Source of the DNA: Escherichia coli
GTDB lineage: Bacteria; Pseudomonadota; Gammaproteobacteria; Enterobacterales; Enterobacteriaceae
Reading direction: 5' to 3' (one strand)
Assembly (NCBI RefSeq): GCF_050320075.1
Contig: NZ_CP190018.1
DNA: 64,000 nt
Shown here: positions 1 through 64,000 of the stretch, one piece after another
Layout of the letters: the number at the start of each line of letters is the position of its first letter
How positions within the stretch are numbered: position 1 is the first letter of the stretch
Position numbers and translations under genes: made by a program
The notes under the pieces: generated by a model
Told to the model about the DNA's origin: nothing
What the model saw: the letters and a program-made list of their open reading frames with translations, nothing else
Database searches by the model: none

Positions 1-306
1 GCTAAAGATGGTATCTCCTACACCTTCTCTATCGTTCCGAACGCACTGGGTAAAGACGACGAAGTTCGTAAGACCAACCTGGCTGGTCTGATGGATGGTT
101 ACTTCCACCACGAAGCATCCATCGAAGGTGGTCAGCACCTGAACGTTAACGTGATGAACCGTGAAATGCTGCTCGACGCGATGGAAAACCCGGAAAAATA
201 TCCGCAGCTGACCATCCGTGTATCTGGCTACGCAGTACGTTTCAACTCGCTGACTAAAGAACAGCAGCAGGACGTTATTACTCGTACCTTCACTCAATCT
301 ATGTAA
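1..306 (+). CDS. pflB: pyruvate formate-lyase (formate C-acetyltransferase), 3' partial
   Basis: Frame open from window start; C-terminus contains the glycyl-radical motif RVSGYAV and ends ...TRTFTQSM; followed by pflA. Confidence 0.95.
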
Positions 307-497
307 TTAGATTTGACTGAAATCGTACAGTAAAAAGCGTACAATAAAGGCTCCACGAAAGTGGGGCCTTTTTTAGCACGAGAGCCTTTTTTGTCAGCTA
401 TCTATACTTTAAGGTGACTGCCAAAACAGACTCGACGTAGCCTTCGAGCTGCGCACCAACACGGCCTCAGATGGGCCACATCTGGAGAAACACCGCA

Positions 498-1238
498 ATG
501 TCAGTTATTGGTCGCATTCACTCCTTTGAATCCTGTGGAACCGTAGACGGCCCGGGTATTCGCTTTATCACCTTTTTCCAGGGCTGCCTGATGCGCTGCC
601 TGTATTGTCATAACCGCGACACCTGGGACACGCATGGCGGTAAAGAAGTTACCGTTGAAGATTTAATGAAAGAGGTGGTGACCTATCGCCACTTTATGAA
701 CGCTTCCGGCGGCGGCGTTACCGCATCCGGCGGTGAAGCAATCCTGCAAGCTGAGTTTGTTCGTGACTGGTTCCGCGCCTGCAAAAAAGAAGGCATTCAT
801 ACCTGTCTGGACACCAACGGTTTTGTTCGTCGTTACGATCCGGTGATTGATGAACTGCTGGAAGTAACCGACCTGGTAATGCTCGATCTCAAACAGATGA
901 ACGACGAGATCCACCAAAATCTGGTTGGAGTTTCAAACCACCGCACGCTGGAGTTCGCCAAATATCTGGCGAACAAAAATGTGAAGGTGTGGATCCGCTA
1001 CGTTGTTGTGCCAGGCTGGTCTGACGATGACGATTCAGCGCATCGCCTCGGTGAATTTACCCGTGATATGGGCAACGTTGAGAAAATCGAGCTTCTCCCC
1101 TACCACGAACTGGGCAAACACAAATGGGTGGCGATGGGTGAAGAATACAAACTTGATGGTGTTAAACCACCGAAGAAAGAAACCATGGAACGCGTGAAAG
1201 GCATTCTTGAGCAGTACGGTCATAAGGTAATGTTCTAA
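498..1238 (+). CDS. pflA: pyruvate formate-lyase activating enzyme (radical SAM)
   Basis: ORF 471..1238 trimmed to ATG at 498 ([23 protein letters not shown]..., 246 aa); CxxxCxxC radical-SAM motif CLMRCLYC. Confidence 0.95.
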
Positions 1239-1250
1239 TTTCCCCGTAAA

Positions 1251-1281
1251 GCGGCAACTTTTTTGAGTTGCCGCTTTTTTA
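1251..1281 (+). terminator. rho-independent terminator downstream of pflA
   Basis: Hairpin gcggcaact/agttgccgc followed by T6 run, 13 nt after pflA stop. Confidence 0.8.
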
Positions 1282-1447
1282 TTCCGCGCTGCATAAATAA
1301 TTCAGAGCTCTATTTCTAACGCCCTTACAGCACAGCTTCCAAATGTATTACCCAAACCGCCAGTATATGTCCTGCGGCTTGCGCGCATTTCTCGATTATG
1401 TAAAAACGGGTCAGATCTGCCAGAGTCAGCGTCACCGACCACAATAA

Positions 1448-2878
1448 TTATTTGCTATTCGCTTTACGCGCCAGCAGCGGGAATATCAGCCCTAATCCCA
1501 CCAGCACAAACGGCGTTGCAACATTCAGCGCCAACTGGAATGTCCACTCTGCGGTGAAGGCTTCCATTTTCGGGAAAATACCAGTCAGGCAGGCAAAAGC
1601 GGTAAAGGCAAAACACCAAATTCCGACGGTCATTGCCAGCGGCTTATTACGAATAAAGACATATTCCGGCTTATATTTCTGCGCCAGGCGAACAACTGCA
1701 ATAAATGCAACAAATACCCATAAATAACGCAGCGGCATCACTACCGAATTAAGGTTCAACAGCCATTTATAGAGATTGTTCATATCACCAATGCCGAGAG
1801 TCGGCAGCATTATCAGGATCGCCACCAGCACCAGGGTCAGAAAATAGCCATTAACGGGCGTACCAGAAGCGTTGGTACGACATAAACTGGCTGGAATATA
1901 TTTGCTGTCAGCATCGCCTAATAACACTTTAAGCGGCGCATCAATCGAGAATACCAGCGCAGCTACTTGTCCCAGGGTATTCGCAATGGCATAAATCACC
2001 ATTAAAGTATTACCCATGTTGTAATACTCGCCCAGCTTCTGAAAGGCGTAATACTGACCGTTAGTCATTAAGTCATCCGGGATATTACGCGAGTCAAACA
2101 TCATCCCCATCGCCAGTGAGCCCAGAATGGCACAAACCGCAACCATCACCGCAAGGCATAACATCCCTTTTGGAAATTCTTTTCCTGGGTTGCGCGTTTG
2201 ATTAACGTAAGGAGAAATCTTCTCTGCTCCGCCAACCGCGAAAACCAGCATTGAAATAGTGGTAATGTAGGTAAAGTCGATATGAGGAATGAACGTTTCC
2301 CAGGTAATGTTTGTGGTCGCAATATGCACTTCAGTAATCGCAGGCGCGGTTACCGCCATCGCCACATACAGGAGCGACATAACAAACATCGCAATCCCTG
2401 CCACAGAACCGACGATTTTCAGCGATTTCATACCGCGTGAAGCAACCCACATAAAGAAGATAAACAGCACCAGCGTTAACCCCTGTAACGCTACGACTGA
2501 ATATTCTTTGATTAACGAACCGTCGCCTTTCATCGCCCAACCGAGCGCAATCAGTATTGCCTGGGGTTTTTGTGCCAGATAGGGAATATGCACTACCCAG
2601 TAGGTCCACGCGGCGAGGTAAGCCAGTCCGGGTCCCATCGTGTGTTTAATCCAGGTACTGACCCCGCCCTTCCCATCTTTGAAGGTCGAGCCTAACTGAC
2701 CAACAATTAGCGCATAAGGTGTGAAATAGAGCGCAAAGATAAACACCCATGAAAAAACAACCACCAGCCCCTGGTTGGCGTAGTTATTAACAACGTTGCC
2801 AAAACCCCAGACAGTGATAAAAGACATCAGCGCAATGTTGTACCATCGCAGCTGTTTTTCCTGAACATTCCCAGCCAT
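1448..2878 (-). CDS. ycaM: APC-family amino-acid transporter (putative)
   Basis: ORF 1448..3070 trimmed to ATG at 2878 (MAGNVQEKQLRWYN..., 476 aa); multi-pass hydrophobic protein. Confidence 0.85.
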   Translation of the reverse strand: MAGNVQEKQLRWYNIALMSFITVWGFGNVVNNYANQGLVVVFSWVFIFALYFTPYALIVGQLGSTFKDGKGGVSTWIKHTMGPGLAYLAAWTYWVVHIPYLAQKPQAILIALGWAMKGDGSLIKEYSVVALQGLTLVLFIFFMWVASRGMKSLKIVGSVAGIAMFVMSLLYVAMAVTAPAITEVHIATTNITWETFIPHIDFTYITTISMLVFAVGGAEKISPYVNQTRNPGKEFPKGMLCLAVMVAVCAILGSLAMGMMFDSRNIPDDLMTNGQYYAFQKLGEYYNMGNTLMVIYAIANTLGQVAALVFSIDAPLKVLLGDADSKYIPASLCRTNASGTPVNGYFLTLVLVAILIMLPTLGIGDMNNLYKWLLNLNSVVMPLRYLWVFVAFIAVVRLAQKYKPEYVFIRNKPLAMTVGIWCFAFTAFACLTGIFPKMEAFTAEWTFQLALNVATPFVLVGLGLIFPLLARKANSK

Positions 2879-3087
2879 AGACAAATCCTTCGCCAAAATT
2901 AAAGGGGCATCTGTAAAACGAGGGATTATGCGCGGCAAATAAGAAGTGCGGAAATAGCGAAATGCAAAATTATAACCTGCTGCACATTTTATTTTTAAAC
3001 GAATAAAATTTGGAATAAAGCAAGTCAGATAGAAGAAACAAAAAAGCAGAGTGTGAAACAGTAAGTTCACACTCTGCTTGAATTCAT

Positions 3088-4236
3088 TTACACGTGAGCA
3101 ACGGGTTTCGGCGTATGACCGGCGTTGCGAAGCAGCATCAGCAAATAGATAAACGATACGCTGGCGATCATGATAAACAATAAATTATCGGAGAAATTCT
3201 GCATTAGCATAGCGGTAAATGACGGGCCAAGCAGACTTCCCACGGTATAGCTCAACAGTAAGGCCTGGTTCATCGCCACCAGTTGATGATGTTCAACTTT
3301 CTCGCAAGCCCAGGCCATCGCCACCGGATATAGCGTAAAGCCAGCGGCACCGAGGATGAATAACGCTGGGGCCATCGCCGCCTGGCTAAGCATCGCGATA
3401 CTGCCGAGAATGACGACAAAGACCTGAACACGCAACACCAGCAGTCGACCAAACTTATCCGCCAGACGTCCAATCGGCCATTGTCCAAGGATACCCGCAC
3501 TGACCAGTACCGCCATCCAGAAACCAATGCTGGCATTGCTCACCCCTTTGTGATTGAGGTACAGCGGCATCAGGCCATATAGAGATCCCAGAACGATTCC
3601 TGAGATAATGCAGCCATTCACGCCAAGCCGCGCCTGACGGAGTTTTAGCATTGACGTAATTGACGTCGAATCATGGTTTTCAGCCTGCTGATTCAGCACA
3701 CGCGTAAACAACAGCGGTAAGATCCCTGCCAACGTCAAACCTGTAACCCACGGCAATACGGACATCAGCTCGGTTGAAACTTTGCTGACCAGTAACTGGC
3801 CTAAAAACGTTCCCACGTAATAAACCATCATATACGCAGCAAGCAAACGCCCACGGTTACGTGACGTCCCACTGCACATCAGCGCGCTCTCAACAACCAC
3901 CCAAATCATGGCACAGCCGACGCCGGCGACAAAACGCCAAGCCAACCAGCTCCAGAATCCAATCATCAGGCCAAGGCCGGCACAGCCAGCGGCAAAAATG
4001 AAGGAGGCCAGATAATAGCTGCGGTTAAAGCCAATGCGCTTAATGACATACCCTGTCAGCAATGTACCGACCAGGTTGCCGGTAAAATAGGATGAGCTGA
4101 CAACGCCTACCTGCCATGTGGACATGTGTTCCTGGGCGAGCCAAAGCGGCACGAGTGTATTTAACACTGCGATCGCCAGAGTCAACAAAAGCAGGCCAGA
4201 CAGCAAAAGCATGACAGGCCGGGTATACGTGGACAT
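3088..4236 (-). CDS. ycaD: MFS-family transporter
   Basis: 382-aa ORF, 12-TM-like hydrophobic profile, matches recalled YcaD. Confidence 0.85.
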
Positions 4237-4550
4237 GAATTAAAACCGTGAGGAAGTTCAAATTTCATGCGCATCATGCCACCGCCAAAAACATTGTCAA
4301 TGGGTGAAAATACGCGCATATCGCAGCGGAGGTATTATCGATTTATATTACTCATTCATAACGCTAATGCTGGAGAGACGATTAATCTCATCTGATTGTT
4401 TTTATTGATCTAACACAAATTTCATACGCTTCGTTCAGTCGAAAAATTTCATGGTCACAGCAAACTCATATTTCCCGTCTATGCTTTCAGAGCAATGCAT
4501 CGCGTCTGACCGATTTCAGACGTACCACTGACTCTCGAAAGGAGAAGAGG

Positions 4551-5177
4551 ATGACCAAACCGTATGTTCGTCTTGATAAAAATGATGCTGCCGTTTTGCT
4601 TGTTGATCACCAGGCTGGTTTACTTTCCCTTGTACGGGATATCGAACCCGATAAGTTTAAAAATAACGTGCTGGCGCTGGGTGACCTGGCTAAGTATTTC
4701 AACTTACCAACTATTCTTACCACCAGTTTTGAAACCGGTCCTAACGGCCCATTAGTTCCAGAACTGAAAGCACAATTCCCCGATGCACCTTACATTGCTC
4801 GCCCGGGCAATATTAACGCCTGGGATAACGAAGATTTTGTAAAAGCAGTCAAAGCGACAGGTAAAAAACAGTTAATTATTGCCGGTGTGGTAACCGAAGT
4901 TTGCGTGGCATTCCCGGCGCTTTCAGCCATTGAAGAAGGGTTTGACGTCTTTGTCGTGACTGACGCGTCAGGGACCTTTAATGAAATTACCCGGCATTCG
5001 GCGTGGGATCGCATGTCGCAAGCTGGTGCGCAATTGATGACATGGTTCGGCGTGGCTTGCGAGCTGCATCGCGACTGGCGTAATGATATTGAAGGACTGG
5101 CGACGTTGTTCTCTAACCATATTCCTGATTATCGTAATTTGATGACCAGTTATGACACGTTAACGAAGCAGAAATAA
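4551..5177 (+). CDS. ycaC: isochorismatase-family hydrolase
   Basis: 208-aa ORF MTKPYVRLDKNDAAVLLVDHQAG...; catalytic Cys in VVTEVCVAFP. Confidence 0.88.
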   Translation: MTKPYVRLDKNDAAVLLVDHQAGLLSLVRDIEPDKFKNNVLALGDLAKYFNLPTILTTSFETGPNGPLVPELKAQFPDAPYIARPGNINAWDNEDFVKAVKATGKKQLIIAGVVTEVCVAFPALSAIEEGFDVFVVTDASGTFNEITRHSAWDRMSQAGAQLMTWFGVACELHRDWRNDIEGLATLFSNHIPDYRNLMTSYDTLTKQK

Positions 5178-5211
5178 AAGAGAACCGGGGCCGAAACCCC
5201 GGTTGTTATGA

Positions 5212-6075
5212 TTAGCTTGCGACGGCCATCCCCACGGTCATATGCAAACCATAGAATACGCCACGACCGATTAATTCCCCTGCCAGAAGCAGAATGAATG
5301 ATACGGAAAGTAGCGGAACCGCAGGCTGATAACCTTTTAGCTGTGGTGCAATCCACAAGCACAGGGCAACAGCCAAAAGCACGATCCGCCAGGACATCAG
5401 CGCACCATAGTCCGGCACCAGCGCTGCGGCCTGCTGCACAGAGCTATGAATAGTCGCCAGCTCTGCGCCCTGCATCACTGACACCACGCCACTCACTACC
5501 AGGGCCAGTACAGAAATGGCTGGCAGCAGACGCATCGCCCAGCCATCGACGCCAGCCAGACTCAGCAACAGGTAACCCAGTAACGGGCCGCCCATAAACA
5601 TCGTCAGGAAGAAGCCCATCGGCGTCCAGATGCTGTACCAGGTCGGAACGGTATCAATGCTGTTATACACACGCACCATCATCCAGACAAAGATGACGCC
5701 AAGAACCATCGTCACTATCAGCCAGAGCGTACGCAATGCCGGTGACAGCTTTTTCAGCATTGCCAGCAACCAGCCGATGCCACCAACAGCAAAAAAGATC
5801 GAACCGCTGGCGATTTCGTTACTGAGTGCTGAAGCCCCTACCCGGTTGAGCGAGTTAAAGGCGCGCATCGGTGAACCAAGATGAAGCATAGAGGCGATAA
5901 AGCCAATGCCCATCAGCACCCATAAACCAAACATGCAGGCAATAACACGCTGCTGGGCTTCTGCTCGCAGGTCGCCTTTGAGCAGCGCCAAAGCCAGAAC
6001 GATAAAACCACCCGCTACACATTGCCCGAAGACCGTGAAGATCATCAGCGGCCATTCATGCCATCCACTTCCCAT
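5212..6075 (-). CDS. dmsC: DMSO reductase membrane anchor subunit
   Basis: ORF 5212..6138 trimmed to ATG at 6075 (MGSGWHEWPLMIFTVFGQ..., 287 aa); start abuts dmsB stop. Confidence 0.92.
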   Translation of the reverse strand: MGSGWHEWPLMIFTVFGQCVAGGFIVLALALLKGDLRAEAQQRVIACMFGLWVLMGIGFIASMLHLGSPMRAFNSLNRVGASALSNEIASGSIFFAVGGIGWLLAMLKKLSPALRTLWLIVTMVLGVIFVWMMVRVYNSIDTVPTWYSIWTPMGFFLTMFMGGPLLGYLLLSLAGVDGWAMRLLPAISVLALVVSGVVSVMQGAELATIHSSVQQAAALVPDYGALMSWRIVLLAVALCLWIAPQLKGYQPAVPLLSVSFILLLAGELIGRGVFYGLHMTVGMAVAS

Positions 6076-6076
6076 C

Positions 6077-6694
6077 TCACACCTCCTTCGGGTTTGCCAG
6101 ATAGCCAGTGGTATCCCCGGTCGGGCGGCTGTTGGCATTGGGTTTGATCACAATATTCGGTTTGGTAAAGTGAGCTCGCGGCAACGGCGCAACGGCCGCC
6201 AGATCGCCATGTTTTTTACGCAGCTCGTCGATAGGGCCGAAATCCAGCGCCCGCAGCGGGCAAGATTCAACACAGATCGGCTTTTTCCCCTCCGCAACAC
6301 GGTCATAACAACCATCGCATTTGGTCATATGGCCTTTCGTTTCGTTATATTGCGGTGCGCCATACGGGCAAGCCATATGGCAGTAGCGGCAGCCAATGCA
6401 CACATCTTCATCGACTACAACAAAACCATCTTCACGTTTATGCATCGCACCACTCGGGCAGACTTTAGTACAAGCCGGATCTTCGCAGTGGTTGCACGAA
6501 ATCGACAGATAGTAGGCAAACACGTTCTGGTGCCAGACACCGTTATCTTCCTGCCAGTCGCCACCAGCATATTCATAAATGCGGCGGAAGCTGACTTCCG
6601 GCGTCAGATCTTTATAGTCTTTACAGGCCAGCTCGCAGGTTTTGCAACCGGTGCAACGGCTGGAATCAATAAAAAATCCATACTGGGTTGTCAT
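6077..6694 (-). CDS. dmsB: DMSO reductase iron-sulfur subunit
   Basis: 205-aa ORF with four Cys clusters (CTGCKTCELAC, CNHCEDPACTKVCP, CIGCRYCHMACP, CDGC...CVESCP). Confidence 0.95.
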   Translation of the reverse strand: MTTQYGFFIDSSRCTGCKTCELACKDYKDLTPEVSFRRIYEYAGGDWQEDNGVWHQNVFAYYLSISCNHCEDPACTKVCPSGAMHKREDGFVVVDEDVCIGCRYCHMACPYGAPQYNETKGHMTKCDGCYDRVAEGKKPICVESCPLRALDFGPIDELRKKHGDLAAVAPLPRAHFTKPNIVIKPNANSRPTGDTTGYLANPKEV

Positions 6695-6704
6695 CGGTTA
6701 CTCC

Positions 6705-9149
6705 TTACACCTTTTCAACCTGAACAAGGTTTGTATGTGACGGATTCCCCTTAGCGAGAGGAGACGGACGTTGAGTGGTCAGTACGTTGATACAACCTCC
6801 CTTATCGACACGTTTTGCATCCGGGTCATACCAGGCACCTTCACCCAGTGCGACCACACCCGGCATCATTCGTGGCGTCACTTTCGCCTCAATATGAACC
6901 TCACCACGATCGTTAAAGATCCTGACTTTATCGCCGTTGTTGATACCGCGTTTTTGGGCATCAAGCGGGTTGATCCACATTTCCTGACGGCAAGCCGCTT
7001 TCAGCACATCAACGTTGCCGTAAGTTGAGTGAACGCGAGATTTGTAGTGGAAGCCAGTAAGCTGCAGCGGATATTGTTTGTTCAGCGGATCCTGATAACT
7101 TTCAAAGCCCGGCGTATAGATCGGCAGTGGATCGATCACATCGCCTTCTGGCAATTCCCAGGTCGCGGCAATGTCAGCCAGCGCCTGCGAATAAATCTCA
7201 ATTTTACCCGATGGCGTGGTCAGTGGATTTGCCTGAGGATCTTCACGGAAAGCTTTATAAGCAACGTGGTGCCCTTGTGGGTCGCGCTTTTTAAAGATCC
7301 CCTGCTTGCGGAACTCTTCAAACGTTGGCAGTTCAGGAATCGCTTCCCGCGACTGGGCATACAGATGCCGCATCCACTCTTCCTGTGTACGGCCTTCAGT
7401 AAACTGTTGCTCAACGCCAAGACGTTTTGCCAGTTCGCTGGTCATTTCATAGATGGTCTTACATTCAAAGCGCGGTTTAATCACCTGATCGTTGAAAATC
7501 ACGTAAGACATATTCCCGCAGGATGCATCCAGTGCAAAGTCCATCTGTTCGGAAGCGGTGCAGTCAGGCAGCAGGATGTCAGCATATTTCGCTGATGAGG
7601 TCATGTGGCAGTCGATAACCACAATCAGCTCGCACTTCTTATCATCCTGAAGGATTTCATGGGTACGGTTGATTTCAGAATGCTGGTTAATCAGGCAGTT
7701 ACCGGCATAGTTCCAGATCATTTTGATCGGCACATCCAGCTTATCTTTCCCGCGCACACCATCACGCAGCGCTGTCATTTCCGGGCCACGTTCAATGGCA
7801 TCGGTCCACATAAACATAGAAATGCTGGTCTGGATCGGGTTTTCGAGGGTCGGCATACGCACAAACGGTAAGCTGTATGAACCTTCACGCGCGCCGCTGT
7901 TCCCTCCATTAATACCAACGTTACCGGTCAGAATCGCCAGCATCGAGATAGCACGGGTTGCGATTTCACCGTTAGCGTGACGCTGCGGGCCCCATCCCTG
8001 GCTGATAAACGCCGGTTTGGTACTACCGATTTCACGAGCCAATTTGATGATTTTGTCTGCCGGAACACCGGTGATTTGCGAGGCCCATTCCGGCGTTTTA
8101 GCTACGCCATCTGGCCCTTCACCCAGAATATAAGCTTTATAGTGACCATTTTTCGGCGCACTGGCAGGCAGTGTTTTCTCGTCGTAGCCAACGCAATATT
8201 TATCGAGGAATGCCTGATCCACCAGGTTTTCGGTGATCATGACATACGCCAGACCGTTAACCAGTGCGGCATCTGTTCCCGGACGAATAGGGATCCACTC
8301 ATCTTCGCGCCCGGCTCCGGTGTCGGTATAGCGCGGATCGATGATGATCATGCGAGCATTAGATTTCTGACGCGCCTGTTCAAGATAGTAAGTCACCCCA
8401 CCGCCACTCATTCGCGTTTCGCCAGGGTTATTACCAAACAGCACTACCAGTTTACTGTTTTCGATATCCGACGGGCTGTTACCATCTGCCCAGCCGCCGT
8501 AGGTATAGTTCAAACCTTCCGCAATTTGCGCGGAAGAGTAGTCACCGTAATGGTTCAGATAACCGCCGCAGCAGTTCATCAGGCGAGCGACCAGGGTATT
8601 TCCCGGCGGCCAGGAGCGGGTCATGGTGCCACCCAGCGTACCGGTGCCATAGTTCAGATAGATGGATTCGTTGCCGTACTCTTTGATCAGGCGCTGCATA
8701 TTGGTCGCGATGATGTCGTAGGCTTCTTCCCAGCTAATGCGCTCGAATTTGCCTTCACCGCGCGCTCCGACTCGTTTCATCGGATATTTCAGGCGGTCCG
8801 GATTGTAGACACGGCGACGCATGGAACGACCACGCAGACAGGCGCGCACCTGGTGCAGGCCGTCATAGTTGTCATCGCCAGTATTATCCGTTTCAACATA
8901 TTTGATTTCACCGTCCACGACGTGCATACGTAGCGGGCAGCGACTACCACAGTTAACTGTACAGGCGCTCCAGATAACCTTTTCGTCTGATTTTGTTGGA
9001 ATGGCGCTATTGACAGCGTGCGCAATCCGACTAAAAGGTAATGTTAACGCGCTGCTGGCCATTGCCAGGCCGCCGATCGCTGTCGTTTTTACCAAACCAC
9101 GGCGACTCACCTCAGCAGCCAATACCGCATCAGGGATTTTCGTTTTCAT
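6705..9149 (-). CDS. dmsA: DMSO reductase catalytic (molybdopterin) subunit
   Basis: 814-aa ORF with N-terminal twin-arginine signal (SRRGLVK); operon dmsABC. Confidence 0.95.
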   Translation of the reverse strand: MKTKIPDAVLAAEVSRRGLVKTTAIGGLAMASSALTLPFSRIAHAVNSAIPTKSDEKVIWSACTVNCGSRCPLRMHVVDGEIKYVETDNTGDDNYDGLHQVRACLRGRSMRRRVYNPDRLKYPMKRVGARGEGKFERISWEEAYDIIATNMQRLIKEYGNESIYLNYGTGTLGGTMTRSWPPGNTLVARLMNCCGGYLNHYGDYSSAQIAEGLNYTYGGWADGNSPSDIENSKLVVLFGNNPGETRMSGGGVTYYLEQARQKSNARMIIIDPRYTDTGAGREDEWIPIRPGTDAALVNGLAYVMITENLVDQAFLDKYCVGYDEKTLPASAPKNGHYKAYILGEGPDGVAKTPEWASQITGVPADKIIKLAREIGSTKPAFISQGWGPQRHANGEIATRAISMLAILTGNVGINGGNSGAREGSYSLPFVRMPTLENPIQTSISMFMWTDAIERGPEMTALRDGVRGKDKLDVPIKMIWNYAGNCLINQHSEINRTHEILQDDKKCELIVVIDCHMTSSAKYADILLPDCTASEQMDFALDASCGNMSYVIFNDQVIKPRFECKTIYEMTSELAKRLGVEQQFTEGRTQEEWMRHLYAQSREAIPELPTFEEFRKQGIFKKRDPQGHHVAYKAFREDPQANPLTTPSGKIEIYSQALADIAATWELPEGDVIDPLPIYTPGFESYQDPLNKQYPLQLTGFHYKSRVHSTYGNVDVLKAACRQEMWINPLDAQKRGINNGDKVRIFNDRGEVHIEAKVTPRMMPGVVALGEGAWYDPDAKRVDKGGCINVLTTQRPSPLAKGNPSHTNLVQVEKV

Positions 9150-9387
9150 AATGGCTCACTCAAGCTTGCTCACGATTGATTCCAGTAACAAACCGTATTG
9201 TGTAATTATTTCTATAGCAGGTCGCTATATAGGCTTGTATACATCGAATAATTTGAAAATCAAAGAGATAGGTAGATTTTCACTCGAAAGTAGTATTACG
9301 TGTAAGTGAGGAGTAATTATTGTTCGGTATCAAAGGGAGACAAAAAAAGCGCCCGCAGGCGCTTTTTAGATTCAGAAAAATTGGGTA

Positions 9388-10701
<1,314 letters not shown>

Positions 10702-10770
10702 TTAAATGGGAGATGTGGCCACAGCCTGCGACCACAGGGATACAGTAACAACATTACCGCAACGATAACA

Positions 10771-12114
10771 TTAACGGTAGCGTTTTATGGGGCTATTTTG
10801 ATCCTGTTCAGCCAGCCAGGCGAGCTTTTCGCCAATCTTGCCTTCAAGGCCCCTGTTTGTCGGGAAATAATAGCGTGTTTGTGCTATTTCCGGCGGGAAG
10901 TAAACCTCACCGGCAGCATAAGCGTTTGCTTCATCATGAGCGTAACGATATTCCTGCCCGTAGCCCATTTCCTTCATTAATTTCGTCGGCGCATTACGCA
11001 AATGAACCGGCACGTCATAATCCGGACGTTCGCGAGCATCCGCCAGCGCGGCTTTAAACGCAGTGTAGACAGCGTTGCTTTTTGGCGCGCAGGCCAGGTA
11101 AACAATCGCCTGAGCAATGGCGCGTTCTCCTTCCGCCGGGCCAACTCGGGTAAAGCAATCCCAGGCCGCAATTGCCACCTGCATCGCTCGTGGATCAGCA
11201 TTACCCACATCTTCCGACGCTATCGCCAGACAGCGACGCGCGACATATAACGGATCGCCACCGGCAGTAATAATTCGCGCATACCAGTACAGCGCCGCAT
11301 CGGGTGCGCTACCACGTACCGACTTATGCAGTGCGGAAATGAGATCGTAAAAGCGATCGCCTTTGTTATCAAAGCGGGCGCTACGTTCACCGGCGATTTC
11401 AGTCAGTAATTCAGGCTTCAGGACCCGCTTACCGCTATCATCGACTTCGGCCATATCCGCCATCATTTCCAGCGTATTTAACGCCCGGCGCGCGTCGCCA
11501 TTCACCAGTTCAGCAATGGCGCGTCGCGTTTCATCTGGCAGAACTATATCCTGACCACCATAGCCACGGGTTTTGTCTTCCATCGCCTGAGTAAGCACCT
11601 GCTCAATATCCTCTGTACTCAGGGATTTCAGCAGATAGACACGGGCACGGGAAAGCAGTGCCGAGTTAAGTTCAAACGACGGGTTTTCAGTGGTTGCGCC
11701 AATAAAAGTGATGGTGCCGTCTTCAATATGTGGCAGAAATGCATCCTGCTGGCTTTTGTTGAATCGGTGAACTTCGTCAACAAAAAGAATAGTGCGGCGA
11801 CCAGCATTGCGGTTTTGCCGAGCGCGCTCGATCGCCTCGCGAATCTCTTTCACGCCAGAAGTAACGGCAGAAATACGTTCCACATCAGCGTTCGCATAGC
11901 GGGCAATCACTTCAGCGAGGGTTGTTTTGCCGGTACCCGGTGGCCCCCAGAGGATCATAGAATGCAAATGCCCGGCTTCGATAGCACGCGGCAACGGCTT
12001 CCCCGCAGCCAACAAATGTTGCTGGCCGATATACTGTGCTAAATTTTCTGGCCGCATACGCGCGGCCAGAGGTTGAAAAGTATTATCCGAAAAATCGAGC
12101 GACAGATTGCTCAC
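10771..12114 (-). CDS. rarA: recombination-associated AAA+ ATPase RarA/MgsA
   Basis: 447-aa ORF with Walker [10 protein letters not shown]. Confidence 0.93.
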
Positions 12115-12124
12115 TCAGGTGCCT

Positions 12125-12736
12125 CTACTTACGTTGATCATCTACCGTTACGCCTTGCGGCGGGGTGAAGGTAAATTTCGCTGCATCCACAGTCCCATTT
12201 TGCTGGGATTTCAGCTGATAACTGCTGCGCTGATCGTCCTGCTCCACCGCGCTAAACTGATGGATTGTGCCATCACGTCCCACGTTAATGGTGAACTGCT
12301 TCAGATTGCCATTGCTGGCTTTCGGCGTCAGGACAAAGTCATCGCCATTCTGTTTGATATTGTACTGCTGCCAGTCGCTGGACTGGTTGCGGGCAATCAG
12401 CATAAACGGCGTATTACCGGTGGCATCTTTCAGCCAGGTTGCCGTAGCTTGCTCAACGAACGGGTTATAGAACCACAGTGTTTTACCGTCCGAAACCAGA
12501 ATGCTTTCATCAGGTTGAGTCATATGCCAGTTGAATAAGTTTGGACGTTTCACCCACAGATCGCCCTGGCCTTCCTGCACCGCCGCGCCGCTACCGTCAG
12601 TCACTTTTTGTGTGAAGCTGGCGTGGAAGCTGCTGACTTTATCCAGGCGGCTTTTAAGATCGCTTGCGGCATCAGCCCAAACGCTGCTTGCTACTAAGCT
12701 TGAGAGTAATGCACAGGTGATGGCAATTTTTTTCAT
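12125..12736 (-). CDS. lolA: outer-membrane lipoprotein carrier protein
   Basis: ORF 12125..12739 trimmed to second ATG ([21 protein letters not shown]..., 203 aa) with signal peptide. Confidence 0.93.
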
Positions 12737-12848
12737 CATTATTCCTCAAATTACGTCACTCCCGATCGGGAGTTCCCTCTACTCTCTATTCCAGGCTAAT
12801 AATCAGCTTGAGGAAAGAAGAAAATACTGAATTTTCAGTTGTTAGAGT

Positions 12849-12884
12849 GCCGGATGCGACGCTACCGAGCCTTATCCGGCCTAC
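12849..12884. repeat. REP (repetitive extragenic palindromic) element
   Basis: gccggatgcgacgct...gccttatccggcctac between ftsK stop and lolA start; matches canonical E. coli REP. Confidence 0.75.
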
Positions 12885-12894
12885 GATGCATTAA

Positions 12895-15800
12895 TTAGTC
12901 AAACGGCGGTGGGGCCAGCACTTCACGATTACCGTTGTGCCCCTGTTCGCTGACAATCCCCTGCGCTTCCATCTGTTCGATAATACGCGCTGCACGGTTA
13001 TAACCAATGCGGAACTGACGCTGTACGCCAGAAATTGATGCTTTGCGTTTTTCAGTGACAAACTGCACCGCCTGATCGAACAACGGATCCAGCTCTTCAG
13101 CGCCATCGAAACCGCCCGCGCCACCTTCGCTTTCACTGTCGGAGGTGATGCCATCAACATACTGTGGGCGACCACGCGCTTTCCAGTCCTGCACCACGGC
13201 ATGAACTTCCTGATCGCGAACAAAAGCACCATGAACACGTACCGGCAACGTGGAGTTCGGCCCAGAGTAAAGCATATCCCCCATACCCAGCAGTGATTCC
13301 GCGCCAGCCTGATCAAGAATGGTACGTGAGTCAATCTTACTGGATACGGTAAAGGCGATACGGGTCGGAATATTCGCTTTAATCAGACCAGTAATAACAT
13401 CAACCGATGGACGCTGCGTTGCCAGTACGAGGTGGATACCCGCGGCACGGGCTTTTTGCGCCAGACGTGCTATAAGCTCTTCCACTTTTTTACCTACCGT
13501 CATCATCAGGTCGGCAAATTCGTCCACCAACACCACAATGTACGGTTCTTTTTTCAGCACCGGATGCTGGGCATCCATACTGTCACCCGGCTTCCAGTAC
13601 GGGTCTGGAATCGGACGCATCATGCGATCGGCTTCAGCAATTTTTTCGTTATAACCCGCCAGATTACGCACACCTAGGGCGGACATCAGCTTATAACGAC
13701 GTTCCATTTCATTTACGCACCAGCGCAAAGCGTTGGCAGCATCTTTCATGTCGGTAACGACTTCCGTTAACAGATGCGGAATGCCTTCATAAACCGAAAG
13801 CTCCAGCATTTTCGGGTCGATCATGATGAAACGCACATCTTCTGGCTGTGCTTTATAAAGCATGCTCAGGATCATCGCGTTCACCCCGACAGACTTACCG
13901 GAACCGGTAGTCCCCGCAACCAACAAGTGCGGCATTTTCGCCAGATCGGCAACCACCGGCTCACCGGCGATATCTTTACCCAGCACCACGGTTAATGGCG
14001 ACGGATTATCGCGGAATTTGGCGTTATCCAATACTTCGCGCAGATAAACGGTTTGTCGTTTTTTATTCGGTAACTCCAGACCTACATAGGGTTTGCCAGG
14101 AATAACTTCAACGACACGCACCGCCACCGTCGAAAGTGAACGGGCAAGGTCCCGTGACAAGTTAGAAATGCGCGCCGCTTTTACGCCCGGTGCCAGGTTA
14201 AGTTCAAAGCGAGTGATAACCGGCCCCGGAGAGTAATTGACGACATCGGCTTTAATACGGAAATCAGCCAGACGCGCTTCCACCAGACGCGCCATTTGTT
14301 CAAGCGCAAAGGTATCTACCGGCTCCACTTCGCTCGGCGGCGGTGTCAGCAAATCCAGAGAAGGCAGCGGCGTCGTCGGTTTATGCAACGGACGGCTGTC
14401 ACCATTGCGCATCAACAGCGGATGAAGCAGGGTATCATGCGGCTGCGGCGCAACTGGCTGTTGCGGCTGCTGATATTGCGGCTGCTGTGCAACCGGCTGT
14501 TGCGGCTGCTGATATTGCTGCTGCGGCGCAACCGGTTGTTGTGGCTGCTGATATTGCTGCTGCGGTGCAACCGGCTGTTGCGGCTGCTGATACTGCGGCT
14601 GCGGCGCAACTGGTTGCTGCGGCTGCTGATACTGTTGCTGCGGTGCAATCGGTTGTTGCGGCTGCTGTACAGGTTCAACAATTGGCGTAAACAACGGTTC
14701 GTGTGGACCATCATCCAGCAACGCTTTCATTGGCGAAAATTCAAAATCATCCAGCGTGAACGGATTCGCCCCAGCCGGTTGTTCGCCGGAATAACGTTGT
14801 TGTTGAGTTTGCGCAAACTGACGAGCCAGTTCAGCCTCTGCCGCAGCATCTGCATCTTCTGCGTTCACGGGCACATCATGTTGATACTGTTCGCCATAGC
14901 GTTGCTGCTGTGTCTGGGCGAACTGACGTGCCAGTTCATCCTGCTGCATCGCATCGATTTCATCATCGTTATACTGATCGCCGGAATCGTACTGATTGCG
15001 CTGAGCTTCACGGGCTTTTTCTTCTGCCGCACGCTGTGAGGGCAGCTTAATACCGTAAGACGCCAGTTCACGACGAGTTGGCACGCGGATACGTTTCGGT
15101 CGTGGCAACTGCGGGCCAATCCCCTCTTTGACCTGTGGACGCGGTCCAGCGCTATTTGCCAGACTGAAGACTGGCGCGGCAACGGTTGCGGCAGCCCCCG
15201 TCGCCAGTGTCGCTTTTTTCACGCCAGATGCCAGAGGGGAAACAGCGGCAGCGGCTTCCACTGGAGGTACTGCTGCAACAGAAGGTGTTTTCAGCGAAGA
15301 TTTGATCGGTTCTGGTTCTTTAACCGGTTCAGGAATCGGTTGATACCAGGCCGCAAGTTGTTCACGTTCACGGGCACGCTTCTCTTCCACTTCTTCAAAA
15401 TAGTAAAGCGGCGGACGCGCGGGTTTTGTCTCTTCTACAACGGGTTCAGGCTCCACAACAGGCTGCTGTTCAACAGGTTGCGGCTGTTGGTACAACGGCT
15501 CCTGAGCGACTGGCTGCTGATAAGTTTGCTCAGTCTGGTATGTAGACTGTGGAGCAAAAGTGGATTGCTGCTCTTCGGCTTGCCAGGCGTTACCTGCCAC
15601 CGATTGTTCTGGCGCAGGGGCGTAATACGACTGTTGCGCAGACTGTTCCGGCGCAGTTGCGTAATACGGCTGCTGAACAGGTTGTTCCGCCGCAGGAGCG
15701 TAGTAAGGTTGTTGCACAGGTTGTTCCGCTGCTGGCGCATAATACGGCTGCTGTGGCTGTACAGGTTGTTGCAGCGGCTCATTATATTGCACTGCAGGCT

Positions 15801-16962
15801 GCGCATATTGTGGCTGCTGTGGGTAACCTTCCTGTGCAGGAGCAATAACCGGCTCTCCCGTTTGTGGCCCCGGTACAGGCTGCCAGGCTACTGTAGGTTG
15901 TGCAGGTGGAACATCAACAGAGGCAACAGGCGGCGTCTGAGTCACAGGTTCAACCGGCGCAGCCCAGCTTTGTGTCGCCGTGGTAGCAGCAGCTGCTACA
16001 GCAACAGGTTCGGTAATTGGCGCACCGTTTAATAATGGATCGTATTCGTCATATTCTGGCTGCGTTGCACGATTGCCCGAAAAGAGGACGTCGTCCGGGT
16101 CGGCAGCCACACCGCGTGCAGTGTAGGTAATCTCTTCTTCATCATCCATCCGCTTACCGGAGAACAACGCAGCATCTGTTTGCCGCCCCATCGGATTAAT
16201 GAATTTTTCCGCCAACCGTTTACGACGCGCTAACGCGCCGCGAAGAATACGGGCACGGCGTGATTCATGCTGTTTGCCGTGATTTTCATCTTCATACTCT
16301 TCGTCGTCTTCATACTCATCTTCATCGACCCAGGTATCATCGCGACGGGTACGATTACTGGCGAAGGTGAGAATGTTTAAAATCCAGCCGCCGAGTTTTT
16401 CAGCAATGGTCACCCATGACCAACCGGTGAACAGCGTCAGACCCGCAGCCCAAACGCAGAGCAGCGCAATAGTTCCCCCGCTACTGTGTAGCAGTGGTTG
16501 TAGCGTAGTGCTTAGTAAGCTGCCAATGACGCCACCGGAGGCAAAATACCAGATATCGTCAGCGTTGATTGCCGCCAGACCACAGGAGGTAAGGATGAGC
16601 GCCAAAACGCCAATGATGCGTAGCGAAACGGCAAAATAATCAATGTATTCGTCGCTGGACTGATGACGCCAGGCAAACCAACAACCGCCGACAATAATGA
16701 CGGGAATGGTGTAAGCCATCACGCCAAAAATAAAGAACAGCGTATCTGCCAGCCATGCACCGGGCATCCCACCTAAATTATGGATAGGTTCATGCCAGGC
16801 CGTTTGCGACCAGCTGGGGTCCGAAGGGTTAAAGCTTAGTAAGGCAGCCATCAACCAGACGGCAAACAGGACAATAAGGATCAGCAACGCCTCCAGAAGG
16901 CGGCGGCCGCTACTTAACTTTGTCAATGTGACTTCTTTGTCTTCAGTGTATTCCTGGCTCAA
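12895..16962 (-). CDS. ftsK: DNA translocase FtsK
   Basis: 1355-aa ORF: N-terminal membrane domain, long P/Q-rich linker, C-terminal motor (GTTGSGKS Walker A). Confidence 0.95.
14437..14668 (-). repeat. in-frame 39-bp tandem repeats in the FtsK linker (13-aa [13 protein letters not shown] units)
   Basis: About six near-identical cggctgctgatattgcggctgctgtgcaaccggctgttg units on the + strand. Confidence 0.8.
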
Positions 16963-17040
16963 GAAAGGCTCTCCAGGTTACAGGCTTTTCCTGCCCGATG
17001 CTAAAACGGACAACAGTACCAGGTTACCCCAGTACTGTTG

Positions 17041-17056
17041 CTGTATGGATTAACAG
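17041..17056 (-). promoter_or_regulatory. candidate LexA (SOS) box upstream of ftsK
   Basis: CTGTATGGATTAACAG fits CTGT-N8-ACAG, ~80-95 bp upstream of the ftsK start codon. Confidence 0.5.
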
Positions 17057-17096
17057 GAGTGTAATCAAAATACGCCGATTTTGCACCTGTTCCGTG

Positions 17097-17591
17097 TTAG
17101 CGCGTCTTAATAACCAGACGATTACTCTGCTTGACTTCTTCCATAACAACGTATGTCCGTGTGTCATTGACGCCAGGCAGACGCAGCAGGGTTTCCCCCA
17201 GCAACTTACGGTAAGCTGACATATCCGGCACGCGTGTTTTCAACAGGTAGTCGAAATCACCAGATACTAAATGACACTCCTGAATTTCTTCAAGTTTTTG
17301 TACAGCGGTATTGAATTGTTCAAACACATCCGGTGCGCCACGATTCAGAGTAATCTCAACGAATACCAGAAGTGATGCATCCAGATAATGGGGGTTAAGC
17401 AGCGCCGTATAGCCCTGAATAAACCCTTGTCTTTCCAGCCGACGCACACGCTCAAGGCACGGCGTTGGGGAAAGTCCCACACGTTTAGAAAGCTCGACGT
17501 TAGAAATACGCCCATCCTTTTGCAACTCATTAAGAATGTTACGATCGATACGGTCGAGATCTTTGCCAGGGCGCTTCTTGCTATCTACCAT
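17097..17591 (-). CDS. lrp: leucine-responsive regulatory protein
   Basis: ORF 17097..17645 trimmed to ATG at 17591 (MVDSKKRPGKDLDRIDRNILNELQKDGR..., 164 aa). Confidence 0.95.
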   Translation of the reverse strand: MVDSKKRPGKDLDRIDRNILNELQKDGRISNVELSKRVGLSPTPCLERVRRLERQGFIQGYTALLNPHYLDASLLVFVEITLNRGAPDVFEQFNTAVQKLEEIQECHLVSGDFDYLLKTRVPDMSAYRKLLGETLLRLPGVNDTRTYVVMEEVKQSNRLVIKTR

Positions 17592-18018
17592 TATTATTGT
17601 CTCTCTGTATTCCTTCCCTACTCCTGTCTGACCCTGAAACATCACTGTTCAGAGTCGCTACCCGTCACGATAGACCGAAATCATGAAGATTCACGGCGCG
17701 CAATGCCTGGGTCTACGGTGAGAAGACCGTTGCCTTGTGGCTGCTATCGACATCACGAATGGCGTCTGTCCACGCCATACGTAGATTTCACTAGCACGGT
17801 AAACATGGTATTTACATGCATGGTTATGCGCATATAAGAATACTGTTTTTTTTCTTCCTCGAATGTTTTCGCAAAACACCAGGGGATTGTCAAAGCAAAA
17901 CATCGATTTTTAGTACAACATGCCAGATATTCATTACTAGGGGCGTTTATTCATCATTTAATCGGCTTATAAAGCGGGAAATTTAAGTAGCAGAGGTGAT
18001 AATGACGGGAGAATTTGA

Positions 18019-19101
<1,083 letters not shown>

Positions 19102-19128
19102 TTTTACAAATCAGTAACAAAAGTAAAG

Positions 19129-19167
19129 AAGGCGACACCATGCGACTATGGGTCGCCTTTATTTTTT
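19129..19167 (+). terminator. rho-independent terminator downstream of trxB
   Basis: Hairpin aaggcgac...gtcgcctt followed by a T-run. Confidence 0.75.
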
Positions 19168-19223
19168 CCTCGTTGTAACATTGCTCTGCAAATAATTCTG
19201 ATAACTCACCTGCTAAGCGTGCA

Positions 19224-20990
19224 ATGAATAAATCCCGTCAAAAAGAGTTAACCCGCTGGTTAAAACAGCAAAGCGTCATCTCCCAACGTTGGCTGAATAT
19301 TTCTCGTCTGCTGGGCTTTGTGAGCGGCATATTGATCATTGCCCAGGCCTGGTTCATGGCGCGAATTCTGCAACATATGATTATGGAGAATATTCCCCGT
19401 GAAGCCCTGCTGCTTCCCTTTACGTTACTGGTTCTGACCTTTGTACTTCGCGCATGGGTGGTCTGGTTACGCGAACGGGTGGGTTATCACGCCGGGCAGC
19501 ATATCCGCTTTGCCATCCGCCGTCAGGTTCTCGACCGTCTGCAACAAGCAGGGCCAGCGTGGATTCAGGGTAAACCGGCGGGGAGCTGGGCGACGCTGGT
19601 ACTCGAGCAAATTGACGATATGCATGATTACTATGCACGCTACCTGCCGCAAATGGCGCTGGCAGTGTCGGTGCCGTTGCTGATTGTGGTGGCTATCTTC
19701 CCCTCTAACTGGGCTGCGGCGCTCATTCTGCTGGGCACTGCTCCGTTAATTCCGTTGTTTATGGCGCTGGTTGGAATGGGGGCTGCCGATGCTAACCGAC
19801 GTAACTTTCTCGCTCTTGCTCGCTTAAGTGGGCATTTTCTCGATCGCCTGCGCGGCATGGAAACATTGCGTATTTTTGGTCGTGGTGAAGCTGAAATTGA
19901 AAGTATTCGTTCTGCTTCGGAAGATTTCCGCCAACGGACAATGGAAGTGCTACGGCTGGCGTTTTTATCCTCCGGCATTCTCGAATTTTTTACCTCGCTG
20001 TCAATTGCTCTGGTGGCGGTCTACTTTGGTTTTTCCTATCTCGGCGAGCTGGATTTTGGTCACTATGATACTGGCGTGACGCTGGCTGCGGGTTTTCTGG
20101 CCCTGATCCTTGCGCCGGAGTTTTTCCAGCCATTACGCGATCTCGGTACGTTTTATCATGCTAAAGCCCAGGCTGTTGGTGCAGCTGACAGTTTGAAAAC
20201 GTTTATGGAAACCCCGCTTGCCCATCCGCAGCGTGGTGAGGCGGAATTAGCATCGACCGATCCGGTGACCATTGAAGCCGAGGAGCTGTTTATTACATCA
20301 CCAGAAGGTAAAACGCTGGCCGGACCGCTGAACTTTACTTTGCCAGCAGGCCAACGTGCCGTGTTGGTTGGTCGCAGCGGTTCAGGTAAAAGCTCACTGC
20401 TGAACGCGCTTTCTGGTTTTCTCTCATATCAGGGATCGCTACGAATCAACGGGATAGAATTACGCGATTTATCACCGGAATCATGGCGTAAACATCTCTC
20501 CTGGGTTGGGCAAAACCCACAATTACCGGCAGCAACACTACGGGATAACGTACTACTGGCACGACCTGATGCCAGCGAACACGAGTTACAAACAGCGCTG
20601 GATAACGCCTGGGTCAGTGAGTTTCTACCGCTCCTGCCACAAGGCGTTGATACGCCTGTTGGCGACCAGGCTGCCCGCCTTTCCGTGGGGCAGGCACAGC
20701 GCGTGGCGGTGGCCCGAGCATTACTAAATCCCTGTTCGCTATTACTGTTGGATGAACCCGCTGCCAGCCTTGATGCTCACAGTGAACAGCGCGTAATGGA
20801 GGCGCTTAATGCCGCCTCTCTGGGCCAGACAACGTTAATGGTCACCCACCAGTTAGAAGATCTTGCTGACTGGGATGTCATTTGGGTAATGCAGGATGGT
20901 CAGATTATTGAGCAAGGACGTTACGCGGAATTAAGCGTGGCTGGTGGTCCTTTCTCCACATTGCTGGCCCATCGTCAGGAGGAGATTTAA
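19224..20990 (+). CDS. cydD: ABC exporter subunit required for cytochrome bd assembly
   Basis: 588-aa ORF, N-terminal TM domain plus C-terminal ABC ATPase (GRSGSGKSSLL). Confidence 0.93.
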   Translation: MNKSRQKELTRWLKQQSVISQRWLNISRLLGFVSGILIIAQAWFMARILQHMIMENIPREALLLPFTLLVLTFVLRAWVVWLRERVGYHAGQHIRFAIRRQVLDRLQQAGPAWIQGKPAGSWATLVLEQIDDMHDYYARYLPQMALAVSVPLLIVVAIFPSNWAAALILLGTAPLIPLFMALVGMGAADANRRNFLALARLSGHFLDRLRGMETLRIFGRGEAEIESIRSASEDFRQRTMEVLRLAFLSSGILEFFTSLSIALVAVYFGFSYLGELDFGHYDTGVTLAAGFLALILAPEFFQPLRDLGTFYHAKAQAVGAADSLKTFMETPLAHPQRGEAELASTDPVTIEAEELFITSPEGKTLAGPLNFTLPAGQRAVLVGRSGSGKSSLLNALSGFLSYQGSLRINGIELRDLSPESWRKHLSWVGQNPQLPAATLRDNVLLARPDASEHELQTALDNAWVSEFLPLLPQGVDTPVGDQAARLSVGQAQRVAVARALLNPCSLLLLDEPAASLDAHSEQRVMEALNAASLGQTTLMVTHQLEDLADWDVIWVMQDGQIIEQGRYAELSVAGGPFSTLLAHRQEEI

Positions 20991-22712
20991 ATGCGCGCTT
21001 TGCTACCCTATCTGGCACTGTATAAACGTCATAAATGGATGTTAAGTCTTGGTATTGTGCTGGCAATTGTCACGCTGCTCGCCAGTATCGGTCTGTTGAC
21101 ACTTTCCGGCTGGTTCCTCTCGGCCTCAGCGGTAGCGGGGGTTGCCGGACTGTACAGCTTCAACTATATGCTACCCGCTGCGGGCGTGCGTGGTGCAGCA
21201 ATCACCCGTACTGCCGGGCGCTATTTTGAACGTCTGGTAAGTCACGACGCGACTTTCCGCGTGTTGCAGCATCTGCGCATTTATACCTTCAGCAAATTGC
21301 TGCCCCTCTCCCCTGCCGGACTGGCGCGCTATCGTCAGGGCGAATTGCTCAACCGCGTGGTGGCGGATGTTGATACGCTCGATCATCTTTACCTGCGCGT
21401 TATCTCGCCGCTGGTGGGCGCTTTTGTGGTGATTATGGTGGTGACAATCGGGTTAAGTTTCCTTGATTTCACCCTCGCCTTTACGCTGGGCGGCATTATG
21501 TTACTGACGCTTTTCCTGATGCCACCGCTGTTTTATCGTGCGGGAAAAAGCACCGGGCAAAATCTGACTCATCTTCGCGGGCAGTATCGCCAACAACTGA
21601 CGGCCTGGCTGCAAGGGCAAGCTGAGCTGACCATTTTTGGTGCCAGCGATCGTTATCGCACGCAGTTAGAGAATACCGAAATTCAGTGGCTGGAAGCGCA
21701 ACGACGTCAATCTGAACTCACCGCATTGTCGCAAGCGATAATGCTGCTCATTGGCGCGTTAGCGGTGATCCTGATGCTGTGGATGGCGTCTGGCGGCGTT
21801 GGCGGCAATGCTCAACCCGGCGCGTTAATTGCCCTGTTTGTCTTCTGCGCGTTAGCCGCGTTTGAAGCACTGGCACCAGTAACGGGTGCATTTCAGCATC
21901 TGGGGCAAGTCATTGCCTCTGCCGTTCGGATCACTGACTTAACGGATCAAAAACCGGAAGTCACCTTCCCTGATACCCAAACTCGTGTTGCCGATCGCGT
22001 TTCGTTGACGTTACGGGATGTTCAGTTCACTTATCCGGAGCAATCCCAACAGGCACTTAAAGGGATTTCTCTTCAGGTAAACGCCGGAGAACATATAGCG
22101 ATTCTCGGGCGAACCGGATGCGGCAAATCAACACTGTTACAACTGCTGACCCGCGCATGGGACCCGCAACAGGGCGAGATTTTGCTTAACGGTAGCCCCA
22201 TAGCCAGCCTGAATGAAGCGACTCTACGACAGACCATCAGCGTTGTTCCTCAGCGAGTGCATCTGTTTAGCGCCACGCTGCGTGATAATCTGTTACTCGC
22301 CTCGCCTGGCAGTAGTGATGAGGCTCTGGCGGAGATCTTACGTCGCGTTGGTCTGGAGAAGTTGCTCGAGGATGCAGGTCTCAACAGTTGGTTAGGTGAA
22401 GGCGGACGCCAGCTCTCCGGTGGTGAACTGCGCCGTCTGGCTATCGCCCGTGCGCTGTTACATGATGCGCCGCTGGTATTGCTGGATGAACCTACAGAAG
22501 GCTTAGATGCCACAACCGAAAGTCAGATCCTTGAATTGCTTGCAGAAATGATGCATGAGAAAACGGTGTTAATGGTCACCCATCGACTTCGCGGACTCTC
22601 TCGTTTCCAACAAATAATAGTGATGGACAACGGGCAAATTATTGAGCAAGGTACTCACGCAGAACTGCTTGCCAGACAGGGGCGTTATTACCAGTTTAAG
22701 CAGGGTTTGTAA
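20991..22712 (+). CDS. cydC: ABC exporter subunit required for cytochrome bd assembly
   Basis: 573-aa ORF starting 1 nt after cydD stop (translational coupling); ABC ATPase GRTGCGKSTLL. Confidence 0.93.
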   Translation: MRALLPYLALYKRHKWMLSLGIVLAIVTLLASIGLLTLSGWFLSASAVAGVAGLYSFNYMLPAAGVRGAAITRTAGRYFERLVSHDATFRVLQHLRIYTFSKLLPLSPAGLARYRQGELLNRVVADVDTLDHLYLRVISPLVGAFVVIMVVTIGLSFLDFTLAFTLGGIMLLTLFLMPPLFYRAGKSTGQNLTHLRGQYRQQLTAWLQGQAELTIFGASDRYRTQLENTEIQWLEAQRRQSELTALSQAIMLLIGALAVILMLWMASGGVGGNAQPGALIALFVFCALAAFEALAPVTGAFQHLGQVIASAVRITDLTDQKPEVTFPDTQTRVADRVSLTLRDVQFTYPEQSQQALKGISLQVNAGEHIAILGRTGCGKSTLLQLLTRAWDPQQGEILLNGSPIASLNEATLRQTISVVPQRVHLFSATLRDNLLLASPGSSDEALAEILRRVGLEKLLEDAGLNSWLGEGGRQLSGGELRRLAIARALLHDAPLVLLDEPTEGLDATTESQILELLAEMMHEKTVLMVTHRLRGLSRFQQIIVMDNGQIIEQGTHAELLARQGRYYQFKQGL

Positions 22713-22753
22713 GCTATTATTGAACGATCCGACTTGCGTGGAGTTTTGCGGTC

Positions 22754-23458
22754 ATGCGCCTGGTTCAGCTTTCTCGCCATTCAATAGCCTTCCCTTCCCC
22801 GGAAGGCGCATTACGTGAGCCTAACGGCCTGCTGGCACTTGGGGGCGATCTTAGCCCTGCACGCCTGTTAATGGCTTACCAGCGTGGTATTTTTCCGTGG
22901 TTTTCTCCCGGCGACCCCATCCTCTGGTGGTCGCCCGATCCCCGCGCGGTGCTTTGGCCTGAATCACTGCATATCAGCCGTAGTATGAAGCGATTTCATA
23001 AACGCTCGCCCTATCGTGTCACGATGAATTACGCTTTTGGTCAGGTCATTGAAGGCTGTGCCAGCGATCGCGAAGAAGGAACCTGGATCACGCGTGGCGT
23101 GGTCGAAGCCTACCATCGCCTTCACGAACTCGGTCATGCCCACTCCATTGAAGTCTGGCGTGAAGATGAGCTTGTCGGCGGTATGTACGGCGTGGCCCAG
23201 GGAACGCTATTTTGTGGTGAGTCCATGTTCAGCCGGATGGAAAATGCGTCTAAAACGGCGCTTCTGGTATTCTGTGAGGAATTTATTGGTCATGGCGGTA
23301 AGCTTATCGACTGCCAGGTACTTAACGATCACACAGCGTCGCTTGGTGCCTGCGAAATTCCCCGCCGGGATTACCTCAATTATCTCAATCAAATGCGCCT
23401 CGGACGATTGCCGAATAATTTCTGGGTACCACGGTGCTTGTTTTCACCACAAGAATGA
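22754..23458 (+). CDS. aat: leucyl/phenylalanyl-tRNA-protein transferase
   Basis: 234-aa [36 protein letters not shown]... Confidence 0.92.
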
Positions 23459-23739
23459 ATGTTTTCGGCACATTTCTCCCCAGAGTGTTATAATTGCGGT
23501 CGCAGAGTTGGTTACGCTCATTACCCCGCTGCCGATAAGGAATTTTTCGCGTCAGGTAACGCCCATCGTTTATCTCACCGCTCCCTTATACGTTGCGCTT
23601 TTGGTGCGGCTTAGCCGTGTGTTTTCGGAGTAATGTGCCGAACCTGTTTGTTGCGATTTAGCGCGCAAATCTTTACTTATTTACAGAACTTCGGCATTAT
23701 CTTGCCGGTTCAAATTACGGTAGTGATACCCCAGAGGAT

Positions 23740-23961
<222 letters not shown>

Positions 23962-24002
23962 TTGTTTTACCGCCTGATGGGCGAAGAGAAAGAACGAGTA
24001 AA

Positions 24003-24030
24003 AGGTCGGTTTAACCGGCCTTTTTATTTT
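24003..24030 (+). terminator. rho-independent terminator downstream of infA
   Basis: Hairpin aggtcggtt/aaccggcct followed by tttttatttt. Confidence 0.75.
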
Positions 24031-24214
24031 GTGATATGTATGAAGTACTTTGGAAGTATAAGTCCATAACTTGTCTCGATGTAGATATACTGCACAACTT
24101 GTTTACAGTATGAGCAAACAATAATTATCATTAAAATTCTTCTTGACCGTTTTACTCCAACTCCCTATAGTAGCGCCCCGTTGCCACCCATGAGGTTTGG
24201 TAGCAAAACAATTT

Positions 24215-24302
24215 GGTGAGGTGTCCGAGTGGCTGAAGGAGCACGCCTGGAAAGTGTGTATACGGCAACGTATCGGGGGTTCGAATCCCCCCCTCACCGC
24301 CA
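24215..24302 (+). tRNA. serW: tRNA-Ser (GGA anticodon)
   Basis: 88-nt GGTGAGGTGTCCGAGTGGCTGAAGGAGCACGCCTGGAAAG...GGGGGTTCGAATCCCCCCCTCACCGCCA; long variable arm, encoded CCA. Confidence 0.95.
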
Positions 24303-24659
24303 TATTTAAAGAAAAGCTCGTACGAAAGTGCGAGCTTTTTTTTCGCATATTGCACTCCAGGGGGGATGAGAAGCCCCGACCGGGGTTCGACAACTGGCGC
24401 AGCCAGTTGGACAGACCACGAACACAGTGAGTGGGCTGCCCGCAGGGCGAGCGAAGCGAGTCAATCCCCCCCTCACCGCCATATTCAAAGAAGAGCTCGT
24501 ACGAAAGTGCGAGCTTTTTTTTCGCATATTGCACTCCAGGGGGGATGAGAAGCCCCGACCGGGGTTCGACAACTGGCGCAGCCAGTTGGACAGACCACGA
24601 ACACAGTGAGTGGGCTGCCCGCAGGGCGAGCGAAGCGAGTCAATCCCCCCTCACCGCCA
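24303..24659 (+). repeat. two tandem ~178-bp units (24303-24481, 24482-24659), each = terminator hairpin + ~110 bp GC-rich segment + last ~18 nt of serW
   Basis: Units near-identical; each ends in tcaatcccccc(c)tcaccgcca and begins with aaagctcgtacgaaagtgcgagcttttttttt hairpin; a third copy of the hairpin follows at 24660. Confidence 0.85.
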
Positions 24660-24940
24660 TATTTAAAGAAAAGCTCGTACGAAAGTACGAGTTTTTTTTC
24701 GCATTTTATCTGCCTGTACGGCAGTGAACGGTATAAAAATCGAGTTTTTCTTTCGGTTGGCTTTCTAAGCTGCCTGTACGGCAGTGAACTCAAATACTAC
24801 ACGTTTAGTCCGTTATTAATAAAGCAAAACCATCTCATTTTCCTGCTGCCACCCTTTTTTATTCTTACCTTCCAGCACCATTAATTATCAACAACTTACC
24901 TTCACCTCCAAAAATAGGGTTTTCACCGCCCCAGCCTACA

Positions 24941-24977
24941 AACAAAAAGTCCGTAACCTCTTTCGAGATTACGGACT
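24941..24977 (-). terminator. rho-independent terminator downstream of clpA
   Basis: 9-bp stem agtccgtaa/ttacggact; on the minus strand it is followed by a U-rich run. Confidence 0.7.
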
Positions 24978-25001
24978 TCACCAACCTACCTGACAATCAG
25001 A

Positions 25002-27278
25002 TTAATGCGCTGCTTCCGCCTTGTGCTTTTGTGCACTCTGGAATCCATAAGTCAGCTCATTTTTCTCTTTATCCAGCGCAACCGTCACCTGACCGCCGTC
25101 CACCAGCGAACCAAACAACAGTTCGTTGGCGAGCGGTTTTTTCAGGTTGTCCTGGATGACACGCGCCATCGGACGTGCGCCCATTGCCCGGTCGTAACCT
25201 TTCTCGGCCAGCCAGTTACGCGCTTCCTGGCTCACTTCCAGAGAAACACCTTTCTGATCCAACTGAACCTGCAACTCGACGATGAATTTATCCACTACCT
25301 GATGGATCACGTCGGTGGAGAGATGATCGAACCAGATAATGTTGTCGAGACGGTTACGAAACTCCGGCGTAAAGATCTTCTTGATCTCTTCCATCGCATC
25401 GGTGCTGTTGTCCTGGTGGATAAGACCAATCGATTTGCGCTCAGTTTCTCGTACCCCAGCGTTGGTGGTCATCACCAATACCACGTTACGGAAGTCCGCT
25501 TTGCGTCCGTTGTTATCGGTCAGCGTACCGTTGTCCATCACCTGCAACAGAATATTGAACACGTCCGGGTGCGCTTTCTCGATTTCGTCCAGCAGCAGCA
25601 CCGCATGTGGATGCTTGATGACCGCATCAGTCAGCAAACCGCCCTGATCAAAACCAACGTATCCCGGAGGCGCACCAATCAGACGGCTGACGGTATGGCG
25701 TTCCATATACTCGGACATATCAAAGCGCAGAAGCTCAATGCCCAAAGCTTTCGAAAGCTGTACCGTCACCTCTGTTTTCCCGACCCCGGTAGGGCCGGCA
25801 AACAGGAACGAACCGACCGGTTTATGTTCGTGACCTAAACCTGCACGCGCCATCTTAATGGCTTCAGTCAGCGCCTCAATGGCTTTATCCTGACCGAAGA
25901 CCAGCATTTTCAGGCGATCGCCGAGGTTTTTCAGGGTATCGCGGTCACTCTGAGAAACACTCTTCTCTGGAATGCGTGCAATACGGGCCACCACGGACTC
26001 AATATCCGCCACATTAACGGTTTTCTTGCGTTTGCTTACCGGCATCAGGCGTGCGCGAGCGCCCGCTTCGTCGATGACGTCAATGGCTTTATCCGGCAGA
26101 TGACGATCGTTAATGTATTTCACCGCCAGCTCTACCGCTGCACGCACCGCTTTTGCGGTATAACGCACATCGTGGTGCGCTTCATACTTCGGTTTCAGGC
26201 CGTTGATGATTTGAACAGTTTCTTCGATCGACGGTTCAGTAATATCAATTTTCTGGAAGCGACGCGCCAAAGCACGGTCTTTCTCGAAAATGTTGCTGAA
26301 CTCCTGATAGGTTGTCGAACCAATTACGCGAATTTTACCGCTGGAGAGCAACGGTTTGATCAGGTTAGCCGCATCGACCTGACCACCAGACGCTGCACCC
26401 GCACCGATAATGGTGTGGATCTCATCAATAAACAGGATGCTGTTAGTGTCCTGCTCCAGCTGCTTGAGCAACGCTTTAAAACGTTTTTCAAAGTCGCCGC
26501 GATATTTTGTGCCCGCTAACAGAGAACCGATATCGAGAGAGTAAATCGTACAGTCAGCCATCACTTCCGGCACATCACCCTGAACAATTCGCCAGGCAAG
26601 ACCTTCCGCAATCGCGGTTTTACCGACACCAGATTCCCCCACCAGCAGCGGGTTGTTTTTACGGCGACGGCAGAGAACCTGAATAGCACGCTCCAGCTCC
26701 TTCTCACGACCAATCAGTGGGTCGATTCCGCCCACGCGCGCAAGCTGATTCAGGTTCGTCGTGAAATTCTCCATACGTTCCTCCCCACCAGCTTGTTCTT
26801 CGCTGTTTGGCTGGCTGCCAGGATCAGAAGACTGTGTCGGCTCGTCTTTACGCGTGCCATGAGAGATAAAGTTCACCACATCGAGACGGCTGACTTCATG
26901 TTTACGCAACAGATATGCCGCCTGCGACTCCTGTTCGCTAAAGATAGCGACCAGAACGTTTGCACCGGTAACCTCATTGCGACCGGAGGACTGGACATGG
27001 AAGACCGCACGTTGCAGCACACGCTGAAAACTCAGCGTCGGCTGTGTGTCGCGCTCCTCTTCACTGGCAGGCAGAACGGGTGTGGTTTGTTCAATAAAGG
27101 CTTCCAGTTCCTGACGGAGCGCAACCAAATCCACAGAACACGCTTCCAGCGCCTCCCGGGCAGATGGGTTACTGAGCAGCGCCAGTAACAAGTGCTCGAC
27201 GGTCATAAACTCATGACGGTGCTCGCGCGCTCTGGCGAAAGCCATATTTAAACTGAGTTCCAGTTCTTGATTGAGCAT
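25002..27278 (-). CDS. clpA: ATP-dependent Clp protease ATP-binding subunit ClpA
   Basis: ORF 25002..27293 trimmed to ATG at 27278 ([24 protein letters not shown]..., 758 aa); two AAA+ modules. Confidence 0.96.
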
Positions 27279-27308
27279 AGGCACCTCCCCCAATTTTTAT
27301 GCCTGCAT

Positions 27309-27629
27309 TCAGGCTTTTTCTAGCGTACACAGCAATGGATGCTCATTCTCCCTCGCGTACTTGTTCACCATCGCCACTTTGGTTTCTGCAACCTCGGCGG
27401 TAAAGACTCCGCAAATGGCCTTCCCCTGGTAGTGAACAGCGAGCATCAATTGCGTTGCACGTTCTACATCATAAGAAAAGAATTTTTGTAACACGTCAAT
27501 AACAAACTCCATCGGAGTGTAATCATCATTGACTAATATCACTTTATACATAGATGGCGGTTTTAGCGCGTCGCGAACTTTTTCTTCCGCCAGTTGATCA
27601 AAGTCCAGCCAGTCGTTCGTTTTACCCAT
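27309..27629 (-). CDS. clpS: ClpA adaptor protein ClpS
   Basis: 106-aa [46 protein letters not shown]... Confidence 0.96.
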
Positions 27630-27951
27630 TGTCAGTTATCATCTTCGGTTACGGTTATCGGCAGAACGCCCTGCCGCTGACAAGAGCTTATTTGCCTGAC
27701 CAATCTACTCCACATGATAGATAACTATCATCTATCGTTGGCATCAGCGACATCTGTCACATTCCTGTCAATAGCGTTAACTGCTTCAAATTTTTGATTC
27801 ATACCTGCCCCCTGGCCCCTGTCAAATGCTTGACGGCTCGCCCTAATTCTCTAAATTGTATTTCTAGAGTTGGCGAGGTTTTGAACAGCCCCCTCTCTGA
27901 CCCCGGTTTATTCCATCTTACTTGTATAAGATTTGCGAAGGATGTCGAAGC

Positions 27952-28176
27952 ATGGAAAAGGGTACTGTTAAGTGGTTCAACAATGCCAAAGGGTTTGGTT
28001 TCATCTGCCCTGAAGGCGGCGGCGAAGATATTTTCGCTCATTATTCCACCATTCAGATGGATGGTTACAGAACGCTAAAAGCTGGACAATCCGTTCAGTT
28101 TGATGTCCACCAGGGGCCAAAAGGCAATCACGCCAGTGTTATTGTGCCCGTCGAAGTAGAAGCGGCAGTCGCATAG
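27952..28176 (+). CDS. cspD: cold-shock-domain protein CspD
   Basis: ORF 27922..28176 trimmed to ATG at 27952 (MEKGTVKWFNNAKGFGFICPEGGGEDIFAHY..., 74 aa). Confidence 0.95.
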   Translation: MEKGTVKWFNNAKGFGFICPEGGGEDIFAHYSTIQMDGYRTLKAGQSVQFDVHQGPKGNHASVIVPVEVEAAVA

Positions 28177-28210
28177 CTCTTCTGTCTCATTGTGTACATC
28201 CTAAAGGCAA

Positions 28211-28238
28211 AATGCCAGCCCGATCGGCTGGCATTTTT
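28211..28238. terminator. bidirectional terminator between convergent cspD and macB
   Basis: Hairpin aatgccagcc-cgatc-ggctggcatt flanked by A-run and T-run. Confidence 0.7.
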
Positions 28239-28248
28239 ATCTCAAAAA

Positions 28249-30195
28249 TTACTCTCGTGCCAGAGCATCTACTGGATCCAGTCGTGCCGCATTTCGTGCG
28301 GGTAACCAGCCAAATAAAATCCCGGTGACCGTCGAGCAGAGAAACGCCAGCAGCAGCGCCAACGGTGAAAAACCAATCTCCCAGCCGGGTAAGAAAAGCT
28401 GTAAGGTGAAAGCAATTAACAGTGACAGTGTTATTCCCAACGCGCCACCGACCAGGCAAACCAGTACTGCTTCGATCAGGAACTGTTGCAACACATCACT
28501 TGCTCGCGCACCTACAGCCATGCGAATGCCAATTTCCCGCGTCCGCTCGGTCACTGACACCAGCATAATATTCATTACACCAATACCGCCCACCACTAGC
28601 GAAATCACCGCCACCAGCGTCAGAAACAGTTGTAAAGTACGTGTGGTCTTTTCAACGGTTTTCAAGACGCCGTCCATGTTCCAGGTAAAGAAATCCTTCT
28701 TACCGTGGCGCAGTGAAAGTAAACGCGTGAGTTGCTGTTCCGCCTCGGCGCTGTCAAATCCTTCTTTCACCCTGACAGTAATGGAGTTCAGCCACGACTG
28801 GCCCATAACTCGCCCGGACATCGTGCTGTAAGGTAGCCAGACACGCAGCACTTTACTGCTACCAAACATCGACTGTTTTTCTTCCGCCACACCAATGACT
28901 CTGGCGGGCATATTGCCGACCAGAATCACCTCGCCAACCACATCTGCTTTATGGGGGAAAAGCTGGCGGCGAGTATTACTGTCGAGCACCACCACCTGCG
29001 CACGACCGTTCAGCTGCTCCTGATTAAAGGTGTTCCCTTCACTGAAGGTCATGCCATAGACATTAAAATAATCGCCGCTCACGCCATTGGCACTGGCAGC
29101 AACATCAACATTGTTATAACGCAGGCGCAGGTTTTGCGAGACGGCAGGTGTGGCTGAGGCGACCCACGGTTGTTTTTGGATGGCGATTAAGTCGTCGTAC
29201 TTCAGCGCCTGCTGATATTGCGGATCGTCATCGCCAAAATCTTTCCCGGGATAGACATCAATAGTATTCGTACCAATAGAACGAATATCCGCCAGCACCA
29301 TTTGTTTGGCGGCGTCGCCCACCACGACAATTGAAACCACCGACGCAATACCGATAATAATCCCCAGCATGGTCAGTAAAGTACGCATTTTATTCGCTGC
29401 CAGCGCCCGCCATGCCATCGTCAGCGCTTCGTTAAAACCGCTGACAAATTGCCGCCAGCCAGAGGCCGTGTTGACAACAGGTTCCGTCCCGCCAGCAACA
29501 TTCACTTTTTCAACGGCGGGAGGATTGCGCACAATTTCGCCGTCGCGAATTTCGATCACCCGCTCGGCCTGAGCAGCGACCTGCGGATCGTGGGTAACGA
29601 TAATCACCGTATGCCCGCGATCGCGCAGCTGATGCAGGATCGCCATCACCTCTTCGCCAGAATGGCTGTCCAGTGCGCCGGTTGGTTCATCGGCAAGAAT
29701 TACCTGACCGCCGTTCATCAATGCCCGCGCGATGCTGACGCGCTGTTGCTGCCCCCCCGAAAGCTGTGCCGGGTAATACTCTGTACGGTCTTCCAGCCCC
29801 AGTCGTTGCAGTAACTCCTGGGCGCGAAGCAGCCGCTGTTTCCGCTCAAGACCGGCATAGACGGCGGGTACTTCAACGTTCTGCTCGGCGGTTAAATGCG
29901 AAAGCAAATGGTAACGCTGGAAAATAAAGCCGAAGTGTTCGCGACGCAGTTGCGCCAGCGCATCGGCGTCCAGCGTGGCAACATCCTGACCGGCTACGCG
30001 ATAGGTGCCGCTGGTGGCCTTATCCAGGCAGCCGAGAATATTCATCAGGGTCGATTTACCGGAACCCGAAGCGCCGACAATCGCCACCATCTCACCAGCA
30101 TAAATATCGAGGGTGATGCCCTTCAGCACCTCAACCTGCTCATCACCGGCAGGATAGCTGCGACGAATATCCTTTAATTCGAGCAAGGGCGTCAT
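28249..30195 (-). CDS. macB: macrolide ABC exporter ATPase/permease
   Basis: 648-aa ORF, N-terminal ABC ATPase ([12 protein letters not shown]) plus C-terminal permease; start overlaps macA stop (ATGA). Confidence 0.94.
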
Positions 30196-31307
30196 TGTGC
30201 AGCTCCTGGTTTGGCCTCACCAATCACCACTTCATCGCCCGCTTCCAGCCCTTTGACAATCTCAACATCGGTATCGTTACGTGCGCCAATCGTCACTTCA
30301 CGCTCGCGTGTTTCACCATTACGCAACAATTTGACTTTATAACGATTATCGCCAACCGGATCGCCTAACGCCGACAGAGGGATCGTCAGCACATTTTTCA
30401 CATCGGTGAGCTGAATATGCACTTGCGCGGTCATATCCAGCCGCAGCAAACCATTGGGGTTGGGGACTTCAAAACGGGCGTAATAGAAAATAGCGTCGTT
30501 AACCTTTTCCGGCGTCGGTAGCACATCCTTGATTTGCCCCTCGTAGCGCGTCAGCGGATCGCCAAGCACCGTAAACCAGGCTTTTTGCCCCGACTTCAGG
30601 TGGATTACATCCGCTTCAGAAACCTGCGCTTTTACCAGCATGGTGCTCATATCTGCCAGCGTCAGAATGTTCGGTGCTTGTTGTGCGGCAATCACCGTCT
30701 GGCCTTGCAGAGTGGTGATTTGCGTGACTTCCCCGGCCATCGGGGCAACGATGCGGGTGTAATCGAGATTGGTTTTAGCCGTATCGAGTGAGGCCTGATT
30801 GCGCTTGATTTGCGCGTCAATGGTGCCAATTTGCGCCTGTTTCACAGCCATCTCCGTCGCGGCGGTATCAAGATCCTGCTGTGAAACCGCTTGCGTTTGT
30901 GCAAGACGTTGCTGACGGGAATACGTCACCCGCGCCAGTTTCAGCTCCGCTTCCGCCTGCTGCCGCTGCGCGCGTAGCTCCATCAGCGTTGCTTCCACCT
31001 CCTTAATCTGGTTTTCAGCCTGTTCAGGATCAATAACCCCTAAAAGCTGGTCTTTTTTTACTTTATCGCCAATCGCCACCGACAGCGTTTTCAACTGACC
31101 GCTGACCTGCGCGCCCACATCAACCTTACGCAGCGCGTCCAGCTTTCCGGTCGCCAGCACGCTTTGCTGTAAATCACCGGGGCGCACAATCAGCGTCTGA
31201 TAAGTCGGCACGGGTGCGTTAAGAATTCTCCATAACGTAATCAGCCCGGCAATGACTATCACCAGCGCAATAACGTAACGCTTCTTCACGGTTTTCCGCT
31301 TTTTCAT
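30192..31307 (-). CDS. macA: macrolide efflux membrane-fusion protein
   Basis: ORF 30192..31334 trimmed to ATG at 31307 ([22 protein letters not shown]..., 371 aa). Confidence 0.93.
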
Positions 31308-31421
31308 AAATATTCTGAATACTCCATATGCCAATCCGGGTCATTAACTTCAACGAAATATCAACAAAACCCTAAAATTTACGTTAGTAATCACACTATT
31401 GATGTTTGGTTAAGATACGCA

Positions 31422-32414
31422 ATGGTGAAATCGACGTCATGTATAACCATTGATTTCATGAATATGTCGCAGCTAACTGAACGGACCTTTACGCCATCTG
31501 AATCTCTCAGCAGCCTGTCACTTTTTCTTAGTCTGGCACGTGGACAGTGTCGGCCGGGTAAATTCTGGCATCGCCGTAGTTTTCGCCAGAAATTTTTGCT
31601 GCGCTCGTTGATTATGCCGCGTTTAAGCGTTGAGTGGATGAACGAACTTTCCCACTGGCCTAATCTCAATGTGTTGTTAACGCGCCAGCCGCGACTGCCT
31701 GTGCGTCTGCATCGCCCTTACCTTGCGGCGAATCTTAGCCGTAAGCAATTGCTGGAGGCGTTACGTTACCATTATGCGTTACTCCGCGGGTGTATGTCGG
31801 CGGAAGAATTCAGCTTATATTTGAATACCCCCGGGCTGCAACTGGCGAAGCTGGAAGGCAAAAACGGCGAGCAGTTCACACTTGAGCTGACCATGATGAT
31901 CTCAATGGATAAAGAAGGTGACAGCACAATCCTGTTCCGCAACAGCGAAGGTATTCCTCTGGCAGAGATCACGTTTACCCTGTGTGAATATCAGGGGAAA
32001 AGAACAATGTTTATTGGCGGACTGCAAGGCGCAAAATGGGAAATTCCACATCAGGAAATCCAGAATGCGACGAAAGCCTGCCACGGGCTATTTCCCAAAC
32101 GCCTTGTGATGGAAGCAGCCTGTCTGTTTGCCCAACGTTTGCAGGTAGAGCAGATTATTGCCGTCAGCAATGAAACGCATATTTACCGCAGCCTGCGTTA
32201 TCGCGATAAAGAAGGCAAGATCCATGCCGATTACAACGCTTTCTGGGAGTCGGTTGGCGGCGTATGTGATGCTGAACGCCATTACCGCCTTCCGGCACAG
32301 ATAGCACGAAAAGAGATTGCCGAAATCGCCAGTAAAAAACGGGCTGAATACCGTCGGCGCTATGAGATGCTCGACGCTATTCAGCCACAAATGGCCACGA
32401 TGTTTCGCGGTTAA
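31422..32414 (+). CDS. ybjX: VirK/DUF535-family protein
   Basis: 330-aa ORF divergent from macA; start codon not verified (alternative ATG at the MSQLTERTF position). Confidence 0.8.
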   Translation: MVKSTSCITIDFMNMSQLTERTFTPSESLSSLSLFLSLARGQCRPGKFWHRRSFRQKFLLRSLIMPRLSVEWMNELSHWPNLNVLLTRQPRLPVRLHRPYLAANLSRKQLLEALRYHYALLRGCMSAEEFSLYLNTPGLQLAKLEGKNGEQFTLELTMMISMDKEGDSTILFRNSEGIPLAEITFTLCEYQGKRTMFIGGLQGAKWEIPHQEIQNATKACHGLFPKRLVMEAACLFAQRLQVEQIIAVSNETHIYRSLRYRDKEGKIHADYNAFWESVGGVCDAERHYRLPAQIARKEIAEIASKKRAEYRRRYEMLDAIQPQMATMFRG

Positions 32415-34069
32415 TCCGCGCGACCGCGCGCCAGCCACAGCACGCGTGAGAACATTTTTTTCAGCAGCGTCGGTACGGAATCCACACCACGACGTCCTGC
32501 CTCCATTGCCACTTCAATGGCAAGATCGGGTTTGGAAGAGCGATGGATCGCTTTCGAGATAATTTTGCGCAGATTCATCGGTACATTTTCCGGGATTTGC
32601 GCCACGCGGTGGAACACATCGGAAAATCCCTGGCGATACATAAAATGTTCCATATCCAGCGCCGGTAACGCCGTTAAATGTTCTCGTTCGGCTTCCCGAT
32701 CGTTATTCAACAGGCTGCGTACCGTAGCGGCATATTTCTTCCCTGCTTCATCGCCATCGACCAGTACATGCCATTCAATCCCCATTCGCCGGGCAAATTT
32801 AACCAGTGGCTTTAGCCCGGACTGGGCAAACTCAATGACCTTGATCCCTTCGGCATCAAAATGATGTCCGCACTGACGCGCCAGTTCATTGATAACCCAA
32901 GTTTCCGTTTCCCCTTCCACCAGCAGCCAGCAGCGTGCAAACAGCGATGACGGACGGTTAAAACGAATGTGAAAGGATATGCGTCGGCTATCTTCGGTAC
33001 TCAAGCCACTCGGCCCCAGACGCCAGGCGGCAACGCGCGAGGACTCACGTACCAGTCGGCAAACATGCTCTACCGGCGTTAACGAAAGCAACTCACCCGA
33101 GTTGGTGGTGGCAATGCGCTGCAATGGCAGAAGATTCAACAGATGCCAGGCAACTGAAAGCATAATGGGGTGTAAACGGGTTTCTGGATCTTCGATCAGC
33201 AACAATGGACGGGCGTCTTTATCCAGTCGCAATGTGCCTTTTGCCTGCAATAAAGTAGCAAACAGGCCGAGCAAAATAACCCGATACGAGCGCCCACCAG
33301 GTCGGTCAATCATCCGGTTGATGATATCCAGATAGCGCCAGCTTCGTTGCTCATTGCTGGCCCGCCGCCGCATTAAACGATATCGCGCCTGTCCGGCCCC
33401 CTGCTCAGAGAAATAATGCTCAAGCAGTTGCACCATTGCGGAAAGTCCCTGACGAATCTGCCCATCAGAGAGATTTTGCGGATGTGAGGATAACTCACGG
33501 GCGAGGAAATCGAGCTGGCGCGCGGTGACTTCCACATTAGGGACATTTGGCACCGTGCCGTTACGAATACGGCGCATAAAACGGGCATCACGCAAGCGCA
33601 GCACCGGCATTAAACGCACCAGATGGCGTGCCTGGTCGTTAATATCCTCGACATCAATCGGATGTCCGTCTTTATCGAGAAAACTGCGCAGTGTCATCAC
33701 GCTGCCGTCTTCCGCACTCTCCCCTTCCAGACGATAAAAAATACGGTGATAGCCATCGGTGCATGGCGTCCAGCACGCTTCCAGCGGCCGATAGCGGCGA
33801 ACCCGATGTCGGCCTGGCAGCGATTCGCGGAAGGTCAAAATAATATGCAGATGATGTTCTCGCCCGTTGATATCTCCCGGCGGGAACCAGAAATCGTCGC
33901 GCTCAAAATGGTAGAGATCTGATTCTGGCGATAGCAGCAGGGTTAAGGCGTCCAGCAAGCTGGATTTACCCCACGCGTTCTCCCCAATCAGGACGTTGTT
34001 TTGTTCCAGCATCAACGACAAACGGTTGATACCGCGAAAACCCACAATTTCAACGCGCTCAAGAATCAT
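32411..34069 (-). CDS. ybjD: OLD-family ATPase with C-terminal Toprim-type nuclease domain (putative)
   Basis: 552-aa ORF MILERVEIVGFRGINRLSLMLEQNNVLIGENAWGKSSLLDAL... (P-loop NAWGKSS); 4-nt convergent overlap with ybjX. Confidence 0.85.
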   Translation of the reverse strand: MILERVEIVGFRGINRLSLMLEQNNVLIGENAWGKSSLLDALTLLLSPESDLYHFERDDFWFPPGDINGREHHLHIILTFRESLPGRHRVRRYRPLEACWTPCTDGYHRIFYRLEGESAEDGSVMTLRSFLDKDGHPIDVEDINDQARHLVRLMPVLRLRDARFMRRIRNGTVPNVPNVEVTARQLDFLARELSSHPQNLSDGQIRQGLSAMVQLLEHYFSEQGAGQARYRLMRRRASNEQRSWRYLDIINRMIDRPGGRSYRVILLGLFATLLQAKGTLRLDKDARPLLLIEDPETRLHPIMLSVAWHLLNLLPLQRIATTNSGELLSLTPVEHVCRLVRESSRVAAWRLGPSGLSTEDSRRISFHIRFNRPSSLFARCWLLVEGETETWVINELARQCGHHFDAEGIKVIEFAQSGLKPLVKFARRMGIEWHVLVDGDEAGKKYAATVRSLLNNDREAEREHLTALPALDMEHFMYRQGFSDVFHRVAQIPENVPMNLRKIISKAIHRSSKPDLAIEVAMEAGRRGVDSVPTLLKKMFSRVLWLARGRAD

Positions 34070-34494
34070 ATCCCCTCCAGAAATATGTGACTTATCCTTT
34101 ACGCTGGCAGTATAACGGGAAAGGCCATGCTAATACGTGATGACATCACATTTAAGCATGGCAAATGTCTGAAAAATGAGCGAATAATCGCGTTATACTC
34201 CCTCTTGCTGATAAGCCTGCAAAAACAACAAAATCAAATAATTAGCATGATAAATTATTTTTTATTACGCCTAAAGGATTAAATCTTTTGCTTGCACTAC
34301 ACTGTCAATCAGACAAATGACTATATGGGGCAACCCGCTGTTGCCCTAAATCAAATTTACTGGATTTATTTATCTGGTGAATGACTCGCCTTCGTTTTTA
34401 AAATAGCCGCGCATTATTTCCGTCGTCACTTTTTTACGACGACCCTATAAAACGACCATATTTTTCACAGGGTCAATTTTTAATTGAGGTGGAT

Positions 34495-35190
34495 ATGTTC
34501 AGAAAATTAGCAGCTGAATGTTTTGGTACTTTCTGGCTTGTTTTTGGTGGCTGTGGTAGTGCCGTACTGGCCGCAGGCTTCCCGGAATTAGGCATTGGTT
34601 TTGCCGGCGTGGCGCTGGCATTCGGTCTGACCGTTCTGACGATGGCCTTTGCTGTTGGTCATATTTCTGGTGGTCATTTTAACCCGGCGGTCACTATTGG
34701 TTTATGGGCTGGCGGACGTTTCCCGGCAAAAGAAGTCGTTGGCTACGTAATTGCCCAGGTTGTCGGCGGTATTGTTGCGGCGGCGCTGCTGTATTTAATT
34801 GCCAGTGGTAAAACGGGTTTTGACGCGGCAGCCAGCGGTTTTGCTTCTAACGGTTATGGCGAGCATTCGCCAGGCGATTATTCCATGCTTTCCGCGCTGG
34901 TAGTTGAACTGGTATTGAGTGCAGGTTTCCTGCTGGTGATCCACGGCGCAACCGACAAATTCGCTCCTGCTGGTTTTGCGCCGATCGCTATTGGTCTGGC
35001 CTTAACCCTGATTCACTTAATCAGTATTCCGGTGACTAACACTTCTGTTAACCCGGCGCGCAGCACCGCGGTTGCTATCTTCCAGGGCGGCTGGGCGTTA
35101 GAACAACTGTGGTTCTTCTGGGTGGTGCCAATTGTCGGCGGTATTATCGGTGGTCTGATTTACCGGACTCTACTGGAAAAGCGTAATTAA
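34495..35190 (+). CDS. aqpZ: aquaporin Z
   Basis: ORF 34489..35190 trimmed to ATG at 34495 ([24 protein letters not shown]...); two NPA motifs (HFNPAVT, VNPARS). Confidence 0.96.
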
Positions 35191-35199
35191 TTAACGCAG

Positions 35200-35229
35200 A
35201 AGGCCTGGCGCAATGTCAGGCCTTTTTTA
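35200..35229 (+). terminator. rho-independent terminator downstream of aqpZ
   Basis: Hairpin aggcctg...caggcct followed by T6. Confidence 0.8.
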
Positions 35230-35282
35230 AATATATTGATTCATCTTCCTGTTGCGCTCCTTGATGTGTTAAGCCACATATA

Positions 35283-35513
35283 GTCACTGGCGCAGGGAGC
35301 GCGCAGGGGGCGGCCAATCGCCGCCGCCCCCTGCACCCCCGGGCTCTGGCGAACAAAATCGCCGCTGCGCGGTGCCCTCGACTTATCCCTTACGGCTACC
35401 GGGTCGGGCGCGAGGTAACATCCCTGTAAAACGCGCCCTCAGCCCACATCCATGTGGGCTGCCCCGGCCTTCAGGGAACGCCTCGGCGATTTTGACGCCA
35501 CCAACACCGGTGC
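35283..35513. repeat. GC-rich (~70%) structured intergenic element with several palindromes and an imperfect ~17-bp inverted repeat
   Basis: Palindrome gcagggggcgg-N10-ccgccccctgc (35303-35334); perfect 22-bp palindrome cagcccacat-cc-atgtgggctg (35440-35461); inverted repeat ggcgaacaaaatcgccg (35349-35365) / cggcgattttgacgcc (35486-35501). Confidence 0.55.
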
Positions 35514-35673
35514 GGTTTGTAATTAAAGCGCAAGAATATCTTTAAATGAAAATGAATACCCTACCGATCCTTATGCATAACATTTCCTTTTAATTGCAAC
35601 TTTACTCGTCCTTCCGCTTTCAGTAGTGTGTCATCGCGCATTTCGACTTCATCTTTGCAAGGACTGGGTTTTC

Positions 35674-36573
35674 ATGTTTTCTGGGCTGTTAATCATTCTG
35701 GTTCCCCTGATTGTGGGTTACCTCATTCCTCTTCGCCAAAAAGCTGCATTAAGAGTTATTAATCAGCTATTAAGCTGGATGGTTTACCTCATTCTCTTTT
35801 TTATGGGTATCAGTCTGGCGTTTCTCGATAACCTCGCCAGTAACCTGTTGGCGATTCTGCATTATTCCGCCGTCAGCATTACCATTATTTTACTCTGCAA
35901 TATTATTGCGTTGTTGTGGCTGGAGCGCGGTCTGCCGTGGCGCAACCACCACCAGCAAGAAAAACTCCCGTCGCGTATTGCGATGGCGCTGGAGTCGCTA
36001 AAACTGTGCGGCGTAGTAGTGATTGGTTTTGCCATTGGCCTGAGTGGACTGGCTTTCTTACAACATGCGACCGAAGCCAGTGAATACACCTTAATTCTGC
36101 TACTTTTCCTCGTCGGTATTCAGTTGCGCAATAATGGCATGACCTTAAAGCAGATTGTCCTTAATCGCCGGGGAATGATTGTCGCCGTGGTGGTGGTTGC
36201 CAGTTCATTAATTGGTGGTTTAATTAACGCCTTTATTCTTGATCTTCCCATCAATACCGCGCTGGCAATGGCCTCTGGTTTCGGCTGGTATTCTCTTTCC
36301 GGTATTTTATTGACTGAATCTTTTGGTCCGGTAATCGGGAGCGCGGCGTTTTTTAATGATCTGGCCCGTGAGCTGATTGCAATTATGTTGATCCCTGGGC
36401 TGATTCGCCGCAGCCGCTCTACCGCACTGGGCTTATGCGGTGCGACGTCGATGGATTTCACCCTGCCCGTTCTTCAACGTACTGGCGGGCTGGATATGGT
36501 CCCGGCGGCAATTGTTCACGGTTTTATTCTTAGCCTGTTAGTGCCGATCCTCATCGCCTTTTTCTCTGCGTAA
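35674..36573 (+). CDS. ybjE: lysine exporter LysO
   Basis: ORF 35626..36573 trimmed to ATG at 35674 (MFSGLLIILVPLIVGYLIPLRQ..., 299 aa); polytopic membrane protein. Confidence 0.88.
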   Translation: MFSGLLIILVPLIVGYLIPLRQKAALRVINQLLSWMVYLILFFMGISLAFLDNLASNLLAILHYSAVSITIILLCNIIALLWLERGLPWRNHHQQEKLPSRIAMALESLKLCGVVVIGFAIGLSGLAFLQHATEASEYTLILLLFLVGIQLRNNGMTLKQIVLNRRGMIVAVVVVASSLIGGLINAFILDLPINTALAMASGFGWYSLSGILLTESFGPVIGSAAFFNDLARELIAIMLIPGLIRRSRSTALGLCGATSMDFTLPVLQRTGGLDMVPAAIVHGFILSLLVPILIAFFSA

Positions 36574-36606
36574 TACCTCTCTGGCGGTAGATCCCTGCCG
36601 CCAAAA

Positions 36607-36620
36607 TTGCGCTAAATCAA
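36607..36620 (+). promoter_or_regulatory. candidate FNR binding site in the hcp promoter
   Basis: TTGCGctaaATCAA versus consensus TTGAT-N4-ATCAA, ~100 bp upstream of the hcp ATG; hcp is anaerobically induced. Confidence 0.4.
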
Positions 36621-36716
36621 TCTCCCTTAAAGTTGCATGAAAAATCCCTTTTATCCCTGCGTTAAGCGTCTTAACCTTAAACATGTATATTAAATATAAC
36701 TTTAAAAGGTGTGATC

Positions 36717-49298: not shown

Positions 49299-50027
49299 AT
49301 GAGTATTCAATTAAACGGCATTAATTGCTTCTACGGCGCGCATCAGGCGCTGTTCGATATCACGCTGGATTGCCCACAGGGCGAAACGCTGGTGTTACTT
49401 GGCCCCAGCGGCGCGGGTAAAAGCTCGCTGCTGCGTGTACTCAATCTGCTTGAGATGCCGCGCTCCGGTACGCTCAACATTGCAGGCAACCATTTCGATT
49501 TCACCAAAACACCCTCTGACAAAGCGATTCGCGATTTGCGTCGTAACGTTGGCATGGTGTTTCAGCAATACAACCTGTGGCCGCATCTGACCGTGCAGCA
49601 AAACCTGATTGAAGCGCCCTGCCGTGTACTGGGGTTGAGCAAAGATCAGGCGCTGGCCCGTGCAGAAAAACTGCTGGAACGTCTGCGTCTCAAACCTTAT
49701 AGCGATCGTTACCCGCTGCATCTTTCTGGTGGTCAGCAGCAGCGTGTTGCTATTGCCCGTGCGTTGATGATGGAACCGCAGGTACTGCTGTTCGATGAAC
49801 CGACCGCCGCACTGGACCCGGAAATTACGGCACAAATCGTCAGCATCATTCGTGAGTTGGCAGAAACGAATATTACCCAGGTGATCGTCACCCACGAAGT
49901 TGAAGTGGCGCGTAAAACCGCCAGCCGAGTGGTGTATATGGAAAACGGTCATATCGTAGAACAAGGCGACGCGAGCTGCTTTACCGAGCCGCAAACCGAA
50001 GCATTTAAAAACTATCTCTCTCACTAA
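49299..50027 (+). CDS. artP: arginine ABC transporter ATP-binding protein
   Basis: ORF 49200..50027 trimmed to ATG at 49299 ([13 protein letters not shown]..., 242 aa); Walker [10 protein letters not shown]. Confidence 0.95.
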
Positions 50028-50044
50028 TATTCGGGATAACAACA

Positions 50045-50776
50045 ATGAAAAAAGTTCTGATTGCCGCGTTAATTGCAGGTTTTAGTCTTTCCGCCACAGC
50101 TGCCGAAACTATTCGTTTTGCTACCGAAGCCTCCTATCCTCCGTTTGAATCGATTGATGCAAACAACCAGATCGTTGGTTTTGACGTCGACCTGGCACAG
50201 GCACTGTGTAAAGAGATTGATGCAACCTGTACTTTCTCTAACCAGGCGTTTGACAGCCTGATCCCAAGCCTGAAATTCCGTCGCGTAGAAGCAGTGATGG
50301 CGGGCATGGATATCACTCCGGAGCGTGAAAAGCAGGTGCTGTTTACCACCCCTTACTATGACAACTCTGCTCTGTTTGTGGGTCAGCAAGGCAAATACAC
50401 CAGTGTTGATCAGCTGAAAGGCAAAAAAGTCGGCGTTCAGAACGGGACGACACACCAGAAGTTCATTATGGATAAGCACCCGGAAATCACCACCGTTCCG
50501 TATGACAGCTACCAGAACGCAAAACTGGATCTGCAAAATGGTCGTATCGACAGCGTATTTGGTGACACCGCAGTGGTAACCGAATGGCTGAAAGACAACC
50601 CGAAACTGGCGGCAGTGGGCGATAAAGTGACCGATAAAGATTATTTCGGTACTGGCCTCGGCATCGCGGTACGTCAGGGCAACACTGAACTGCAGCAGAA
50701 ACTCAACACTGCGCTGGAAAAAGTGAAGAAAGATGGCACTTACGAAACCATCTACAACAAATGGTTCCAGAAGTAA
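50045..50776 (+). CDS. artI: arginine ABC transporter periplasmic binding protein
   Basis: 243-aa ORF with signal peptide MKKVLIAALIAGFSLSATA. Confidence 0.94.
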   Translation: MKKVLIAALIAGFSLSATAAETIRFATEASYPPFESIDANNQIVGFDVDLAQALCKEIDATCTFSNQAFDSLIPSLKFRRVEAVMAGMDITPEREKQVLFTTPYYDNSALFVGQQGKYTSVDQLKGKKVGVQNGTTHQKFIMDKHPEITTVPYDSYQNAKLDLQNGRIDSVFGDTAVVTEWLKDNPKLAAVGDKVTDKDYFGTGLGIAVRQGNTELQQKLNTALEKVKKDGTYETIYNKWFQK

Positions 50777-50782
50777 TTCCTG

Positions 50783-51499
50783 ATGAATGAATTTTTTCCT
50801 TTAGCAAGCGCCGCCGGGATGACCGTCGGCCTTGCCGTTTGTGCATTGATTGTCGGGCTGGCGCTGGCGATGTTCTTTGCGGTATGGGAGTCTGCAAAAT
50901 GGCGTCCTGTCGCGTGGGCAGGTTCAGCGCTGGTAACCATTCTGCGTGGCCTGCCAGAAATTCTGGTGGTGCTGTTTATCTATTTTGGCTCCTCGCAGCT
51001 GCTGCTGACGCTTTCGGATGGTTTCACTATCAATCTTGGGTTCGTGCAGATCCCGGTGCAGATGGACATTGAGAACTTCGACGTTAGCCCGTTCCTTTGT
51101 GGTGTCATCGCTCTGTCGCTGCTGTATGCCGCCTATGCCTCGCAAACGCTGCGCGGCGCGTTGAAAGCGGTGCCGATGGGTCAGTGGGAATCCGGCCAGG
51201 CGCTGGGGCTGTCGAAATCGGCTATCTTTTTCCGTCTGGTGATGCCGCAGATGTGGCGTCATGCGCTGCCTGGTCTCGGTAACCAGTGGCTGGTGCTGCT
51301 GAAAGATACCGCGCTGGTCAGTTTGATTAGTGTGAATGATTTAATGCTACAAACCAAAAGCATCGCTACCCGTACCCAGGAACCATTTACCTGGTACATT
51401 GTGGCGGCGGCGATTTACCTGGTGATCACCCTGCTCAGTCAGTACATTCTCAAACGCATTGACCTGCGCGCGACACGTTTTGAGCGGAGGCCTGGCTAA
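50783..51499 (+). CDS. artQ: arginine ABC transporter permease
   Basis: 238-aa ORF, polytopic; 1-nt overlap with artM. Confidence 0.94.
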
Positions 51500-52167
51500 T
51501 GTTTGAGTATTTACCCGAACTGATGAAAGGGCTGCACACCAGCCTGACGCTAACCGTTGCCTCGCTGATTGTGGCACTGATTCTGGCATTGATTTTTACC
51601 ATCATCCTGACGCTGAAAACGCCGGTACTGGTGTGGCTGGTGCGGGGTTATATTACGCTGTTTACCGGTACGCCGCTGCTGGTGCAGATTTTCCTGATTT
51701 ATTACGGGCCGGGCCAGTTCCCGACGTTGCAGGAGTATCCGGCACTGTGGCATTTGCTGTCAGAACCGTGGCTGTGTGCGCTGATTGCGTTGTCGCTGAA
51801 CAGTGCAGCGTATACCACGCAGCTGTTTTACGGTGCCATTCGTGCGATCCCGGAAGGTCAGTGGCAGTCCTGTAGCGCCCTGGGAATGAGCAAAAAAGAT
51901 ACGCTGGCGATCCTGCTGCCGTATGCCTTTAAACGCTCGCTCTCTTCTTATTCCAACGAAGTGGTGCTGGTGTTCAAAAGTACCTCTCTGGCTTACACCA
52001 TTACGCTGATGGAAGTGATGGGATACAGCCAGTTGTTGTACGGACGCACCTACGATGTCATGGTGTTCGGTGCGGCAGGGATTATTTACCTGGCCGTCAA
52101 CGGCCTGCTGACGCTGATGATGCGTCTGATCGAGCGCAAAGCACTGGCATTCGAACGGCGGAATTAA
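51499..52167 (+). CDS. artM: arginine ABC transporter permease
   Basis: 222-aa [30 protein letters not shown]... Confidence 0.94.
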   Translation: MFEYLPELMKGLHTSLTLTVASLIVALILALIFTIILTLKTPVLVWLVRGYITLFTGTPLLVQIFLIYYGPGQFPTLQEYPALWHLLSEPWLCALIALSLNSAAYTTQLFYGAIRAIPEGQWQSCSALGMSKKDTLAILLPYAFKRSLSSYSNEVVLVFKSTSLAYTITLMEVMGYSQLLYGRTYDVMVFGAAGIIYLAVNGLLTLMMRLIERKALAFERRN

Positions 52168-52184
52168 TGTGGCTGCGTGCTGAT

Positions 52185-52219
52185 GCCGGATGCGGCGTGA
52201 ACGCCTTATCCGGCCTACA
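52185..52219. repeat. REP element
   Basis: gccggatgcggcgtgaacgccttatccggcctaca, canonical REP sequence immediately after artM. Confidence 0.85.
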
Positions 52220-52243
52220 TAGTGCATAAATTCTTATAATGAA

Positions 52244-52277
52244 GACGGACAACCCACTAAGTTGTCCGTCTTTTTTT
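52244..52277 (+). terminator. rho-independent terminator downstream of artM
   Basis: 10-bp stem gacggacaac/gttgtccgtc followed by T7. Confidence 0.85.
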
Positions 52278-52392
52278 ATTCCATGTAAATTATTTAATCA
52301 TATTTATTGCATATAAATTCACTTGATGGCATTGTTATCCCATGCCGCAGACACGGCCAAAAATCATAAGATTGACAGACGGGAGTTCCATC

Positions 52393-53124
52393 ATGAAAAA
52401 GTTAGTTCTTGCCGCTTTACTTGCTTCCTTTACTTTCGGTGCTTCTGCCGCAGAGAAAATCAATTTTGGCGTTTCAGCCACCTATCCACCCTTTGAATCT
52501 ATAGGTGCTAATAATGAGATTGTCGGCTTTGATATCGATCTGGCAAAAGCCTTGTGCAAACAAATGCAGGCAGAATGTACTTTTACGAATCACGCGTTCG
52601 ACAGCCTGATCCCGTCACTGAAATTCAGAAAATATGACGCCGTAATCTCCGGTATGGATATCACCCCGGAGCGTAGCAAACAGGTATCGTTTACCACGCC
52701 CTACTATGAAAACTCAGCCGTCGTGATTGCCAAAAAAGATACCTACAAAACGTTTGCCGATCTGAAAGGCAAACGTATTGGGATGGAAAACGGCACCACG
52801 CACCAGAAATATATTCAGGAGCAGCACCCGGAAGTGAAAACTGTCTCCTATGACAGTTATCAGAATGCCTTTATCGACCTGAAAAATGGTCGTATTGATG
52901 GGGTATTTGGTGACACAGCGGTGGTAAACGAATGGCTGAAAACCAATCCACAACTGGGCGTTGCGACTGAGAAAGTGACCGATCCGCAGTACTTCGGCAC
53001 CGGCCTGGGTATCGCTGTACGTCCGGATAACAAAGCTCTGCTGGAGAAACTGAATAACGCGCTGGCGGCAATTAAAGCTGACGGTACATATCAGAAAATC
53101 AATGACCAGTGGTTCCCACAGTAA
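52393..53124 (+). CDS. artJ: arginine ABC transporter periplasmic binding protein
   Basis: ORF 52342..53124 trimmed to ATG at 52393 (MKKLVLAALLASFTFGASA..., 243 aa); paralog of artI. Confidence 0.94.
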   Translation: MKKLVLAALLASFTFGASAAEKINFGVSATYPPFESIGANNEIVGFDIDLAKALCKQMQAECTFTNHAFDSLIPSLKFRKYDAVISGMDITPERSKQVSFTTPYYENSAVVIAKKDTYKTFADLKGKRIGMENGTTHQKYIQEQHPEVKTVSYDSYQNAFIDLKNGRIDGVFGDTAVVNEWLKTNPQLGVATEKVTDPQYFGTGLGIAVRPDNKALLEKLNNALAAIKADGTYQKINDQWFPQ

Positions 53125-53131
53125 GATTCAG

Positions 53132-53156
53132 AAAGCCGCACCTGCGGCTTTTTTAT
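53132..53156. terminator. bidirectional terminator between convergent artJ and rlmC
   Basis: Hairpin aaagccgca-cc-tgcggcttt followed by T-run. Confidence 0.7.
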
Positions 53157-54280
53157 TGCTTCGCCAGCAGCGTCAGCACTTCATAGTGCGCGGTGTGCGG
53201 GAACATATCAAAAAGCTGTACCCGTTCAATACGGTAACCTGGCAGTTCGCGGATATCTTTCGCCATGGTTTGGGCGTTACAGCTGGAGTAGATAATAAAA
53301 CGCGGTGCCATCGTTGAGAGATAATCACACAGCGGTTTACCAATGCCACGTCGCGGCGGGTTAACCAGCACCAGCTCAGGCACTTCCCCCTGGGCGGTGG
53401 CAAACTGAGTGGAGTCCAGCGCCTGAAATTGCAAACGCGTTAAGCCCAGTTCAGCGGCTGACTGCTTCGCACAGGCAATGGCCTCTGGTGCAATTTCGAT
53501 CCCGGTTAACTGCATGTCAGGCGTCGCGCAGTGTAAACCAAAGCCCCCCACGCCACAGAACAGATCCCACATATGTTTAACTGGCAGCTGCCGTACCCAG
53601 TCGCGCGCGGTAGCGTACAGCTGGCTGGCGACCGCCGGATTAGTCTGGAAGAAACTTTGCGGACGGATCCACAGCGGTACGTCATTAAAACGCTCTGCCA
53701 GCGCCTGTTGTTCAGTCAGGTAGATCTCCGTCTCCCCTTCCATAATCGCCATATGTACCGGCTGAATATTGACGGTAATAACTTTCAGCTGCGGTAGTTG
53801 TTCCTGTAACCACGGCAGCGCCTTACGCAGTTGCGCCAGCTTGGTATCAGAACGCAGTACAAAGCGCAGCATCATGCCGCCATCGCTCTGGCTTTCAGTC
53901 AGCAGAATGTATTTCAGTTCGCCACGCTTACGCGCCACGTTGTAGGGCGTTAACCCCGCTCGGGCGATAAACGGTTTTAGCGCCGCAAAAACGGGCGCAA
54001 ATGAGGCAGGATAAAGCGGGCAGTCACAAAGGTCTTCCGGTGTGCCGTCTCGATGCAGCATACCGAGCAGTGGTTTTTCAACGCTACCACTCACCACCAT
54101 TTTGGCTTTATTACGAAACCCTTGTTCCGGGCCTGACACTGGCGCACACCATTCCTCAACCGGAAAGTCGGCGAGCAGATTTTTAAGATCGGCGGTTTTA
54201 GCGGAGAGTTGCTCTGGAATCGGCTGCGTTATCCACTGACAGGAACGACAGCGACCCGCGTCGTAAAGTGCGCACTGCAT
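53153..54280 (-). CDS. rlmC: 23S rRNA (uracil747-C5)-methyltransferase
   Basis: 375-aa ORF with N-terminal Fe-S Cys motif ([14 protein letters not shown]). Confidence 0.92.
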
Positions 54281-54320
54281 ACATTGACCTTCACATCATC
54301 AGGGGCGACGATTATACACA

Positions 54321-54809
54321 TTATTGCAACTGGAAGAACCGCCGACTGGTCGAGGGAACGAACAGTAGCAACAGGATGAGCATATCCGGCAACTTCTGCA
54401 GCATCAGGCTATGGAAGATTTCACGTTTTGATTCACCGGGAATGCTGAACAGCTCCGGATAACCATACCCCAGCGAAGCTGCCCACAAGTAACTTGCGGC
54501 TGTGATTTGTGTCAACAGATACAGCCAGCGCGCCCAGCGACGCCCTTTAACCAGCGAAAACGCACACCAGATCTCAATGAAAACCAGCACCAGACTGCTC
54601 AAAAAGACCAGCGTTAAACTCCAGGTTTGTACGCTGCGATGAATGAACTCGCCAATACCGCGCACGCCCAGCGTATTGAAAATCATCAGCACGTCGAGGC
54701 CACGGATCATAATAATGGCGAGCGCCGCCACCTGCACCAGCGCAGGCACATTCAGGCGAGCATGAGATGAAGATGTTTTCTTAAAAAATCCCAACGTTTC
54801 GTCTTCCAT
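54321..54809 (-). CDS. ybjO: inner-membrane protein (DUF2593)
   Basis: 162-aa hydrophobic ORF in conserved position. Confidence 0.85.
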   Translation of the reverse strand: MEDETLGFFKKTSSSHARLNVPALVQVAALAIIMIRGLDVLMIFNTLGVRGIGEFIHRSVQTWSLTLVFLSSLVLVFIEIWCAFSLVKGRRWARWLYLLTQITAASYLWAASLGYGYPELFSIPGESKREIFHSLMLQKLPDMLILLLLFVPSTSRRFFQLQ

Positions 54810-54868
54810 GAAAACAATGCCGCGACATGCGCGGCATTATGTAGCCAGGTTGGCAAATTTTAGTGTCT

Positions 54869-55714
54869 TCAGCCACGTCTTGCACGCTGGATGTCGCGTA
54901 TCCGCTGTTTTTCTGCGCGCGCCATCAGATACCAGGCGATAAATCCGACAATTCCGACCGCGCCGAGGATCAATGTTGCCAGGGCGTTGATTTCCGGATT
55001 CACCCCCATCCGCACGCTGGAAAAGACCAGCATCGGTAACGTGGTGGCTCCCGGCCCGGAAACAAAGCTGGCGATCACCAGATCATCAAGCGACAAAGTA
55101 AAAGCCAGTAACCAGCCAGAAATGATCGCGGGCATGATCATCGGTAGCGTAATGACGAAAAACACTTTCAACGGCGTCGCACCGAGATCCATCGCTGCTT
55201 CTTCTATCGAGCGATCCAGTTCCCGCAGACGCGACGAAATAACGACTGCCACATAAGCCGTACAGAAAGTGACATGCGCCAGCCAGATGGTGAGCATACC
55301 GCGGTCCGCAGGCCAGCCAATGGCATGAGCAAGCGCGACGAATAACAACAATAGCGACAAGCCCGTGATGACATCTGGCATCACCAGCGGCGCGGTGATC
55401 ATAAAGGCAAAACCATTTGATCCGCGAAACCTGCCAAAGCGCACCAGCACGACCGCCGCAATCGTCCCGAGGATCGCCGCCGCCGTCGCCGCACAGGCCG
55501 CAATTGTCAGGCTTAAACCAACCGCACTCATCATTGCGTCATCGCGCAATAACTCACCATACCAGCGTGTTGACCAGCCGGCCCACACCGTCACCAGCTT
55601 CGAGCTGTTGAATGAATAGATCACCAGCATCAGCATTGGCGCGTAGAGAAAGGTGAAGCCCAGCAGCAAAATCACAATCCGCCAGGGCGAACGAACTACC
55701 GGTAAATTATTCAT
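54869..55714 (-). CDS. potI: putrescine ABC transporter permease
   Basis: ORF 54869..55756 trimmed to ATG at 55714 (MNNLPVVRSPWRIVILLLG..., 281 aa). Confidence 0.93.
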   Translation of the reverse strand: MNNLPVVRSPWRIVILLLGFTFLYAPMLMLVIYSFNSSKLVTVWAGWSTRWYGELLRDDAMMSAVGLSLTIAACAATAAAILGTIAAVVLVRFGRFRGSNGFAFMITAPLVMPDVITGLSLLLLFVALAHAIGWPADRGMLTIWLAHVTFCTAYVAVVISSRLRELDRSIEEAAMDLGATPLKVFFVITLPMIMPAIISGWLLAFTLSLDDLVIASFVSGPGATTLPMLVFSSVRMGVNPEINALATLILGAVGIVGFIAWYLMARAEKQRIRDIQRARRG

Positions 55715-56655
55715 CCGTGTTCTCCCACGCTTTTTTGCTGATGCTTGTGGAACCACATTATCGGCACAATTAGCAGCAGCAACATGATGATCGCTACCGC
55801 CGAGGCCACCGGCCAGTCGCGGTTGTTAAAGAACTCCTGCCACAGCACGCGCCCGATCATGATGCTGTCCGGGCCACCGAGCAGTTCAGGGATCACAAAC
55901 TCGCCCACAGCCGGGATAAACACCAGCATCGATCCGGCAATAATCCCGCCTTTGGTCAGCGGCACGATCACAGTAAAGAACGTTTTCAGCGGTCGTGCAC
56001 CGAGATCCAGTGCCGCTTCCACCAGCGAATAATCAATACGAATCAAGGCGGTGTAGATCGGCAGAACCATAAACGGCACGTAGGCATAAACAATGCCGAT
56101 ATAAACGGCCAGATTGGTATGCAGAATGGTCAGCGGCTGGTCGATAACCCCCAGCCACAGCAGAAAATTATTCAGCACGCCGTTATTTTTTAATATTCCC
56201 ATCCAGGCATAAACGCGAATCAGAAACGAGGTCCACGACGGCAGGATCACCAGTAGCAATAAGATATTACGGGTCGAAGGCTTACTGTGCGCCACCGCCC
56301 ACGCCAGCGGATAGCCGATCAGTAAACAGCAAATAGTCGAAATCGCCGCCACCTGTAGCGACTGGAGATAAGCATCGAAATAGAGCGGATCGTCGGTCAG
56401 TTGCAGGAAATTACCGAGATTAAGAGTGATGGAAAGTTGCCCGTCAGCCCACTCCATCAGTTCGGTATAAGGTGGAATGGCGCGCGCCATCTCCGCCAGG
56501 CTTATTTTAAAGACAATCAGAAATGGCAGCAGAAACAGCAGGATTAGCCAGATATACGGCAGCGCAATCACCAGTTTGCGCCCATGCTTCATTTGCAACT
56601 GCGACAGCCACAGCTTAAAGGGTTTTGGCTGGGCAGCAGGTTCAAGTGTACTCAT
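55711..56655 (-). CDS. potH: putrescine ABC transporter permease
   Basis: 314-aa ORF MSTLEPAAQPKPFKLWLSQLQMKHGRK...; stop overlaps potI start. Confidence 0.93.
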   Translation of the reverse strand: MSTLEPAAQPKPFKLWLSQLQMKHGRKLVIALPYIWLILLFLLPFLIVFKISLAEMARAIPPYTELMEWADGQLSITLNLGNFLQLTDDPLYFDAYLQSLQVAAISTICCLLIGYPLAWAVAHSKPSTRNILLLLVILPSWTSFLIRVYAWMGILKNNGVLNNFLLWLGVIDQPLTILHTNLAVYIGIVYAYVPFMVLPIYTALIRIDYSLVEAALDLGARPLKTFFTVIVPLTKGGIIAGSMLVFIPAVGEFVIPELLGGPDSIMIGRVLWQEFFNNRDWPVASAVAIIMLLLLIVPIMWFHKHQQKSVGEHG

Positions 56656-56664
56656 CTTTGCTCC

Positions 56665-57798
56665 TTAAACCGTCAGCACCACACAGCTGTCCACTTCCCA
56701 GCACAAACGCACTTCATCGCCCCAGGTCGGTAACCCTTTACGATGACGATGGGCGTTTTGTAGCTGGGCGCTAATCATCTGCCCACTTTTCAGACGAACG
56801 TGATACACCGAAAGATCGCCGAGATAGGCAATGTGTATCACCTCCCCCACCGCGAAGTTACAACCATTGGCGGGCGGCTCTTCGCAAAGCATGATTTTTT
56901 CCGGACGCAGCGCTACGTGTACCGGCACGTTATCGACCACCGAAGCATCTACATCGACTTTCAGTGGATGCACCAGCCCCGGCGAATAAAGCACCAGACC
57001 ATCTTCCTGGCGCTTTTTGAGTACACATTCAAAGACATTAACCGAGCCAATAAATTCGGCGCTGTAGCGGGTGGTCGGATGCTCATAGATCTCTTCCGGT
57101 TCGCCAATCTGGACAAATTTCCCACGATTCATAATGGCGATGCGCCCCGCCATGGTCATCGCCTCTTCCTGATCGTGGGTGACCATCACACAAGTCACAC
57201 CGACACGCTCCAGAATATCCACCACTTCAAGCTGCATCCGGTCACGCAGCTTTTTATCCAGCGCGCCCATAGGCTCATCGAGCAGTAATAGTTTCGGGCG
57301 TTTGGCAAGGCTTCGGGCCAGGGCCACACGCTGTCGCTGACCACCGGAAAGCTGATGCGGTTTGCGTTTGGCGAACTCCTGCATATGCACCAGGCCGAGC
57401 ATCTCATTGACCCGGCTGGCAATTTCCGCTTTCGGCAATTTGTCCTGTTTCAGGCCAAAAGCGATATTCTGTTCCACGGTCATATGCGGAAACAGCGCGT
57501 AAGACTGAAACATCATATTGATGGGGCGCAGGTAAGGCGGAACCTGTGACAAATCGACGCCATCGAGCATAATCTGCCCGGCAGAAGGTTGTTCGAAACC
57601 TGCCAGCATACGCAGCAGCGTGGACTTGCCACAGCCGGATGCGCCCAGCAGCGCGAAGATTTCGCCTTTATAGATGGTCAGGCTGACATCATCGACCGCA
57701 TGCTGACCATCGTAGGATTTGGTGAGGTTGCGGATTTCTAATAGCGGCGTCAGCGCCTTACGGGTTTTCGCCTGCGGGCGAGGGATAGCGTCATTCAC
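56665..57798 (-). CDS. potG: putrescine ABC transporter ATP-binding protein
   Basis: ORF 56665..57879 trimmed to GTG at 57798 with GGAGAG RBS (VNDAIPRPQAKTRKAL... read as M, 377 aa); Walker A GASGCGKST. Confidence 0.92.
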   Translation of the reverse strand: MNDAIPRPQAKTRKALTPLLEIRNLTKSYDGQHAVDDVSLTIYKGEIFALLGASGCGKSTLLRMLAGFEQPSAGQIMLDGVDLSQVPPYLRPINMMFQSYALFPHMTVEQNIAFGLKQDKLPKAEIASRVNEMLGLVHMQEFAKRKPHQLSGGQRQRVALARSLAKRPKLLLLDEPMGALDKKLRDRMQLEVVDILERVGVTCVMVTHDQEEAMTMAGRIAIMNRGKFVQIGEPEEIYEHPTTRYSAEFIGSVNVFECVLKKRQEDGLVLYSPGLVHPLKVDVDASVVDNVPVHVALRPEKIMLCEEPPANGCNFAVGEVIHIAYLGDLSVYHVRLKSGQMISAQLQNAHRHRKGLPTWGDEVRLCWEVDSCVVLTV

Positions 57799-57892
57799 GG
57801 CAGCTCTCCGGCATTGAATGTGTGCAAGCGCACCATAATGGTGCGAATTGCCGGCGGGTGTGGTGCGCCCGTCCGGCATCTACGACTGCGGA

Positions 57893-59005
57893 TTATTTTC
57901 CGCTCTTCACTTTGGTCCACGCGCGGGTGCGCACACGGTCGATTTTCGGATCCTGTACTTTCAGAGTGAACAGCTTCGCACGAACATCCGCAGGCGGGTA
58001 AATACCCGGGTTATCACGGACTTCCGCACTCACCAGCGGCGTAGCTGCTTTATTGGCGTTAGCATAGAACACATGGTCGGAAATATGCGCCACCACATCC
58101 GGGCGCAGCAGGTAATTCAGGAACTGATAGGCTTCGTCTTTATTTTTGGCATCCGCAGGCATGGCGAAGACATCAAAGAACGCCATCGCCCCTTCTTTCG
58201 GAATCGAGAACGAGACATTAACGCCATTCTTCGCTTCCTTCGCGCGGTTTGACGCCTGCCAGACATCGCCCGCCCAGCCAATAGCGACGCAGATATCGCC
58301 GTTTGCCAGGTCGTTAATGTATTGCGATGAATGGAAATAACGAATGTTCGGGCGCAGCTTTAACAGCAGATCGGTTGCCGGTCCGGTGTAATCATCTGCT
58401 TTAGTGCTGTTGGGATCTTTACCGAGATAATTCAGCACGGTAGCAAACACTTCTTCCGGTGCATCAAGGAAAGAGACGCCGCAGCTTTTCAGTTTTTCCA
58501 GATTTTCAGGCTTGAGGATCAAGTCCCAGCTATCGACGGGCGCGTTTTCGCCCAGCACCGCTTTAACTTTATCAACGTTATAGCCAATCCCGGTCGTCGC
58601 CCACATATAGGGCATAGCAAATTTATTATCCGGGTCGTGTTTGGCAACCAACTTCAGCAGTTCCGGGTCGAGATTCTTCCACTCCGGCAATTTACTTTTA
58701 TCCAGCGGCTGGAAAACTCCCGCAGTCAACTGGCGTTCAAGAAAGCTTGCTGACGGCACCACCAGGTCAAAGCCGGTGCTACCCGCCATTAATTTGCCTT
58801 CCAGTACTTCGTTAGAGTCGAAAACATCGTAGACGACTTTAATACCGGTTTCTTTTTCAAAATTGGCCACCGTGTCCGGGGCGATATAATCAGACCAGTT
58901 ATAAATGTGGAGTGTTTTTTGTTCAGCCGCGAGCGTGCCGACAGAGACGGCCATCAGAGCACCCGCAACCAGACCCGATAGCCATTTTTTATTTAAGGCG
59001 GTCAT
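57893..59005 (-). CDS. potF: putrescine ABC transporter periplasmic binding protein
   Basis: ORF 57893..59155 trimmed to ATG at 59005 (MTALNKKWLSGLVAGALMAVSVGTLA..., 370 aa). Confidence 0.94.
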   Translation of the reverse strand: MTALNKKWLSGLVAGALMAVSVGTLAAEQKTLHIYNWSDYIAPDTVANFEKETGIKVVYDVFDSNEVLEGKLMAGSTGFDLVVPSASFLERQLTAGVFQPLDKSKLPEWKNLDPELLKLVAKHDPDNKFAMPYMWATTGIGYNVDKVKAVLGENAPVDSWDLILKPENLEKLKSCGVSFLDAPEEVFATVLNYLGKDPNSTKADDYTGPATDLLLKLRPNIRYFHSSQYINDLANGDICVAIGWAGDVWQASNRAKEAKNGVNVSFSIPKEGAMAFFDVFAMPADAKNKDEAYQFLNYLLRPDVVAHISDHVFYANANKAATPLVSAEVRDNPGIYPPADVRAKLFTLKVQDPKIDRVRTRAWTKVKSGK

Positions 59006-59355
59006 ATCTCTTTCCTTCTGAAAGTTCGTTAACAAACGAACAAAAGTTGTCACACTGAAAGATATGCAATAAACGTGCATATTTTTTATCGGCGCGGTGT
59101 AAGAAAAGAGAACTCTCTCCCGGCCAGCACTGCTCGCTATATAAAAGCATCGCAAGAATAACTTTAGCCAGGGTTTGAGACTATAGCTCGGATTAAAAAA
59201 CGGTATTTAACAAATTTTTATGCGTATTTGCTCTATGTGATAAAGCCAAATCGGCACAAGAGAAGTGAAATAATCTTTAAGAAAAGGTTAAAAACAGCAG
59301 ATAATTTTGCAGCACGCAGTCACTGCGGCAGCGACTGCGTACTCGAAAGGAGTTA

Positions 59356-59832
59356 TCAGTGGAGGAAATAGTTTTCGGTAACGTTGTTTTGCCCTTCATC
59401 GTCAGTCGGTAACAGCAGTTGATGGGCATTAGCTTCAAGAATGACCATCGAAATCTGCTCTTCGCTCTGACGCACGAACCATGCAAACTGCTCATAGGTT
59501 ACGCCCTGCATAACGGATAAAGACTGGCAAACCACCAGCTTTGGCAGATTATCATCCTGCATATCAAGAAATGCTTTCACGGTCAGCGAACTGGCATTGA
59601 TGGCAGATAAATCTGCCGCCAGGGGCAATACGGCTGAAGGTCGGACTTCCGCCATGGCAGAAAACAGGATCGTGTTATCGATCAGATCGATTTTGGCATC
59701 AAAGACACCGTCGAAATTCTGCATATGGGGCAGATGCAGAGCCTGACAGTTATCACATTCAAAAAAACTCATCCCCAGGTCATCGAGCCATTGACGCAGC
59801 GTATCCAGACCAGGAACGACCAGCGATGTCAT
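59356..59832 (-). CDS. ybjN: YbjN-family putative sensory-transduction regulator
   Basis: ORF 59356..59880 trimmed to ATG at 59832 (MTSLVVPGLDTLRQWLDDLGMSF..., 158 aa). Confidence 0.9.
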   Translation of the reverse strand: MTSLVVPGLDTLRQWLDDLGMSFFECDNCQALHLPHMQNFDGVFDAKIDLIDNTILFSAMAEVRPSAVLPLAADLSAINASSLTVKAFLDMQDDNLPKLVVCQSLSVMQGVTYEQFAWFVRQSEEQISMVILEANAHQLLLPTDDEGQNNVTENYFLH

Positions 59833-59919
59833 AATTTTGTACAACCTCTTTCGATAAAAAGACCGGCACAGCTTACGCAAAAAGCGCAGGCAAAACCATG
59901 ATCAGTAATGTGATTGCGA

Positions 59920-60822
59920 CTAACCACCCGTTTTCAGGCAATATTCTGTCGTAGCGTGGCGTTCGATCCAGCGGATCATTTTACCCGCGATGTCGATACC
60001 GGTGGTTTTTTCTATTCCTTCCAGCCCCGGCGACGCATTCACTTCCATCACCAACGGCCCGCGATTAGCACGCAGAATATCCACACCAGCAACGTCCAGC
60101 GCCATCGTTCGCGCGGCTTTTATCGCGATTTCACGCTCCTGTGGTGTGATACTGGCGACGCTTGCCGCGCCGCCACGATGCAAATTGGAACGAAAATCGC
60201 CCTCTTTCGCCCGCCGTTCAATCGCAGCGACCACTTCATCGCCAACAACCAGACAGCGGATATCGCACCCTTGCGCCTCTTTGATATATTCCTGCACCAG
60301 AATATGCGCGTTCAGACCGCGGAAAGCGTCAATCACGCTTTCGGCCGCCTGACGCGTCTCCGCCAGCACGACGCCAATTCCCTGCGTGCCTTCAACCAAC
60401 TTGACCACCAGCGGCGCACCACCGACCATGTCGATTAAATCGCTGGTATCATCCGGCGAATGCGCAATGCCCGTGACAGGCAGGTCGATGCCCTGACGCG
60501 CCAGCAGTTGCATGGAACGCAATTTGTCACGCGCCCGGGCAATGGCGACCGACTCATTGAGCGGATAGCTCCCCAGCATCTCGAACTGGCGCAGTGCCGC
60601 CGTCCCATAAAAGGTAATGGCGGTGCCAATACGCGGGATCACTGCGTCAAAATGGGGTAACTTGCGGCCTTTGTAGTGAATAGAAGACGCCGCAGGATTT
60701 ATGTTCATGTAGCAAGAAAGCGGATCAAGAATTTCAACCAGGTGACCGCGCTGTATAGCGGCTTCACGCAGCCGCTTACACGAATAGAGCGTTCCATCCC
60801 GGGACAATATGGCAATTTTCAC
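59920..60822 (-). CDS. rimK: ribosomal protein S6 L-glutamate ligase
   Basis: 300-aa [37 protein letters not shown]...; ATP-grasp fold. Confidence 0.95.
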
Positions 60823-60882
60823 CCTGCACCTCTCTGTCAGACCTGGTCAAAAGCCCGCGTATCATACATCGGCGTGGCGGTT

Positions 60883-64000: not shown

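Follow-up and report, generated by a model that had tools for sequence, protein, structure and literature searches.

The 209 bp that separate pflA from ycaM in the stretch of Escherichia coli DNA analyzed here (64,000 nucleotides, hereafter the window) are best read as the scar of a single deletion of ~1.48 kb that removed ycaK and ycaN and left a stub of each gene, a reading to which we assign a probability of roughly 0.92. The evidence for it comes from the contents of the gap, from the comparison with K-12, with other E. coli genomes and with other Escherichia, and from the state of the same site in other genera.

Layout of the locus

The window starts within pflB, which is followed by pflA, the 209-bp gap, ycaM, ycaD, ycaC, and dmsCBA. 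The gap (1239–1447) lies between the pflA stop codon (TAA, 1236–1238) and the ycaM stop codon (1448–1450), and its length agrees with the ~210 bp given in a preliminary description of this DNA. That description had placed ycaK and ycaN between pflA and ycaM in K-12, which the gene order of K-12 MG1655 (dmsABC, ycaC, ycaD, ycaM, ycaN, ycaK, pflA, pflB) bears out, and had called both genes absent here; alignment of the junction against K-12 confirmed that functional copies are missing and that ~1.5 kb is gone. It had also seen neither an ORF nor an obvious remnant in the gap, and on this point it was mistaken, because stubs of ycaN (1335–1447) and ycaK (1325–1334) are both present, as is a 46-aa ORF. 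The flanking genes are close to those of K-12, with 97–98% nucleotide identity for pflA and 97.3% for ycaM. The features are as follows:

498–1238, + strand: pflA (pyruvate formate-lyase activating enzyme), intact, 246 aa (ORF list and RefSeq annotation of an identical genome)
1248–1280, + strand: pflA intrinsic terminator, predicted, with a 13-bp stem and a 4-nt loop (1248–1277) and a T-run to 1280 (terminator scan)
1281–1294: post-terminator sequence ATTCCGCGCTGCAT, collinear with K-12; the BLAST alignment reaches 1294
1295–1324: diverged homolog of the pflA-ycaK intergenic spacer (MAFFT against K-12, E. albertii, and cryptic-clade alleles)
1325–1334, − strand: ycaK 3' stub, comprising the stop codon (TTA on the + strand, 1325–1327) and 7 nt of coding sequence (MAFFT alignment)
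1334/1335: proposed deletion junction (K-12 comparison and multiple alignment)
1335–1447, + strand: ycaN 3' stub, a pseudogene (tblastn, alignment, and PGAP annotation)
1448–2878, − strand: ycaM (APC-family permease), intact, 476 aa (ORF list; Pfam AA_permease_2)
3088–4236, − strand: ycaD (MFS transporter), intact (ORF list and annotation)

The gap holds stubs of both genes

Immediately downstream of pflA, the predicted Rho-independent terminator folds at −20.3 kcal/mol (z = −5.1) and is kept in K-12, ST131, and other Escherichia; its hairpin is an inverted repeat and forms on the minus strand as well. In BLAST against K-12, the window is collinear to position 1294 (97% identity) and the alignment resumes at 1335 (96%), and K-12 carries 1,511 bp where the window has 40 unalignable bp (1295–1334). 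These 40 bp had no BLAST match in K-12, ST131, or an island-bearing strain and were found at no other site in E. coli genomes. The MAFFT alignment of the gap, in which K-12 was entered as separate left and right pieces, nevertheless placed them: the first 30 nt (1295–1324) align as diverged spacer and 1325–1334 align to K-12 CTTATAGTGCA, i.e., the ycaK stop codon and last codons.

The lack of a BLAST match for the 40 bp, together with the fact that the site is occupied by a 13.5-kb island in certain strains and by different cargo in other genera, could be taken to mean that they are foreign filler from a mobile element or island that replaced ycaK-ycaN and was later excised. We dropped this idea, which we regard as highly improbable, because in the multiple alignment the 40 bp are collinear with the spacer and ycaK stop of the E. 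albertii and cryptic-clade alleles and, if indels are allowed, with those of K-12, and no foreign sequence appears at the junction. Moreover, they match neither the island-bearing strain nor any other place in E. coli genomes, and no IS remnant, terminal inverted or direct repeats, or target-site duplication was found within 1100–1700. Because the junction shows neither transposon ends nor useful microhomology, the ycaK-ycaN deletion looks like the product of illegitimate recombination.

On the other side of the junction, codons 267–302 of ycaN occupy 1337–1444 and are followed by the stop codon at 1445–1447, which directly abuts the ycaM stop codon as in K-12. The encoded peptide is identical to residues 267–302 of K-12 YcaN at 35 of 36 positions (tblastn E = 2e-19) and includes the LysR-typical C-terminal RAFLDYV motif, while at the nucleotide level the stub is 96–98% identical to the 3' end of K-12 ycaN (101 of 103 nt in a column count). 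By homology, by syntenic position, and by its convergent orientation with ycaM, this segment is a remnant of ycaN.

Three further observations concern the gap and its surroundings. Antisense to the ycaN stub lies a GTG-started ORF of 46 aa (1302–1442, − strand), which is probably spurious. A stem within the ycaN stub (1401–1440, − strand; 6 bp, GGUCGG...CUGACC, followed by CGUUUUU) is a candidate that could serve as the ycaM terminator; it is present with some compensatory changes in other Escherichia alleles, but its fold is no better than that of shuffled sequence (z = −1.1) and the covariation is weak. An Rfam scan of positions 1–3200 found no family in the gap; a sub-threshold match to the Pseudomonas sRNA P31 at 3003–3077 (+ strand; E = 0.36, with 22.7 bits where the gathering score is 40) falls across the ycaD terminator region and is probably due to chance.

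Sequences missing relative to K-12

The missing interval corresponds approximately to NC_000913 948,773–950,248 (1,476 bp) and comprises ycaK codons ~1–193, the 99-bp divergent promoter region, and ycaN codons 1–265. On the proposed mechanism, one deletion would thus have taken nearly all of ycaK, which encodes a flavodoxin-fold NAD(P)H oxidoreductase, the divergent promoter, and the first 265 codons of ycaN, and would have spared the pflA terminator, the old pflA-ycaK spacer, the ycaK stop codon with 7 nt, and the last 36 codons of ycaN.

Neither stub retains a working domain. K-12 YcaN consists of an HTH_1 DNA-binding domain (PF00126, residues 7–63) and a LysR_substrate domain (PF03466, residues 91–290), and K-12 YcaK has a Flavodoxin_2 domain (PF02525). 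In the ycaN stub no Pfam domain was detected: the HTH_1 domain is absent, only the last ~24 residues of the substrate-binding domain are left, and there is neither a start codon nor a promoter, so that the stub cannot function as a regulator. A functional ycaK is likewise missing, with only its stop codon and 7 nt left and no Flavodoxin_2 domain; YcaK had no tblastn match at E < 2 anywhere in the 64-kb window, which also contains no other homolog of ycaN or ycaK.

Because direct inspection covered 64 kb of the source genome, we considered that the two genes might have moved elsewhere in that genome or that the gap might be an assembly artefact. In the genomes that carry the junction, the only sequence matching K-12 ycaN-ycaK is the 113-bp stub, and this single match per deletion genome, together with the lack of a second homolog in the window, argues that the genes have not moved. 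The junction sequence recurs unchanged in ~1,000 complete assemblies made independently, and at least 15 complete genomes (sources: humans, dogs, gulls, and water) match the window over 25 kb at 100% identity, which speaks against an artefact. We therefore give relocation or artefact practically no weight.

Frequency of the deletion in E. coli

Among 5,426 complete RefSeq E. coli genomes, the site was found in the following states:

ycaN-ycaK intact: 3,316 genomes
contiguous pflA-stub-ycaM as in the window: 1,021 genomes
pflA terminator joined to the ycaD terminator, with ycaM lost as well (ST131, 83972, and others): 1,047 genomes
other cargo at the site: a few genomes

The preliminary description had named pflA-ycaM adjacency as the common state in reference genomes as the finding that would overturn it. 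Such adjacency is indeed frequent (1,021 of 5,426 genomes, 19%, including O157:H7) but falls well behind the intact arrangement (61%), and the pflA-ycaM junction thus characterizes a sizeable minority of genomes, being neither typical nor rare. An exact-word search for the junction matched 960 of the 1,021 window-type genomes, at one chromosomal place in each and never attached to an intact ycaK; one of 961 matches lay on a plasmid record and represents either a captured chromosomal fragment or mis-binning. O157:H7, O145, and O157:H16 are among the strains with the window-type junction. Both states are frequent and the junction is one and conserved; the allele has become fixed across much of the species and is inherited or exchanged as one haplotype. 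Altogether, ycaK and ycaN are missing from ~39% of complete E. coli genomes as a result of two main deletions that are independent of each other. RefSeq/PGAP already names the stub [quoted passage not shown] (LSI72_RS19555, CA897_RS15255), while many records call it only "hypothetical protein". We conclude that the presence or absence of ycaK-ycaN is an ordinary polymorphism of a variable site, already known and annotated.

Several other arrangements were seen at this site in E. coli. MSB1_4I carries a 13.5-kb island in place of ycaK-ycaN between ycaM and pflA (957–14439 of the locus), and in a genome labeled E. coli E69 an island lies at 7429–13428 of the locus; the genes of this c-di-GMP/cellulose-synthase island encode an EAL-CHASE9 protein and a GGDEF-GAPES2 protein and include bcsA, an IS1-split bcsB, and bcsC. 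In MSB1_4I ycaM is frameshifted, and identity to the window drops to 87% over the final 138 bp of pflA. IS elements interrupt ycaN-ycaK in a few genomes; in JMF1 (NZ_CM139231.1, 1008928–1012369) the ycaN-ycaK region is broken by IS903B and IS1, which is another route of inactivation for ycaN-ycaK.

Intact genes preceded several deletions

More than 20 species, in Citrobacter, Kluyvera, Yokenella, Pluralibacter, and Salmonella arizonae/diarizonae, have pflA 50–160 bp from ycaM with no ycaN, ycaK, or stub. Because the two genes are adjacent there without a trace of the pair, adjacency alone may reflect a site that was never occupied, and only the stubs argue otherwise in the window. The distribution could, accordingly, suggest that the window preserves an ancestral, never-occupied state and that ycaK-ycaN was inserted later in K-12 and its relatives. 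The window, however, keeps 36 ycaN codons with their stop (35 of 36 aa identical) and the ycaK stop region, and any inserted segment would need to have completed both reading frames as it landed; the stub sequences are absent from the short gaps of the genera that lack the genes. The persistence of stubs of both genes thus indicates a deletion. Furthermore, in a species scan with YcaM as the query and one genome per species, E. albertii and three cryptic-clade representatives lacked the genes and kept stubs of both, with three breakpoint pairs overall. Three distinct Escherichia deletion alleles with stubs of different lengths sit poorly with a never-occupied site; different breakpoints with stubs of both genes kept imply that an intact cluster preceded several independent deletions.

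The cluster is also found at this locus outside Escherichia. Pseudocitrobacter corydidari (locus 3217–6930) has the order pflA-LysR-CBAH-ycaK-ycaN-ycaD, with an extra LysR and CBAH pair and no ycaM, and a Logan contig from SRR26188688 has pflA-ycaK-ycaN-ycaM, collinear with K-12 at 77% nucleotide identity. These two cases tell against a never-occupied window, which we consider very unlikely, and weaken the notion that ycaK-ycaN was acquired only in Escherichia. The pair could either be old, with many losses, or have spread horizontally into a hotspot.

At the same site, Citrobacter werkmanii and Kluyvera carry a cassette of PTS EIIA2, a split transketolase, EIIC-GAT, and RpiR in the gap between pflA and ycaM (e.g., locus 7420–13206), and in C. 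sedlakii and C. portucalensis the gap holds a gene whose 263-aa product has no Pfam match and begins with a segment resembling a signal peptide (loci 7468–8259 and 7477–8271). The pflA-ycaM site looks like a family-wide insertion hotspot. Two other hits were set aside. An apparent diverged allele turned out to be a K-12-like metagenome scaffold with internal gaps, and a contig of 396 bp from a Corallococcus aberystwythensis assembly, which has 0.67x coverage and shares 99% identity with E. coli ycaM, is almost certainly contamination.

A junction apparently shared with E. albertii

The simple scenario of one recent deletion has a point against it, which lies in the sequence next to the junction. 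Over the 41 columns of spacer and ycaK stub, the window is identical to K-12 in only 18, while the flanks are 97–98% identical; because the spacer is so much more diverged than its flanks, a simple recent deletion of a K-12-like allele is no explanation. Over the same columns the window matches E. albertii in 31. In the one E. albertii genome compared, the type strain NBRC 107761, both breakpoints and the spacer haplotype are those of the window, and the alignment runs through the junction without a gap (locus 7432–7643 against window 1239–1447). Away from the junction the relationship reverses, with the ycaN stub of the window matching K-12 in 101 of 103 columns and E. albertii in 82 of 105, and ycaM following the species tree (the window is 85% identical to E. 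albertii and 97% identical to K-12). The E. albertii ycaN stub is decayed, with a 1-nt frameshift and 78% identity, whereas that of E. coli retains 98% identity to the intact ycaN of K-12. In the ycaN stub, the three differences nearest the junction fall within the first 19 nt. In E. coli, a core of ~60 bp around the junction is thus much closer to E. albertii than to the intact K-12 allele, and beyond this core the sequence is E. coli-like (97–98%).

Judged from these alignments, the pattern is that expected of an old indel haplotype whose flanks have been homogenized by recombination, which suggests that the deletion predates, or has crossed, the boundary between E. coli and E. albertii. We tentatively raise the possibility, which we hold to be less than even, that the deletion allele arose long before E. 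coli did, either as a polymorphism maintained across species or as an ancient cross-species import whittled down by recombination. If this were true then, in combination with four or more further independent losses or replacements at the site, it would point to recurrent or balancing selection on the regulator-oxidoreductase pair. The two types of cryptic-clade deletion allele were absent from the complete E. coli genomes, in which their best matches were the window allele at ~80% identity.

Possible consequences of the deletion

Deletion of ycaN in K-12 lowers expression of ycaC, raises that of ycaD and focA, and abolishes growth on formate in a phenotype array (PMC9068703), and in K-12 the ycaM and ycaN transcripts overlap convergently (PMC12288877). 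From these data, carriers of the deletion should lack YcaN-dependent control of the neighboring genes ycaC, ycaD, and focA as well as the ycaM/ycaN transcript overlap, and transcription of ycaM would now head toward the two-way hairpin of the pflA terminator. Carriers presumably also lack YcaK activity.

At the pflA-ycaM site, the gene order of K-12 cannot be taken as the norm for the species. Because ~39% of the genomes are without ycaK and ycaN, results on the K-12 YcaN regulon (ycaC, ycaD, focA, and growth on formate) are not transferable to O157:H7, ST131, and many other lineages. With its single origin, the junction makes a clean marker that could be used for lineage typing. The repeated independent loss of the same two genes, together with a junction apparently shared with E. 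albertii, makes a mild evolutionary point.

Comparison with known alleles and annotations

The stub in the window is the true C-terminus of YcaN, the LysR-type regulator of K-12, but has neither of the HTH and substrate-binding domains of the K-12 protein. The PGAP pseudogene entry has coordinates equivalent to 1337–1447 of the window and covers the ycaN stub; it is silent on the ycaK stub and on which genes were lost.

The pflA-ycaD deletion allele of ST131 affects the same locus, likewise begins just past the pflA terminator, and takes out both ycaK and ycaN, and it is similar in frequency to the window allele (1,047 and 1,021 genomes). It differs in being larger, with ycaM gone too and no ycaN stub, and in its independent junction, which joins the pflA terminator to the ycaD terminator. 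This junction lies at 8238–8333 of the ST131 locus, and the part of the window absent there is 1281–3047.

A close counterpart is O157:H7, in which ycaN-ycaK is absent at exactly the junction of the window and the 40-bp spacer is identical. The genome comparison of K-12 with EDL933 reportedly described "K-islands", K-12-specific segments that are absent from O157:H7. The window itself is not O157:H7, to which it is 96.4% identical over 701 bp, but belongs with another widespread clone, to which it is 100% identical over 25 kb; the junction allele that it carries is common to O157:H7 and E. albertii.

Follow-up and report, generated by a model that had tools for sequence, protein, structure and literature searches.

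Two in-frame 39-bp repeat arrays in the linker of Escherichia coli FtsK and their copy-number polymorphism

The ftsK locus and its repeats

The DNA analysed here is a stretch of 64,000 nucleotides from Escherichia coli (NZ_CP190018.1; hereafter the window), in which the gene for the DNA translocase FtsK lies on the complementary strand (Table 1). Along its whole length (residues 1-1355) the predicted product aligns with positions 1-1355 of the NCBIfam equivalog PRK10263, a profile of 1355 positions, and its score of 3042 bits, above the cutoff of 1566, makes it a member of that family. The Pfam models for the N-terminal membrane domain and for the alpha (residues 866-966), P-loop FtsK/SpoIIIE beta (974-1187) and gamma (1290-1350) parts of the motor each score above their cutoffs and follow one another in the order expected of FtsK. 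An identical 4068-nt coding sequence is annotated by RefSeq in strain CFSAN061763. The neighbouring reading frames give the lrp-ftsK-lolA context that is usual in E. coli, and the RefSeq genomes that we fetched have lolA as the annotated gene immediately downstream of ftsK. Three plus-strand open reading frames (14296-15039, 14343-14690 and 15340-16032) were set aside as probable by-products of stop-free repeats lying opposite a well-supported gene.

Table 1. Features of the ftsK region, with positions in the window and residues of FtsK
Feature	Residues	Position	Strand	Basis
LolA-like ORF, downstream neighbour of ftsK		12125-12739	-	ORF list
ftsK CDS (DNA translocase FtsK), TTG start, 1355 aa		12895..16962	-	ORF list
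C-terminal motor alpha/beta/gamma		12913..14367	-	Pfam PF17854 (1e-29), PF01580 (9e-88), PF09397 (3e-28)
CVN001 (ftsK) reverse primer GTCAGCAAATCCAGAGAAGGCA		14345..14366	+	PMC11773471 sequence, 0 mismatches
Linker FtsK-L	192-865	14368..16389	-	Gap between Pfam domains
Array 1, six 39-bp units	766-843	14434..14667	-	Tandem Repeats Finder, unit coordinates
CVN001 (ftsK) forward primer ACAACCGGCTGGGGCGAATCC		14762..14782	-	PMC11773471 sequence, 0 mismatches
14-residue motif, two copies	676-689 and 711-724	14896-14937 and 14791-14832	-	Unit coordinates
Array 2, four 39-bp units	404-455	15598..15753	-	Tandem Repeats Finder, unit coordinates
FtsK_4TM, N-terminal four-transmembrane domain	20-191	16390..16905	-	Pfam PF13491, E = 5e-42
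Lrp-like ORF, upstream neighbour of ftsK		17097-17645	-	ORF list; lrp call from reading the translation

Between the membrane domain and the motor lies the linker FtsK-L, which consists of 15.6% Gln, 13.9% Pro and 13.1% Ala, and a Pfam search found no domain within residues 192-865. Low complexity, a P/Q/A-rich composition and the lack of a folded domain are what would be predicted of a disordered, P/Q-rich tether, and the FtsK linker has been described as unstructured and P/Q-rich (PMC5357621). A 14-residue motif adjoins array 1 on its N-terminal side as a pair of copies; it is duplicated in every Enterobacteriaceae FtsK that we examined, with similar copies in Phytobacter, Trabulsiella, Cedecea and a MAG.

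The linker contains two arrays of 39-bp units, each unit encoding 13 residues. The unit of array 1 reads QQPQQP(V/I)A(P/Q)Q(Q/P)(Q/H)(Y/D) and that of array 2 reads QQ(P/S)YYA(P/T)A(A/P)EQ(P/S)(V/A). Tandem Repeats Finder reported array 1 at 14438-14667 with a period of 39, 5.9 copies, 87% matches and a score of 334 (376 at a period of 78), and array 2 at 15604-15750/53 with a period of 39, 3.8 copies, 76% matches and a score of 161-188. Self-identity at a lag of 39 was 0.88 in array 1 and 0.77 in array 2, compared with 0.51 and 0.35 in codon-shuffled controls, none of whose 2000 shuffles reached the observed values. The units of both arrays are old and imperfect, with a mean nucleotide identity among units of 87% in array 1 and 76% in array 2, and pairwise identities of 72-79% among the four units of array 2.

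The original prediction, made from the letters of the sequence, was that this reading frame of 1355 aa exceeds the roughly 1329 aa of the K-12 protein and that the additional length sits in two tandem repeat arrays of the linker. The first part agrees with the annotation of K-12 ftsK at 3990 nt, or 1329 aa, and the array of ~39-bp repeats proposed for 14437-14668 coincides with array 1. The second array had been given a period of ~36 bp and an end near 15770; its repeats are real and do lie in the linker, but their period is 39 and the last unit ends at 15753. As for the additional length, the array 1 region, taken between the anchors LFTPIVEP and TLLHPLL, is 79 aa (six units) in the window and in K-12 alike, whereas the array 2 region, between QYNEP and AGNAWQ, is 59 aa (four units) in the window and 33 aa (two units) in K-12. 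Therefore, all 26 extra residues are found in array 2, and array 1 contributes none of them.

Copy number across E. coli and related genera

Allele frequencies were estimated from systematic samples, 60 rows each, of 5,425 complete E. coli genomes, a collection that is clinically biased and of which the samples are no full census. For array 2, a megablast query comprising the array and its flanks matched 5,425 of 5,426 genomes. Of the 60 rows, 20 had a span of 421 bp (four units), 21 had 382 bp (three units), 18 had 343 bp (two units) and one had 325 bp. For over half of the genomes, alignment of a query that contained array 1 stopped within the repeats (79% coverage, two places); array 1 was measured with a query made of the flanks only, which gave clean spans and 59 usable rows. 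Seven units (an insert of 283 bp) were most frequent, occurring in 27 of the 59, followed by the six units (244 bp) of the window and of K-12 in 18. Minor inserts measured 322 bp in four rows, 259 bp in four, which corresponds to six units and a 15-bp QQPQY sub-unit, and 205 bp in two, and inserts of 49, 190, 298 and 439 bp were each seen once. Altogether, array 1 was present as 1, 5, 6, 7, 8 or 11 units and as variants with the 15-bp sub-unit, and its length differed from that in the window by -195, -54, -39, +15, +39, +54, +78 or +195 bp, every one of them a multiple of 3. The six-unit and four-unit alleles of the window are both common in E. coli, and neither is an unusual expansion.

We also read the arrays directly in 21 E. 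coli genomes, one of them that of K-12. The array 1 region was 14, 40, 58, 79, 84, 92, 105, 118 or 144 aa in length, and the array 2 region was 20, 33, 46 or 59 aa, a range of one to four units. The extremes were strain EC529, with a single array 1 unit and an ftsK of 3834 nt (1277 aa), and strain E70, with eleven such units and an ftsK of 4224 nt (1407 aa). Among the fetched genomes the annotated lengths of FtsK were 1277, 1303, 1326, 1329, 1334, 1337, 1342, 1347, 1355, 1356, 1360, 1368, 1381 and 1407 aa, and every fetched ftsK was annotated as an intact coding sequence. The same length can arise in more than one way: 1355 aa corresponds to six units in array 1 and four in array 2 in the window and in 0H24, and to seven and three in O104:H4 and AR_0118, while 1329 aa corresponds to six and two in K-12 and to seven and one in ES5. 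Total FtsK length is, thus, homoplastic. Within clones there is little variation; the alleles were constant in the sampled K-12 derivatives and in sampled O157:H7, and nearly constant, with rare variants, in ST131.

These data allow the remaining parts of the original prediction to be judged. Strain-specific linker length had been proposed, and copy number does differ, in frame, among the sampled E. coli, so that the invariance across strains which would have spoken against the proposal was not what we found. The word "expanded", on the other hand, is apt only relative to the short array 2 allele of K-12, four units being present in about a third of the sampled genomes, and to call the arrays "prone to slippage" overstates the case for units that are 76-87% identical and that barely change in number within each of the three clones named above.

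To look beyond E. coli, we scanned for a degenerate DNA pattern of an 11-residue stretch of the repeat, which matched 10 species representatives and missed Salmonella; the comparison with Salmonella made below is therefore drawn from published papers. In the linkers of the matches, other members of Escherichia carry both arrays with differing unit numbers, array 2 having two to five units. E. albertii has four array 2 units and an array 1 that has decayed and contains a poly-alanine run; in E. whittamii the numbers are five for array 2 and four for array 1; a divergent "E. coli" representative has four and five, respectively; and two further representatives of the genus have two array 2 units and eight or nine array 1 units. 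At the positions of the arrays, Phytobacter and Trabulsiella have P/Q/A-rich sequence without repeats, and Cedecea has an unrelated 20-aa repeat at the position of array 2. Since four or five array 2 units occur in several relatives, a contraction to the two units of K-12 is at least as likely as an expansion in the window.

Origin and maintenance of the length polymorphism

We consider it highly probable that the two arrays are 39-bp coding minisatellites in the P/Q-rich linker of FtsK whose length polymorphism is neutral, or nearly so, and in which a unit is occasionally gained or lost in frame by slippage or unequal recombination. The linker is reported to tether the septum-anchored N-terminal domain to the C-terminal DNA-translocase motor. 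The number of units would change at a low rate, when strands slip and mispair or when units recombine unequally. A frameshift would remove the motor and be selected against, which could explain why only in-frame changes are seen, and in-frame changes would be tolerated since the region is presumably a flexible tether. The expected outcome would be a neutral or nearly neutral polymorphism in the length of FtsK across E. coli. In Z1323HEC0300, ftsK has naturally lost 123 bp in frame, exactly between two copies of a 9-bp direct repeat, AACAACCGG, a loss of the kind that slipped mispairing leaves behind. Because the units are imperfect, at 76-87% identity, and the alleles are stable within clones, the arrays are a slowly evolving coding minisatellite and not a switch.

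Several other explanations can be weighed against a nearly neutral minisatellite. Assemblies are well known to go wrong in repeat arrays, and units might have been added wrongly to the sequence of the window; nothing particular to the window favours this, however, and the chance of it is negligible. A region of 1601 bp of the linker is 100% identical in the independent complete genomes CFSAN061763 and E30, both arrays are likewise 100% identical in NR329, identity over the same 1601 bp is 99% or higher in 228 records, the reading frame is intact and the four-unit allele of array 2 recurs in 20 of the 60 sampled genomes. Misassembly, which the original prediction had named as a possible undoing of the feature, is thereby contradicted. 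It is also very unlikely that the lineage of the window has just gained units by slippage. The two array 2 units by which it exceeds K-12 could be read in this way, and the scores from Tandem Repeats Finder, higher at a period of 78 than at 39, would fit a two-unit duplication at some time, but with units only 72-79% identical to one another any such duplication in array 2 must be old. Furthermore, the four-unit architecture is shared by many unrelated strains, including ST131, and similar or greater numbers of array 2 units occur in E. albertii (four), E. whittamii (five) and cryptic-clade Escherichia (four). Tandem repeats within a coding region are also the usual substrate of phase variation, and changes in unit number might be imagined to toggle the C-terminal motor on and off. 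We regard such a contingency locus as extremely unlikely, given that a 39-bp unit and length differences that are all multiples of 3 do not shift the frame, that all fetched ftsK genes are intact, and that the units are far from the near-perfect repeats of such loci (87% and 76% identity) and the alleles are stable within clones.

Selection on the linker itself is less easily set aside, although we still consider it improbable that unit number determines how far from the septum the motor can reach, or when it acts, and is kept by selection for that reason. Three array 2 alleles occur at nearly equal frequency, both arrays persist across species of Escherichia, and the differences between units are mainly synonymous (44 synonymous and 29 non-synonymous codon differences in array 1; 33 and 17 in array 2). 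This synonymous excess is a hint that the peptide sequence is under selection, in which case the repeats might do more than fill space. In addition, roles of the linker in division have been reported: large deletions in it cause filamentation, and parts of it contact FtsQ, L, I and Z (PMC5357621). Because of these effects, length or unit content could matter at the extremes. Against maintenance of a particular length, otherwise normal natural isolates carry anywhere from one to eleven array 1 units, the same total length is reached by different combinations of units in proteins of both 1355 aa and 1329 aa, and the array positions are non-repetitive in other genera. Moreover, when an 84-bp indel in the ftsK linker was swapped between strains of S. 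Enteritidis, survival in egg white, the single assay tried, was unchanged (PMC6137255). That variation in unit number is neutral is plausible, but unproven.

The feature is real but entirely ordinary: this coding minisatellite has long been known to be polymorphic, and the window has a common allele of it. Differences in FtsK length among E. coli genomes, from 1277 to 1407 aa in those examined here, represent normal repeat polymorphism and ought not to be taken for anomalies or misassemblies. K-12 is a poor standard for the length of FtsK because its array 2 allele is short, and, since the same length can result from different combinations of units, the two arrays are best counted separately. 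The natural range, which extends down to one array 1 unit, shows how large a part of the linker natural strains can do without, which is mildly useful for those who engineer or study the FtsK tether.

Correspondence with known typing loci

Length polymorphism of the ftsK linker is already known and is used in strain typing. Primers for a VNTR listed as "CNV001 (ftsK)" are given in a 2025 paper (PMC11773471), and both match the window (Table 1), where they would yield an amplicon of 438 bp (14345-14782) that encloses array 1. With a primer pair that flanks the array and copy number that varies by whole units, array 1 is the published MLVA locus CVN001, and no biological difference separates the two. 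CVN001 is one of the loci in the generic E. coli MLVA scheme of Lindstedt et al., as that scheme is cited in later papers (PMC5217547, PMC3877011, PMC3407997, PMC11773471). In Swedish data from 2017, its alleles 4, 5, 6, 7 and 8 occurred at 1, 40, 40, 13 and 5%, respectively (PMC5217547). ST131 has been scored as allele 6 (PMC5217547, among other sources), and EC958, an ST131 strain, has seven array 1 units; the allele number therefore appears to be one below the unit count, and the window probably carries CVN001 allele 5.

Array 2 has the 39-bp unit and the in-frame polymorphism in common with CVN001. A limited search of the literature, which is no proof that the array is undescribed, found no typing scheme that names it. 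Array 2, with its alleles of two, three and four units at nearly equal frequency, may be a further minisatellite of ftsK that lies outside the typing schemes, and the variation of both arrays might be due to selection for the length of the tether, or for a repeated peptide motif that contacts divisome proteins, in place of neutral drift; as a whole we consider this proposal quite improbable.

The P/Q-rich linker FtsK-L of K-12 is known from the work of Bigot et al. (2004) and Dubarry et al. (2010), as summarized in PMC5357621. FtsK of K-12 has the same domain order and the same six array 1 units as FtsK of the window, and the two differ in array 2, as set out above, and by scattered substitutions, such as the PEQSA/QQS variants. 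The closest likeness in another genus is the Salmonella enterica VNTR STTR7/SENTR2, which lies in ftsK and has a 39-bp unit in 9.3 copies (PMC2430564); the same gene in Salmonella has been described as containing a "variable PQ repeat region" with an in-frame deletion of 195 bp (PMC8627665). As judged from these papers, STTR7/SENTR2 shares with array 1 the gene, the linker, the 39-bp unit and the in-frame indels among strains, and differs from it in belonging to another genus and in having more copies in the reference strain.

Reference length and extremes of the ftsK linker

Across the E. coli genome collection, queries with the ftsK linker and its flanks left only one of 5,426 genomes without any match. 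The same queries also gave a few matches on plasmid-labelled records (8-16 places). The NCBIfam equivalog profile for FtsK, PRK10263, is 1355 positions long and aligns from 1 to 1355 with the FtsK encoded in the window (12895-16962), and its reference length is effectively that of the 1355-aa form rather than the 1329 aa of K-12.

At the natural extremes of array 1, the array of 39-bp repeats in the P/Q-rich linker, strain EC529 carries one unit (FtsK of 1277 aa) and strain E70 eleven (1407 aa), and ftsK is annotated as an intact gene in both. Strain JA0072 (NZ_CP070227.1), which is labelled 'spontaneous mutant', has only three units, which are of the CFT073/ST131 type, and an FtsK of 1303 aa.

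A natural deletion upstream of array 1

In strain Z1323HEC0300 (NZ_CP148366.1), ftsK carries a natural in-frame deletion of 123 bp, at about 1859-1890 of comparison locus L013, with the 9-bp direct repeat AACAACCGG on either side. As a result, its FtsK lacks 41 aa (AGANPF...VQQPQQ) immediately upstream of array 1. The deletion also removes most of the forward-primer site of CVN001, the published MLVA typing locus that covers array 1, and typing of this strain at CVN001 would probably yield no product.

Features in and around the FtsK linker (window positions)
Feature	Position	Strand	Remark
Region corresponding to the deletion site in Z1323HEC0300	14650-14780		
14-residue motif, copy	14791-14832	-	
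14-residue motif, copy	14896-14937	-	
Long stop-free ORF	14296-15039	+	overlaps array
Long stop-free ORF	14343-14690	+	overlaps array
Long stop-free ORF	15340-16032	+	overlaps array
Long stop-free ORF	14412-14714	-	overlaps array
Long stop-free ORF	15435-15845	-	overlaps array
TTCATC x7	16285-16326	+	weak 6-bp repeat, TRF score 35

The long stop-free ORFs that overlap the arrays run in other frames than ftsK or on the strand opposite to it. Most likely they are not genes but arise as a by-product of the repeats and the codon bias in this sequence.

A duplicated motif and other linker repeats

Just N-terminal of array 1, a 14-residue motif occurs twice. Similar copies are found in all Enterobacteriaceae FtsK proteins examined, with at least three in those of Cedecea and a related MAG. 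Conservation of this motif greatly exceeds that of the P/Q repeats, which makes it a possible functional element of the linker.

Repeats of other kinds are also present. Directly after the membrane domain of FtsK, the TTCATC repeat codes for an acidic stretch rich in D, E and Y. In E. albertii (comparison locus L023), array 1 is decayed and contains an 11-residue alanine run; in Cedecea sp. (L027), an unrelated repeat of about 20 aa, PEPEIRSYAPTPAPEPQWSA, occurs in three copies at the array 2 position; and in the Enterobacteriaceae MAG (L028), a QQQH repeat lies within an extra copy of the ELSRQF motif. The same FtsK linker has therefore acquired different low-complexity repeats independently.

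What the first reader, a model, noticed from the sequence alone, without database searches (positions are those of the whole stretch)
17041..17056. Well-formed LexA box in the lrp-ftsK intergenic region
CTGTATGGATTAACAG matches the SOS-box pattern CTGT-N8-ACAG and lies upstream of ftsK, consistent with the SOS-inducible ftsK promoter I recall being described. It is known biology, noted as a sanity check on orientation and annotation.
Basis: partly seen in the sequence, partly recalled or inferred. Interest (0 to 1): 0.15.

Follow-up and report, generated by a model that had tools for sequence, protein, structure and literature searches.

The report
Known LexA box at ftsK promoter
This is the already-described LexA (SOS) repressor binding site sitting on the start point of the DNA-damage-inducible dinH promoter of the E. 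coli cell-division gene ftsK, so it is ordinary, correctly read biology.

Summary
CTGTATGGATTAACAG lies at 17041-17056 in the 134-bp spacer between lrp (17591..17097, -) and ftsK (16962..12895, -) of an E. coli chromosome. On the gene strand the 20-mer is TCCTGTTAATCCATACAGCA, identical to the published ftsK SOS box.

With a PWM built from 17 other published LexA sites it scores 16.3 bits. That is the best score in the 64-kb window (about 0.06 expected) but at the weak end of real boxes.

The box is kept at the same place in 76 of 80 Enterobacterales species. The CTG/CAG arms are invariant and changes occur only at low-information positions.

A published dRNA-seq start site maps to 17051/17050, 7 nt after a conserved TACACT -10. 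The box therefore spans -5 to +11, which is classic promoter occlusion by LexA.

New detail: the promoter fires into a conserved, covarying hairpin (17041..17010). A published Term-seq 3' end lies at its foot (17010, +42). This is probably the leaky lrp terminator. Providencia and Moellerella keep the hairpin but have lost the box and promoter.

The parts
17041..17056 (.). LexA (SOS) box, 16-bp palindromic core CTGT-N8-ACAG. The 20-mer on the gene strand is TCCTGTTAATCCATACAGCA = 17058..17039.
   Evidence: Sequence. 16.3 bits with the leave-one-out PWM, best in the window. Identical to the published ftsK SOS box. Conserved in 76/80 Enterobacterales loci with invariant arms.
17081..17086 (-). 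Inferred -35 hexamer GTGCAA of the dinH (ftsK) promoter
   Evidence: 98% conserved. GTGCAA sits at a fixed 17-nt spacing from the -10 in 67/77 sequences, while the spacer itself is only 71% conserved. Only 3/6 match to TTGACA. The assignment is inferred.
17058..17063 (-). Inferred -10 hexamer TACACT of the dinH promoter; its last base is the first base of the LexA 20-mer
   Evidence: Present in 76/77 orthologous spacers (TATACT in the other). It lies 7 nt upstream of the published TSS.
17050..17051 (-). Transcription start site of the dinH/ftsK promoter (A/A), inside the LexA box. The box core spans -5 to +11.
   Evidence: dRNA-seq TSS FWD_(II)-932358/932359 on U00096.2, flagged 'Overlap with RegulonDB: YES' (PMC4681348 Table S2). 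Converted with a +777 offset. The offset was validated because the neighbouring lrp and trxB TSSs of the same table land exactly 7 nt after -10-like hexamers in the window, and by the Term-seq anchors.
17010..17041 (-). Conserved RNA hairpin (14-bp stem 17041..17028 / 17023..17010, loop GUAA) followed by CCGUUUU. Probably the leaky intrinsic terminator of lrp, lying at +11..+42 of the dinH transcript.
   Evidence: dG -24 kcal/mol, z -3.9. 9/9 consensus pairs show compensatory double changes across 43 sequences. Retained in Providencia/Moellerella, which lack the box. Not called by the simple terminator scan, because the U-tract is 4 of 8.
17010..17010 (-). Mapped in vivo RNA 3' end (...CUGGUACUGUUGU-3'), 48 nt upstream of the ftsK start codon
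   Evidence: Term-seq 3' end 933176(+) in two growth conditions. Rho score 1.03 ('No'), intrinsic terminator score 1.70, coverage 475 upstream and 419 downstream (PMC7815308 supplementary files 1 and 3). Mapped to the window.
16969..16974 (-). Shine-Dalgarno GGAGAG of ftsK, within the conserved block CCTGGAGAGCC
   Evidence: At least 95% conserved block 8 nt upstream of the TTG start.
12895..16962 (-). ftsK coding sequence (TTG start), the regulated gene
   Evidence: NCBIfam equivalog PRK10263, 3031 bits. RefSeq annotation. TTG start conserved in nearly all orthologues.
17097..17591 (-). lrp coding sequence, the upstream neighbour whose 3' UTR contains the box, promoter and hairpin
   Evidence: NCBIfam equivalog PRK11169, 343.6 bits. 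RefSeq annotation.

Best explanation
The motif is the LexA operator of the dinH promoter, the SOS-inducible promoter reported to be essential for ftsK. A sigma-70 promoter (GTGCAA, 17 nt, TACACT) sits in the lrp-ftsK spacer and starts transcription at A17051/A17050. The LexA dimer binds the palindrome CTGT-N8-ACAG, which covers -5 to +11 (-7 to +13 for the 20-mer) and abuts the -10 hexamer. Bound LexA therefore excludes RNA polymerase or blocks open-complex formation. The box is a rather poor match to consensus, so repression is expected to be partial. That fits an essential gene which must also be expressed without DNA damage. After DNA damage, RecA-stimulated LexA self-cleavage frees the promoter and ftsK transcription rises. 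The transcript has an 89-nt leader that must pass a conserved hairpin (+11..+42), which also generates a mapped 3' end. This hairpin is most likely the leaky terminator of lrp. Shown here: the sequence, PWM score, conservation and covariation. Taken from papers: the TSS, the 3' end, and the UV and ciprofloxacin inducibility. Inferred: the -35/-10 assignment, the occlusion mechanism, partial repression and the terminator role of the hairpin.
For: The box is at the stated coordinates and is the top PWM hit of the window at 16.3 bits, with about 0.06 expected. The identical sequence is published as the SOS box of UV-induced ftsK. ftsK is listed as a LexA regulon member with a known box. dinH is described as the essential ftsK promoter. 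An ftsK reporter is induced like other LexA targets. The box is conserved in 76/80 Enterobacterales loci at the same offset from the lrp stop. CTG and CAG are 100% conserved against 45% for the rest of the spacer. Twenty sequence variants differ only at positions 6-8, 11-13 and 19-20. They keep 12-21 bits, where random variants of equal Hamming distance average -4 to +13, falling below 3 bits at distances of 4-6. The published TSS lies inside the box, 7 nt after the conserved TACACT. The segment is at least 99% identical in 5385/5426 E. coli records.
Against: The score is at the weak end of true sites, and my heterology index is the worst or second-worst of the 18-site set, depending on the matrix. 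The promoter hexamers match consensus at only 7/12 positions, and the simple promoter scan called nothing. The TSS is 'class II': TAP-enriched but without a step in coverage. The primary LexA-binding and promoter-mapping papers (Lewis 1994, Dorazi & Dewar 2000, Wade 2005, Fernandez de Henestrosa 2000) are not in the held library, so direct binding data were not read here. The coordinate conversion between genome versions rests on a remembered +777 offset, validated only indirectly by three anchors.
Confidence: 0.93

Rival explanations
1. The block is conserved mainly because it is the core or initially transcribed region of an essential promoter. Its LexA-like palindrome would be incidental, with little or no physiological repression.
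For: The box overlaps the TSS and abuts the -10. Positions 1-2 (TC) are invariant although they carry little information for LexA. The score is weak for a LexA site.
Against: Both arms of the palindrome are symmetrically invariant. Substitutions fall only at positions that LexA tolerates and often raise the score to 19-21 bits. Published UV and ciprofloxacin induction and regulon listings support LexA control.
Confidence: 0.04
2. The site's main role is as a LexA roadblock, or as part of the lrp 3'-end structure. It would control read-through from lrp (and the promoter inside lrp) into ftsK, rather than repress a promoter of its own.
For: The box lies in the lrp 3' UTR, immediately upstream of and sharing one base with the hairpin that gives a mapped 3' end. 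A second ftsK promoter inside lrp is reported.
Against: A 5'-triphosphate TSS maps inside the box behind a conserved -10. Providencia and Moellerella keep the hairpin without the box, so the hairpin does not need it. There is no covariation between the box and the hairpin. A roadblock effect could still exist as a side effect.
Confidence: 0.02
3. It is a chance match to a short degenerate pattern with no function.
For: The bare pattern CTGT-N8-ACAG occurs twice in the window against 0.68 expected, which is not significant.
Against: PWM rank 1 of about 64,000 positions. Conservation across an order of bacteria with LexA-compatible substitutions. Published identification.
Confidence: 0.01

Closest known systems
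dinH / ftsK SOS box of E. coli K-12 (Lewis et al. 1994; Wang & Lutkenhaus 1998; Dorazi & Dewar 2000; as cited in PMC4080785 and PMC6590174)
   Same: It is the same element. The 25-mer is identical to the published ftsK SOS box, it has the same flanking genes, and a TSS recorded in RegulonDB falls inside it.
   Different: Nothing differs in the box. This strain's FtsK has minor coding differences (1355 aa, Thr at residue 6 where I recall Ile in K-12), which are irrelevant to the site.
Canonical gammaproteobacterial LexA operators (recA, sulA, umuDC, lexA, uvrA/B and others; consensus TACTGTATATATATACAGTA)
   Same: CTG-N10-CAG palindrome, position overlapping the core promoter or start site, and DNA-damage inducibility of the downstream gene.
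   Different: There are 6 mismatches to consensus and a G/C-containing centre (TTAATCCATA). It scores 16.3 bits against 20-29 for strong boxes. It controls an essential housekeeping division gene rather than a dedicated repair function. Orthologous boxes in Serratia, Hafnia, Edwardsiella and Photorhabdus are nearer to consensus at 19-21 bits.
Intrinsic (Rho-independent) terminators and leader attenuators
   Same: A GC-rich covarying stem-loop with a U-rich 3' flank and an in vivo 3' end at its foot that is insensitive to bicyclomycin.
   Different: The U-tract is poor (UGUUGU/CCGUUUU). The published terminator score of 1.70 is below the 3.0 cut-off, and coverage hardly drops across it (475 to 419). 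There is no alternative antiterminator structure or leader peptide. It lies downstream of, not upstream of, the promoter for the next gene.

Membership tests
LexA operator (SOS box), E. coli type | 16-bp palindrome CTG-N10-CAG (usually CTGT-N8-ACAG) scoring like known sites | tested here: met
   Perfect CTGT/ACAG arms. 16.3 bits with a PWM of 17 other published sites whose own range is 13.4-29.1. Top hit of the window.
LexA operator (SOS box), E. coli type | Located so that bound LexA overlaps the promoter or start site of the regulated gene | tested here: met
   The published TSS (U00096.2 932358-9) maps to window 17051-17050, so the box is at -5..+11. The conserved -10 TACACT abuts it. The hexamer assignment is inferred.
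LexA operator (SOS box), E. coli type | Physical binding of LexA (footprint, gel shift, ChIP) | not testable with these tools
   The primary papers are not held. Reviews list ftsK among genes with a 'known SOS box'.
LexA operator (SOS box), E. coli type | DNA-damage-inducible, LexA-dependent expression of the downstream gene | not testable with these tools
   From the literature only: ftsK is UV-induced on tiling arrays, the ftsK reporter is induced by ciprofloxacin like other LexA targets, and SOS induction is cited from Wang & Lutkenhaus 1998.
LexA operator (SOS box), E. coli type | Conservation of the operator in orthologous promoters, with substitutions tolerated by LexA | tested here: met
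   Present in 76/80 Enterobacterales loci. Arms are 100% conserved. The 20 variants change only low-information positions and keep 12-21 bits.
Intrinsic terminator (for the adjacent hairpin) | Stable GC-rich stem-loop supported by covariation | tested here: met
   -24 kcal/mol, z -3.9. 9/9 pairs have compensatory changes.
Intrinsic terminator (for the adjacent hairpin) | Uninterrupted U-tract directly after the stem | tested here: not met
   Only 4 U in the 8 nt after the stem, and not called by the scan. The published terminator score of 1.70 is below 3.0.
Intrinsic terminator (for the adjacent hairpin) | Rho-independent RNA 3' end at the structure in vivo | tested here: met
   Term-seq 3' end at window 17010 in two conditions, Rho score 1.03 'No'. 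The data cannot separate true termination from a processed, hairpin-protected end.

The most novel reading that the evidence does not exclude
The LexA-repressed promoter reported to be essential for ftsK is embedded in the lrp 3' UTR, upstream of the lrp terminator hairpin. Every dinH transcript therefore meets a terminator-like structure at +11..+42, where an in vivo 3' end is mapped. If that hairpin acts on dinH transcripts, it is a conserved attenuator that caps FtsK output, and/or it yields a 42-nt SOS-inducible RNA. That would be a second, post-initiation layer on SOS control of cell division. The layer was discarded in the Providencia/Moellerella lineage along with the box.
Probability: 0.2. 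Interest if true: 0.4.

Novelty: already known. Interest (0 to 1): 0.12.

Why it matters
As a check on annotation it matters little. Biologically, the site links the SOS response to chromosome-dimer resolution and septation through FtsK, which has been established since the 1990s. This analysis adds three modest points. First, the operator, its promoter and their exact geometry are conserved across most Enterobacterales. Second, E. coli carries one of the weaker versions of the box. Third, the promoter fires into a conserved, leaky terminator hairpin that produces a mapped 3' end. That arrangement could limit FtsK expression, and one lineage has dismantled it.

Tried and rejected
1. An alternative promoter, TTGATT (17068..17063), 17 nt, TACAGC (17045..17040), would start inside the hairpin arm. 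I rejected it for three reasons: its -35 is not conserved (TTGATT in only 39/77), its -10 lacks the final T in E. coli, and the published TSS is at 17051, not about 17033.

2. I searched for the primary papers (PubMed 11065367, PMC1461638, PMC1276724, PMC4288677). None is held.

3. I searched for TSS or 3'-end rows in the supplements of PMC4782308, PMC11092163, PMC7132871, PMC10301672 and PMC9023263. Nothing was found or held. Text searches for promoter names gave only noise.

4. An Rfam scan of 16850-17200 gave only a chance hit, E 0.46 to a Dictyostelium snoRNA on the other strand.

5. The simple promoter/terminator scan called neither the promoter nor the hairpin, because both fall just below its thresholds.

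6. I did not quote the published heterology index for ftsK because I could not read the source. The HI values given are my own, computed from a 17-site matrix.

Full report
**Observation.** The sequence CTGTATGGATTAACAG is present at window 17041-17056.

- The window is an E. coli chromosome. A 1-kb segment around the site is at least 99% identical in 5422 of 5426 records from the complete-genome set, and RefSeq annotates lrp and ftsK there.
- Both genes are on the minus strand: lrp is 17591..17097 and ftsK is 16962 (TTG start)..12895.
- The site therefore lies in the 134-bp lrp-ftsK spacer. Its 3' edge is 78 nt upstream of the ftsK start codon.
- Read on the gene strand, the 20-mer is TCCTGTTAATCCATACAGCA.

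**Is it more than chance?** The bare pattern CTGT-N8-ACAG is not significant. There are 2 matches in 64 kb against 0.68 expected, and 15 of 100 shuffles gave at least 2.

I built a symmetric position weight matrix from 17 LexA sites printed in Table 4 of PMC3009722, leaving ftsK out.

- The site scores 16.3 bits, the best of all positions in the window. The training sites score 13.4-29.1.
- The exact tail probability is 9.5e-7 per position. That gives about 0.06 expected per window and about 1e-4 in the spacer. Only 11 of 300 dinucleotide-preserving shuffles reach that score.
- It is a weak-to-middling box. It has six mismatches to the 20-nt consensus, and my own heterology index of 10.3-11.4 is the worst or second-worst of the 18-site set, depending on the matrix used.
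- The other CTGT-N8-ACAG match, at 52841, scores 4.9 bits and is a chance match.

**Identity with the known site.**

- The 25-mer ACTCCTGTTAATCCATACAGCAACA is printed as the SOS-box motif upstream of UV-induced ftsK in PMC3009722.
- ftsK is listed among LexA-regulated genes with a known SOS box in PMC6590174.
- PMC4080785 states that ftsK expression rises in the SOS response. It also states that the second, essential ftsK promoter is the SOS promoter dinH, while a first, dispensable promoter lies inside lrp.
- A recent preprint used the ftsK promoter as a LexA-only target and saw LexA-type induction bursts under ciprofloxacin.

**Conservation.** I fetched 80 loci encoding Lrp from one genome per species. 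All of them have ftsK downstream.

- In 76 of the 80 loci, the best PWM hit in the spacer is an orthologous box 36-53 nt after the lrp stop, scoring 11.9-21.0 bits.
- In an alignment of 72 distinct spacers, the CTG and CAG arms are 100% conserved and the box centre 87.5%. The unstructured remainder of the spacer is 45% conserved.
- The 20 distinct box variants differ only at positions 6-8, 11-13 and 19-20, which carry little information in the PWM.
- Variants 4-6 substitutions away from the E. coli box still score 12-21 bits. Random variants at those distances average -4 to +3 bits, and only 0.0004-0.07 of them do as well. The sequences are related, so these fractions are descriptive rather than probabilities.
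- Boxes in Serratia, Hafnia, Edwardsiella, Morganella, Proteus, Xenorhabdus and Photorhabdus are closer to consensus (19-21 bits) than the Escherichia/Salmonella/Klebsiella version (16 bits).
- Within E. coli, the 91-nt promoter-box-hairpin segment is at least 99% identical in 5385 of 5426 records.

**Promoter geometry.** Two further blocks are almost invariant: GTGCAA (17086..17081, 98%) and TACACT (17063..17058, 99.8%).

- They are separated by a 17-nt spacer that is only 71% conserved and has essentially no length variation. This is the signature of a -35/-10 pair.
- The match to consensus is only 7 of 12, and the simple scan called nothing.
- Table S2 of PMC4681348 (dRNA-seq of E. coli, reference U00096.2) lists a TAP-enriched start, FWD_(II)-932358/932359, flagged as overlapping a RegulonDB start site.
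- I converted this with the +777 offset between U00096.2 and U00096.3. The Term-seq table anchors the ftsK start at 933224 in the newer assembly (3' end 933176 is -48). The start then maps to window 17051-17050.
- The offset is from memory, so I checked it. The same table's lrp start (931550-2) maps to 17859-17857, 7 nt after a -10 spaced 17 nt from a perfect TTGACA. Its trxB start (931302) maps to 18107, 7 nt after TACAAT.
- The dinH start is likewise 7 nt after TACACT. I had written down 932358 as the prediction of this promoter model before searching for it.
- The LexA core therefore spans -5 to +11, and the 20-mer spans -7 to +13. This position fits steric exclusion of RNA polymerase.
- The 'class II' label means enriched for 5'-triphosphate without a coverage step. 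That is what the authors expect for promoters nested downstream of another transcription unit. Here the upstream unit is lrp.
- An alternative promoter I first considered (TTGATT, 17 nt, TACAGC) is rejected by the lack of conservation and by the TSS.

**The hairpin next door.** Directly 3' of the box is an inverted repeat that shares the box's last G.

- It folds into a 14-bp stem (17041..17028 with 17023..17010) at -24 kcal/mol, z -3.9.
- Across 43 sequences, the 9-bp consensus stem has compensatory double changes at all 9 pairs.
- Term-seq data (PMC7815308 supplementary files 1 and 3) place an RNA 3' end at K-12 933176, 48 nt before the ftsK start. It is seen in two growth conditions with read counts of 4691 and 2694.
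- That 3' end has Rho score 1.03 (no Rho dependence), intrinsic-terminator score 1.70 (below the authors' 3.0 cut-off), and similar coverage upstream (475) and downstream (419).
- The printed flanking sequence is found in the window, and the 3' end is base 17010, the last U of ...CUGGUACUGUUGU at the foot of the stem.
- The paper's text does not mention ftsK or LexA.
- Relative to the dinH start, the hairpin occupies +11..+42 of an 89-nt leader.
- The simplest reading is that this is the leaky terminator of lrp. It lets read-through from lrp continue, and dinH-initiated polymerases must also cross it.
- The data at hand do not tell which transcripts give the 3' end, or whether it arises by termination or by trimming back to the hairpin.
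- No Rfam family matches the region.

**A natural dissection.** Three Providencia species and Moellerella have no LexA-like site in the spacer. Best scores are 4-12 bits at non-homologous places.

- They lack the GTGCAA and TACACT blocks but keep the hairpin right after lrp.
- Between the hairpin and an ATG-initiated ftsK they carry 300-800 bp of AT-rich DNA.
- Their relatives Morganella, Proteus, Xenorhabdus and Photorhabdus keep a 19.1-bit box.
- This shows that the hairpin belongs functionally to lrp, and that the promoter and operator form a separable module that this lineage has replaced. By inference, ftsK there is no longer under LexA control through this site.

**Verdict.** The element is the known dinH/ftsK SOS box. 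Novelty: already known. Interest is low.

The only reading with some novelty is that the conserved promoter-then-terminator arrangement attenuates ftsK expression or yields a short SOS-inducible RNA. I give this about 0.2 probability. It would be of moderate interest if true.

Noticed in passing
window 17010-17041 (minus strand): A conserved, covarying hairpin lies immediately after the LexA box, between the dinH promoter and ftsK. A published Term-seq RNA 3' end sits at its foot (17010, +42 of the dinH transcript). It is probably the leaky lrp terminator, so the ftsK promoter sits inside the lrp 3' UTR.
   Followed up: yes
L055, L057, L059 (Providencia) and L056 (Moellerella), about 1696-2615: These four loci keep the post-lrp hairpin but lack the LexA box and the GTGCAA/TACACT promoter blocks. 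They have 300-800 bp of AT-rich DNA before an ATG-initiated ftsK. This looks like a lineage-specific loss of this SOS operator.
   Followed up: partly
L035, L053, L054, L063, L064, L070-L081 (box about 36-53 nt after the lrp stop): Orthologous boxes in Serratia, Hafnia, Edwardsiella, Morganella, Proteus, Xenorhabdus and Photorhabdus are nearer to consensus (19-21 bits) than the E. coli/Salmonella/Klebsiella version (16 bits). This suggests tighter LexA repression of ftsK in those genera.
   Followed up: no
window 22480-22499: The second-best LexA PWM hit of the window is TGCTGGATGAACCTACAGAA (14.1 bits), inside the cydC coding sequence near its 3' end. 41 of 300 shuffles reach this score, so it is probably chance.
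   Followed up: no
window 46655-46674: The third-best LexA PWM hit is CATTGTTAATTTTAACAGTT (13.0 bits), with ATTG instead of CTG in one arm. 59 of 300 shuffles reach this score. Context not examined.
   Followed up: no
window 52841-52856: The only other CTGT-N8-ACAG match in the window is CTGTCTCCTATGACAG. It scores just 4.9 bits with the PWM and is a chance match.
   Followed up: yes
window 16953-16977 (minus strand): In the predicted leader fold, CCUGG just upstream of and overlapping the Shine-Dalgarno GGAG pairs with CCAGG at codons 3-4 of ftsK, enclosing the TTG start. Together with the non-ATG start, this could keep FtsK translation low. The bases are nearly invariant, so covariation cannot test it.
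   Followed up: no
window 17756 (minus strand): Published Term-seq data list a strong RNA 3' end 165 nt upstream of the lrp start codon, inside the long lrp leader (intrinsic terminator score 7.37). The lrp TSS maps to 17859-17857, behind a perfect TTGACA at 17893..17888. This may be premature termination in the lrp 5' UTR.
   Followed up: no
window 16980-16994 (minus strand): A 14-15-nt insertion (GGCAGGAAAAGCCTG) forms a small extra hairpin in the ftsK leader. It is present in Escherichia, Citrobacter, Salmonella, Klebsiella, Raoultella and some Enterobacter, and absent from most other genera.
   Followed up: no
window 16700-17700: In the E. coli complete-genome collection, 8 of the 5432 matches to the lrp-ftsK segment are on records labelled as plasmids. 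One genome of 5426 has no match.
   Followed up: no

Follow-up and report, generated by a model that had tools for sequence, protein, structure and literature searches.

tRNA-linked repeats (TLRs) are recognised by their 3'-terminal 18-19 bp, which repeat exactly the end of the upstream tRNA or rRNA (PMC8144298). Their first description is credited in PMC8144298 to Egan & Landy (1978), and the catalogue of Rudd (1999), as quoted there, holds 22 TLR copies at ten K-12 loci. One of their products, RttR from the tyrT-tyrV operon, goes back to Bosl & Kersten (1991), as cited in PMC8144298 and PMC3318445. The TLRs rrA, rrB and rrF are about 150 nt long, the last 18 nt being a copy of the stable RNA's 3' end; they are transcribed by read-through of T1, with the 5' end of the RNA at an RNase E site just past the stable RNA and its 3' end just past the repeated sequence (PMC8144298). 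The only function on record for TLRs is the binding of Hfq and CsrA in vitro by the rrn-linked members, and the CsrA binding score is below 0.01 for the 19 TLRs of tRNA operons (PMC8144298).

In K-12 the tyrT/tyrV locus contains four units of the Rfam family RtT (133-137 bits), including the annotated rttR and tpr. The rttR RNA (171 nt) runs from 7 nt past the tyrV 3' end to the CCA with which the repeated tRNA end closes. Three further RtT units (46.3, 46.3 and 36.1 bits) lie in tandem after serX, the second tRNA-Ser(GGA) gene of K-12, and before ycdU. Our literature search found no paper that mentions both serX and RtT, and in the CoCoNuT preprint (PMC10542128) neither RtT nor tyrT is mentioned.

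The repeat array downstream of serW

The sequence analysed here, referred to as the window, is a stretch of 64,000 nucleotides from Escherichia coli (contig NZ_CP190018.1). Its gene order is infA, then serW on the + strand, then the convergent clpA, and serW is the single tRNA-Ser(GGA) found by ARAGORN in the whole window. The features of the locus are as follows.

24143-24171, + strand: promoter-like site upstream of serW, TTGACC, 17-nt spacer, TATAGT (consensus scan, 10/12 matches)
24215-24302, + strand: serW, tRNA-Ser(GGA) (ARAGORN; Rfam tRNA, 53.8 bits; RefSeq annotation)
24308-24343, + strand: hairpin T1 with U8 run, serW intrinsic terminator (inverted repeat; fold)
24345-24481, + strand: RtT/tRNA-linked repeat unit 1, core and tRNA 3'-end copy (Rfam RF00391, 45.1 bits; RefSeq 'RtT sRNA')
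24487-24522, + strand: hairpin T2 with U8 run, second terminator copy (repeat family and inverted repeat)
24525-24659, + strand: RtT/tRNA-linked repeat unit 2, core and tRNA 3'-end copy (Rfam RF00391, 48.6 bits; RefSeq 'RtT sRNA')
24665-24699, + strand: hairpin T3 with U8 run, third terminator copy, variant GTACGAGT (repeat family; terminator scan 24666-24699)
24702-24789, - strand: orphan type I-F CRISPR4.1-2 array, outside the repeat, between the RtT array and clpA (Rfam CRISPR-DR4, 50.1 and 29.7 bits)

A preliminary description of this DNA, made from the letters alone, had proposed two tandem and nearly identical units directly after serW, each composed of a hairpin with a U-run, a GC-rich core and the last nucleotides of the tRNA, with a third terminator copy behind the second unit. 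All of this was borne out. The full repeat unit 1 (24303-24481, 179 bp) abuts the tRNA end at 24302, on the + strand like serW, and is followed by the full repeat unit 2 (24482-24659, 178 bp), to which it is 99% identical, and by the third hairpin at 24665-24699. In the repeat search the 99% identical copies appear as two 179-nt segments, 24284-24462 and 24463-24641, and Tandem Repeats Finder reports an array from 24284 to 24704 with a period of 179 (2.4 copies, 97% matches, score 807). A 55-nt block made up of the tRNA 3' end, the hairpin and the T-run occurs three times, at 24288, 24467 and 24645. The 3'-terminal 18 nt of serW (24285-24302) recur as the 3' end of each unit; the copy closing unit 1 (24464-24481) is identical at 18/18 positions, and that closing unit 2 (24643-24659) is the same sequence minus one C. 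The layout of a unit can thus be read as a terminator hairpin, a structured core of ~120 nt, and the last 17-18 nt of the upstream tRNA.

Repeat search and folding identify T1, T2 and T3 as the same hairpin, and T3 closes the array. Folding of the unit as RNA, which had been put forward as a check, returned this hairpin at -21.2 kcal/mol (z = -6.7 against shuffles) and a core whose structure is backed by compensatory changes. T1 looks bidirectional owing to an upstream A-run, and the terminator scan flagged T3 only, since in T1 and T2 the entire T-run is taken up in pairing with the A-run, so that no T-rich tail is left over. A consensus scan found no promoter-like site inside the units, and the site at 24143-24171 is, on its resemblance to the consensus, the likely source of any transcript entering them.

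The spacing given in the preliminary description was confirmed as well. From serW to clpA there are 343 bp in K-12 and 699 bp here, and the difference of 356 bp corresponds to two units, indicating that K-12 is without units at serW. A spurious expansion of a single-copy sequence during assembly could produce a second unit, and the short-read draft of Escherichia sp. MOD1-EC7003 does break at this repeat, into two contigs and a 237-bp contig (L118, L120 and L119). However, the two-unit structure is present in many independent complete genomes, with a best match at least 99% identical in 138 records, and the units differ at two substitutions and by the C missing from the tRNA-end copy of unit 2, which is not what a duplicated or collapsed stack of identical reads would give. 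Mis-assembly is therefore almost inconceivable as the source of the second unit. In the MOD1-EC7003 draft one contig ends with infA-serW-RtT, the 237-bp contig is the repeat, and a third opens with RtT and encodes a ClpA that is 100% identical to the ClpA of the window.

Identity and structure of the RtT core

Both cores match the Rfam RtT model (RF00391) over its full length, positions 1-130 of 130, with 45.1 and 48.6 bits. These scores are barely at the gathering score (45.1 compared with 45), since Tyr-type units predominate in the model. A 901-bp interval containing the array is 100% identical to E. coli MLI109, where RefSeq/PGAP annotates 'RtT sRNA' twice, at exactly the positions of the two units. 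As in other TLRs, the repeat lies directly downstream of a stable-RNA gene on the same strand, and its terminal 18 bp are identical to the upstream tRNA 3' end, with 18/18 in unit 1 and one C deleted in unit 2. The two units are members of the RtT RNA/TLR family in a tRNA-Ser(GGA)-linked form, and so represent a known and already annotated repeat and RNA family in a strain-variable position. We have high confidence in the explanation of the locus as a whole, which joins this identity to copy-number change by recombination and to an RNA that would be made by read-through. Elsewhere in the window, the segment 9240-9374 (+) scores 140.1 bits with the Rfam model of STnc130, an enterobacterial sRNA whose gathering score is 55.

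Alignment of 110 distinct units allowed the fold of the core to be examined by comparison. The closing stem and the first hairpin switch from AU to GC between the Tyr-type and Ser-type units, and as this switch amounts in essence to a single evolutionary event, the 42 Ser-type units were tested by themselves. In these, 94.3% of the cells pair, compared with 33-53% when the partners are slid by 1-3 columns; the tested structure is the fold of the window sequence, which is itself in the alignment, and this inflates the percentage paired, and to a lesser extent the double-change counts. Both bases had changed in 12 pairs, against 3-6 in the slid controls, and the observed values were reached by 0/500 shuffles. 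The compensatory changes lie mostly in helices 3 (5/8 pairs) and 4 (6/6 pairs). CaCoFold likewise reports covariation in RtT (PMC7657543). Judged by this covariation, the RtT core is a conserved structured RNA.

The same alignment bears on the coding potential of the units. K-12 tpr, of 29 aa, is annotated inside RttR, and it might be proposed that each unit encodes a Tpr-like (protamine-like) peptide from the conserved ATG in GGATGAGAAG. An open reading frame does begin at the homologous ATG in the window (24366-24548, 60 aa), and in some strains PGAP places a 133-aa 'hypothetical protein' across the region. Nevertheless, 1-nt indels separate close homologs within the would-be frame (GGCG-CAG compared with GGCGACAG), which speaks against conservation of the frame; the ATG is a GTG in some units, the variation tracks the pairing of the RNA helices and not codon positions, and the frame continues across the tRNA-end copy and terminator as far as the following unit. 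Translation of the units is accordingly very improbable. The PGAP protein, WP_012602745.1 (133 aa; L127 578-976, L128 623-1021), spans an RtT unit, the terminator and the CRISPR4 repeats and is probably a spurious ORF, and the window ORFs of 60-143 aa that lie over the units look equally spurious.

A degenerate pattern of the core, scanned over species-representative genomes, gave at least 120 loci in many genera of Enterobacterales and in Pseudoalteromonas. Among the matches listed, 171 cores have a tRNA in their locus, and all of them lie behind tRNA-Tyr(GTA) (85), tRNA-Ser(GGA) (75) or tRNA-Ser(GCT) (11, which are those of Pseudoalteromonas), so that RtT cores are found downstream of class II tRNAs, those with a long variable arm, and of no others (171/171). 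The first unit among the matches listed begins 58-95 nt from the tRNA (median 63), later units follow at steps of ~175-183 nt, and the arrays comprise 1 to 5 units. The last 16 nt of a unit agree with its own tRNA with at most two mismatches in 119/171 of the matches listed, and those failing this comparison are mostly the last of their array. Between the tRNA end and the core, again among the matches listed, a hairpin and T-run are present in 44/50 Ser(GGA) and 6/6 Ser(GCT) cases and in 1/57 Tyr cases. The Pseudoalteromonas units linked to tRNA-Ser(GCT) score 44.6 bits (L113 8840-8974) and 41.9 bits (L068 2186-2320), just under the gathering score of 45, so that this branch of the family outside the Enterobacterales would escape standard annotation.

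Two records labelled as other bacteria, 'Martelella alba' (L065; an alphaproteobacterium) and 'Chryseobacterium sp. 18061' (L115; a flavobacterium), contain typical enterobacterial tyrT-linked RtT units, and are likely to reflect contamination or mislabelling.

The core holds more of the tRNA than its end. Both halves of the cognate T-arm are present (GGGG+TTCGA and, ~80 nt further on, AT+CCCCC), together with the acceptor 3' strand and CCA; in the window the halves lie at 24373-24390 and 24464-24481, and the arrangement is repeated in unit 2 and in other loci (L003-L124). The 5' G-run and a CCCC/CTTC/CCTC segment track the identity of the T-stem too, in 81/85 Tyr, 68/75 Ser(GGA) and 11/11 Ser(GCT) units among the matches listed. 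Two further segments are complementary to the T-arm halves, and two mutually exclusive pairings fit equally well.

This composition, following tRNA identity in all three linked types, would be expected if tRNA-Ser genes had been duplicated in tandem and had then decayed, leaving the units as remnants without a function. ARAGORN finds no tRNA in the units, however, and only the T-arm halves and the acceptor 3' strand have been kept; the ~80-nt stretch between the halves is conserved, with compensatory changes, and the same non-tRNA core is common to Tyr- and Ser-linked units. The conserved segment and the common core point to a maintained RNA rather than neutral decay, and we regard remnants without function as unlikely, although an origin from tRNA is itself compatible with the RtT explanation. 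From the sequence pattern it may also be suggested that RtT-core repeats are structured RNAs derived from the 3' half of tRNA, with a function tied to mimicry of the T-arm. This suggestion is speculative and rather unlikely. If the mimicry were functional, the RNA could serve, for example, as a decoy or sensor for enzymes of tRNA 3' processing or T-loop modification, and this would be the first mechanistic handle on a family that has been without a known function since 1978. Both the split T-arm pattern and the confinement to class II tRNAs may already be on record.

Copy-number variation and the question of integration

Comparison with K-12 and other E. coli, also proposed at the outset, gives 0, 1 or 2 units at serW, and the number is not constant among genomes. 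By motif count, K-12 has none, O145 RM9467 and JNE12-007 have one, and the window, MLI109, WCHEC040047, CB6886 and O158:H23 have two; two-unit alleles were verified at four loci. Over 5,426 genomes the frequencies are ~75% for 0 units, ~8-10% for one and ~10% for two, as estimated from match spans in evenly spaced samples (40 and 60 rows) of the ranked match lists. No allele with three or more units at serW was seen in the 40- and 60-row samples, in which rare ones could be missed. A query across the unit junction is unsuited to exact counts, as the search joins non-colinear pieces, and in one match a single unit covered 100% of the two-unit query. The Ser-type core is absent at both serW and serX in 1,747/5,426 genomes (~32%), which indicates that the units are dispensable.

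The 0-, 1- and 2-unit alleles differ by exact whole units, and the boundary is a block of ~65 nt consisting of the tRNA end, the terminator and CGCAT. Units of one array are nearly identical, and variants specific to an array are shared by both of its units, as seen between the window and O158:H23, which indicates lineage-specific duplication or homogenisation. These two observations uphold the earlier proposal of tandem duplication. Since every unit is flanked on both sides by the ~65-nt block of tRNA 3' end and terminator, in direct orientation, whole units could be gained or lost by slippage during replication or by unequal homologous recombination between blocks; this is the mechanism that we infer from the comparison of alleles.

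A unit could have been seeded at serW by recombination with the paralogous serX array. In the one-unit O145 allele the first terminator is of the serW type (GTGCGAGC) and the second of the serX type (GTACGGGC), the pattern expected if a unit and its terminator were imported from a serX-type array by recombination. The serX locus of MLI109 (L129 35984-36175) has only a truncated and decayed unit, fused to the 3' side of dgcT, so that this strain, with two units at serW and a remnant at serX, is the reverse of K-12, with none at serW and three at serX. Mutual exclusion of the serW and serX arrays was considered as a rule and rejected: O158:H23 has eight Ser-type core matches genome-wide, two of them at serW, and 1,747 genomes have none. 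Among the 53 Ser(GGA) arrays of the matches listed, ghrA, the serX neighbour, was detected in 37 loci and infA in two; the usual place of the Ser-type array among these matches is next to ghrA in most species, and the serW position is the unusual one. More generally, RtT cores appear to have spread between paralogous tRNA genes by recombination through the flanking repeats of tRNA end and terminator. Import of the serW units from another species was also considered. The closest units outside E. coli among the matches listed, those of Phytobacter massiliensis, are 96-97% identical, merely 1-2 nt nearer than K-12 serX (95%), too little to argue for horizontal transfer.

The 3' ends of tRNA genes are classic attB sites, and the preliminary description had seen in the repeated tRNA ends the footprint of an integrase, while recognising that no element or integrase lies between them. 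The latter point stands, as the ~160 nt between the copies contain the terminator and the RtT core alone, with no integrase and no cargo. The footprint itself did not survive comparison. Under such a reading the copies would be the attL and attR cores of a decayed or excised phage or island at serW, later duplicated. It is true that serW is used as attB, since O145:NM FWSEC0002 carries, next to a tRNA-end core, an island that encodes a tyrosine recombinase, and in five other genomes the match to the locus begins exactly at the tRNA 3' end. Yet in FWSEC0002 (L131 7638-9240) the order is the end of a multi-kb island, the tRNA-end core, the terminator, one RtT unit, the CRISPR4 array and clpA, so that island and RtT unit coexist as separate features. 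The 118-nt core (24345-24462), which was to be compared with genomic islands and phage att regions, has zero matches in 50,697 phage records and 15 in a plasmid collection (PLSDB); 14/15 of the latter are non-mobilizable and several are chromosome-sized, and the plasmid homology is, judged from these records, not genuine. The segment between the copies is instead an RtT RNA with a covariation-supported structure, and its core is conserved beside tRNA-Ser and tRNA-Tyr genes across the Enterobacterales. Carrying the 3' end of the upstream tRNA is, moreover, the defining hallmark of the TLR family (PMC8144298). Thus serW serves as attB in some strains, and the idea that its RtT units are a footprint of integration is largely refuted and in our view highly unlikely.

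Between the RtT array and clpA lies the CRISPR4 array, at the clpA-infA locus described in PMC3903273. It consists of a perfect repeat (24762-24789), a degenerate repeat (24702-24729) and a 32-nt spacer (24730-24761) that differs from the K-12/O145 spacer. Among strains there are 2-4 CRISPR4 repeats, a number that varies independently of the RtT units. A protospacer search in PLSDB with the window spacer returned one match only, in a 4.9-Mb E. coli record filed as a plasmid, which is probably a chromosome carrying the same array. In O158:H23 (L130 2619-3210) and in one further genome (H121), an IS200C insertion lies directly after the last tRNA 3'-end copy of the two-unit array and replaces the third terminator and the CRISPR4 repeats.

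Proposed RNA production, significance and comparison with known systems

The arrangement of the array suggests how an RNA might be made from it. RNA polymerase starting at the serW promoter would sometimes pass T1 and stop at T2 or T3. RNase E would then cut just after each CCA, and the 3' end would be trimmed as in tRNA maturation, directed by the tRNA-identical end of the unit. The product would be one discrete RNA of ~170 nt per unit, as has been mapped for RttR (tyrT) and RrB (rrnB). Release by RNase E is proposed because the unit ends in a sequence that directs tRNA 3' maturation, and in view of the span of K-12 rttR and the mapping of RrB (PMC8144298). Read-through with tRNA-like 3' processing is, by this analogy, the most likely route. 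T1 is strong (-21.2 kcal/mol and U8), and read-through may be rare.

For genome annotation the result at serW is routine. It does mean that tRNA 3'-end repeats downstream of tRNA-Ser and tRNA-Tyr genes are not to be taken as integrase scars. The serW-clpA spacer is polymorphic in length, with 0, 1 or 2 RtT units and 2-4 CRISPR4 repeats, and it breaks short-read assemblies; this is relevant to typing schemes based on the clpA-infA CRISPR locus. The natural copy series, 0, 1 or 2 at serW and 0 to 3 at serX, offers isogenic-like material for testing function.

When the locus is set beside the attL/attR duplications found at tRNA genes, the two are alike only in that the 3' end of an intact tRNA gene is repeated, in direct orientation, further downstream. 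In contrast to such duplications, the serW units have neither an integrase nor cargo with them and show no homology to phages or islands, their spacing is ~178 bp where kilobases would be typical, and the intervening DNA is a conserved structured RNA. The TLRs rrA, rrB and rrF, which lie between the dual terminators of rrnA, rrnB and rrnD, share with serW the succession of stable-RNA gene, T1, TLR and T2 (PMC8144298), but they have an unrelated core, are linked to 5S rRNA and bind Hfq and CsrA (PMC8144298).

The RtT repeats of tyrT-tyrV are nearer. Like them, the serW units are ~178 bp long, stand in tandem head-to-tail directly after a tRNA gene and have the conserved core motifs GGATGAGAAG..CGAC..GGTTCGA...CCCG.AGGGCGA; the closing stem pairs the 5' G-run with the tRNA-derived 3' end, and every unit ends with the last 18 nt of the upstream tRNA including CCA. 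[quoted passage not shown] The serW units differ in being linked to tRNA-Ser(GGA), in a core only ~65% identical to the Tyr type, in one internal hairpin that is ~10 nt longer, and in the strong hairpin and U-run terminator before every core, where Tyr-type units have unstructured spacers; these differences account for an Rfam score that is only at the threshold. The closest counterparts are the K-12 serX units, to which those of serW are 93.2% identical over the 118-nt core (BLAST) and 95% over the first 100 nt. The two arrays follow the same tRNA species and have the same architecture, including the terminator hairpin, and they differ in locus, with serW units lying between infA and clpA instead of on the ghrA side.

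Follow-up and report, generated by a model that had tools for sequence, protein, structure and literature searches.

A two-repeat orphan type I-F CRISPR array with a csy3-derived spacer between serW and clpA of Escherichia coli

Introduction

What is a pair of identical short hairpins doing between the serW and clpA genes of Escherichia coli, when the terminators of neither gene account for it? In the 64-kb window, i.e., the whole stretch of E. coli DNA that was analysed, the 20-mer CTGCCTGTACGGCAGTGAAC is found by sequence search and by a repeat finder at 24710-24729 and at 24770-24789 of the plus strand, with a start-to-start distance of 60 bp, and each of the two copies contains CTGCC-TGTAC-GGCAG, which is an inverted repeat (CTGCC/GGCAG) with a 5-nt loop. 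The pair was described in an initial annotation made from the sequence, and its positions, spacing and short inverted repeat were confirmed exactly. Its placement, with the tandem repeats associated with serW on one side and the terminator of clpA on the other, was also correct, and the view that it is explained by the terminator of neither gene agrees with our terminator scan, in which these hairpins were not called.

The duplication is not expected by chance, with 0 matches of the 20-mer in 100 dinucleotide-preserving shuffles. A search for additional copies, as the initial annotation had proposed, gave none within the 64-kb window at up to 3 mismatches. That the motif is unique and not conserved outside this strain, named in the initial annotation as the finding that would refute it, was not borne out, since 5422 of the 5426 complete E. 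coli genomes have the locus and the long arrays of cas-positive strains are made of the identical repeat.

Results and Discussion

Identity of the repeat pair

At the right-hand copy the identity runs 8 bases beyond the 20-mer, and therefore the real unit is a 28-nt repeat (24762-24789), with the right-hand 20-mer being the reverse complement of its first 20 nt. In an Rfam scan of 23500-25500 this repeat matched the CRISPR-DR4 model over its full length (model positions 1-28) with the score given in Table 1 and E = 2.7e-10 (gathering score 35), and the match remains above threshold with the whole window as search space. The alignment covers the complete 28-nt repeat GUUCACUGCCGUACAGGCAGCUUAGAAA, which differs from the consensus solely at the variable loop base. 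The left-hand 20-mer is the conserved part of the terminal repeat, which matches model positions 1-20 (the hairpin and the 3' handle) and then diverges (AUAAAAUG), its last 8 nt being degenerate; a terminal repeat of the same form recurs in orphan arrays of other strains. As minus-strand RNA, both repeats have a predicted minimum free energy fold of -8.6 kcal/mol with a 5-bp stem and a 5-nt loop, .....(((((.....)))))........, in agreement with the structure line of CRISPR-DR4 in Rfam.

For comparison we used two cas-positive strains, L001 (NZ_CM148343) and L008 (NZ_CP027371), in which NCBI annotates "CRISPR" at this site. Every non-terminal repeat in the arrays of both strains is identical to the 28-mer of the window. 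L001 has 22 repeats of this 28-mer, with spacers of 32–33 nt and a 60-nt period, and both of its arrays close with a repeat that diverges after position 20. The period of 60 in the window likewise consists of 28 nt of repeat and 32 nt of spacer, and there is one such spacer, whose 32 nt are not shared with non-CRISPR DNA of the locus. A degenerate repeat marks the leader-distal end of an array, so the leader must be on the clpA side, and the order on the minus strand is leader (clpA side), 28-nt repeat, 32-nt spacer, degenerate terminal repeat and hairpin terminator. All features of an I-F-type CRISPR array (RF01317; repeat cluster 4 of Kunin) that were tested, namely repeats, period, hairpin, leader and degenerate end, were found. 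The positions of all elements are collected in Table 1.

Table 1. Elements of the serW-clpA locus and neighbouring genes; positions refer to the 64-kb window.
Element	Position	Strand	Basis
aat	22754-23458	+	
infA	23743-23961	+	
serW, tRNA-Ser(GGA); conserved locus boundary distal to clpA	24215-24302	+	ARAGORN, Rfam tRNA
Two RtT-like tandem units, outside the CRISPR element	24345-24481, 24525-24659	+	Rfam RF00391, 45.1 and 48.6 bits
Third copy of the serW terminator hairpin, abutting the terminal repeat	24666-24699	both	Terminator-like: + 24666-24699, - 24691-24674
Terminal (leader-distal) repeat, GTTCACTGCCGTACAGGCAG-ATAAAATG	24702-24729	-	CRISPR-DR4, 29.7 bits, below gathering score
Single 32-nt spacer, GCCAACCGAAAGAAAAACTCGATTTTTATACC, from csy3 (cas7f)	24730-24761	-	csy3 match behind CC PAM
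Leader-proximal CRISPR repeat, 28 nt, GTTCACTGCCGTACAGGCAGCTTAGAAA	24762-24789	-	Rfam RF01317 CRISPR-DR4, 50.1 bits
AT-rich array leader, from the clpA terminator to the first repeat	24790-24945	-	Homology to leaders of full arrays
clpA intrinsic terminator, parting clpA transcription from the leader	24946-24979	-	Inverted repeat, 15 pairs and T-run
clpA	25002-27278	-	
clpS	27309-27629	-	

Two identical short palindromes, 60 bp apart in intergenic DNA, could also be taken as stand-alone hairpins, for example an operator bound by a protein, a REP-like element or an additional terminator in the serW-clpA interval. However, the opposite strand gives a full-length match to the I-F CRISPR repeat model, the same 28-nt unit builds arrays of 6 and 16 repeats beside cas genes at this site in other strains, the hairpins have no T-run on their 3' side and are not called by the terminator scan, and the motif is confined to a single locus of the window, unlike REP elements. 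We regard this reading as refuted, with practically no probability left to it. It is almost certain that the 20-mers are the conserved repeat cores of an orphan type I-F mini-array with a csy3-derived spacer, read on the minus strand. The initial annotation was right in reporting a real hairpin-forming pair, but the CRISPR array was not recognised, the wrong strand was read, 20 nt instead of 28 nt were taken as the unit, and the spacer was missed. Its hint at a small transcript or a protein-binding signal pointed in the right direction, because the hairpin of a CRISPR repeat is the binding and cleavage site of Cas6f in the crRNA precursor.

Leader and flanking elements

The gene order in the window is aat-infA-serW-array-clpA-clpS. 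The leader aligns end to end with the leaders of the clpA-side arrays of L001 and L008 and of other orphan arrays (91% over 340 nt to L008). In the leader, no sigma-70 site was found at the threshold of 9 of 12 positions, and a relaxed scan gave weak sigma-70-like candidates at 7–8 of 12, so that the promoter was not located. The hairpin at 24666-24699 has the form of a terminator on both strands and is therefore probably where the array transcript would end.

The RtT-like units that follow serW are a tandem repeat of 179/178 bp, in which each unit opens with the last ~19 nt of the tRNA and the terminator, as at the tyrT locus; the tRNA 3' end with the terminator is repeated at 24288-24342, 24467-24521 and 24645-24699. 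Their copy number differs among strains: K-12-like and cas-positive strains have none, ST2747 and TUM1226 have one, the window strain and EC21Z-063 have two, and YZLc1-3 has two plus a shortened unit of 131 bp. Two mechanical open reading frames cross this stretch (24485-24793 on the minus strand, 102 aa, and 24606-24884 on the plus strand, 92 aa), and we take them to be spurious; they run through the repeats, terminators and RtT units. A "hypothetical protein" annotated over the same stretch in the THO-008 genome is probably spurious as well. In the infA-serW interval of the window, 24026-24133 are 108 bp of unrelated sequence with no remnant of an I-F repeat. Elsewhere in the window, 9240-9374 of the plus strand match the enterobacterial sRNA family STnc130 (Rfam RF02084, 140 bits).

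Absence of cas genes from the window

In L001 and L008, cas1f-cas3f-csy1-csy2-csy3-cas6f are found between the clpA-side array and serW. A second I-F array, annotated and with a leader of its own, is present in L001 between infA and serW (L001 4364-4692), and matches to the I-F repeat occur in this interval of L008 as well (around 10238-10278), where no array is annotated. When the six Cas proteins of L001 were used in tblastn and the 8.6-kb cas region in blastn, no I-F cas homologue was found in the 64-kb window, the sole match being the spacer. The adjacent cas1f, cas2/3f, csy1, csy2, csy3 and cas6f that make up a complete type I-F system are therefore missing from the window, which makes the element an orphan array and not a complete system, and an array that is inert by itself. 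Judged by its sequence, it is a two-repeat orphan of the clpA-side I-F array. Both its site (clpA-serW/infA) and the lack of I-F cas genes in the 64-kb window are as in anti-cas arrays.

Origin of the spacer

The spacer reads in the same direction as the csy3 coding strand, its first base being the second of codon 288. It matches the csy3 gene of L001 (5906-5937) at 30/32, spacer positions 2 and 23 being mismatched, and that of L008 (9001-9032) also at 30/32, with mismatches at positions 26 and 29, and in both strains CC directly precedes the protospacer on the spacer-sense strand; all four of these variable positions are third codon positions. For E. whittamii and Escherichia sp. E1V33 the match is 31/32, with a single mismatch at position 2. 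In a scan for donors over one genome per bacterial species, in which a PAM-anchored pattern degenerate at the wobble positions was used, six csy3-type matches were obtained, with CC 5' of the protospacer in all six and the best at 31/32, and a perfectly matching donor was not found in this one-genome-per-species set. It is already known that the PAM of the E. coli I-F system is GG at the leader-proximal end of the protospacer, equal to CC on the spacer-sense strand (PMC3506596). The best match of the spacer is therefore a cognate I-F cas gene beside an I-F PAM, as is the case for anti-cas arrays.

No phage and no genuine plasmid carrying the spacer was found. A plasmid origin was rejected, as the sole "plasmid" match is a chromosome of 4.9 Mb filed as a plasmid, and so was a phage origin, for which the sole match is a chance match of 21 nt (E = 0.9). 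The former is PLSDB record NZ_CP134663.1, a 4.9-Mb E. coli sequence that carries the orphan array and is evidently a chromosome in a plasmid collection.

The spacer has C at position 2 in common with the L008 type and TTTTTAT in common with E. whittamii, and since states of two csy3 allele groups are thus combined, it may preserve a csy3 allele that is extinct or unsampled. The common E. coli csy3 allele has a mismatch at spacer position 2, within the PAM-proximal seed, and such a mismatch should weaken direct interference with this allele. Only tentatively, and with more doubt than confidence, we propose from these comparisons that the csy3 spacer represents an anti-cas lineage not explicitly described in the accessible literature, that it may keep an extinct or unsampled allele, and that against the common allele it may act mainly by priming and not by direct interference.

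Other orphan arrays at the same site

Five strains without cas genes were compared, two of which have the spacer of the window while the others belong to three different spacer lineages. The K-12-like spacer matches cas1f, with 26 of 32 nt contiguous, 2 mismatches and a CC PAM, and the O55:H7 spacer, a 31-nt variant of the K-12-like one, likewise matches cas1f. Another orphan spacer matches cas3f at 32/33 in L008, and a further one matches cas3f at 32/32. The protospacer of every orphan array that was sampled is preceded by CC.

The K-12/MG1655-type array, the commonest orphan array of E. coli, shares the architecture and the flanks of the window array, but it has a cas1f spacer and no RtT units, and a G in the stem of its terminal repeat is replaced by A (GTTCACTGCCGTACAGACAG; L003 462-481, strain 4A, identical in an MG1655 derivative). 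This change should weaken the Cas6f hairpin of the only crRNA of that array. A decayed array of the window type is found in E. coli TUM1226 (L015 5972-6059), with two substitutions in the spacer (GCCAGCCGAAAGAAAAACCCGATTTTTATACC) and a terminal repeat that reads GTTTAC...

Distribution among E. coli genomes

The presence of the locus in 5422 of the 5426 complete E. coli genomes was determined with segment 24650-25010. The 32-nt spacer was matched at 654 places in 652 of the 5426 genomes; the exact spacer is present in 379 genomes, in unannotated intergenic DNA where sampled, while the remaining matches are mostly to csy3 at 30/32, and, among the matches listed, all those outside the orphan array are in csy3. 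The csy3 gene itself was found in 241 of the 5426 genomes. From 652 genomes with a match and 241 with csy3, it follows that about 411 genomes (7.6%) carry the spacer or a near copy, and from 654 places in 652 genomes that at most 2 hold both the spacer and csy3. Part of this exclusion is a matter of structure, since a single locus holds either the orphan array or the cas operon, and the mutual exclusion of spacer and cas operon is not proof of interference. The exact K-12-type 88-nt array is found in 1423 genomes, including an MG1655 derivative, and is far commoner than the csy3 version.

As to annotation, RefSeq/PGAP leaves the two-repeat array unmarked ("none" in 34 of 34 sampled exact matches), and longer arrays at this site are annotated as CRISPR.

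Proposed function of the array

In type I-F systems, Cas6f (Csy4) binds the stem-loop of the repeat and cuts at the 3' base of the repeat stem, and the resulting crRNA of 60 nt has an 8-nt 5' handle and a 20-nt 3' hairpin handle; the description of this cleavage and of the handles is reportedly owed to Haurwitz (2010) and Wiedenheft (2011). In the window, the CTGCC/GGCAG hairpin would be the site at which Cas6f binds and cuts, and a single processed crRNA would be expected, in which the 8-nt handle CUUAGAAA is followed by the 32-nt spacer and then by the 20-nt hairpin handle. Its 3' handle would be drawn from the first 20 nt of the second repeat, and these are the 20 nt that are conserved there. 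From repeat 1 the only possible crRNA would need the last 8 nt, and from repeat 2 the first 20 nt, which would be why the duplicated identity stops at 20 nt.

We infer that the array is transcribed constitutively, in line with Almendros 2016 as far as that work is related in PMC8616872 and PMC5972030, where native orphan arrays are said to be constitutively expressed and to interfere with plasmids carrying I-F cas genes, with priming. On entry of an I-F cas operon, the Cas6f and Csy proteins that it encodes would process and load the resident crRNA, and Cas2/3 would then be aimed at the incoming csy3 gene. The carrier DNA would either be destroyed by its own system or become the object of primed spacer uptake.

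The best explanation of the locus, with a probability of roughly 0.8, is an orphan I-F mini-array with a csy3 spacer, whose function is most likely anti-cas. A stronger claim is that the array serves as an active anti-cas guard in this strain, which we consider likely but hold with noticeably less assurance.

A different view of the same array is that it is inert, i.e., the decaying scar of a lost I-F system, whose csy3 spacer records the self-targeting that selected for cas deletion and which has no present use; loss of cas genes led by self-targeting is said to be the view of Diez-Villasenor (2010). There are several observations that would fit, as the window has no cas genes, the spacer has 1–2 mismatches to every csy3 allele found (for the commonest E. 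coli allele, one of them in the seed), a strong promoter consensus is missing from the leader, and other strains have decayed copies, the stem-breaking terminal repeat of the K-12 type being present in all 1423 genomes mentioned. Yet decay is not what the spacer itself suggests, with its exact 32 nt kept in 379 genomes, nor the terminal repeat of the window, whose first 20 nt are intact, and every sampled orphan spacer targets a cas gene with the correct PAM. Short arrays, if neutral, should moreover be lost fast (Touchon and Rocha, PMC2886076), and native orphan arrays are reported, in so far as PMC8616872 and PMC5972030 relate it, to interfere with cas-bearing plasmids. Altogether we consider an inert scar unlikely. 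An origin in self-targeting and a present use as a guard are compatible, and both can be true.

It could also be thought that the array acts independently of Cas proteins, as a leader-driven transcript with two hairpins that serves as a regulatory RNA or an RNA decoy, since the 88-nt transcript is predicted to be stable (-19.8 kcal/mol, z = -2.4) and is flanked by the leader and a terminator-like hairpin. This is highly improbable, because strains with the same repeats and leader have completely different spacers, and a conserved regulatory RNA would be expected to show the reverse; besides, all the spacers point at cas genes, and the CRISPR repeat is the only Rfam family that was matched.

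Comparison with known systems

The anti-cas mini-array of the window is an element of an already known kind in a known place, namely the published orphan array between clpA and serW/infA with an anti-cas spacer, which most E. coli carry and by which an invading I-F system is reportedly directed at its own genes. Touchon and Rocha (2010) described it as CRISPR3, with GTTCACTGCCGTACAGGCAGCTTAGAAA as "Repeat2", to which the 28-mer of the window is identical, situated between clpS and aat in all Escherichia; the anti-CRISPR hypothesis for this locus comes from the same article, in which Cas1, Cas3 and Csy2 are named as targets of the anti-cas spacers (PMC2886076). The name used by the Mojica laboratory is CRISPR4.1-2 in locus CRISPR-III (Diez-Villasenor 2010; Almendros 2014/2016; PMC3903273; Nat Microbiol 1:16081). 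The window array has the same site, the same 28-nt repeat and leader, the same two repeats with one spacer and the same degenerate terminal repeat (...GATAAAATG), and it is likewise without I-F cas genes and has a spacer matching an I-F cas gene beside a PAM. There is no difference in kind, although the window targets csy3 whereas the open-access texts name Cas1, Cas3 and Csy2; csy3 as an anti-cas target is not mentioned in the open-access texts on CRISPR3/CRISPR4.1-2, and the spacer string GCCAACCGAAAGAAAAACTCGATTTTTATACC has no occurrence in the searchable full-text literature.

The active I-F systems of E. coli LF82, UTI89, S88 and ED1a (PMC3506596) and of P. aeruginosa PA14 (Csy complex, Cas6f/Csy4) share with the window the repeat, the hairpin, 32-nt spacers, the 60-nt period, the leader and the PAM. 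Unlike the window, E. coli strains with an active system have the cas operon and a second array between infA and serW. Their arrays have 5–15 spacers, whereas the window has one, aimed at a gene of the system itself, which would be self-destructive in a cas-positive cell.

What appeared as an unexplained pair of hairpins is a CRISPR array of textbook size that genome annotation leaves unmarked. It belongs to a class of arrays that have no cas genes and remember cas genes, and that are thought to vaccinate most E. coli against regaining an active I-F system, whereby they would stay receptive to plasmids. Our analysis records the csy3-targeting version in about 7% of complete E. coli genomes and otherwise adds nothing to the known picture, its only mildly new point being a memory of csy3 that matches no sampled allele exactly.

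Follow-up and report, generated by a model that had tools for sequence, protein, structure and literature searches.

YbjD of Escherichia coli is a core enzyme of the OLD family that, on balance and with moderate confidence, we interpret as a predicted nucleotide-gated nickase or nuclease with a probable chromosomal role, its anti-phage effect being probably a by-product. The architecture, residues, conservation and genomic context on which this interpretation is based come from the present analysis, and the expression data and phenotypes from the literature; we infer the nucleotide gating, the substrate, the native role and the assignment of K513. The OLD homology itself has been known since at least 2019, when YbjD was among the seeds of the OLD classification (PMC6755086), and in May 2026 the gene was tested and renamed oldB (PMC13261556). 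Annotation of ybjD as an OLD therefore adds nothing new, and of the description "conserved but uncharacterized" in the initial annotation of this DNA, the first part holds and the second is outdated by these two papers.

In the window, that is, the entire 64,000-nucleotide stretch of E. coli contig NZ_CP190018.1 analyzed here, the ORF list contains an intact, ATG-initiated ybjD of 552 amino acids (aa), annotated in RefSeq, on identical DNA, as "ybjD: ATP-dependent endonuclease". The features of the locus are:

32411..34069, minus strand: ybjD (oldB) coding sequence, 552 aa plus stop (ORF list, RefSeq, Pfam)
34070..34488, no strand: divergent ybjD/aqpZ intergenic region, AT-rich (GC 0.38), containing the Shine-Dalgarno sequence GGAGG (composition, sequence)
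32338..32355, minus strand: terminator-like hairpin with a T-run, within the 3' end of the convergent ybjX (pattern scan; putative function)

The Shine-Dalgarno sequence lies at 34074-34078, 5 nt 5' of the ybjD ATG. ybjX (DUF535/VirK) is convergent to ybjD and ends at 32414, the two stop codons overlapping, and aqpZ (MIP; 34489-35190) is divergent. The ORF list, Pfam and RefSeq agree with the earlier view of ybjD as a lone gene between ybjX and aqpZ, and the RefSeq annotation of the locus includes no further gene between these two. The terminator-like hairpin is located 56 nt 3' of the ybjD stop codon, and its placement inside the 3' end of ybjX fits the listing of the ybjD-ybjX pair as a convergent excludon. 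The sigma-70 consensus scan upstream of ybjD yielded no site at the scan threshold, so that the promoter, which would lie in 34070..34488, is not pinpointed. No LexA box (CTGT-N8-ACAG, at most one mismatch) was detected in the ybjD-aqpZ intergenic region, and LexA-box matches across the whole window were no more numerous than expected by chance; with the upstream box missing, SOS control of ybjD was rejected. A hidden partner gene or RNA was also rejected: there is no credible small ORF in 34070-34488, the Rfam scan of 31000-36000 identified no RNA family (the single sub-threshold match, TwoAYGGAY, sits elsewhere), and RefSeq lists no additional feature. The GC content of ybjD is 0.534 compared with 0.510 for the window, and therefore an island signal is absent.

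The domain order proposed in the initial annotation, a P-loop ATPase followed by a C-terminal Toprim domain as in OLD nucleases, was borne out by Pfam, profile alignment and Foldseek, as were the length of 552 aa and the N-terminal motif GENAWGKSS (aa 29-37). Pfam assigns DUF2813 to aa 1-375 (E 2e-160) and OLD-like_TOPRIM (PF20469) to aa 376-440 (E 4e-16). In profile comparisons, YbjD matches TsOLD (1.7e-21) and GajA (1e-19), and the AlphaFold2 (AF2) model (pLDDT 88.5, pTM 0.88) retrieves GajA and TsOLD as the best Foldseek matches. The features of the protein, mapped onto the DNA, are:

33005..34069, minus strand: ABC/SMC-Rad50-type ATPase region (aa 1-355), helical insert included
33959..33985, minus strand: Walker A / P-loop GENAWGKSS (aa 29-37), with K35 aligned to TsOLD K34 and GajA K35
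33215..33592, minus strand: helical insert that separates the ATPase lobes (aa ~160-285), presumed dimerization domain (AF2 model)
33167..33205, minus strand: Walker B and D-loop LLLIEDPETRLHP (E293, D294, E296, H300), from profile alignment to TsOLD, in which TsOLD E276 corresponds to E293 and TsOLD H283 to H300
33092..33109, minus strand: H-loop region TTNSGE, N323 replacing His (aligned to H310 of TsOLD "THS")
32645..33004, minus strand: Toprim nuclease domain, aa 356-475, with the Pfam core at 376-440
32903..32917, minus strand: E385-G-E387-T-E389, with the Toprim glutamates for metal A and metal B, aligned to TsOLD E377/D381 and BpOLD E400/E404
32750..32758, minus strand: DxD motif D438-G-D440 (metal A), aligned to TsOLD D431/D433
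32648..32656, minus strand: D472-M-E474, candidate ligands of metal B that correspond to TsOLD S478-x-E480 (motif, position, invariance)
32414..32644, minus strand: C-terminal helical region (aa 476-552; AF2 model, pLDDT >90)
32528..32536, minus strand: S512-K513-P514, with K513 the proposed catalytic lysine (invariance in the family)

Thus, YbjD has the residues expected of an OLD enzyme, namely, the Walker A Lys, Walker B acidic residue, D-loop His and H-loop Asn in the ATPase, and the Glu, the DxD motif and a second metal site in the Toprim domain. The Asn in the H-loop is a common variant among Class 1 OLDs. The helical insert, presumed to mediate dimerization by inference from TsOLD, comprises helices 177-195, 202-220, 242-255 and 260-277 in the AF2 model, and loops of low confidence at 163-175 and 223-241; the C-terminal region is modeled as helices 473-490, 500-510, 513-527 and 534-547. 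D472 and E474 are proposed as metal B ligands from motif, position and invariance, and K513, by analogy with K562 of BpOLD and K541 of GajA, as the catalytic lysine. Two other candidate motifs were rejected. R479, in the position of TsOLD R487, is an Arg in just 15 of the 61 family members, and LSDGQ (aa 200-204), which resembles an ABC signature, lies inside the helical insert, about 90 residues N-terminal of Walker B. The latter match was treated as coincidental because it is "PGGRS" (aa 257-261), not LSDGQ, that aligns with the signature-like "GHGTQ" of P2 Old.

The HMM check of the domains and active site, suggested along with the initial annotation, recovered both DUF2813 and PF20469, and alignment showed the Toprim acidic residues to be in place and invariant or almost so. 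K35, E293, H300 and N323 of the ATPase and E385, E389, D438 and D440 of the Toprim domain are each conserved in 78/78 orthologs. In the wider family (n=61), E385, E387, E389, D440, E474, K513 and P514 are all present in 61/61 sequences, D438 and D472 in 60/61 each, H300 in 60/61, E293 in 56/61, and the Walker A K35 in 55/61, and the position of N323 is occupied by Asn in 36 members, His in 10, Gln in 9, Tyr in 5 and Ala in 1. Gene-wide omega (dN/dS) of ybjD is 0.015-0.07, resembling that of hcp, macB and aqpZ, with generally the lowest values in the Toprim region (0.004-0.06; <=0.03 in 9/10 comparisons) and the highest in the helical insert (up to 0.10), the fastest-evolving part of YbjD; dS is saturated (>1) in most of these comparisons, so that a clean omega comes from the comparison with E. 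albertii only (dS 0.78). The nuclease domain is generally under the strongest purifying selection, which suggests that the naturally selected role of YbjD depends on nucleic acid cutting.

These features are compatible with the following predicted mechanism. YbjD would consist of an SMC/Rad50/RecF-like ABC head with a helical insert, a Toprim two-metal nuclease and a short C-terminal helical bundle, and would most likely nick or cut nucleic acid under nucleotide control. Binding of ATP by the head would hold the enzyme harmless, and the nucleotide-free or substrate-engaged head would clamp nucleic acid. The Toprim site would then cut, using E385, D438 and D440 for metal A, E389, D472 and E474 for metal B, and the invariant K513. 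The native role is probably conserved processing or surveillance of chromosomal nucleic acids rather than that of a typical arms-race defense module, and the Toprim-independent anti-phage effect of over-expression would probably be a side effect of target binding by the ATPase/insert region.

The distribution of ybjD is that of a backbone gene, as had been claimed for it. All but two of the 5426 complete E. coli genomes (5424) carry the locus, and the best 80 species loci all belong to Enterobacterales, with identity dropping in step with phylogeny. The gene order hcp-lysO-aqpZ-ybjD-ybjX-macAB is largely preserved over these 80 species, hcp being found at 73 of the best 80 loci, macA at 70 and lysO at 69. 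Pairwise YbjD distances correlate with those of Hcp (0.89), LysO (0.88) and MacB (0.79). ybjX does not follow this pattern and was rejected as a functional partner: it is absent at 23/80 loci and correlates weakly with YbjD (r 0.53), its identity outside Escherichia is 46-75% compared with 66-92% for YbjD, and its omega reaches 0.27. Recognizable relatives of YbjD are also found in Aeromonas, Vibrio and Betaproteobacteria; one distant relative adjoins a gene for a family-B DNA polymerase. A search of 50,697 phage records detected no ybjD ortholog. The near-identical "plasmid" records are mostly 0.7-5 Mb in size, with four of 42-88 kb, and the single small one inspected (88 kb) proved to be a piece of chromosome; phage- or plasmid-borne copies were accordingly rejected, with no genuine one among the records inspected. 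We conclude that ybjD belongs to the core genome of Enterobacterales and is both ancient and vertically inherited. Typical OLD genes are patchily distributed and borne on mobile elements, and to our knowledge, all bacterial OLDs characterized so far are defensive. ybjD shows neither an accessory, patchy distribution nor an association with mobile elements or defense islands, and its core status makes it a poor fit for a typical mobile anti-phage weapon, although core, vertically inherited genes may still defend.

ybjD is non-essential, and our literature search found no report of a repair, replication or growth phenotype. In the study that renamed the gene, ybjD was shown to be expressed in wild-type E. 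coli K-12; the Keio deletion left susceptibility to 68 BASEL phages unchanged, and phage effects were seen with pBAD induction only, mild induction lowering the plaquing of Bas18 and Bas20 and reducing the plaque size of Bas64-68 (PMC13261556). The anti-phage effect requires aa 1-377 (the ATPase domain), with the Toprim domain, the acidic residues and K35 all dispensable (PMC13261556). In the same work, the K35A variant was more toxic, over-expression was cytotoxic at 0.01% arabinose and, unlike P2 Old, YbjD was not lethal in the recBC-ts strain SK129 (PMC13261556). Thus, of the suggestion that ybjD is a candidate defense factor with a phage phenotype, the over-expression part is substantiated by published data, whereas the deletion has no such phenotype. 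The idea was to be abandoned if the Toprim catalytic residues or any phage or plasmid phenotype were lacking, and it survives because the residues are present and an over-expression phenotype has been published. That phenotype, however, is induction-only and independent of the Toprim domain and K35, and the deletion is silent, so that "defense nuclease" is not established as the native role. There is a tension here: the sole published phenotype is nuclease-independent, yet the nuclease site is invariant or nearly so under selection.

The strongest alternative is that ybjD is a genuine stand-alone Class 1 defense gene, similar to Vc OLD or P2 Old, that acts at its native level through the nuclease against phages or elements not yet tried. 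The OLD architecture and its apparently full set of active-site residues, the matches to the PADLOC GajA and Old models, and the precedent of Vc OLD, a chromosomal Class 1 nickase with a defense function, all speak for this alternative, and the plaquing effects upon mild induction are real but narrow. We nevertheless consider it unlikely, given the neutral deletion and the nuclease- and K35-independent phenotype, as well as the near-universal presence of ybjD in E. coli and its synteny across an order, outside any defense island, all in contrast to the usual mobile, patchy OLD genes. The co-divergence with housekeeping neighbors, the low omega, the lack of a fast-evolving surface, and the absence from phages and, among the records inspected, from genuine plasmids point in the same direction.

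A far less probable alternative, to which we assign very little weight, is that YbjD is an orphan Gabija-type GajA that lost GajB or borrows a housekeeping SF1 helicase (UvrD or Rep) in trans. GajA is the top structural match, its PADLOC model PDLC00094 is the best PADLOC match of YbjD (7e-80), the alignments to GajA models extend to aa 539-549, beyond the end of the Old model match at 473, and the invariant C-terminal Lys recalls GajA K541 and BpOLD K562. Furthermore, Class 2 OLDs are nested inside Class 1 in phylogenies. However, no helicase gene is present beside ybjD in the window or the RefSeq locus annotation, neither a GajB helicase nor any recurrent partner was found near nine distant YbjD relatives, and nothing supports a trans partner. 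The missing helicase argues that the lone state is ancestral for the DUF2813 clade, not the result of a recent loss, and Gabija membership of ybjD was rejected on the same grounds. The least viable reading, that ybjD is a functionless relic whose published phenotypes reflect non-specific toxicity of an over-expressed DNA-binding ATPase, could draw on the silent deletion and the cytotoxicity but is effectively refuted by strong purifying selection (omega 0.015-0.07, mostly at saturated dS), 78/80 intact orthologs, catalytic residues invariant or nearly so across large evolutionary distances, and expression in the wild type.

The initial annotation considered YbjD consistent with a Class 1 OLD; this stands for the genomic context, a stand-alone gene for a single unsplit polypeptide with no UvrD-like helicase and no retron RT or ncRNA, but not for the C-terminal region. 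YbjD helices span aa 473-547, whereas TsOLD has no helical domain after Toprim, a reported hallmark of TsOLD rather than the definition of Class 1. The alignments of P2 Old and TsOLD to YbjD end near aa 442-453, and the C-terminal region of BpOLD aligns with YbjD over 164/204 residues, so that this part of YbjD looks more Class 2-like (GajA/BpOLD) than TsOLD-like.

For Class 1, the structural reference is TsOLD of Thermus scotoductus (PDB 6P74), which shares with YbjD the lone gene, the ABC ATPase with a dimerization insert, and the Toprim domain. Among its experimentally validated residues, K34/E276/H283/H310 align with YbjD K35/E293/H300/N323 and E377/D381/D431/D433 with E385/E389/D438/D440; the profile alignment, however, ends at aa 442, and TsOLD uses R487 where YbjD has four C-terminal helices with the invariant K513. 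Like GajA and BpOLD of Burkholderia pseudomallei (Class 2), YbjD has helices at its C-terminus, with K513 as the putative counterpart of their catalytic lysine, and the inhibition of GajA by ATP parallels the higher toxicity of YbjD K35A. Identity in structural alignments is low (12-17% with GajA, 21% with the BpOLD C-terminal region), and Gabija is an island-borne two-gene system whereas ybjD is core chromosomal and lacks an adjacent GajB/UvrD-like helicase. The archetype, P2 Old, is also a lone gene and has its domains in the same order as YbjD, to which it is 28% identical across aa 252-440 (hhalign probability 97.8%), but it is prophage-borne, triggered by RecBC inactivation and cuts the tRNA-ThrU anticodon stem, whereas YbjD is chromosomal, and the C-termini of the two proteins are unalignable. 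Vc OLD (Vibrio cholerae, Class 1), a chromosomally encoded anti-phage nickase, resembles YbjD as a lone bacterial OLD with RecBCD-independent activity; in contrast to YbjD, its defense depends on residues of the ATPase as well as of the nuclease, a phage inhibitor counteracts this defense, and Vc OLD belongs to a diversified, patchily distributed clade. The SMC/Rad50/RecF/RecN heads differ in that YbjD has no long coiled coil, is fused to a Toprim nuclease, and has a degenerate ABC signature, as reported for Class 1 OLDs.

Cran1 of Saccharolobus (archaeal OLD clade U11) offers a parallel, drawn from its published description and across domains of life: clade-wide vertical inheritance mirroring the species tree, an apparently non-defense function, and over-expression toxicity via the ATPase domain. 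Tentatively, the DUF2813 clade might be the bacterial counterpart of Cran1, a domesticated OLD nickase in which the K513-using nuclease would be the selected activity and the anti-phage effect incidental. If so, Gammaproteobacteria would long since have recruited this enzyme to a housekeeping task, in the metabolism of either the chromosome or RNA, and the "Class 1" label would describe genomic context only, masking a distinct non-defensive OLD lineage. Finding the YbjD nuclease target would give a y-gene its function and test for non-defense roles of OLDs in bacteria, as recently shown in archaea, where Cran1, unlike the dispensable ybjD, is essential and cell-cycle regulated.

The reading-frame list and the sequence confirm a 552-aa protein with a GENAWGKSS motif, as described in the initial annotation. 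The features of the ybjD locus are:

32411-34069, minus strand: ybjD CDS, ATG start, 552 aa (ORF list)
33959-33985, minus strand: GENAWGKSS motif (Walker A), aa 29-37 (sequence)
5 nt upstream of the ATG, minus strand: Shine-Dalgarno GGAGG of ybjD (sequence)
ending at 32414, convergent with ybjD: ybjX (DUF535/VirK; ORF list and Pfam)
34489-35190, divergent from ybjD: aqpZ (MIP-family aquaporin; ORF list and Pfam)
32355-32338, minus strand: terminator-like hairpin of ybjD, within ybjX
32714-32731, plus strand: terminator-like hairpin of ybjX, within ybjD

More distal neighbours in the window are macAB, lysO and hcp. The 4 kb around ybjD recur at 100% identity in several E. coli chromosomes, in which RefSeq labels the gene 'ybjD: ATP-dependent endonuclease' and places no further feature between ybjX and aqpZ; together with the ORF list and Pfam, this bears out the claim that ybjD is a lone gene. 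Its assignment to the backbone rather than to an island holds as well: the GC content is 0.534 vs 0.510 for the window, so that an island signal is absent, and the locus is present in 5424 of the 5426 complete E. coli genomes. Neither a small ORF in the ybjD-aqpZ intergenic region (34070-34488) nor an Rfam element around ybjD (31000-36000) was found as a possible partner. A sub-threshold TwoAYGGAY RNA match in the aqpZ-lysO gap (35356-35495, minus strand; 30.6 bits vs a gathering score of 43, E 0.07) is probably due to chance or to a repetitive extragenic element.

The stop codons of ybjX and ybjD overlap at 32411-32414 in a common palindrome, TTAA, and given the reciprocal hairpins, the 3' transcripts of the two genes should overlap, which fits the listing of this pair as a convergent excludon (PMC12288877). 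A scan of the ybjD-aqpZ intergenic region detected no LexA box upstream of ybjD, and no consensus sigma-70 promoter upstream of the gene matched at the scan threshold. Exact, LexA-box-like CTGT-N8-ACAG palindromes are located at 17041-17056 and 52841-52856, neither near ybjD; window-wide, the overall count of LexA-box-like matches is not above chance (24 observed vs 18.5 +/- 4.1 expected).

In YbjD, an SMC/Rad50-like ABC head that contains a helical insert is followed by a Toprim domain with a complete two-metal site and then by a helical tail, in agreement with the OLD-type ATPase-Toprim architecture originally proposed. Pfam assigns DUF2813 to aa 1-375 (E 2e-160) and OLD-like_TOPRIM to aa 376-440 (E 4e-16), with weak AAA_15 and SMC_N matches to the head. 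The best PADLOC model is that of the Gabija nuclease GajA (PDLC00094, 7e-80, alignment reaching aa 549); the Old model scores 2e-24, with the alignment ending at aa 473. Compared with solved structures, a family profile of 61 members, 28-54% identical to YbjD, matches Thermus scotoductus OLD (TsOLD, 6P74; 1.7e-21) and GajA (1e-19), which are also the top Foldseek matches for the confident AlphaFold2 model (pLDDT 88.5, pTM 0.88). It is PGGRS (aa 257-261) that aligns with the signature-like motif of P2 Old, so LSDGQ (aa 200-204) is unlikely to be the ABC signature.

In the TsOLD paper, the Class 1 ATPase residues are K34, H140, E276, H283 and H310, and the nuclease site comprises E377/D431/D433 (metal A), D381/S478/E480 (metal B) and R487, which completes the site. 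The profile alignment, which ends at YbjD aa 442, maps TsOLD residues onto YbjD as follows:

K34 to K35, Walker A
E276 to E293, Walker B
H283 to H300, D-loop
H310 to N323, H-loop, Asn being a common variant
E377 to E385, metal A
D381 to E389, metal B
D431/D433 to D438/D440, metal A

Toprim catalytic residues (E385/E389/D438/D440) align to TsOLD. Because the alignment ends at aa 442, the putative metal B pair, D472-x-E474, was assigned by motif, position and invariance. All assigned active-site residues are conserved in 78/78 Enterobacterales orthologues. In the wider family, E385, E387, E389, D440, E474, K513 and P514 are invariant (61/61), D438 and D472 are each found in 60/61 members, Walker-A K35 in 55/61 and E293 in 56/61. 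R479, at the TsOLD-type arginine position, is not conserved (R in 15/61). In the AlphaFold2 model and the family alignment, an invariant S-K513-P starts the third of four C-terminal helices; the catalytic lysine of Class 2 enzymes comes from the C-terminal helical domain (K562 in the Burkholderia pseudomallei OLD, K541 in GajA), and by analogy K513 would be its YbjD counterpart. YbjD is therefore Class 1, as initially suggested, by its lone-gene context, with a C-terminal third that resembles Class 2. This mixed character agrees with the published phylogeny, in which Class 2 is nested within Class 1.

The description of ybjD as uncharacterised has been overtaken: it is an ordinary, annotated E. 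coli core gene, the first characterisation of which is already published (PMC13261556), with the name oldB proposed. YbjD (b0876) was the KEGG seed of the 2019 OLD classification, which places E. coli among lone-gene Class 1 members (PMC6755086). The wild type expresses ybjD, and the Keio deletion leaves plating of 68 BASEL phages unchanged (PMC13261556). Under induction of pBAD-ybjD with 0.001% arabinose, plaquing of Bas18 and Bas20 is reduced and Bas64-68 form smaller plaques; these phenotypes are unaffected by mutation of three acidic Toprim residues or deletion of aa 378-552, are lost upon deletion of the ATPase region, and persist in K35A with higher cytotoxicity (PMC13261556). A recBC-ts host, which P2 Old kills, tolerates YbjD (PMC13261556). 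The initial observation is thus confirmed; its interpretation is supported but already known, and both the idea and the suggested tests are in print. The proposed defence role stands insofar as induced expression affects a few phages, but not for the deletion, and native stand-alone defence appears rather unlikely.

That YbjD is an orphan GajA using a helicase in trans, a reading in line with the GajA matches, is improbable: no helicase or recurrent partner was found beside nine distant family members (Vibrio, Motilimonas, Chitinilyticum and metagenomic contigs), all of which are lone genes in housekeeping neighbourhoods. One distant DUF2813 member, P0184, is encoded directly after a PhdYeFM/PIN toxin-antitoxin pair and 47 nt upstream, on the same strand, of a family-B (Pol II-like) DNA polymerase (L090 832-4882, L091 801-4851), a single case not repeated in the other neighbourhoods examined. 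Giant DUF2813/OLD relatives of 815-1867 aa (P0149, P0162, P0163, P0165, P0166 and P0175/P0292) share 40-45% identity with YbjD over aa ~255-500 and contain a long insertion without assignment after the Walker-A head and, mostly, a 500-1100 aa C-terminal extension without a Pfam match; the P0175/P0292 gene (L083 6001-10446) is alone, adjoining an MscK-like channel gene.

No YbjD orthologue was found in 50,697 phage records, where the sole matches are P2 Old (28% over a third of YbjD) and OR845570.1 (2060 bp, 'Escherichia phage ECO95 1-6-1', unannotated). The latter contains the first 98 ybjD codons at 91% identity, most likely host DNA rather than a phage gene. Among 'plasmid' records with near-identical ybjD, most are 0.7-5 Mb and four 42-88 kb; several (L087; PLSDB matches H15-H20, H25, H29-H31) are chromosomes of Mb size, or pieces of chromosome, that carry a plasmid label. 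The small record inspected (L087, NZ_CP134387.1, 'plasmid pMTY11352_3', an 88-kb circle) contains the chromosomal genes poxB-hcr-hcp-lysO-aqpZ-ybjD-ybjX-macAB-cspD-clpSA-infA-aat as one unbroken block.

When a single genome was scanned for each species, more than 490 loci encoding relatives emerged, the best 80 all from Enterobacterales. Identity to the YbjD of the window declines along the phylogeny: Escherichia, 97-99%; Citrobacter/Salmonella, 90-92%; Klebsiella/Enterobacter, 84-86%; Buttiauxella, 80%; Mangrovibacter, 75%; Pectobacterium/Brenneria/Serratia, 66-68%; Yersinia, 65%; Proteus, 56%; Aeromonas, 45.5%; Vibrio, 42-43%; Motilimonas, 40%; and the betaproteobacterium Chitinilyticum, 39%. 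Among these best 80 loci, ybjD is flanked by hcp in 73, macA in 70, lysO in 69 and macB in 67; aqpZ (62/80) and especially ybjX (57/80) are variable. In pairwise comparisons, YbjD distances track those of Hcp (r 0.89), LysO (0.88) and MacB (0.79), but the correlation with YbjX distances is just 0.53. Missing from 23/80 loci, ybjX also evolves much faster than ybjD.

The reading of YbjD as a functionless relic, for which the deletion result could be cited, is hardly credible: ybjD is intact in 78/80 orthologues, and its NG86 omega is 0.015 vs E. albertii (dS 0.78) and 0.03-0.07, with dS saturated, vs Citrobacter, Salmonella, Klebsiella and Enterobacter. Comparable omega values are obtained for hcp, macB, aqpZ and lysO, and much higher ones for ybjX (0.06-0.27). 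The Toprim region is generally the most constrained part (0.004-0.06; <=0.03 in 9/10 comparisons) and the helical insert the least (0.02-0.10). The sole apparent frameshift among the 80, in Citrobacter amalonaticus AUH_CA_2023_1 (L072 6001-7658; 2 nt longer, tblastn match split), may reflect either a misassembly or a genuine pseudogene. In the literature searched, neither the term 'DUF2813' nor a discussion of the core status of ybjD was found.

One discrepancy stands out: the Toprim domain is dispensable in the sole published assay, yet includes the family's most strictly conserved residues and generally the lowest dN/dS, which points to an undiscovered native function. Family-wide constraint is tighter on the nuclease residues than on the P-loop lysine, which argues that this function must involve nucleic-acid cutting. 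When over-produced, the head with its insert suffices to interfere with some phages, and the P-loop mutant is more toxic (PMC13261556); this Toprim-independent effect more likely comes from the head, through binding or occlusion. We favour, with slightly better than even confidence, a nucleotide-gated nuclease with a conserved chromosomal role that is not a typical arms-race module. As in GajA, ATP binding would keep YbjD harmless; once free of nucleotide or engaged with substrate, the head would clamp nucleic acid, which the Toprim site could then nick or cut. The substrate may be DNA, or else RNA, like the tRNA on which P2 Old acts.

OLD genes usually have a patchy distribution and are carried on mobile elements; YbjD shows the opposite evolutionary behaviour and mirrors archaeal clade U11, a member of which, Cran1, is an essential cell-cycle nickase rather than a defence protein. 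Tentatively, YbjD may be a bacterial, Cran1-like housekeeping OLD.

Follow-up and report, generated by a model that had tools for sequence, protein, structure and literature searches.

The window analysed here is a stretch of 64,000 nucleotides of Escherichia coli DNA. Between aqpZ and lysO it carries a GC-rich block (35283-35513) with a GC content of 68.8%, compared with 41.3% in the left flank (35191-35282), 38.1% in the right flank (35514-35673), and 51% over the whole window. On the left, 31 bp separate the block from the aqpZ terminator hairpin, and the lysO ATG is at position 35674. An earlier note, made from the sequence alone, had singled out this block as GC-rich DNA in AT-richer surroundings past the aqpZ terminator, and both parts of that description were correct. 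We found no further copy of the element within the 64-kb window.

Pham et al. defined RRS-lysO, one of two E. coli replication risk sequences (RRS), as a 222-bp stretch at 168-389 bp upstream of the first codon of lysO (PMC10592627). Counted from the lysO ATG, this definition corresponds to 35285-35506 of the window (GC content, 68.5%), against 35283-35513 for the noted block. The same place holds TRIP1a, a repeat described in Rudd 1999 and Li 2024, to which Li et al. assigned MG1655 coordinates 915016-915281, 31 bp past the aqpZ terminator hairpin. The window copy mapped collinearly to MG1655 914981-915301, an interval with TRIP1a inside it, with 96% identity over 321 bp; a copy in strain CFSAN061763 was 100% identical. 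Orientation relative to aqpZ and lysO, and relative to replication, is as in K-12. Similarity to paralogs was wider than the GC-rich core: it spanned ~35240-35541, and the dusC-yohP copy matched with 88.5% identity over 304 bp. Together with an alignment of 24 units (A2) and the MG1655 mapping, this gave a full repeat unit at 35240-35541, inside which lie both TRIP1a (about 35251-35516) and the “extended RRS” (35240-35506). Hence, the limits drawn in the earlier note describe the core but fall short of the unit. We are highly confident that the block is RRS-lysO, i.e., the TRIP1a repeat, and that it acts as DNA and not as a gene. The element is already known, and its identification is nothing new in itself. 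Judged by these alignments, nothing essential separates the window copy from K-12 RRS-lysO. RefSeq/PGAP records, that of MG1655 included, leave the element unannotated, and genome scans will therefore keep rediscovering RRS-lysO.

Of 5426 complete E. coli genomes, 5425 carried the element, at a median of 3 places per genome and at up to 10. It is thus multicopy, and not the single-copy sequence that the earlier note had set against its own proposal of a structured element. The paralogs that we found are those of the literature: dusC-yohP (TRIP1c/RRS-dusC), putP-efeU (TRIP1b, internally deleted), and alx-sstT (TRIP1d). According to Li et al., 99% of E. coli copies are at five fixed loci. The dusC copy (MG1655 2229115-2229388) had 94% identity and was inverted, with its G-quadruplex (G4) motif on the opposite strand; a paper on yohP (PMC12719787) contains nothing on the repeat. 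K-12 and GF131 lacked a copy at alx-sstT, where 1424KP and E. whittamii had one. In K-12, the alx-sstT spacer carries a repeat of a different type, GGGAGAGGG/GGGTGAGGG. The names BoxC, RSA, and ERIC, considered for the element, were discarded: literature searches gave them no support, and the K-12 alx-sstT spacer shows a different repeat type. Some strains carried internally or partly deleted derivatives of the element.

Orientation was variable. Both orientations were met at the lysO, dusC, and alx-sstT loci, with differing adjoining spacers. At aqpZ-lysO, the element was inverted in E69, Z1323, and O157:H7, and ~28% of complete E. coli genomes belonged to the identity class of the inverted lysO allele; the non-K-12 dusC allele accounted for ~39%. 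In the O157:H7 genomes examined, the element was inverted at each locus, the lysO and dusC copies being from two different strains. Li et al. reported reversed copies in numbers of 1255 of 4703 and 2789 of 5741.

We next describe the fold, from left to right. Hairpin A (GCGCTCCTT/AGGGAGCGC; 35254-35302) forms the left end of the unit; 94.9% of its aligned cells were paired, and 3 pairs had changed on both sides, including CG to UA and CG to AU. Hairpin B (35303-35334; arms, 35303-35314 and 35323-35334) is a perfect 12-bp GC stem with an 8-nt loop, so that the palindrome reported there is real but has a stem of 12 nt rather than 11. Compensatory two-sided changes had occurred at 6 of its 12 pairs. 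Hairpin B overlaps the G4-forming motif GGGGGTGCAGGGGGCGGCGG (35321-35340, minus strand), an exact match that occurs once in the window (chance expectation, 0). This motif, 5′-GGGGGTGCAGGGGGCGGCGG-3′, is the one described for RRS, where it occurs on one strand only (PMC10592627).

Next comes a long closing helix, P0/P1, whose 5′ arm (35347-35364) pairs with its 3′ arm (35484-35500). Here we found a long-range inverted repeat of 16 nt with 88% complementarity (35354-35369/35479-35494), extended by TGGCG/CGCCA at 35347-35351/35496-35500; the long inverted repeat of the earlier note was thus recovered, with limits near but not equal to those given for it (35349-35365/35486-35501). P0/P1 covaried between subfamilies, as TGGCG/CGCCA, CCGGC/GCCGG, or CCCCGC/GCGGGG. 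Within it are a small hairpin, P1a (GCCGC/GCGGT; 35361-35373), with 100% of cells paired and 3 of 5 pairs changed two-sidedly, and two larger hairpins. Hairpin 2 (35406-35438) has a GGGCGCG/CGCGCCC stem and reads ACA-GGGA-UGU on the minus strand (loop, UUACAGGGAUGU). Hairpin 1 (35440-35461) reads CAGCCCACA-UGGA-UGUGGGCUG on the minus strand; 97.2% of its cells were paired, and 5 of 9 pairs had changed two-sidedly around an invariant loop. This palindrome had been called a perfect 22-bp one. Its arms (35440-35449/35452-35461) are indeed 100% complementary, but the arrangement is 10 + 2 + 10 with a central CC that is not self-complementary, giving 20 of 22 positions. The sequence folded far better than shuffled sequence on both strands, as RNA (z-scores, −5.41 for the minus strand and −5.32 for the plus strand) and as single-stranded DNA (ssDNA; −6.95 and −6.92 for the two strands). 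In each of these four tests, all 200 shuffles folded less well. The view that this is a structured element and not a canonical REP was borne out: there is no REP consensus, the unit is ~290 bp long, and the median number of copies is 3.

Compensatory evolution was assessed across aligned copies of the unit. Paired cells amounted to 93.4%, compared with 86.0% in shuffles and 34-49% when partners were slid. Two-sided changes affected 25 of 66 pairs, versus 11.8 ± 2.3 in shuffles, and 0 of 500 shuffles reached 25. With invariant and weak pairs set aside, G-T and A-C departures were about equally frequent (47 versus 43), which is the expectation for perfect duplex or hairpin complementarity on both strands. 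An attempt to assign the structure to one strand from G-U versus A-C departures consequently gave no answer, the counts being symmetric. Since the compensatory changes keep pairing on both strands, we infer that the whole hairpin architecture, the G4-bearing arm included, is likely to be under selection, and the compensatory changes of hairpin B favor the hairpin over the G4 as the selected feature. If so, the polymerase block is probably the entire folded multihairpin structure and not the G4 alone. Selection on the whole fold, and not only on the quadruplex, fits the 2026 finding that the C strand blocks synthesis too. The loops CAUGGAUG and ACAGGGAUGU are very strongly conserved across distant taxa, and a purely structural polymerase block does not explain that conservation.

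Three lines of evidence bear on the direction of replication. Plus-strand GC skew was negative in 8 of 8 8-kb bins of the window, and both Chi sites (6 on the plus strand and 15 on the minus strand) and KOPS (0 and 6, respectively) were biased. These indicate that the minus strand, on which the G4 motif lies, is the lagging-strand template in this window, as in the native orientation. Synteny with K-12 (915 kb) and the RRS papers predict that the site flanks the Ter macrodomain, at about 650 kb from dif.

Experiments on mechanism were done with the K-12 copy and come from three papers (Pham 2023, Pham 2024, and Kusi-Appauh 2026) by one group of collaborating laboratories; they include an effect of the element on the topology of the chromosome near the Ter domain. 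RecA/SSB ssDNA peaks mark the two RRS and were lost on RRS deletion (PMC10287960), and an ectopic RRS gave rise to new peaks (PMC10592627). The RRS G4 blocks Pol I, II, and IV; Psora-seq revealed topology changes tied to RRS; and deletion of both RRS was obtained only with insH7-8 amplification (PMC10592627). Single-molecule assays recorded a gap at nearly every replisome encounter with the G4 strand as the lagging template; with the C strand in that role, about 66% of encounters gave one (PMC13308219). According to these experiments, passage of the replisome leaves the lagging-strand template briefly single stranded, whereupon the exposed element folds into a G-quadruplex plus extensive multihairpin structure. 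The fold blocks the lagging-strand polymerase, which restarts downstream; behind it stays a gap of roughly 0.3-2 kb, onto which SSB and RecA are loaded; if the two RRS are deleted or inverted, supercoiling changes genome-wide. For the window copy, gap triggering and polymerase block are predicted from the published behavior of the K-12 copy, the ssDNA fold being the part computed here. Of the roles suggested in the earlier note, namely, a structured RNA, a MITE, or a leader of lysO, none is the function found by experiment, which is the formation of lagging-strand gaps at the DNA level.

The lack of conserved orientation sits awkwardly with a strict need for the G4 on the lagging template. The problem is softened by the 2026 preprint, because the C strand triggers gaps too (PMC13308219). 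Large lineages with one or both RRS inverted are natural experiments on the orientation requirement. The inverted alleles, the covariation, the relation to the TwoAYGGAY motif (below), and the dimeric forms are absent from discussion in the RRS papers considered here and are added by this analysis.

A non-autonomous, MITE-like element, distributed by transposition and with its cellular role secondary, is a tentative explanation that we consider to be less probable than not; it concerns origin and is compatible with RRS function. Consistent with it, the element occupies multiple sites (up to 10 places per genome), is polymorphic for presence or absence among strains at alx-sstT, occupies other loci in other genera, and has internal-deletion derivatives and short, imperfect terminal inverted repeats (TGTTGCGCTCC and TTCTTGCGCTTT). 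Each of three loci has both orientations with different adjoining spacers. Moreover, 570-bp tail-to-tail inverted dimers occur at unrelated loci in Pseudocitrobacter (mdlB-glnK) and Kluyvera (recD-argA), and tandem and inverted arrays occur in Edaphovirga cremea. Against it, terminal complementarity goes no further than these repeats, and conservation fades gradually on both sides. Comparison of opposite-orientation alleles at aqpZ-lysO, dusC-yohP, and alx-sstT yielded neither definable ends nor a target-site duplication; there is no clean junction, since the 50-90 bp adjoining the unit are not the same in opposite-orientation alleles. No associated transposase was found within as much as 7 kb of flanking sequence, and five fixed loci hold 99% of the E. 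coli copies (Li et al.). Opposite orientations could alternatively have arisen if an inverted dimer was ancestral and lost one half or the other, or if copies recombined. An autonomous parent element was also considered and rejected: the Edaphovirga loci were arrays of units only, with no common protein gene, and the Pseudocitrobacter and Kluyvera flanks consisted of ordinary housekeeping genes.

Whatever its origin, the core of RRS-lysO resembles the TwoAYGGAY motif (Rfam RF01731). The Rfam search proposed in the earlier note returned a full-length match on the minus strand at 35356-35495 (model positions 1-168; 30.6 bits; E = 0.013), although the score is below the gathering score of 43 bits. 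The dusC copy scored 28.4 bits. The right-hand unit of the Pseudocitrobacter dimer (L014) exceeded the gathering score with 49.2 bits, as did the Lachnospiraceae copies with a common 24-nt hairpin (L071, L026, and L070; 72-79 bits) and L039 (57.4 bits). The likeness extends to architecture. In both, a long closing helix surrounds two hairpins with A-N-GGA-Y loops, the P1 helix of the motif being represented by the covarying P0/P1 helix, and hairpin 1 (CAGCCCACAUGGAUGUGGGCUGAG) is identical over 24 nt to the Lachnospiraceae members. Both are multicopy and have no fixed gene neighborhood and, in the words of Weinberg et al. (2010), a “very large P1”; sister units of the E. coli repeat family are above the gathering score. 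The hairpin 1 loop, AUGGAU, fits AYGGAY. The second loop differs in the window, where AGGGAU has R instead of Y at position 2; it is AAGGAC in the dusC allele and AUGGAU in two other copies (L027 and L040), and AGGGAC and AGGGAU are also present among the Psychromonas seed sequences of TwoAYGGAY. A further difference is that the E. coli unit has about 110 extra bp outside the motif (hairpins A and B and the G4 tract). TwoAYGGAY ranges over gut Clostridia, Shewanella, Psychromonas, Thiotrichaceae, and Enterobacteriaceae, is often multicopy, and is often found within palindromes of several hundred base pairs in which a G-rich tract follows the core, 3′ of it and on its strand.

We consider it well supported, as a relationship of sequence, that the RRS core represents a divergent member of the TwoAYGGAY family. 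The catalogue lists TwoAYGGAY as an RNA with no assigned function; for the E. coli element, by contrast, activity at the DNA level has been demonstrated. It is conceivable, albeit doubtful, that the two are one family of foldable DNA that marks replication-coupled gap-triggering sequences. If this is true, programmed gap elements would be widespread across phyla, and the “orphan RNA” of 2010 would really be RRS-like DNA. Membership of the RRS core in the family supplies a ready list of candidate RRS analogues in other phyla. The mirror reading is the possibility that RRS is additionally transcribed into a CsrA-binding RNA.

This leads to the proposal that the element is, or encodes, a minus-strand small RNA (sRNA) of the TwoAYGGAY class, whose loops CA-UGGA-UG and ACA-GGGA-UGU bind a CsrA dimer and thereby titrate or recruit CsrA. 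We regard this as improbable. The CsrA SELEX consensus is RUACARGGAUGU, and UUACAGGGAUGU agrees with it at 11 of 12 positions. Like CsrB, CsrC, and McaS, the element presents GGA in short hairpin loops, and its two sites, ~20 nt apart, would suit one CsrA dimer. The full-length minus-strand match and the higher scores of the Pseudocitrobacter and Lachnospiraceae copies agree with an RNA, as does the stable “double-Y” RNA fold remarked on by Li et al., and TwoAYGGAY was itself proposed as a CsrA-binding sRNA by Gardner and Eldai (PMC4333381). However, the window match is under the Rfam gathering score, and a search of both strands found no promoter-like or terminator-like site; the conserved TATNTGA-like motif close to the left end lacks a −35 partner that is conserved. 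Orientation relative to neighboring genes is free at three loci, there is no G-U versus A-C strand asymmetry, and hairpin 2 of some copies has an A-C mismatch on the AYGGAY strand. In the gene-level CLIP data of Potts 2017, which cover one growth condition and whose listing may not extend to intergenic peaks, ybjE and dusC are both marked “No,” and a coordinate search of the supplement for that condition gave no peak at either locus. In contrast to CsrB, CsrC, and McaS, the element has only two sites and a putative transcript; no promoter was found, there is no BarA/UvrY-type regulation, and the CLIP data consulted show no signal. Function at the DNA level, on the other hand, has already been demonstrated experimentally.

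A structured 5′ leader or other cis-regulator of lysO, or a 3′-UTR element of aqpZ, has only the element's place in its favor, 31 bp past the aqpZ terminator hairpin and 168 bp upstream of lysO, and is so unlikely as to be effectively excluded: the unit also follows dusC, putP, and alx and occurs in mdlB-glnK and recD-argA of other genera, it is inverted at the lysO locus in E69, Z1323, and O157:H7 and partly deleted in some strains, Rfam gave no match to a riboswitch or leader family, and deletion of RRS-lysO caused no measurable growth defect (PMC10592627). A coding function was rejected, because 1-nt indels between copies break every frame of the open reading frames that overlap the block (31-57 amino acids) or the Pseudocitrobacter dimer (183 amino acids).

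RRS-lysO, acting as DNA, can be compared with two kinds of known systems. It shares with REP/BIME, ERIC/IRU, and BoxC repeats a GC-rich, palindromic, intergenic, multicopy, and strain-variable character and a position past stop codons or terminators. The unit, however, is far longer at about 290 bp (REP, 35-40 bp; ERIC, 127 bp; BoxC, 56 bp), and it lacks the REP consensus and is present in 2-10 copies, whereas REP sequences number in the hundreds. A true REP-derived match (naRNA4) occurred elsewhere in one of the compared sequences (L004) and not at the window element, and at alx-sstT the element replaces repeats of the GGGAGAGGG/GGGTGAGGG type without resembling them. A functional counterpart is the pilE-associated G4 of Neisseria gonorrhoeae, according to the RRS authors the sole other genomic sequence described as programming a gap. 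The pilE G4 is short, depends on an sRNA transcript dedicated to it, and functions in pilin antigenic variation; a multihairpin repeat unit and a link to the topology of a Ter domain are both absent. We know of no sequence similarity between the two. Only two classes of genomic sequence have been described as programming single-stranded replication gaps, and RRS, which is one of them, also seems to influence the topology of the chromosome around the terminus.

The block lies between aqpZ (plus strand, ending at 35190) and lysO (plus strand, ATG at 35674), with ybjD (minus strand) and hcp (plus strand) on either side; the window is collinear with K-12 and reverse-complemented relative to MG1655 coordinates. 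The GC content of 35283-35513 is 68.8%, against 41% and 38% in the flanks, which bears out the earlier note's description of an approximately 70% GC block amid AT-rich DNA. The palindromes described there exist, with changes of detail. The first is perfectly complementary but has arms of 12 nt (35303-35314 and 35323-35334), not 11. The "perfect 22-bp palindrome" at 35440-35461 has its two arms but is laid out as 10 + 2 + 10, with a central CC that is not self-complementary. The long-range inverted repeat is better placed at 35354-35369 and 35479-35494 (16 nt, 88%) and is extended by 5 bp more on its outer side. Compared with dinucleotide shuffles, the two strands had folding z scores of -5.41 and -5.32 as RNA and of -6.95 and -6.92 as single-stranded DNA; 0 of 200 shuffles folded as well as the block in each test. 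Upstream, an aqpZ terminator hairpin occupies 35200-35228 (AAGGCCTG, a 9-nt loop, and CAGGCCTT, followed by a T-run). It was overlooked by a terminator scan because the scan allows loops of at most 8 nt, and it is missing in strains with the inverted allele of the block, whose post-aqpZ spacer is wholly different.

Searching the literature for the flanking genes led to TRIP1, a known repeat (Rudd 1999; Li et al. 2024, PMC10888264), and from there to the replication risk sequence (RRS) reported by Pham, Cox, Goodman, and coworkers (PMC10287960; PMC10592627, also PMC11194060; PMC13308219). RRS-lysO is defined as the region 168 to 389 bp upstream of lysO (PMC10592627). That interval corresponds to 35285-35506 and nearly coincides with 35283-35513, the box drawn in the earlier note. 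The published G-quadruplex (G4) motif, GGGGGTGCAGGGGGCGGCGG, has a single exact match in the window, at 35321-35340 on the minus strand. The mapping of the three MG1655 copies agrees with the literature. The G4 is on the top strand in TRIP1a (914981-915301) and on the bottom strand in TRIP1c (2229115-2229388); TRIP1b, which lies after putP, has an internal deletion. None of these copies is annotated in the RefSeq records examined, MG1655 included. A 251-bp region matched 5425 of 5426 complete E. coli genomes, at a median of 3 and a maximum of 10 places per genome, confirming a repeat; the central 127 bp by itself is likewise multicopy. A paralog in the dusC-yohP spacer is 88.5% identical across 304 bp, and the unit bounds are therefore approximately 35240-35541. 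No second copy was found in a search of the 64-kb window. We concluded that the block is a rediscovery of a known element, RRS-lysO or TRIP1a; having been described and experimentally characterised before, it is not new. The remaining interest lies in its relationship to the Rfam motif TwoAYGGAY, the evidence for selection on the whole hairpin fold, and natural inverted alleles.

A structured RNA, a miniature inverted-repeat element, and a lysO leader had been offered as functional guesses; published experiments support a replication-gap DNA element instead. The RecA/SSB single-stranded DNA peak at each RRS is lost upon deletion of that RRS (PMC10287960). An ectopic RRS in native orientation creates a new peak, and an inverted RRS yields none in vivo (PMC10592627). 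On the G4 strand, Pol I, II, and IV are blocked in vitro and Pol III synthesis in M13 is lowered approximately 2-fold (PMC10592627). In single-molecule experiments, a gap formed at nearly every encounter with the G4 strand as lagging template and in ~66% of encounters with the C strand in that role (PMC13308219). A double RRS deletion was obtained only alongside amplification of a 200-kb region, and genome-wide supercoiling was then altered (PMC10592627). The RRS authors have proposed that transient gaps may ease topological stress near the Ter domain. GC skew of the plus strand is negative in 8 of 8 bins of 8 kb, and both Chi sites (6 on the plus strand, 15 on the minus) and KOPS (0 and 6) are biased. 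Hence, the minus strand has leading-strand sequence and is the template for lagging-strand synthesis. Since the G4 is on that strand, the window copy has the "native," active orientation.

Other features of the window include a tRNA (24215-24299) followed by three 179-bp RtT-type repeats (24284-24699), two of them above the Rfam RtT threshold, and an isolated CRISPR-DR4 match (24762-24789) with no surrounding array. The enterobacterial small RNA STnc130 has a strong match at 9240-9374 (plus strand, 140 bits). Tandem repeats of 39 bp, 65 to 90% identical, occur at 14399-14706 (6 copies) and 15599-15753 (3 copies) and, since their period is a multiple of three, may be within a coding region.

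Selection on the fold was assessed with an alignment of 24 units from several Escherichia species, Pseudocitrobacter, Kluyvera, another Enterobacteriaceae genome, and a divergent subfamily adjoining REP sequences. The structure model, drawn by hand from the window sequence, has 66 pairs in 9 helices. Pairing was retained in 93.4% of alignment cells, compared with 86.0% in column shuffles and 34 to 49% when partners were slid. Two-sided changes affected 25 of 66 pairs, many of them from three lineages, compared with 11.8 ± 2.3 in shuffles (0 of 500 reached 25). RNAalifold was concordant for those helices that it detected. The hairpin at 35303-35334, which overlaps the G4 motif, has six compensated pairs (e.g., GCAGGGGGAGGAC...GCCTCCTCCCCCTGC in dusC-type alleles), a pattern expected under hairpin selection and not under quadruplex-only selection. 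With invariant and weak pairs excluded, non-Watson-Crick departures were symmetric (47 G-T and 43 A-C) and thus indicate no single RNA strand. We infer from the alignment that selection probably acts on the entire hairpin fold and not on the G4 alone. That both strands can fold is consistent with the 2026 C-strand block result (PMC13308219).

Orientation of the unit varies among strains. At aqpZ-lysO, E69, Z1323HEC0475, and O157:H7 strain 7636 (L093, a retrieved stretch, 1201-1447) have it reversed with respect to the flanking genes, compared with K-12 and the window copy, and ~28% of complete genomes have a non-K-12 arrangement. At dusC-yohP, 3313 genomes have the K-12 arrangement and ~2100 (~39%), including O157:H7 and PSUO2, the opposite one; O157:H7 strain MD2019EC2705C4 is an example (L005 2904-3207). 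The O157:H7 inversions at the two loci were seen in different genomes (7636 for lysO, MD2019EC2705C4 for dusC); if both occur in one genome, O157:H7 would be a natural "double-inverted RRS" lineage. K-12 and GF131 lack the unit at alx-sstT; 1424KP has it, and E. whittamii has it in the opposite orientation. At all three loci, 50 to 90 bp beside the unit differ between opposite-orientation alleles, which are therefore not simple in-place inversions. They could have arisen by separate insertion events, from an ancestral inverted dimer, resembling that of Kluyvera, that lost one half or the other, or by recombination between copies; recombination between TRIP1 copies is documented (PMC10888264). 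Our frequencies agree with published counts of reversed copies (1255/4703 and 2789/5741; PMC10888264) and sit uneasily with statements of conserved RRS orientation.

Internal-deletion variants also exist. Two plasmid-labelled records, pZ1323HEC0475-2 (42 kb, L002) and pMTY11352_3 (88 kb, L003), carry chromosomal poxB-hcr-hcp-lysO-aqpZ-ybjD-ybjX segments in which the RRS is internally deleted, lacking 35345-35461 and 35408-35482, respectively. At least four alleles of the alx-sstT spacer occur (L088 483-880, as in K-12; L089; L090 570-836): K-12 and GF131 have GGGAGAGGG/GGGTGAGGG-type repeats, with one extra copy in K-12, and other strains have TRIP1d instead. In the 1424KP copy, the 35440-35461 hairpin is altered to CGCGCAUGGAUGCGCG with its loop retained. 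An E. whittamii subfamily-2 unit (L064 ~8480-8690) is split, just past the hairpin corresponding to 35361-35373, by a ~75-bp insertion with its own palindromes, and E. coli SX12 has an IS1B inserted in the dusC-yohP region bearing the RRS-dusC unit.

TwoAYGGAY (RF01731) is a multicopy RNA motif without fixed gene context whose P1 helix is often very long (Weinberg et al.). The Rfam search suggested in the earlier note matched the whole model at 35356-35495 on the minus strand, but at 30.6 bits (E = 0.013), under the gathering score of 43; the dusC copy scored 28.4 bits. An exact search of 100,044 species genomes for the 35440-35461 hairpin (GCCCACATCCATGTGGGC) retrieved 81 stretches. Among these, complete units were present in Escherichia, Pseudocitrobacter, Kluyvera, and other genomes; Edaphovirga cremea yielded 11 copies, Shewanella and one Thiotrichaceae MAG several each, and Lachnospiraceae MAGs three. 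Those from Lachnospiraceae are genuine TwoAYGGAY motifs (72 to 79 bits) and share 24 identical nt with E. coli (CAGCCCACATGGATGTGGGCTGAG). Pseudocitrobacter and Kluyvera have a tail-to-tail dimer, 570 bp in length, whose two units are divergent (L014 1860-2428; L040 9218-9772; L072 3744-4314; L081 5272-5905) at mdlB-glnK and recD-argA, loci different from those in E. coli. The dimer's second unit aligns with TRIP1 end to end and scores 49.2 bits, above the TwoAYGGAY threshold. Given this unit, its alignment, and the Lachnospiraceae hairpin identity, the RRS core belongs, as judged from sequence, to the TwoAYGGAY family, of which it is a divergent member; the motif and the G4 share a strand. 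The link between RRS and TwoAYGGAY is new here. In Edaphovirga cremea (L041 to L051), at least 11 loci have tandem and inverted arrays of related units, up to >1 kb, with the second GGA hairpin on the opposite side of the hairpin corresponding to 35440-35461.

A minus-strand RNA of the TwoAYGGAY class that binds CsrA would be compatible with the RRS reading, and its loops (UUACAGGGAUGU) fit the CsrA-binding consensus, RUACARGGAUGU. TwoAYGGAY has also been proposed to be a CsrA-binding small RNA (Gardner and Eldai, PMC4333381). However, neither strand at the locus showed a promoter or terminator consensus, unit orientation is free with respect to neighbouring genes, wobble pairs have no strand bias, and CsrA CLIP in one growth condition (Potts 2017 supplement) gave no signal for ybjE or dusC. 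We consider such an RNA an improbable, minor rival.

The replication-gap element has possible counterparts outside the Enterobacterales: the placement of G-rich tracts in Lachnospiraceae and Shewanella parallels that of the E. coli RRS, a likeness that is no more than suggestive. In Lachnospiraceae, TwoAYGGAY is central in palindromes of ~560 to 590 bp (L071 4101-4686; L026 1329-1886); on the AYGGAY strand, the outer arm of these palindromes is G4 prone, with the strict G4 motif GGGCGGTGGGGCAGGGAGAGTAGGGGGGGG. In Shewanella, the strand bearing the core also has a G-rich tract 90 to 105 nt 3′ of it; the E. coli G4 lies at +119.
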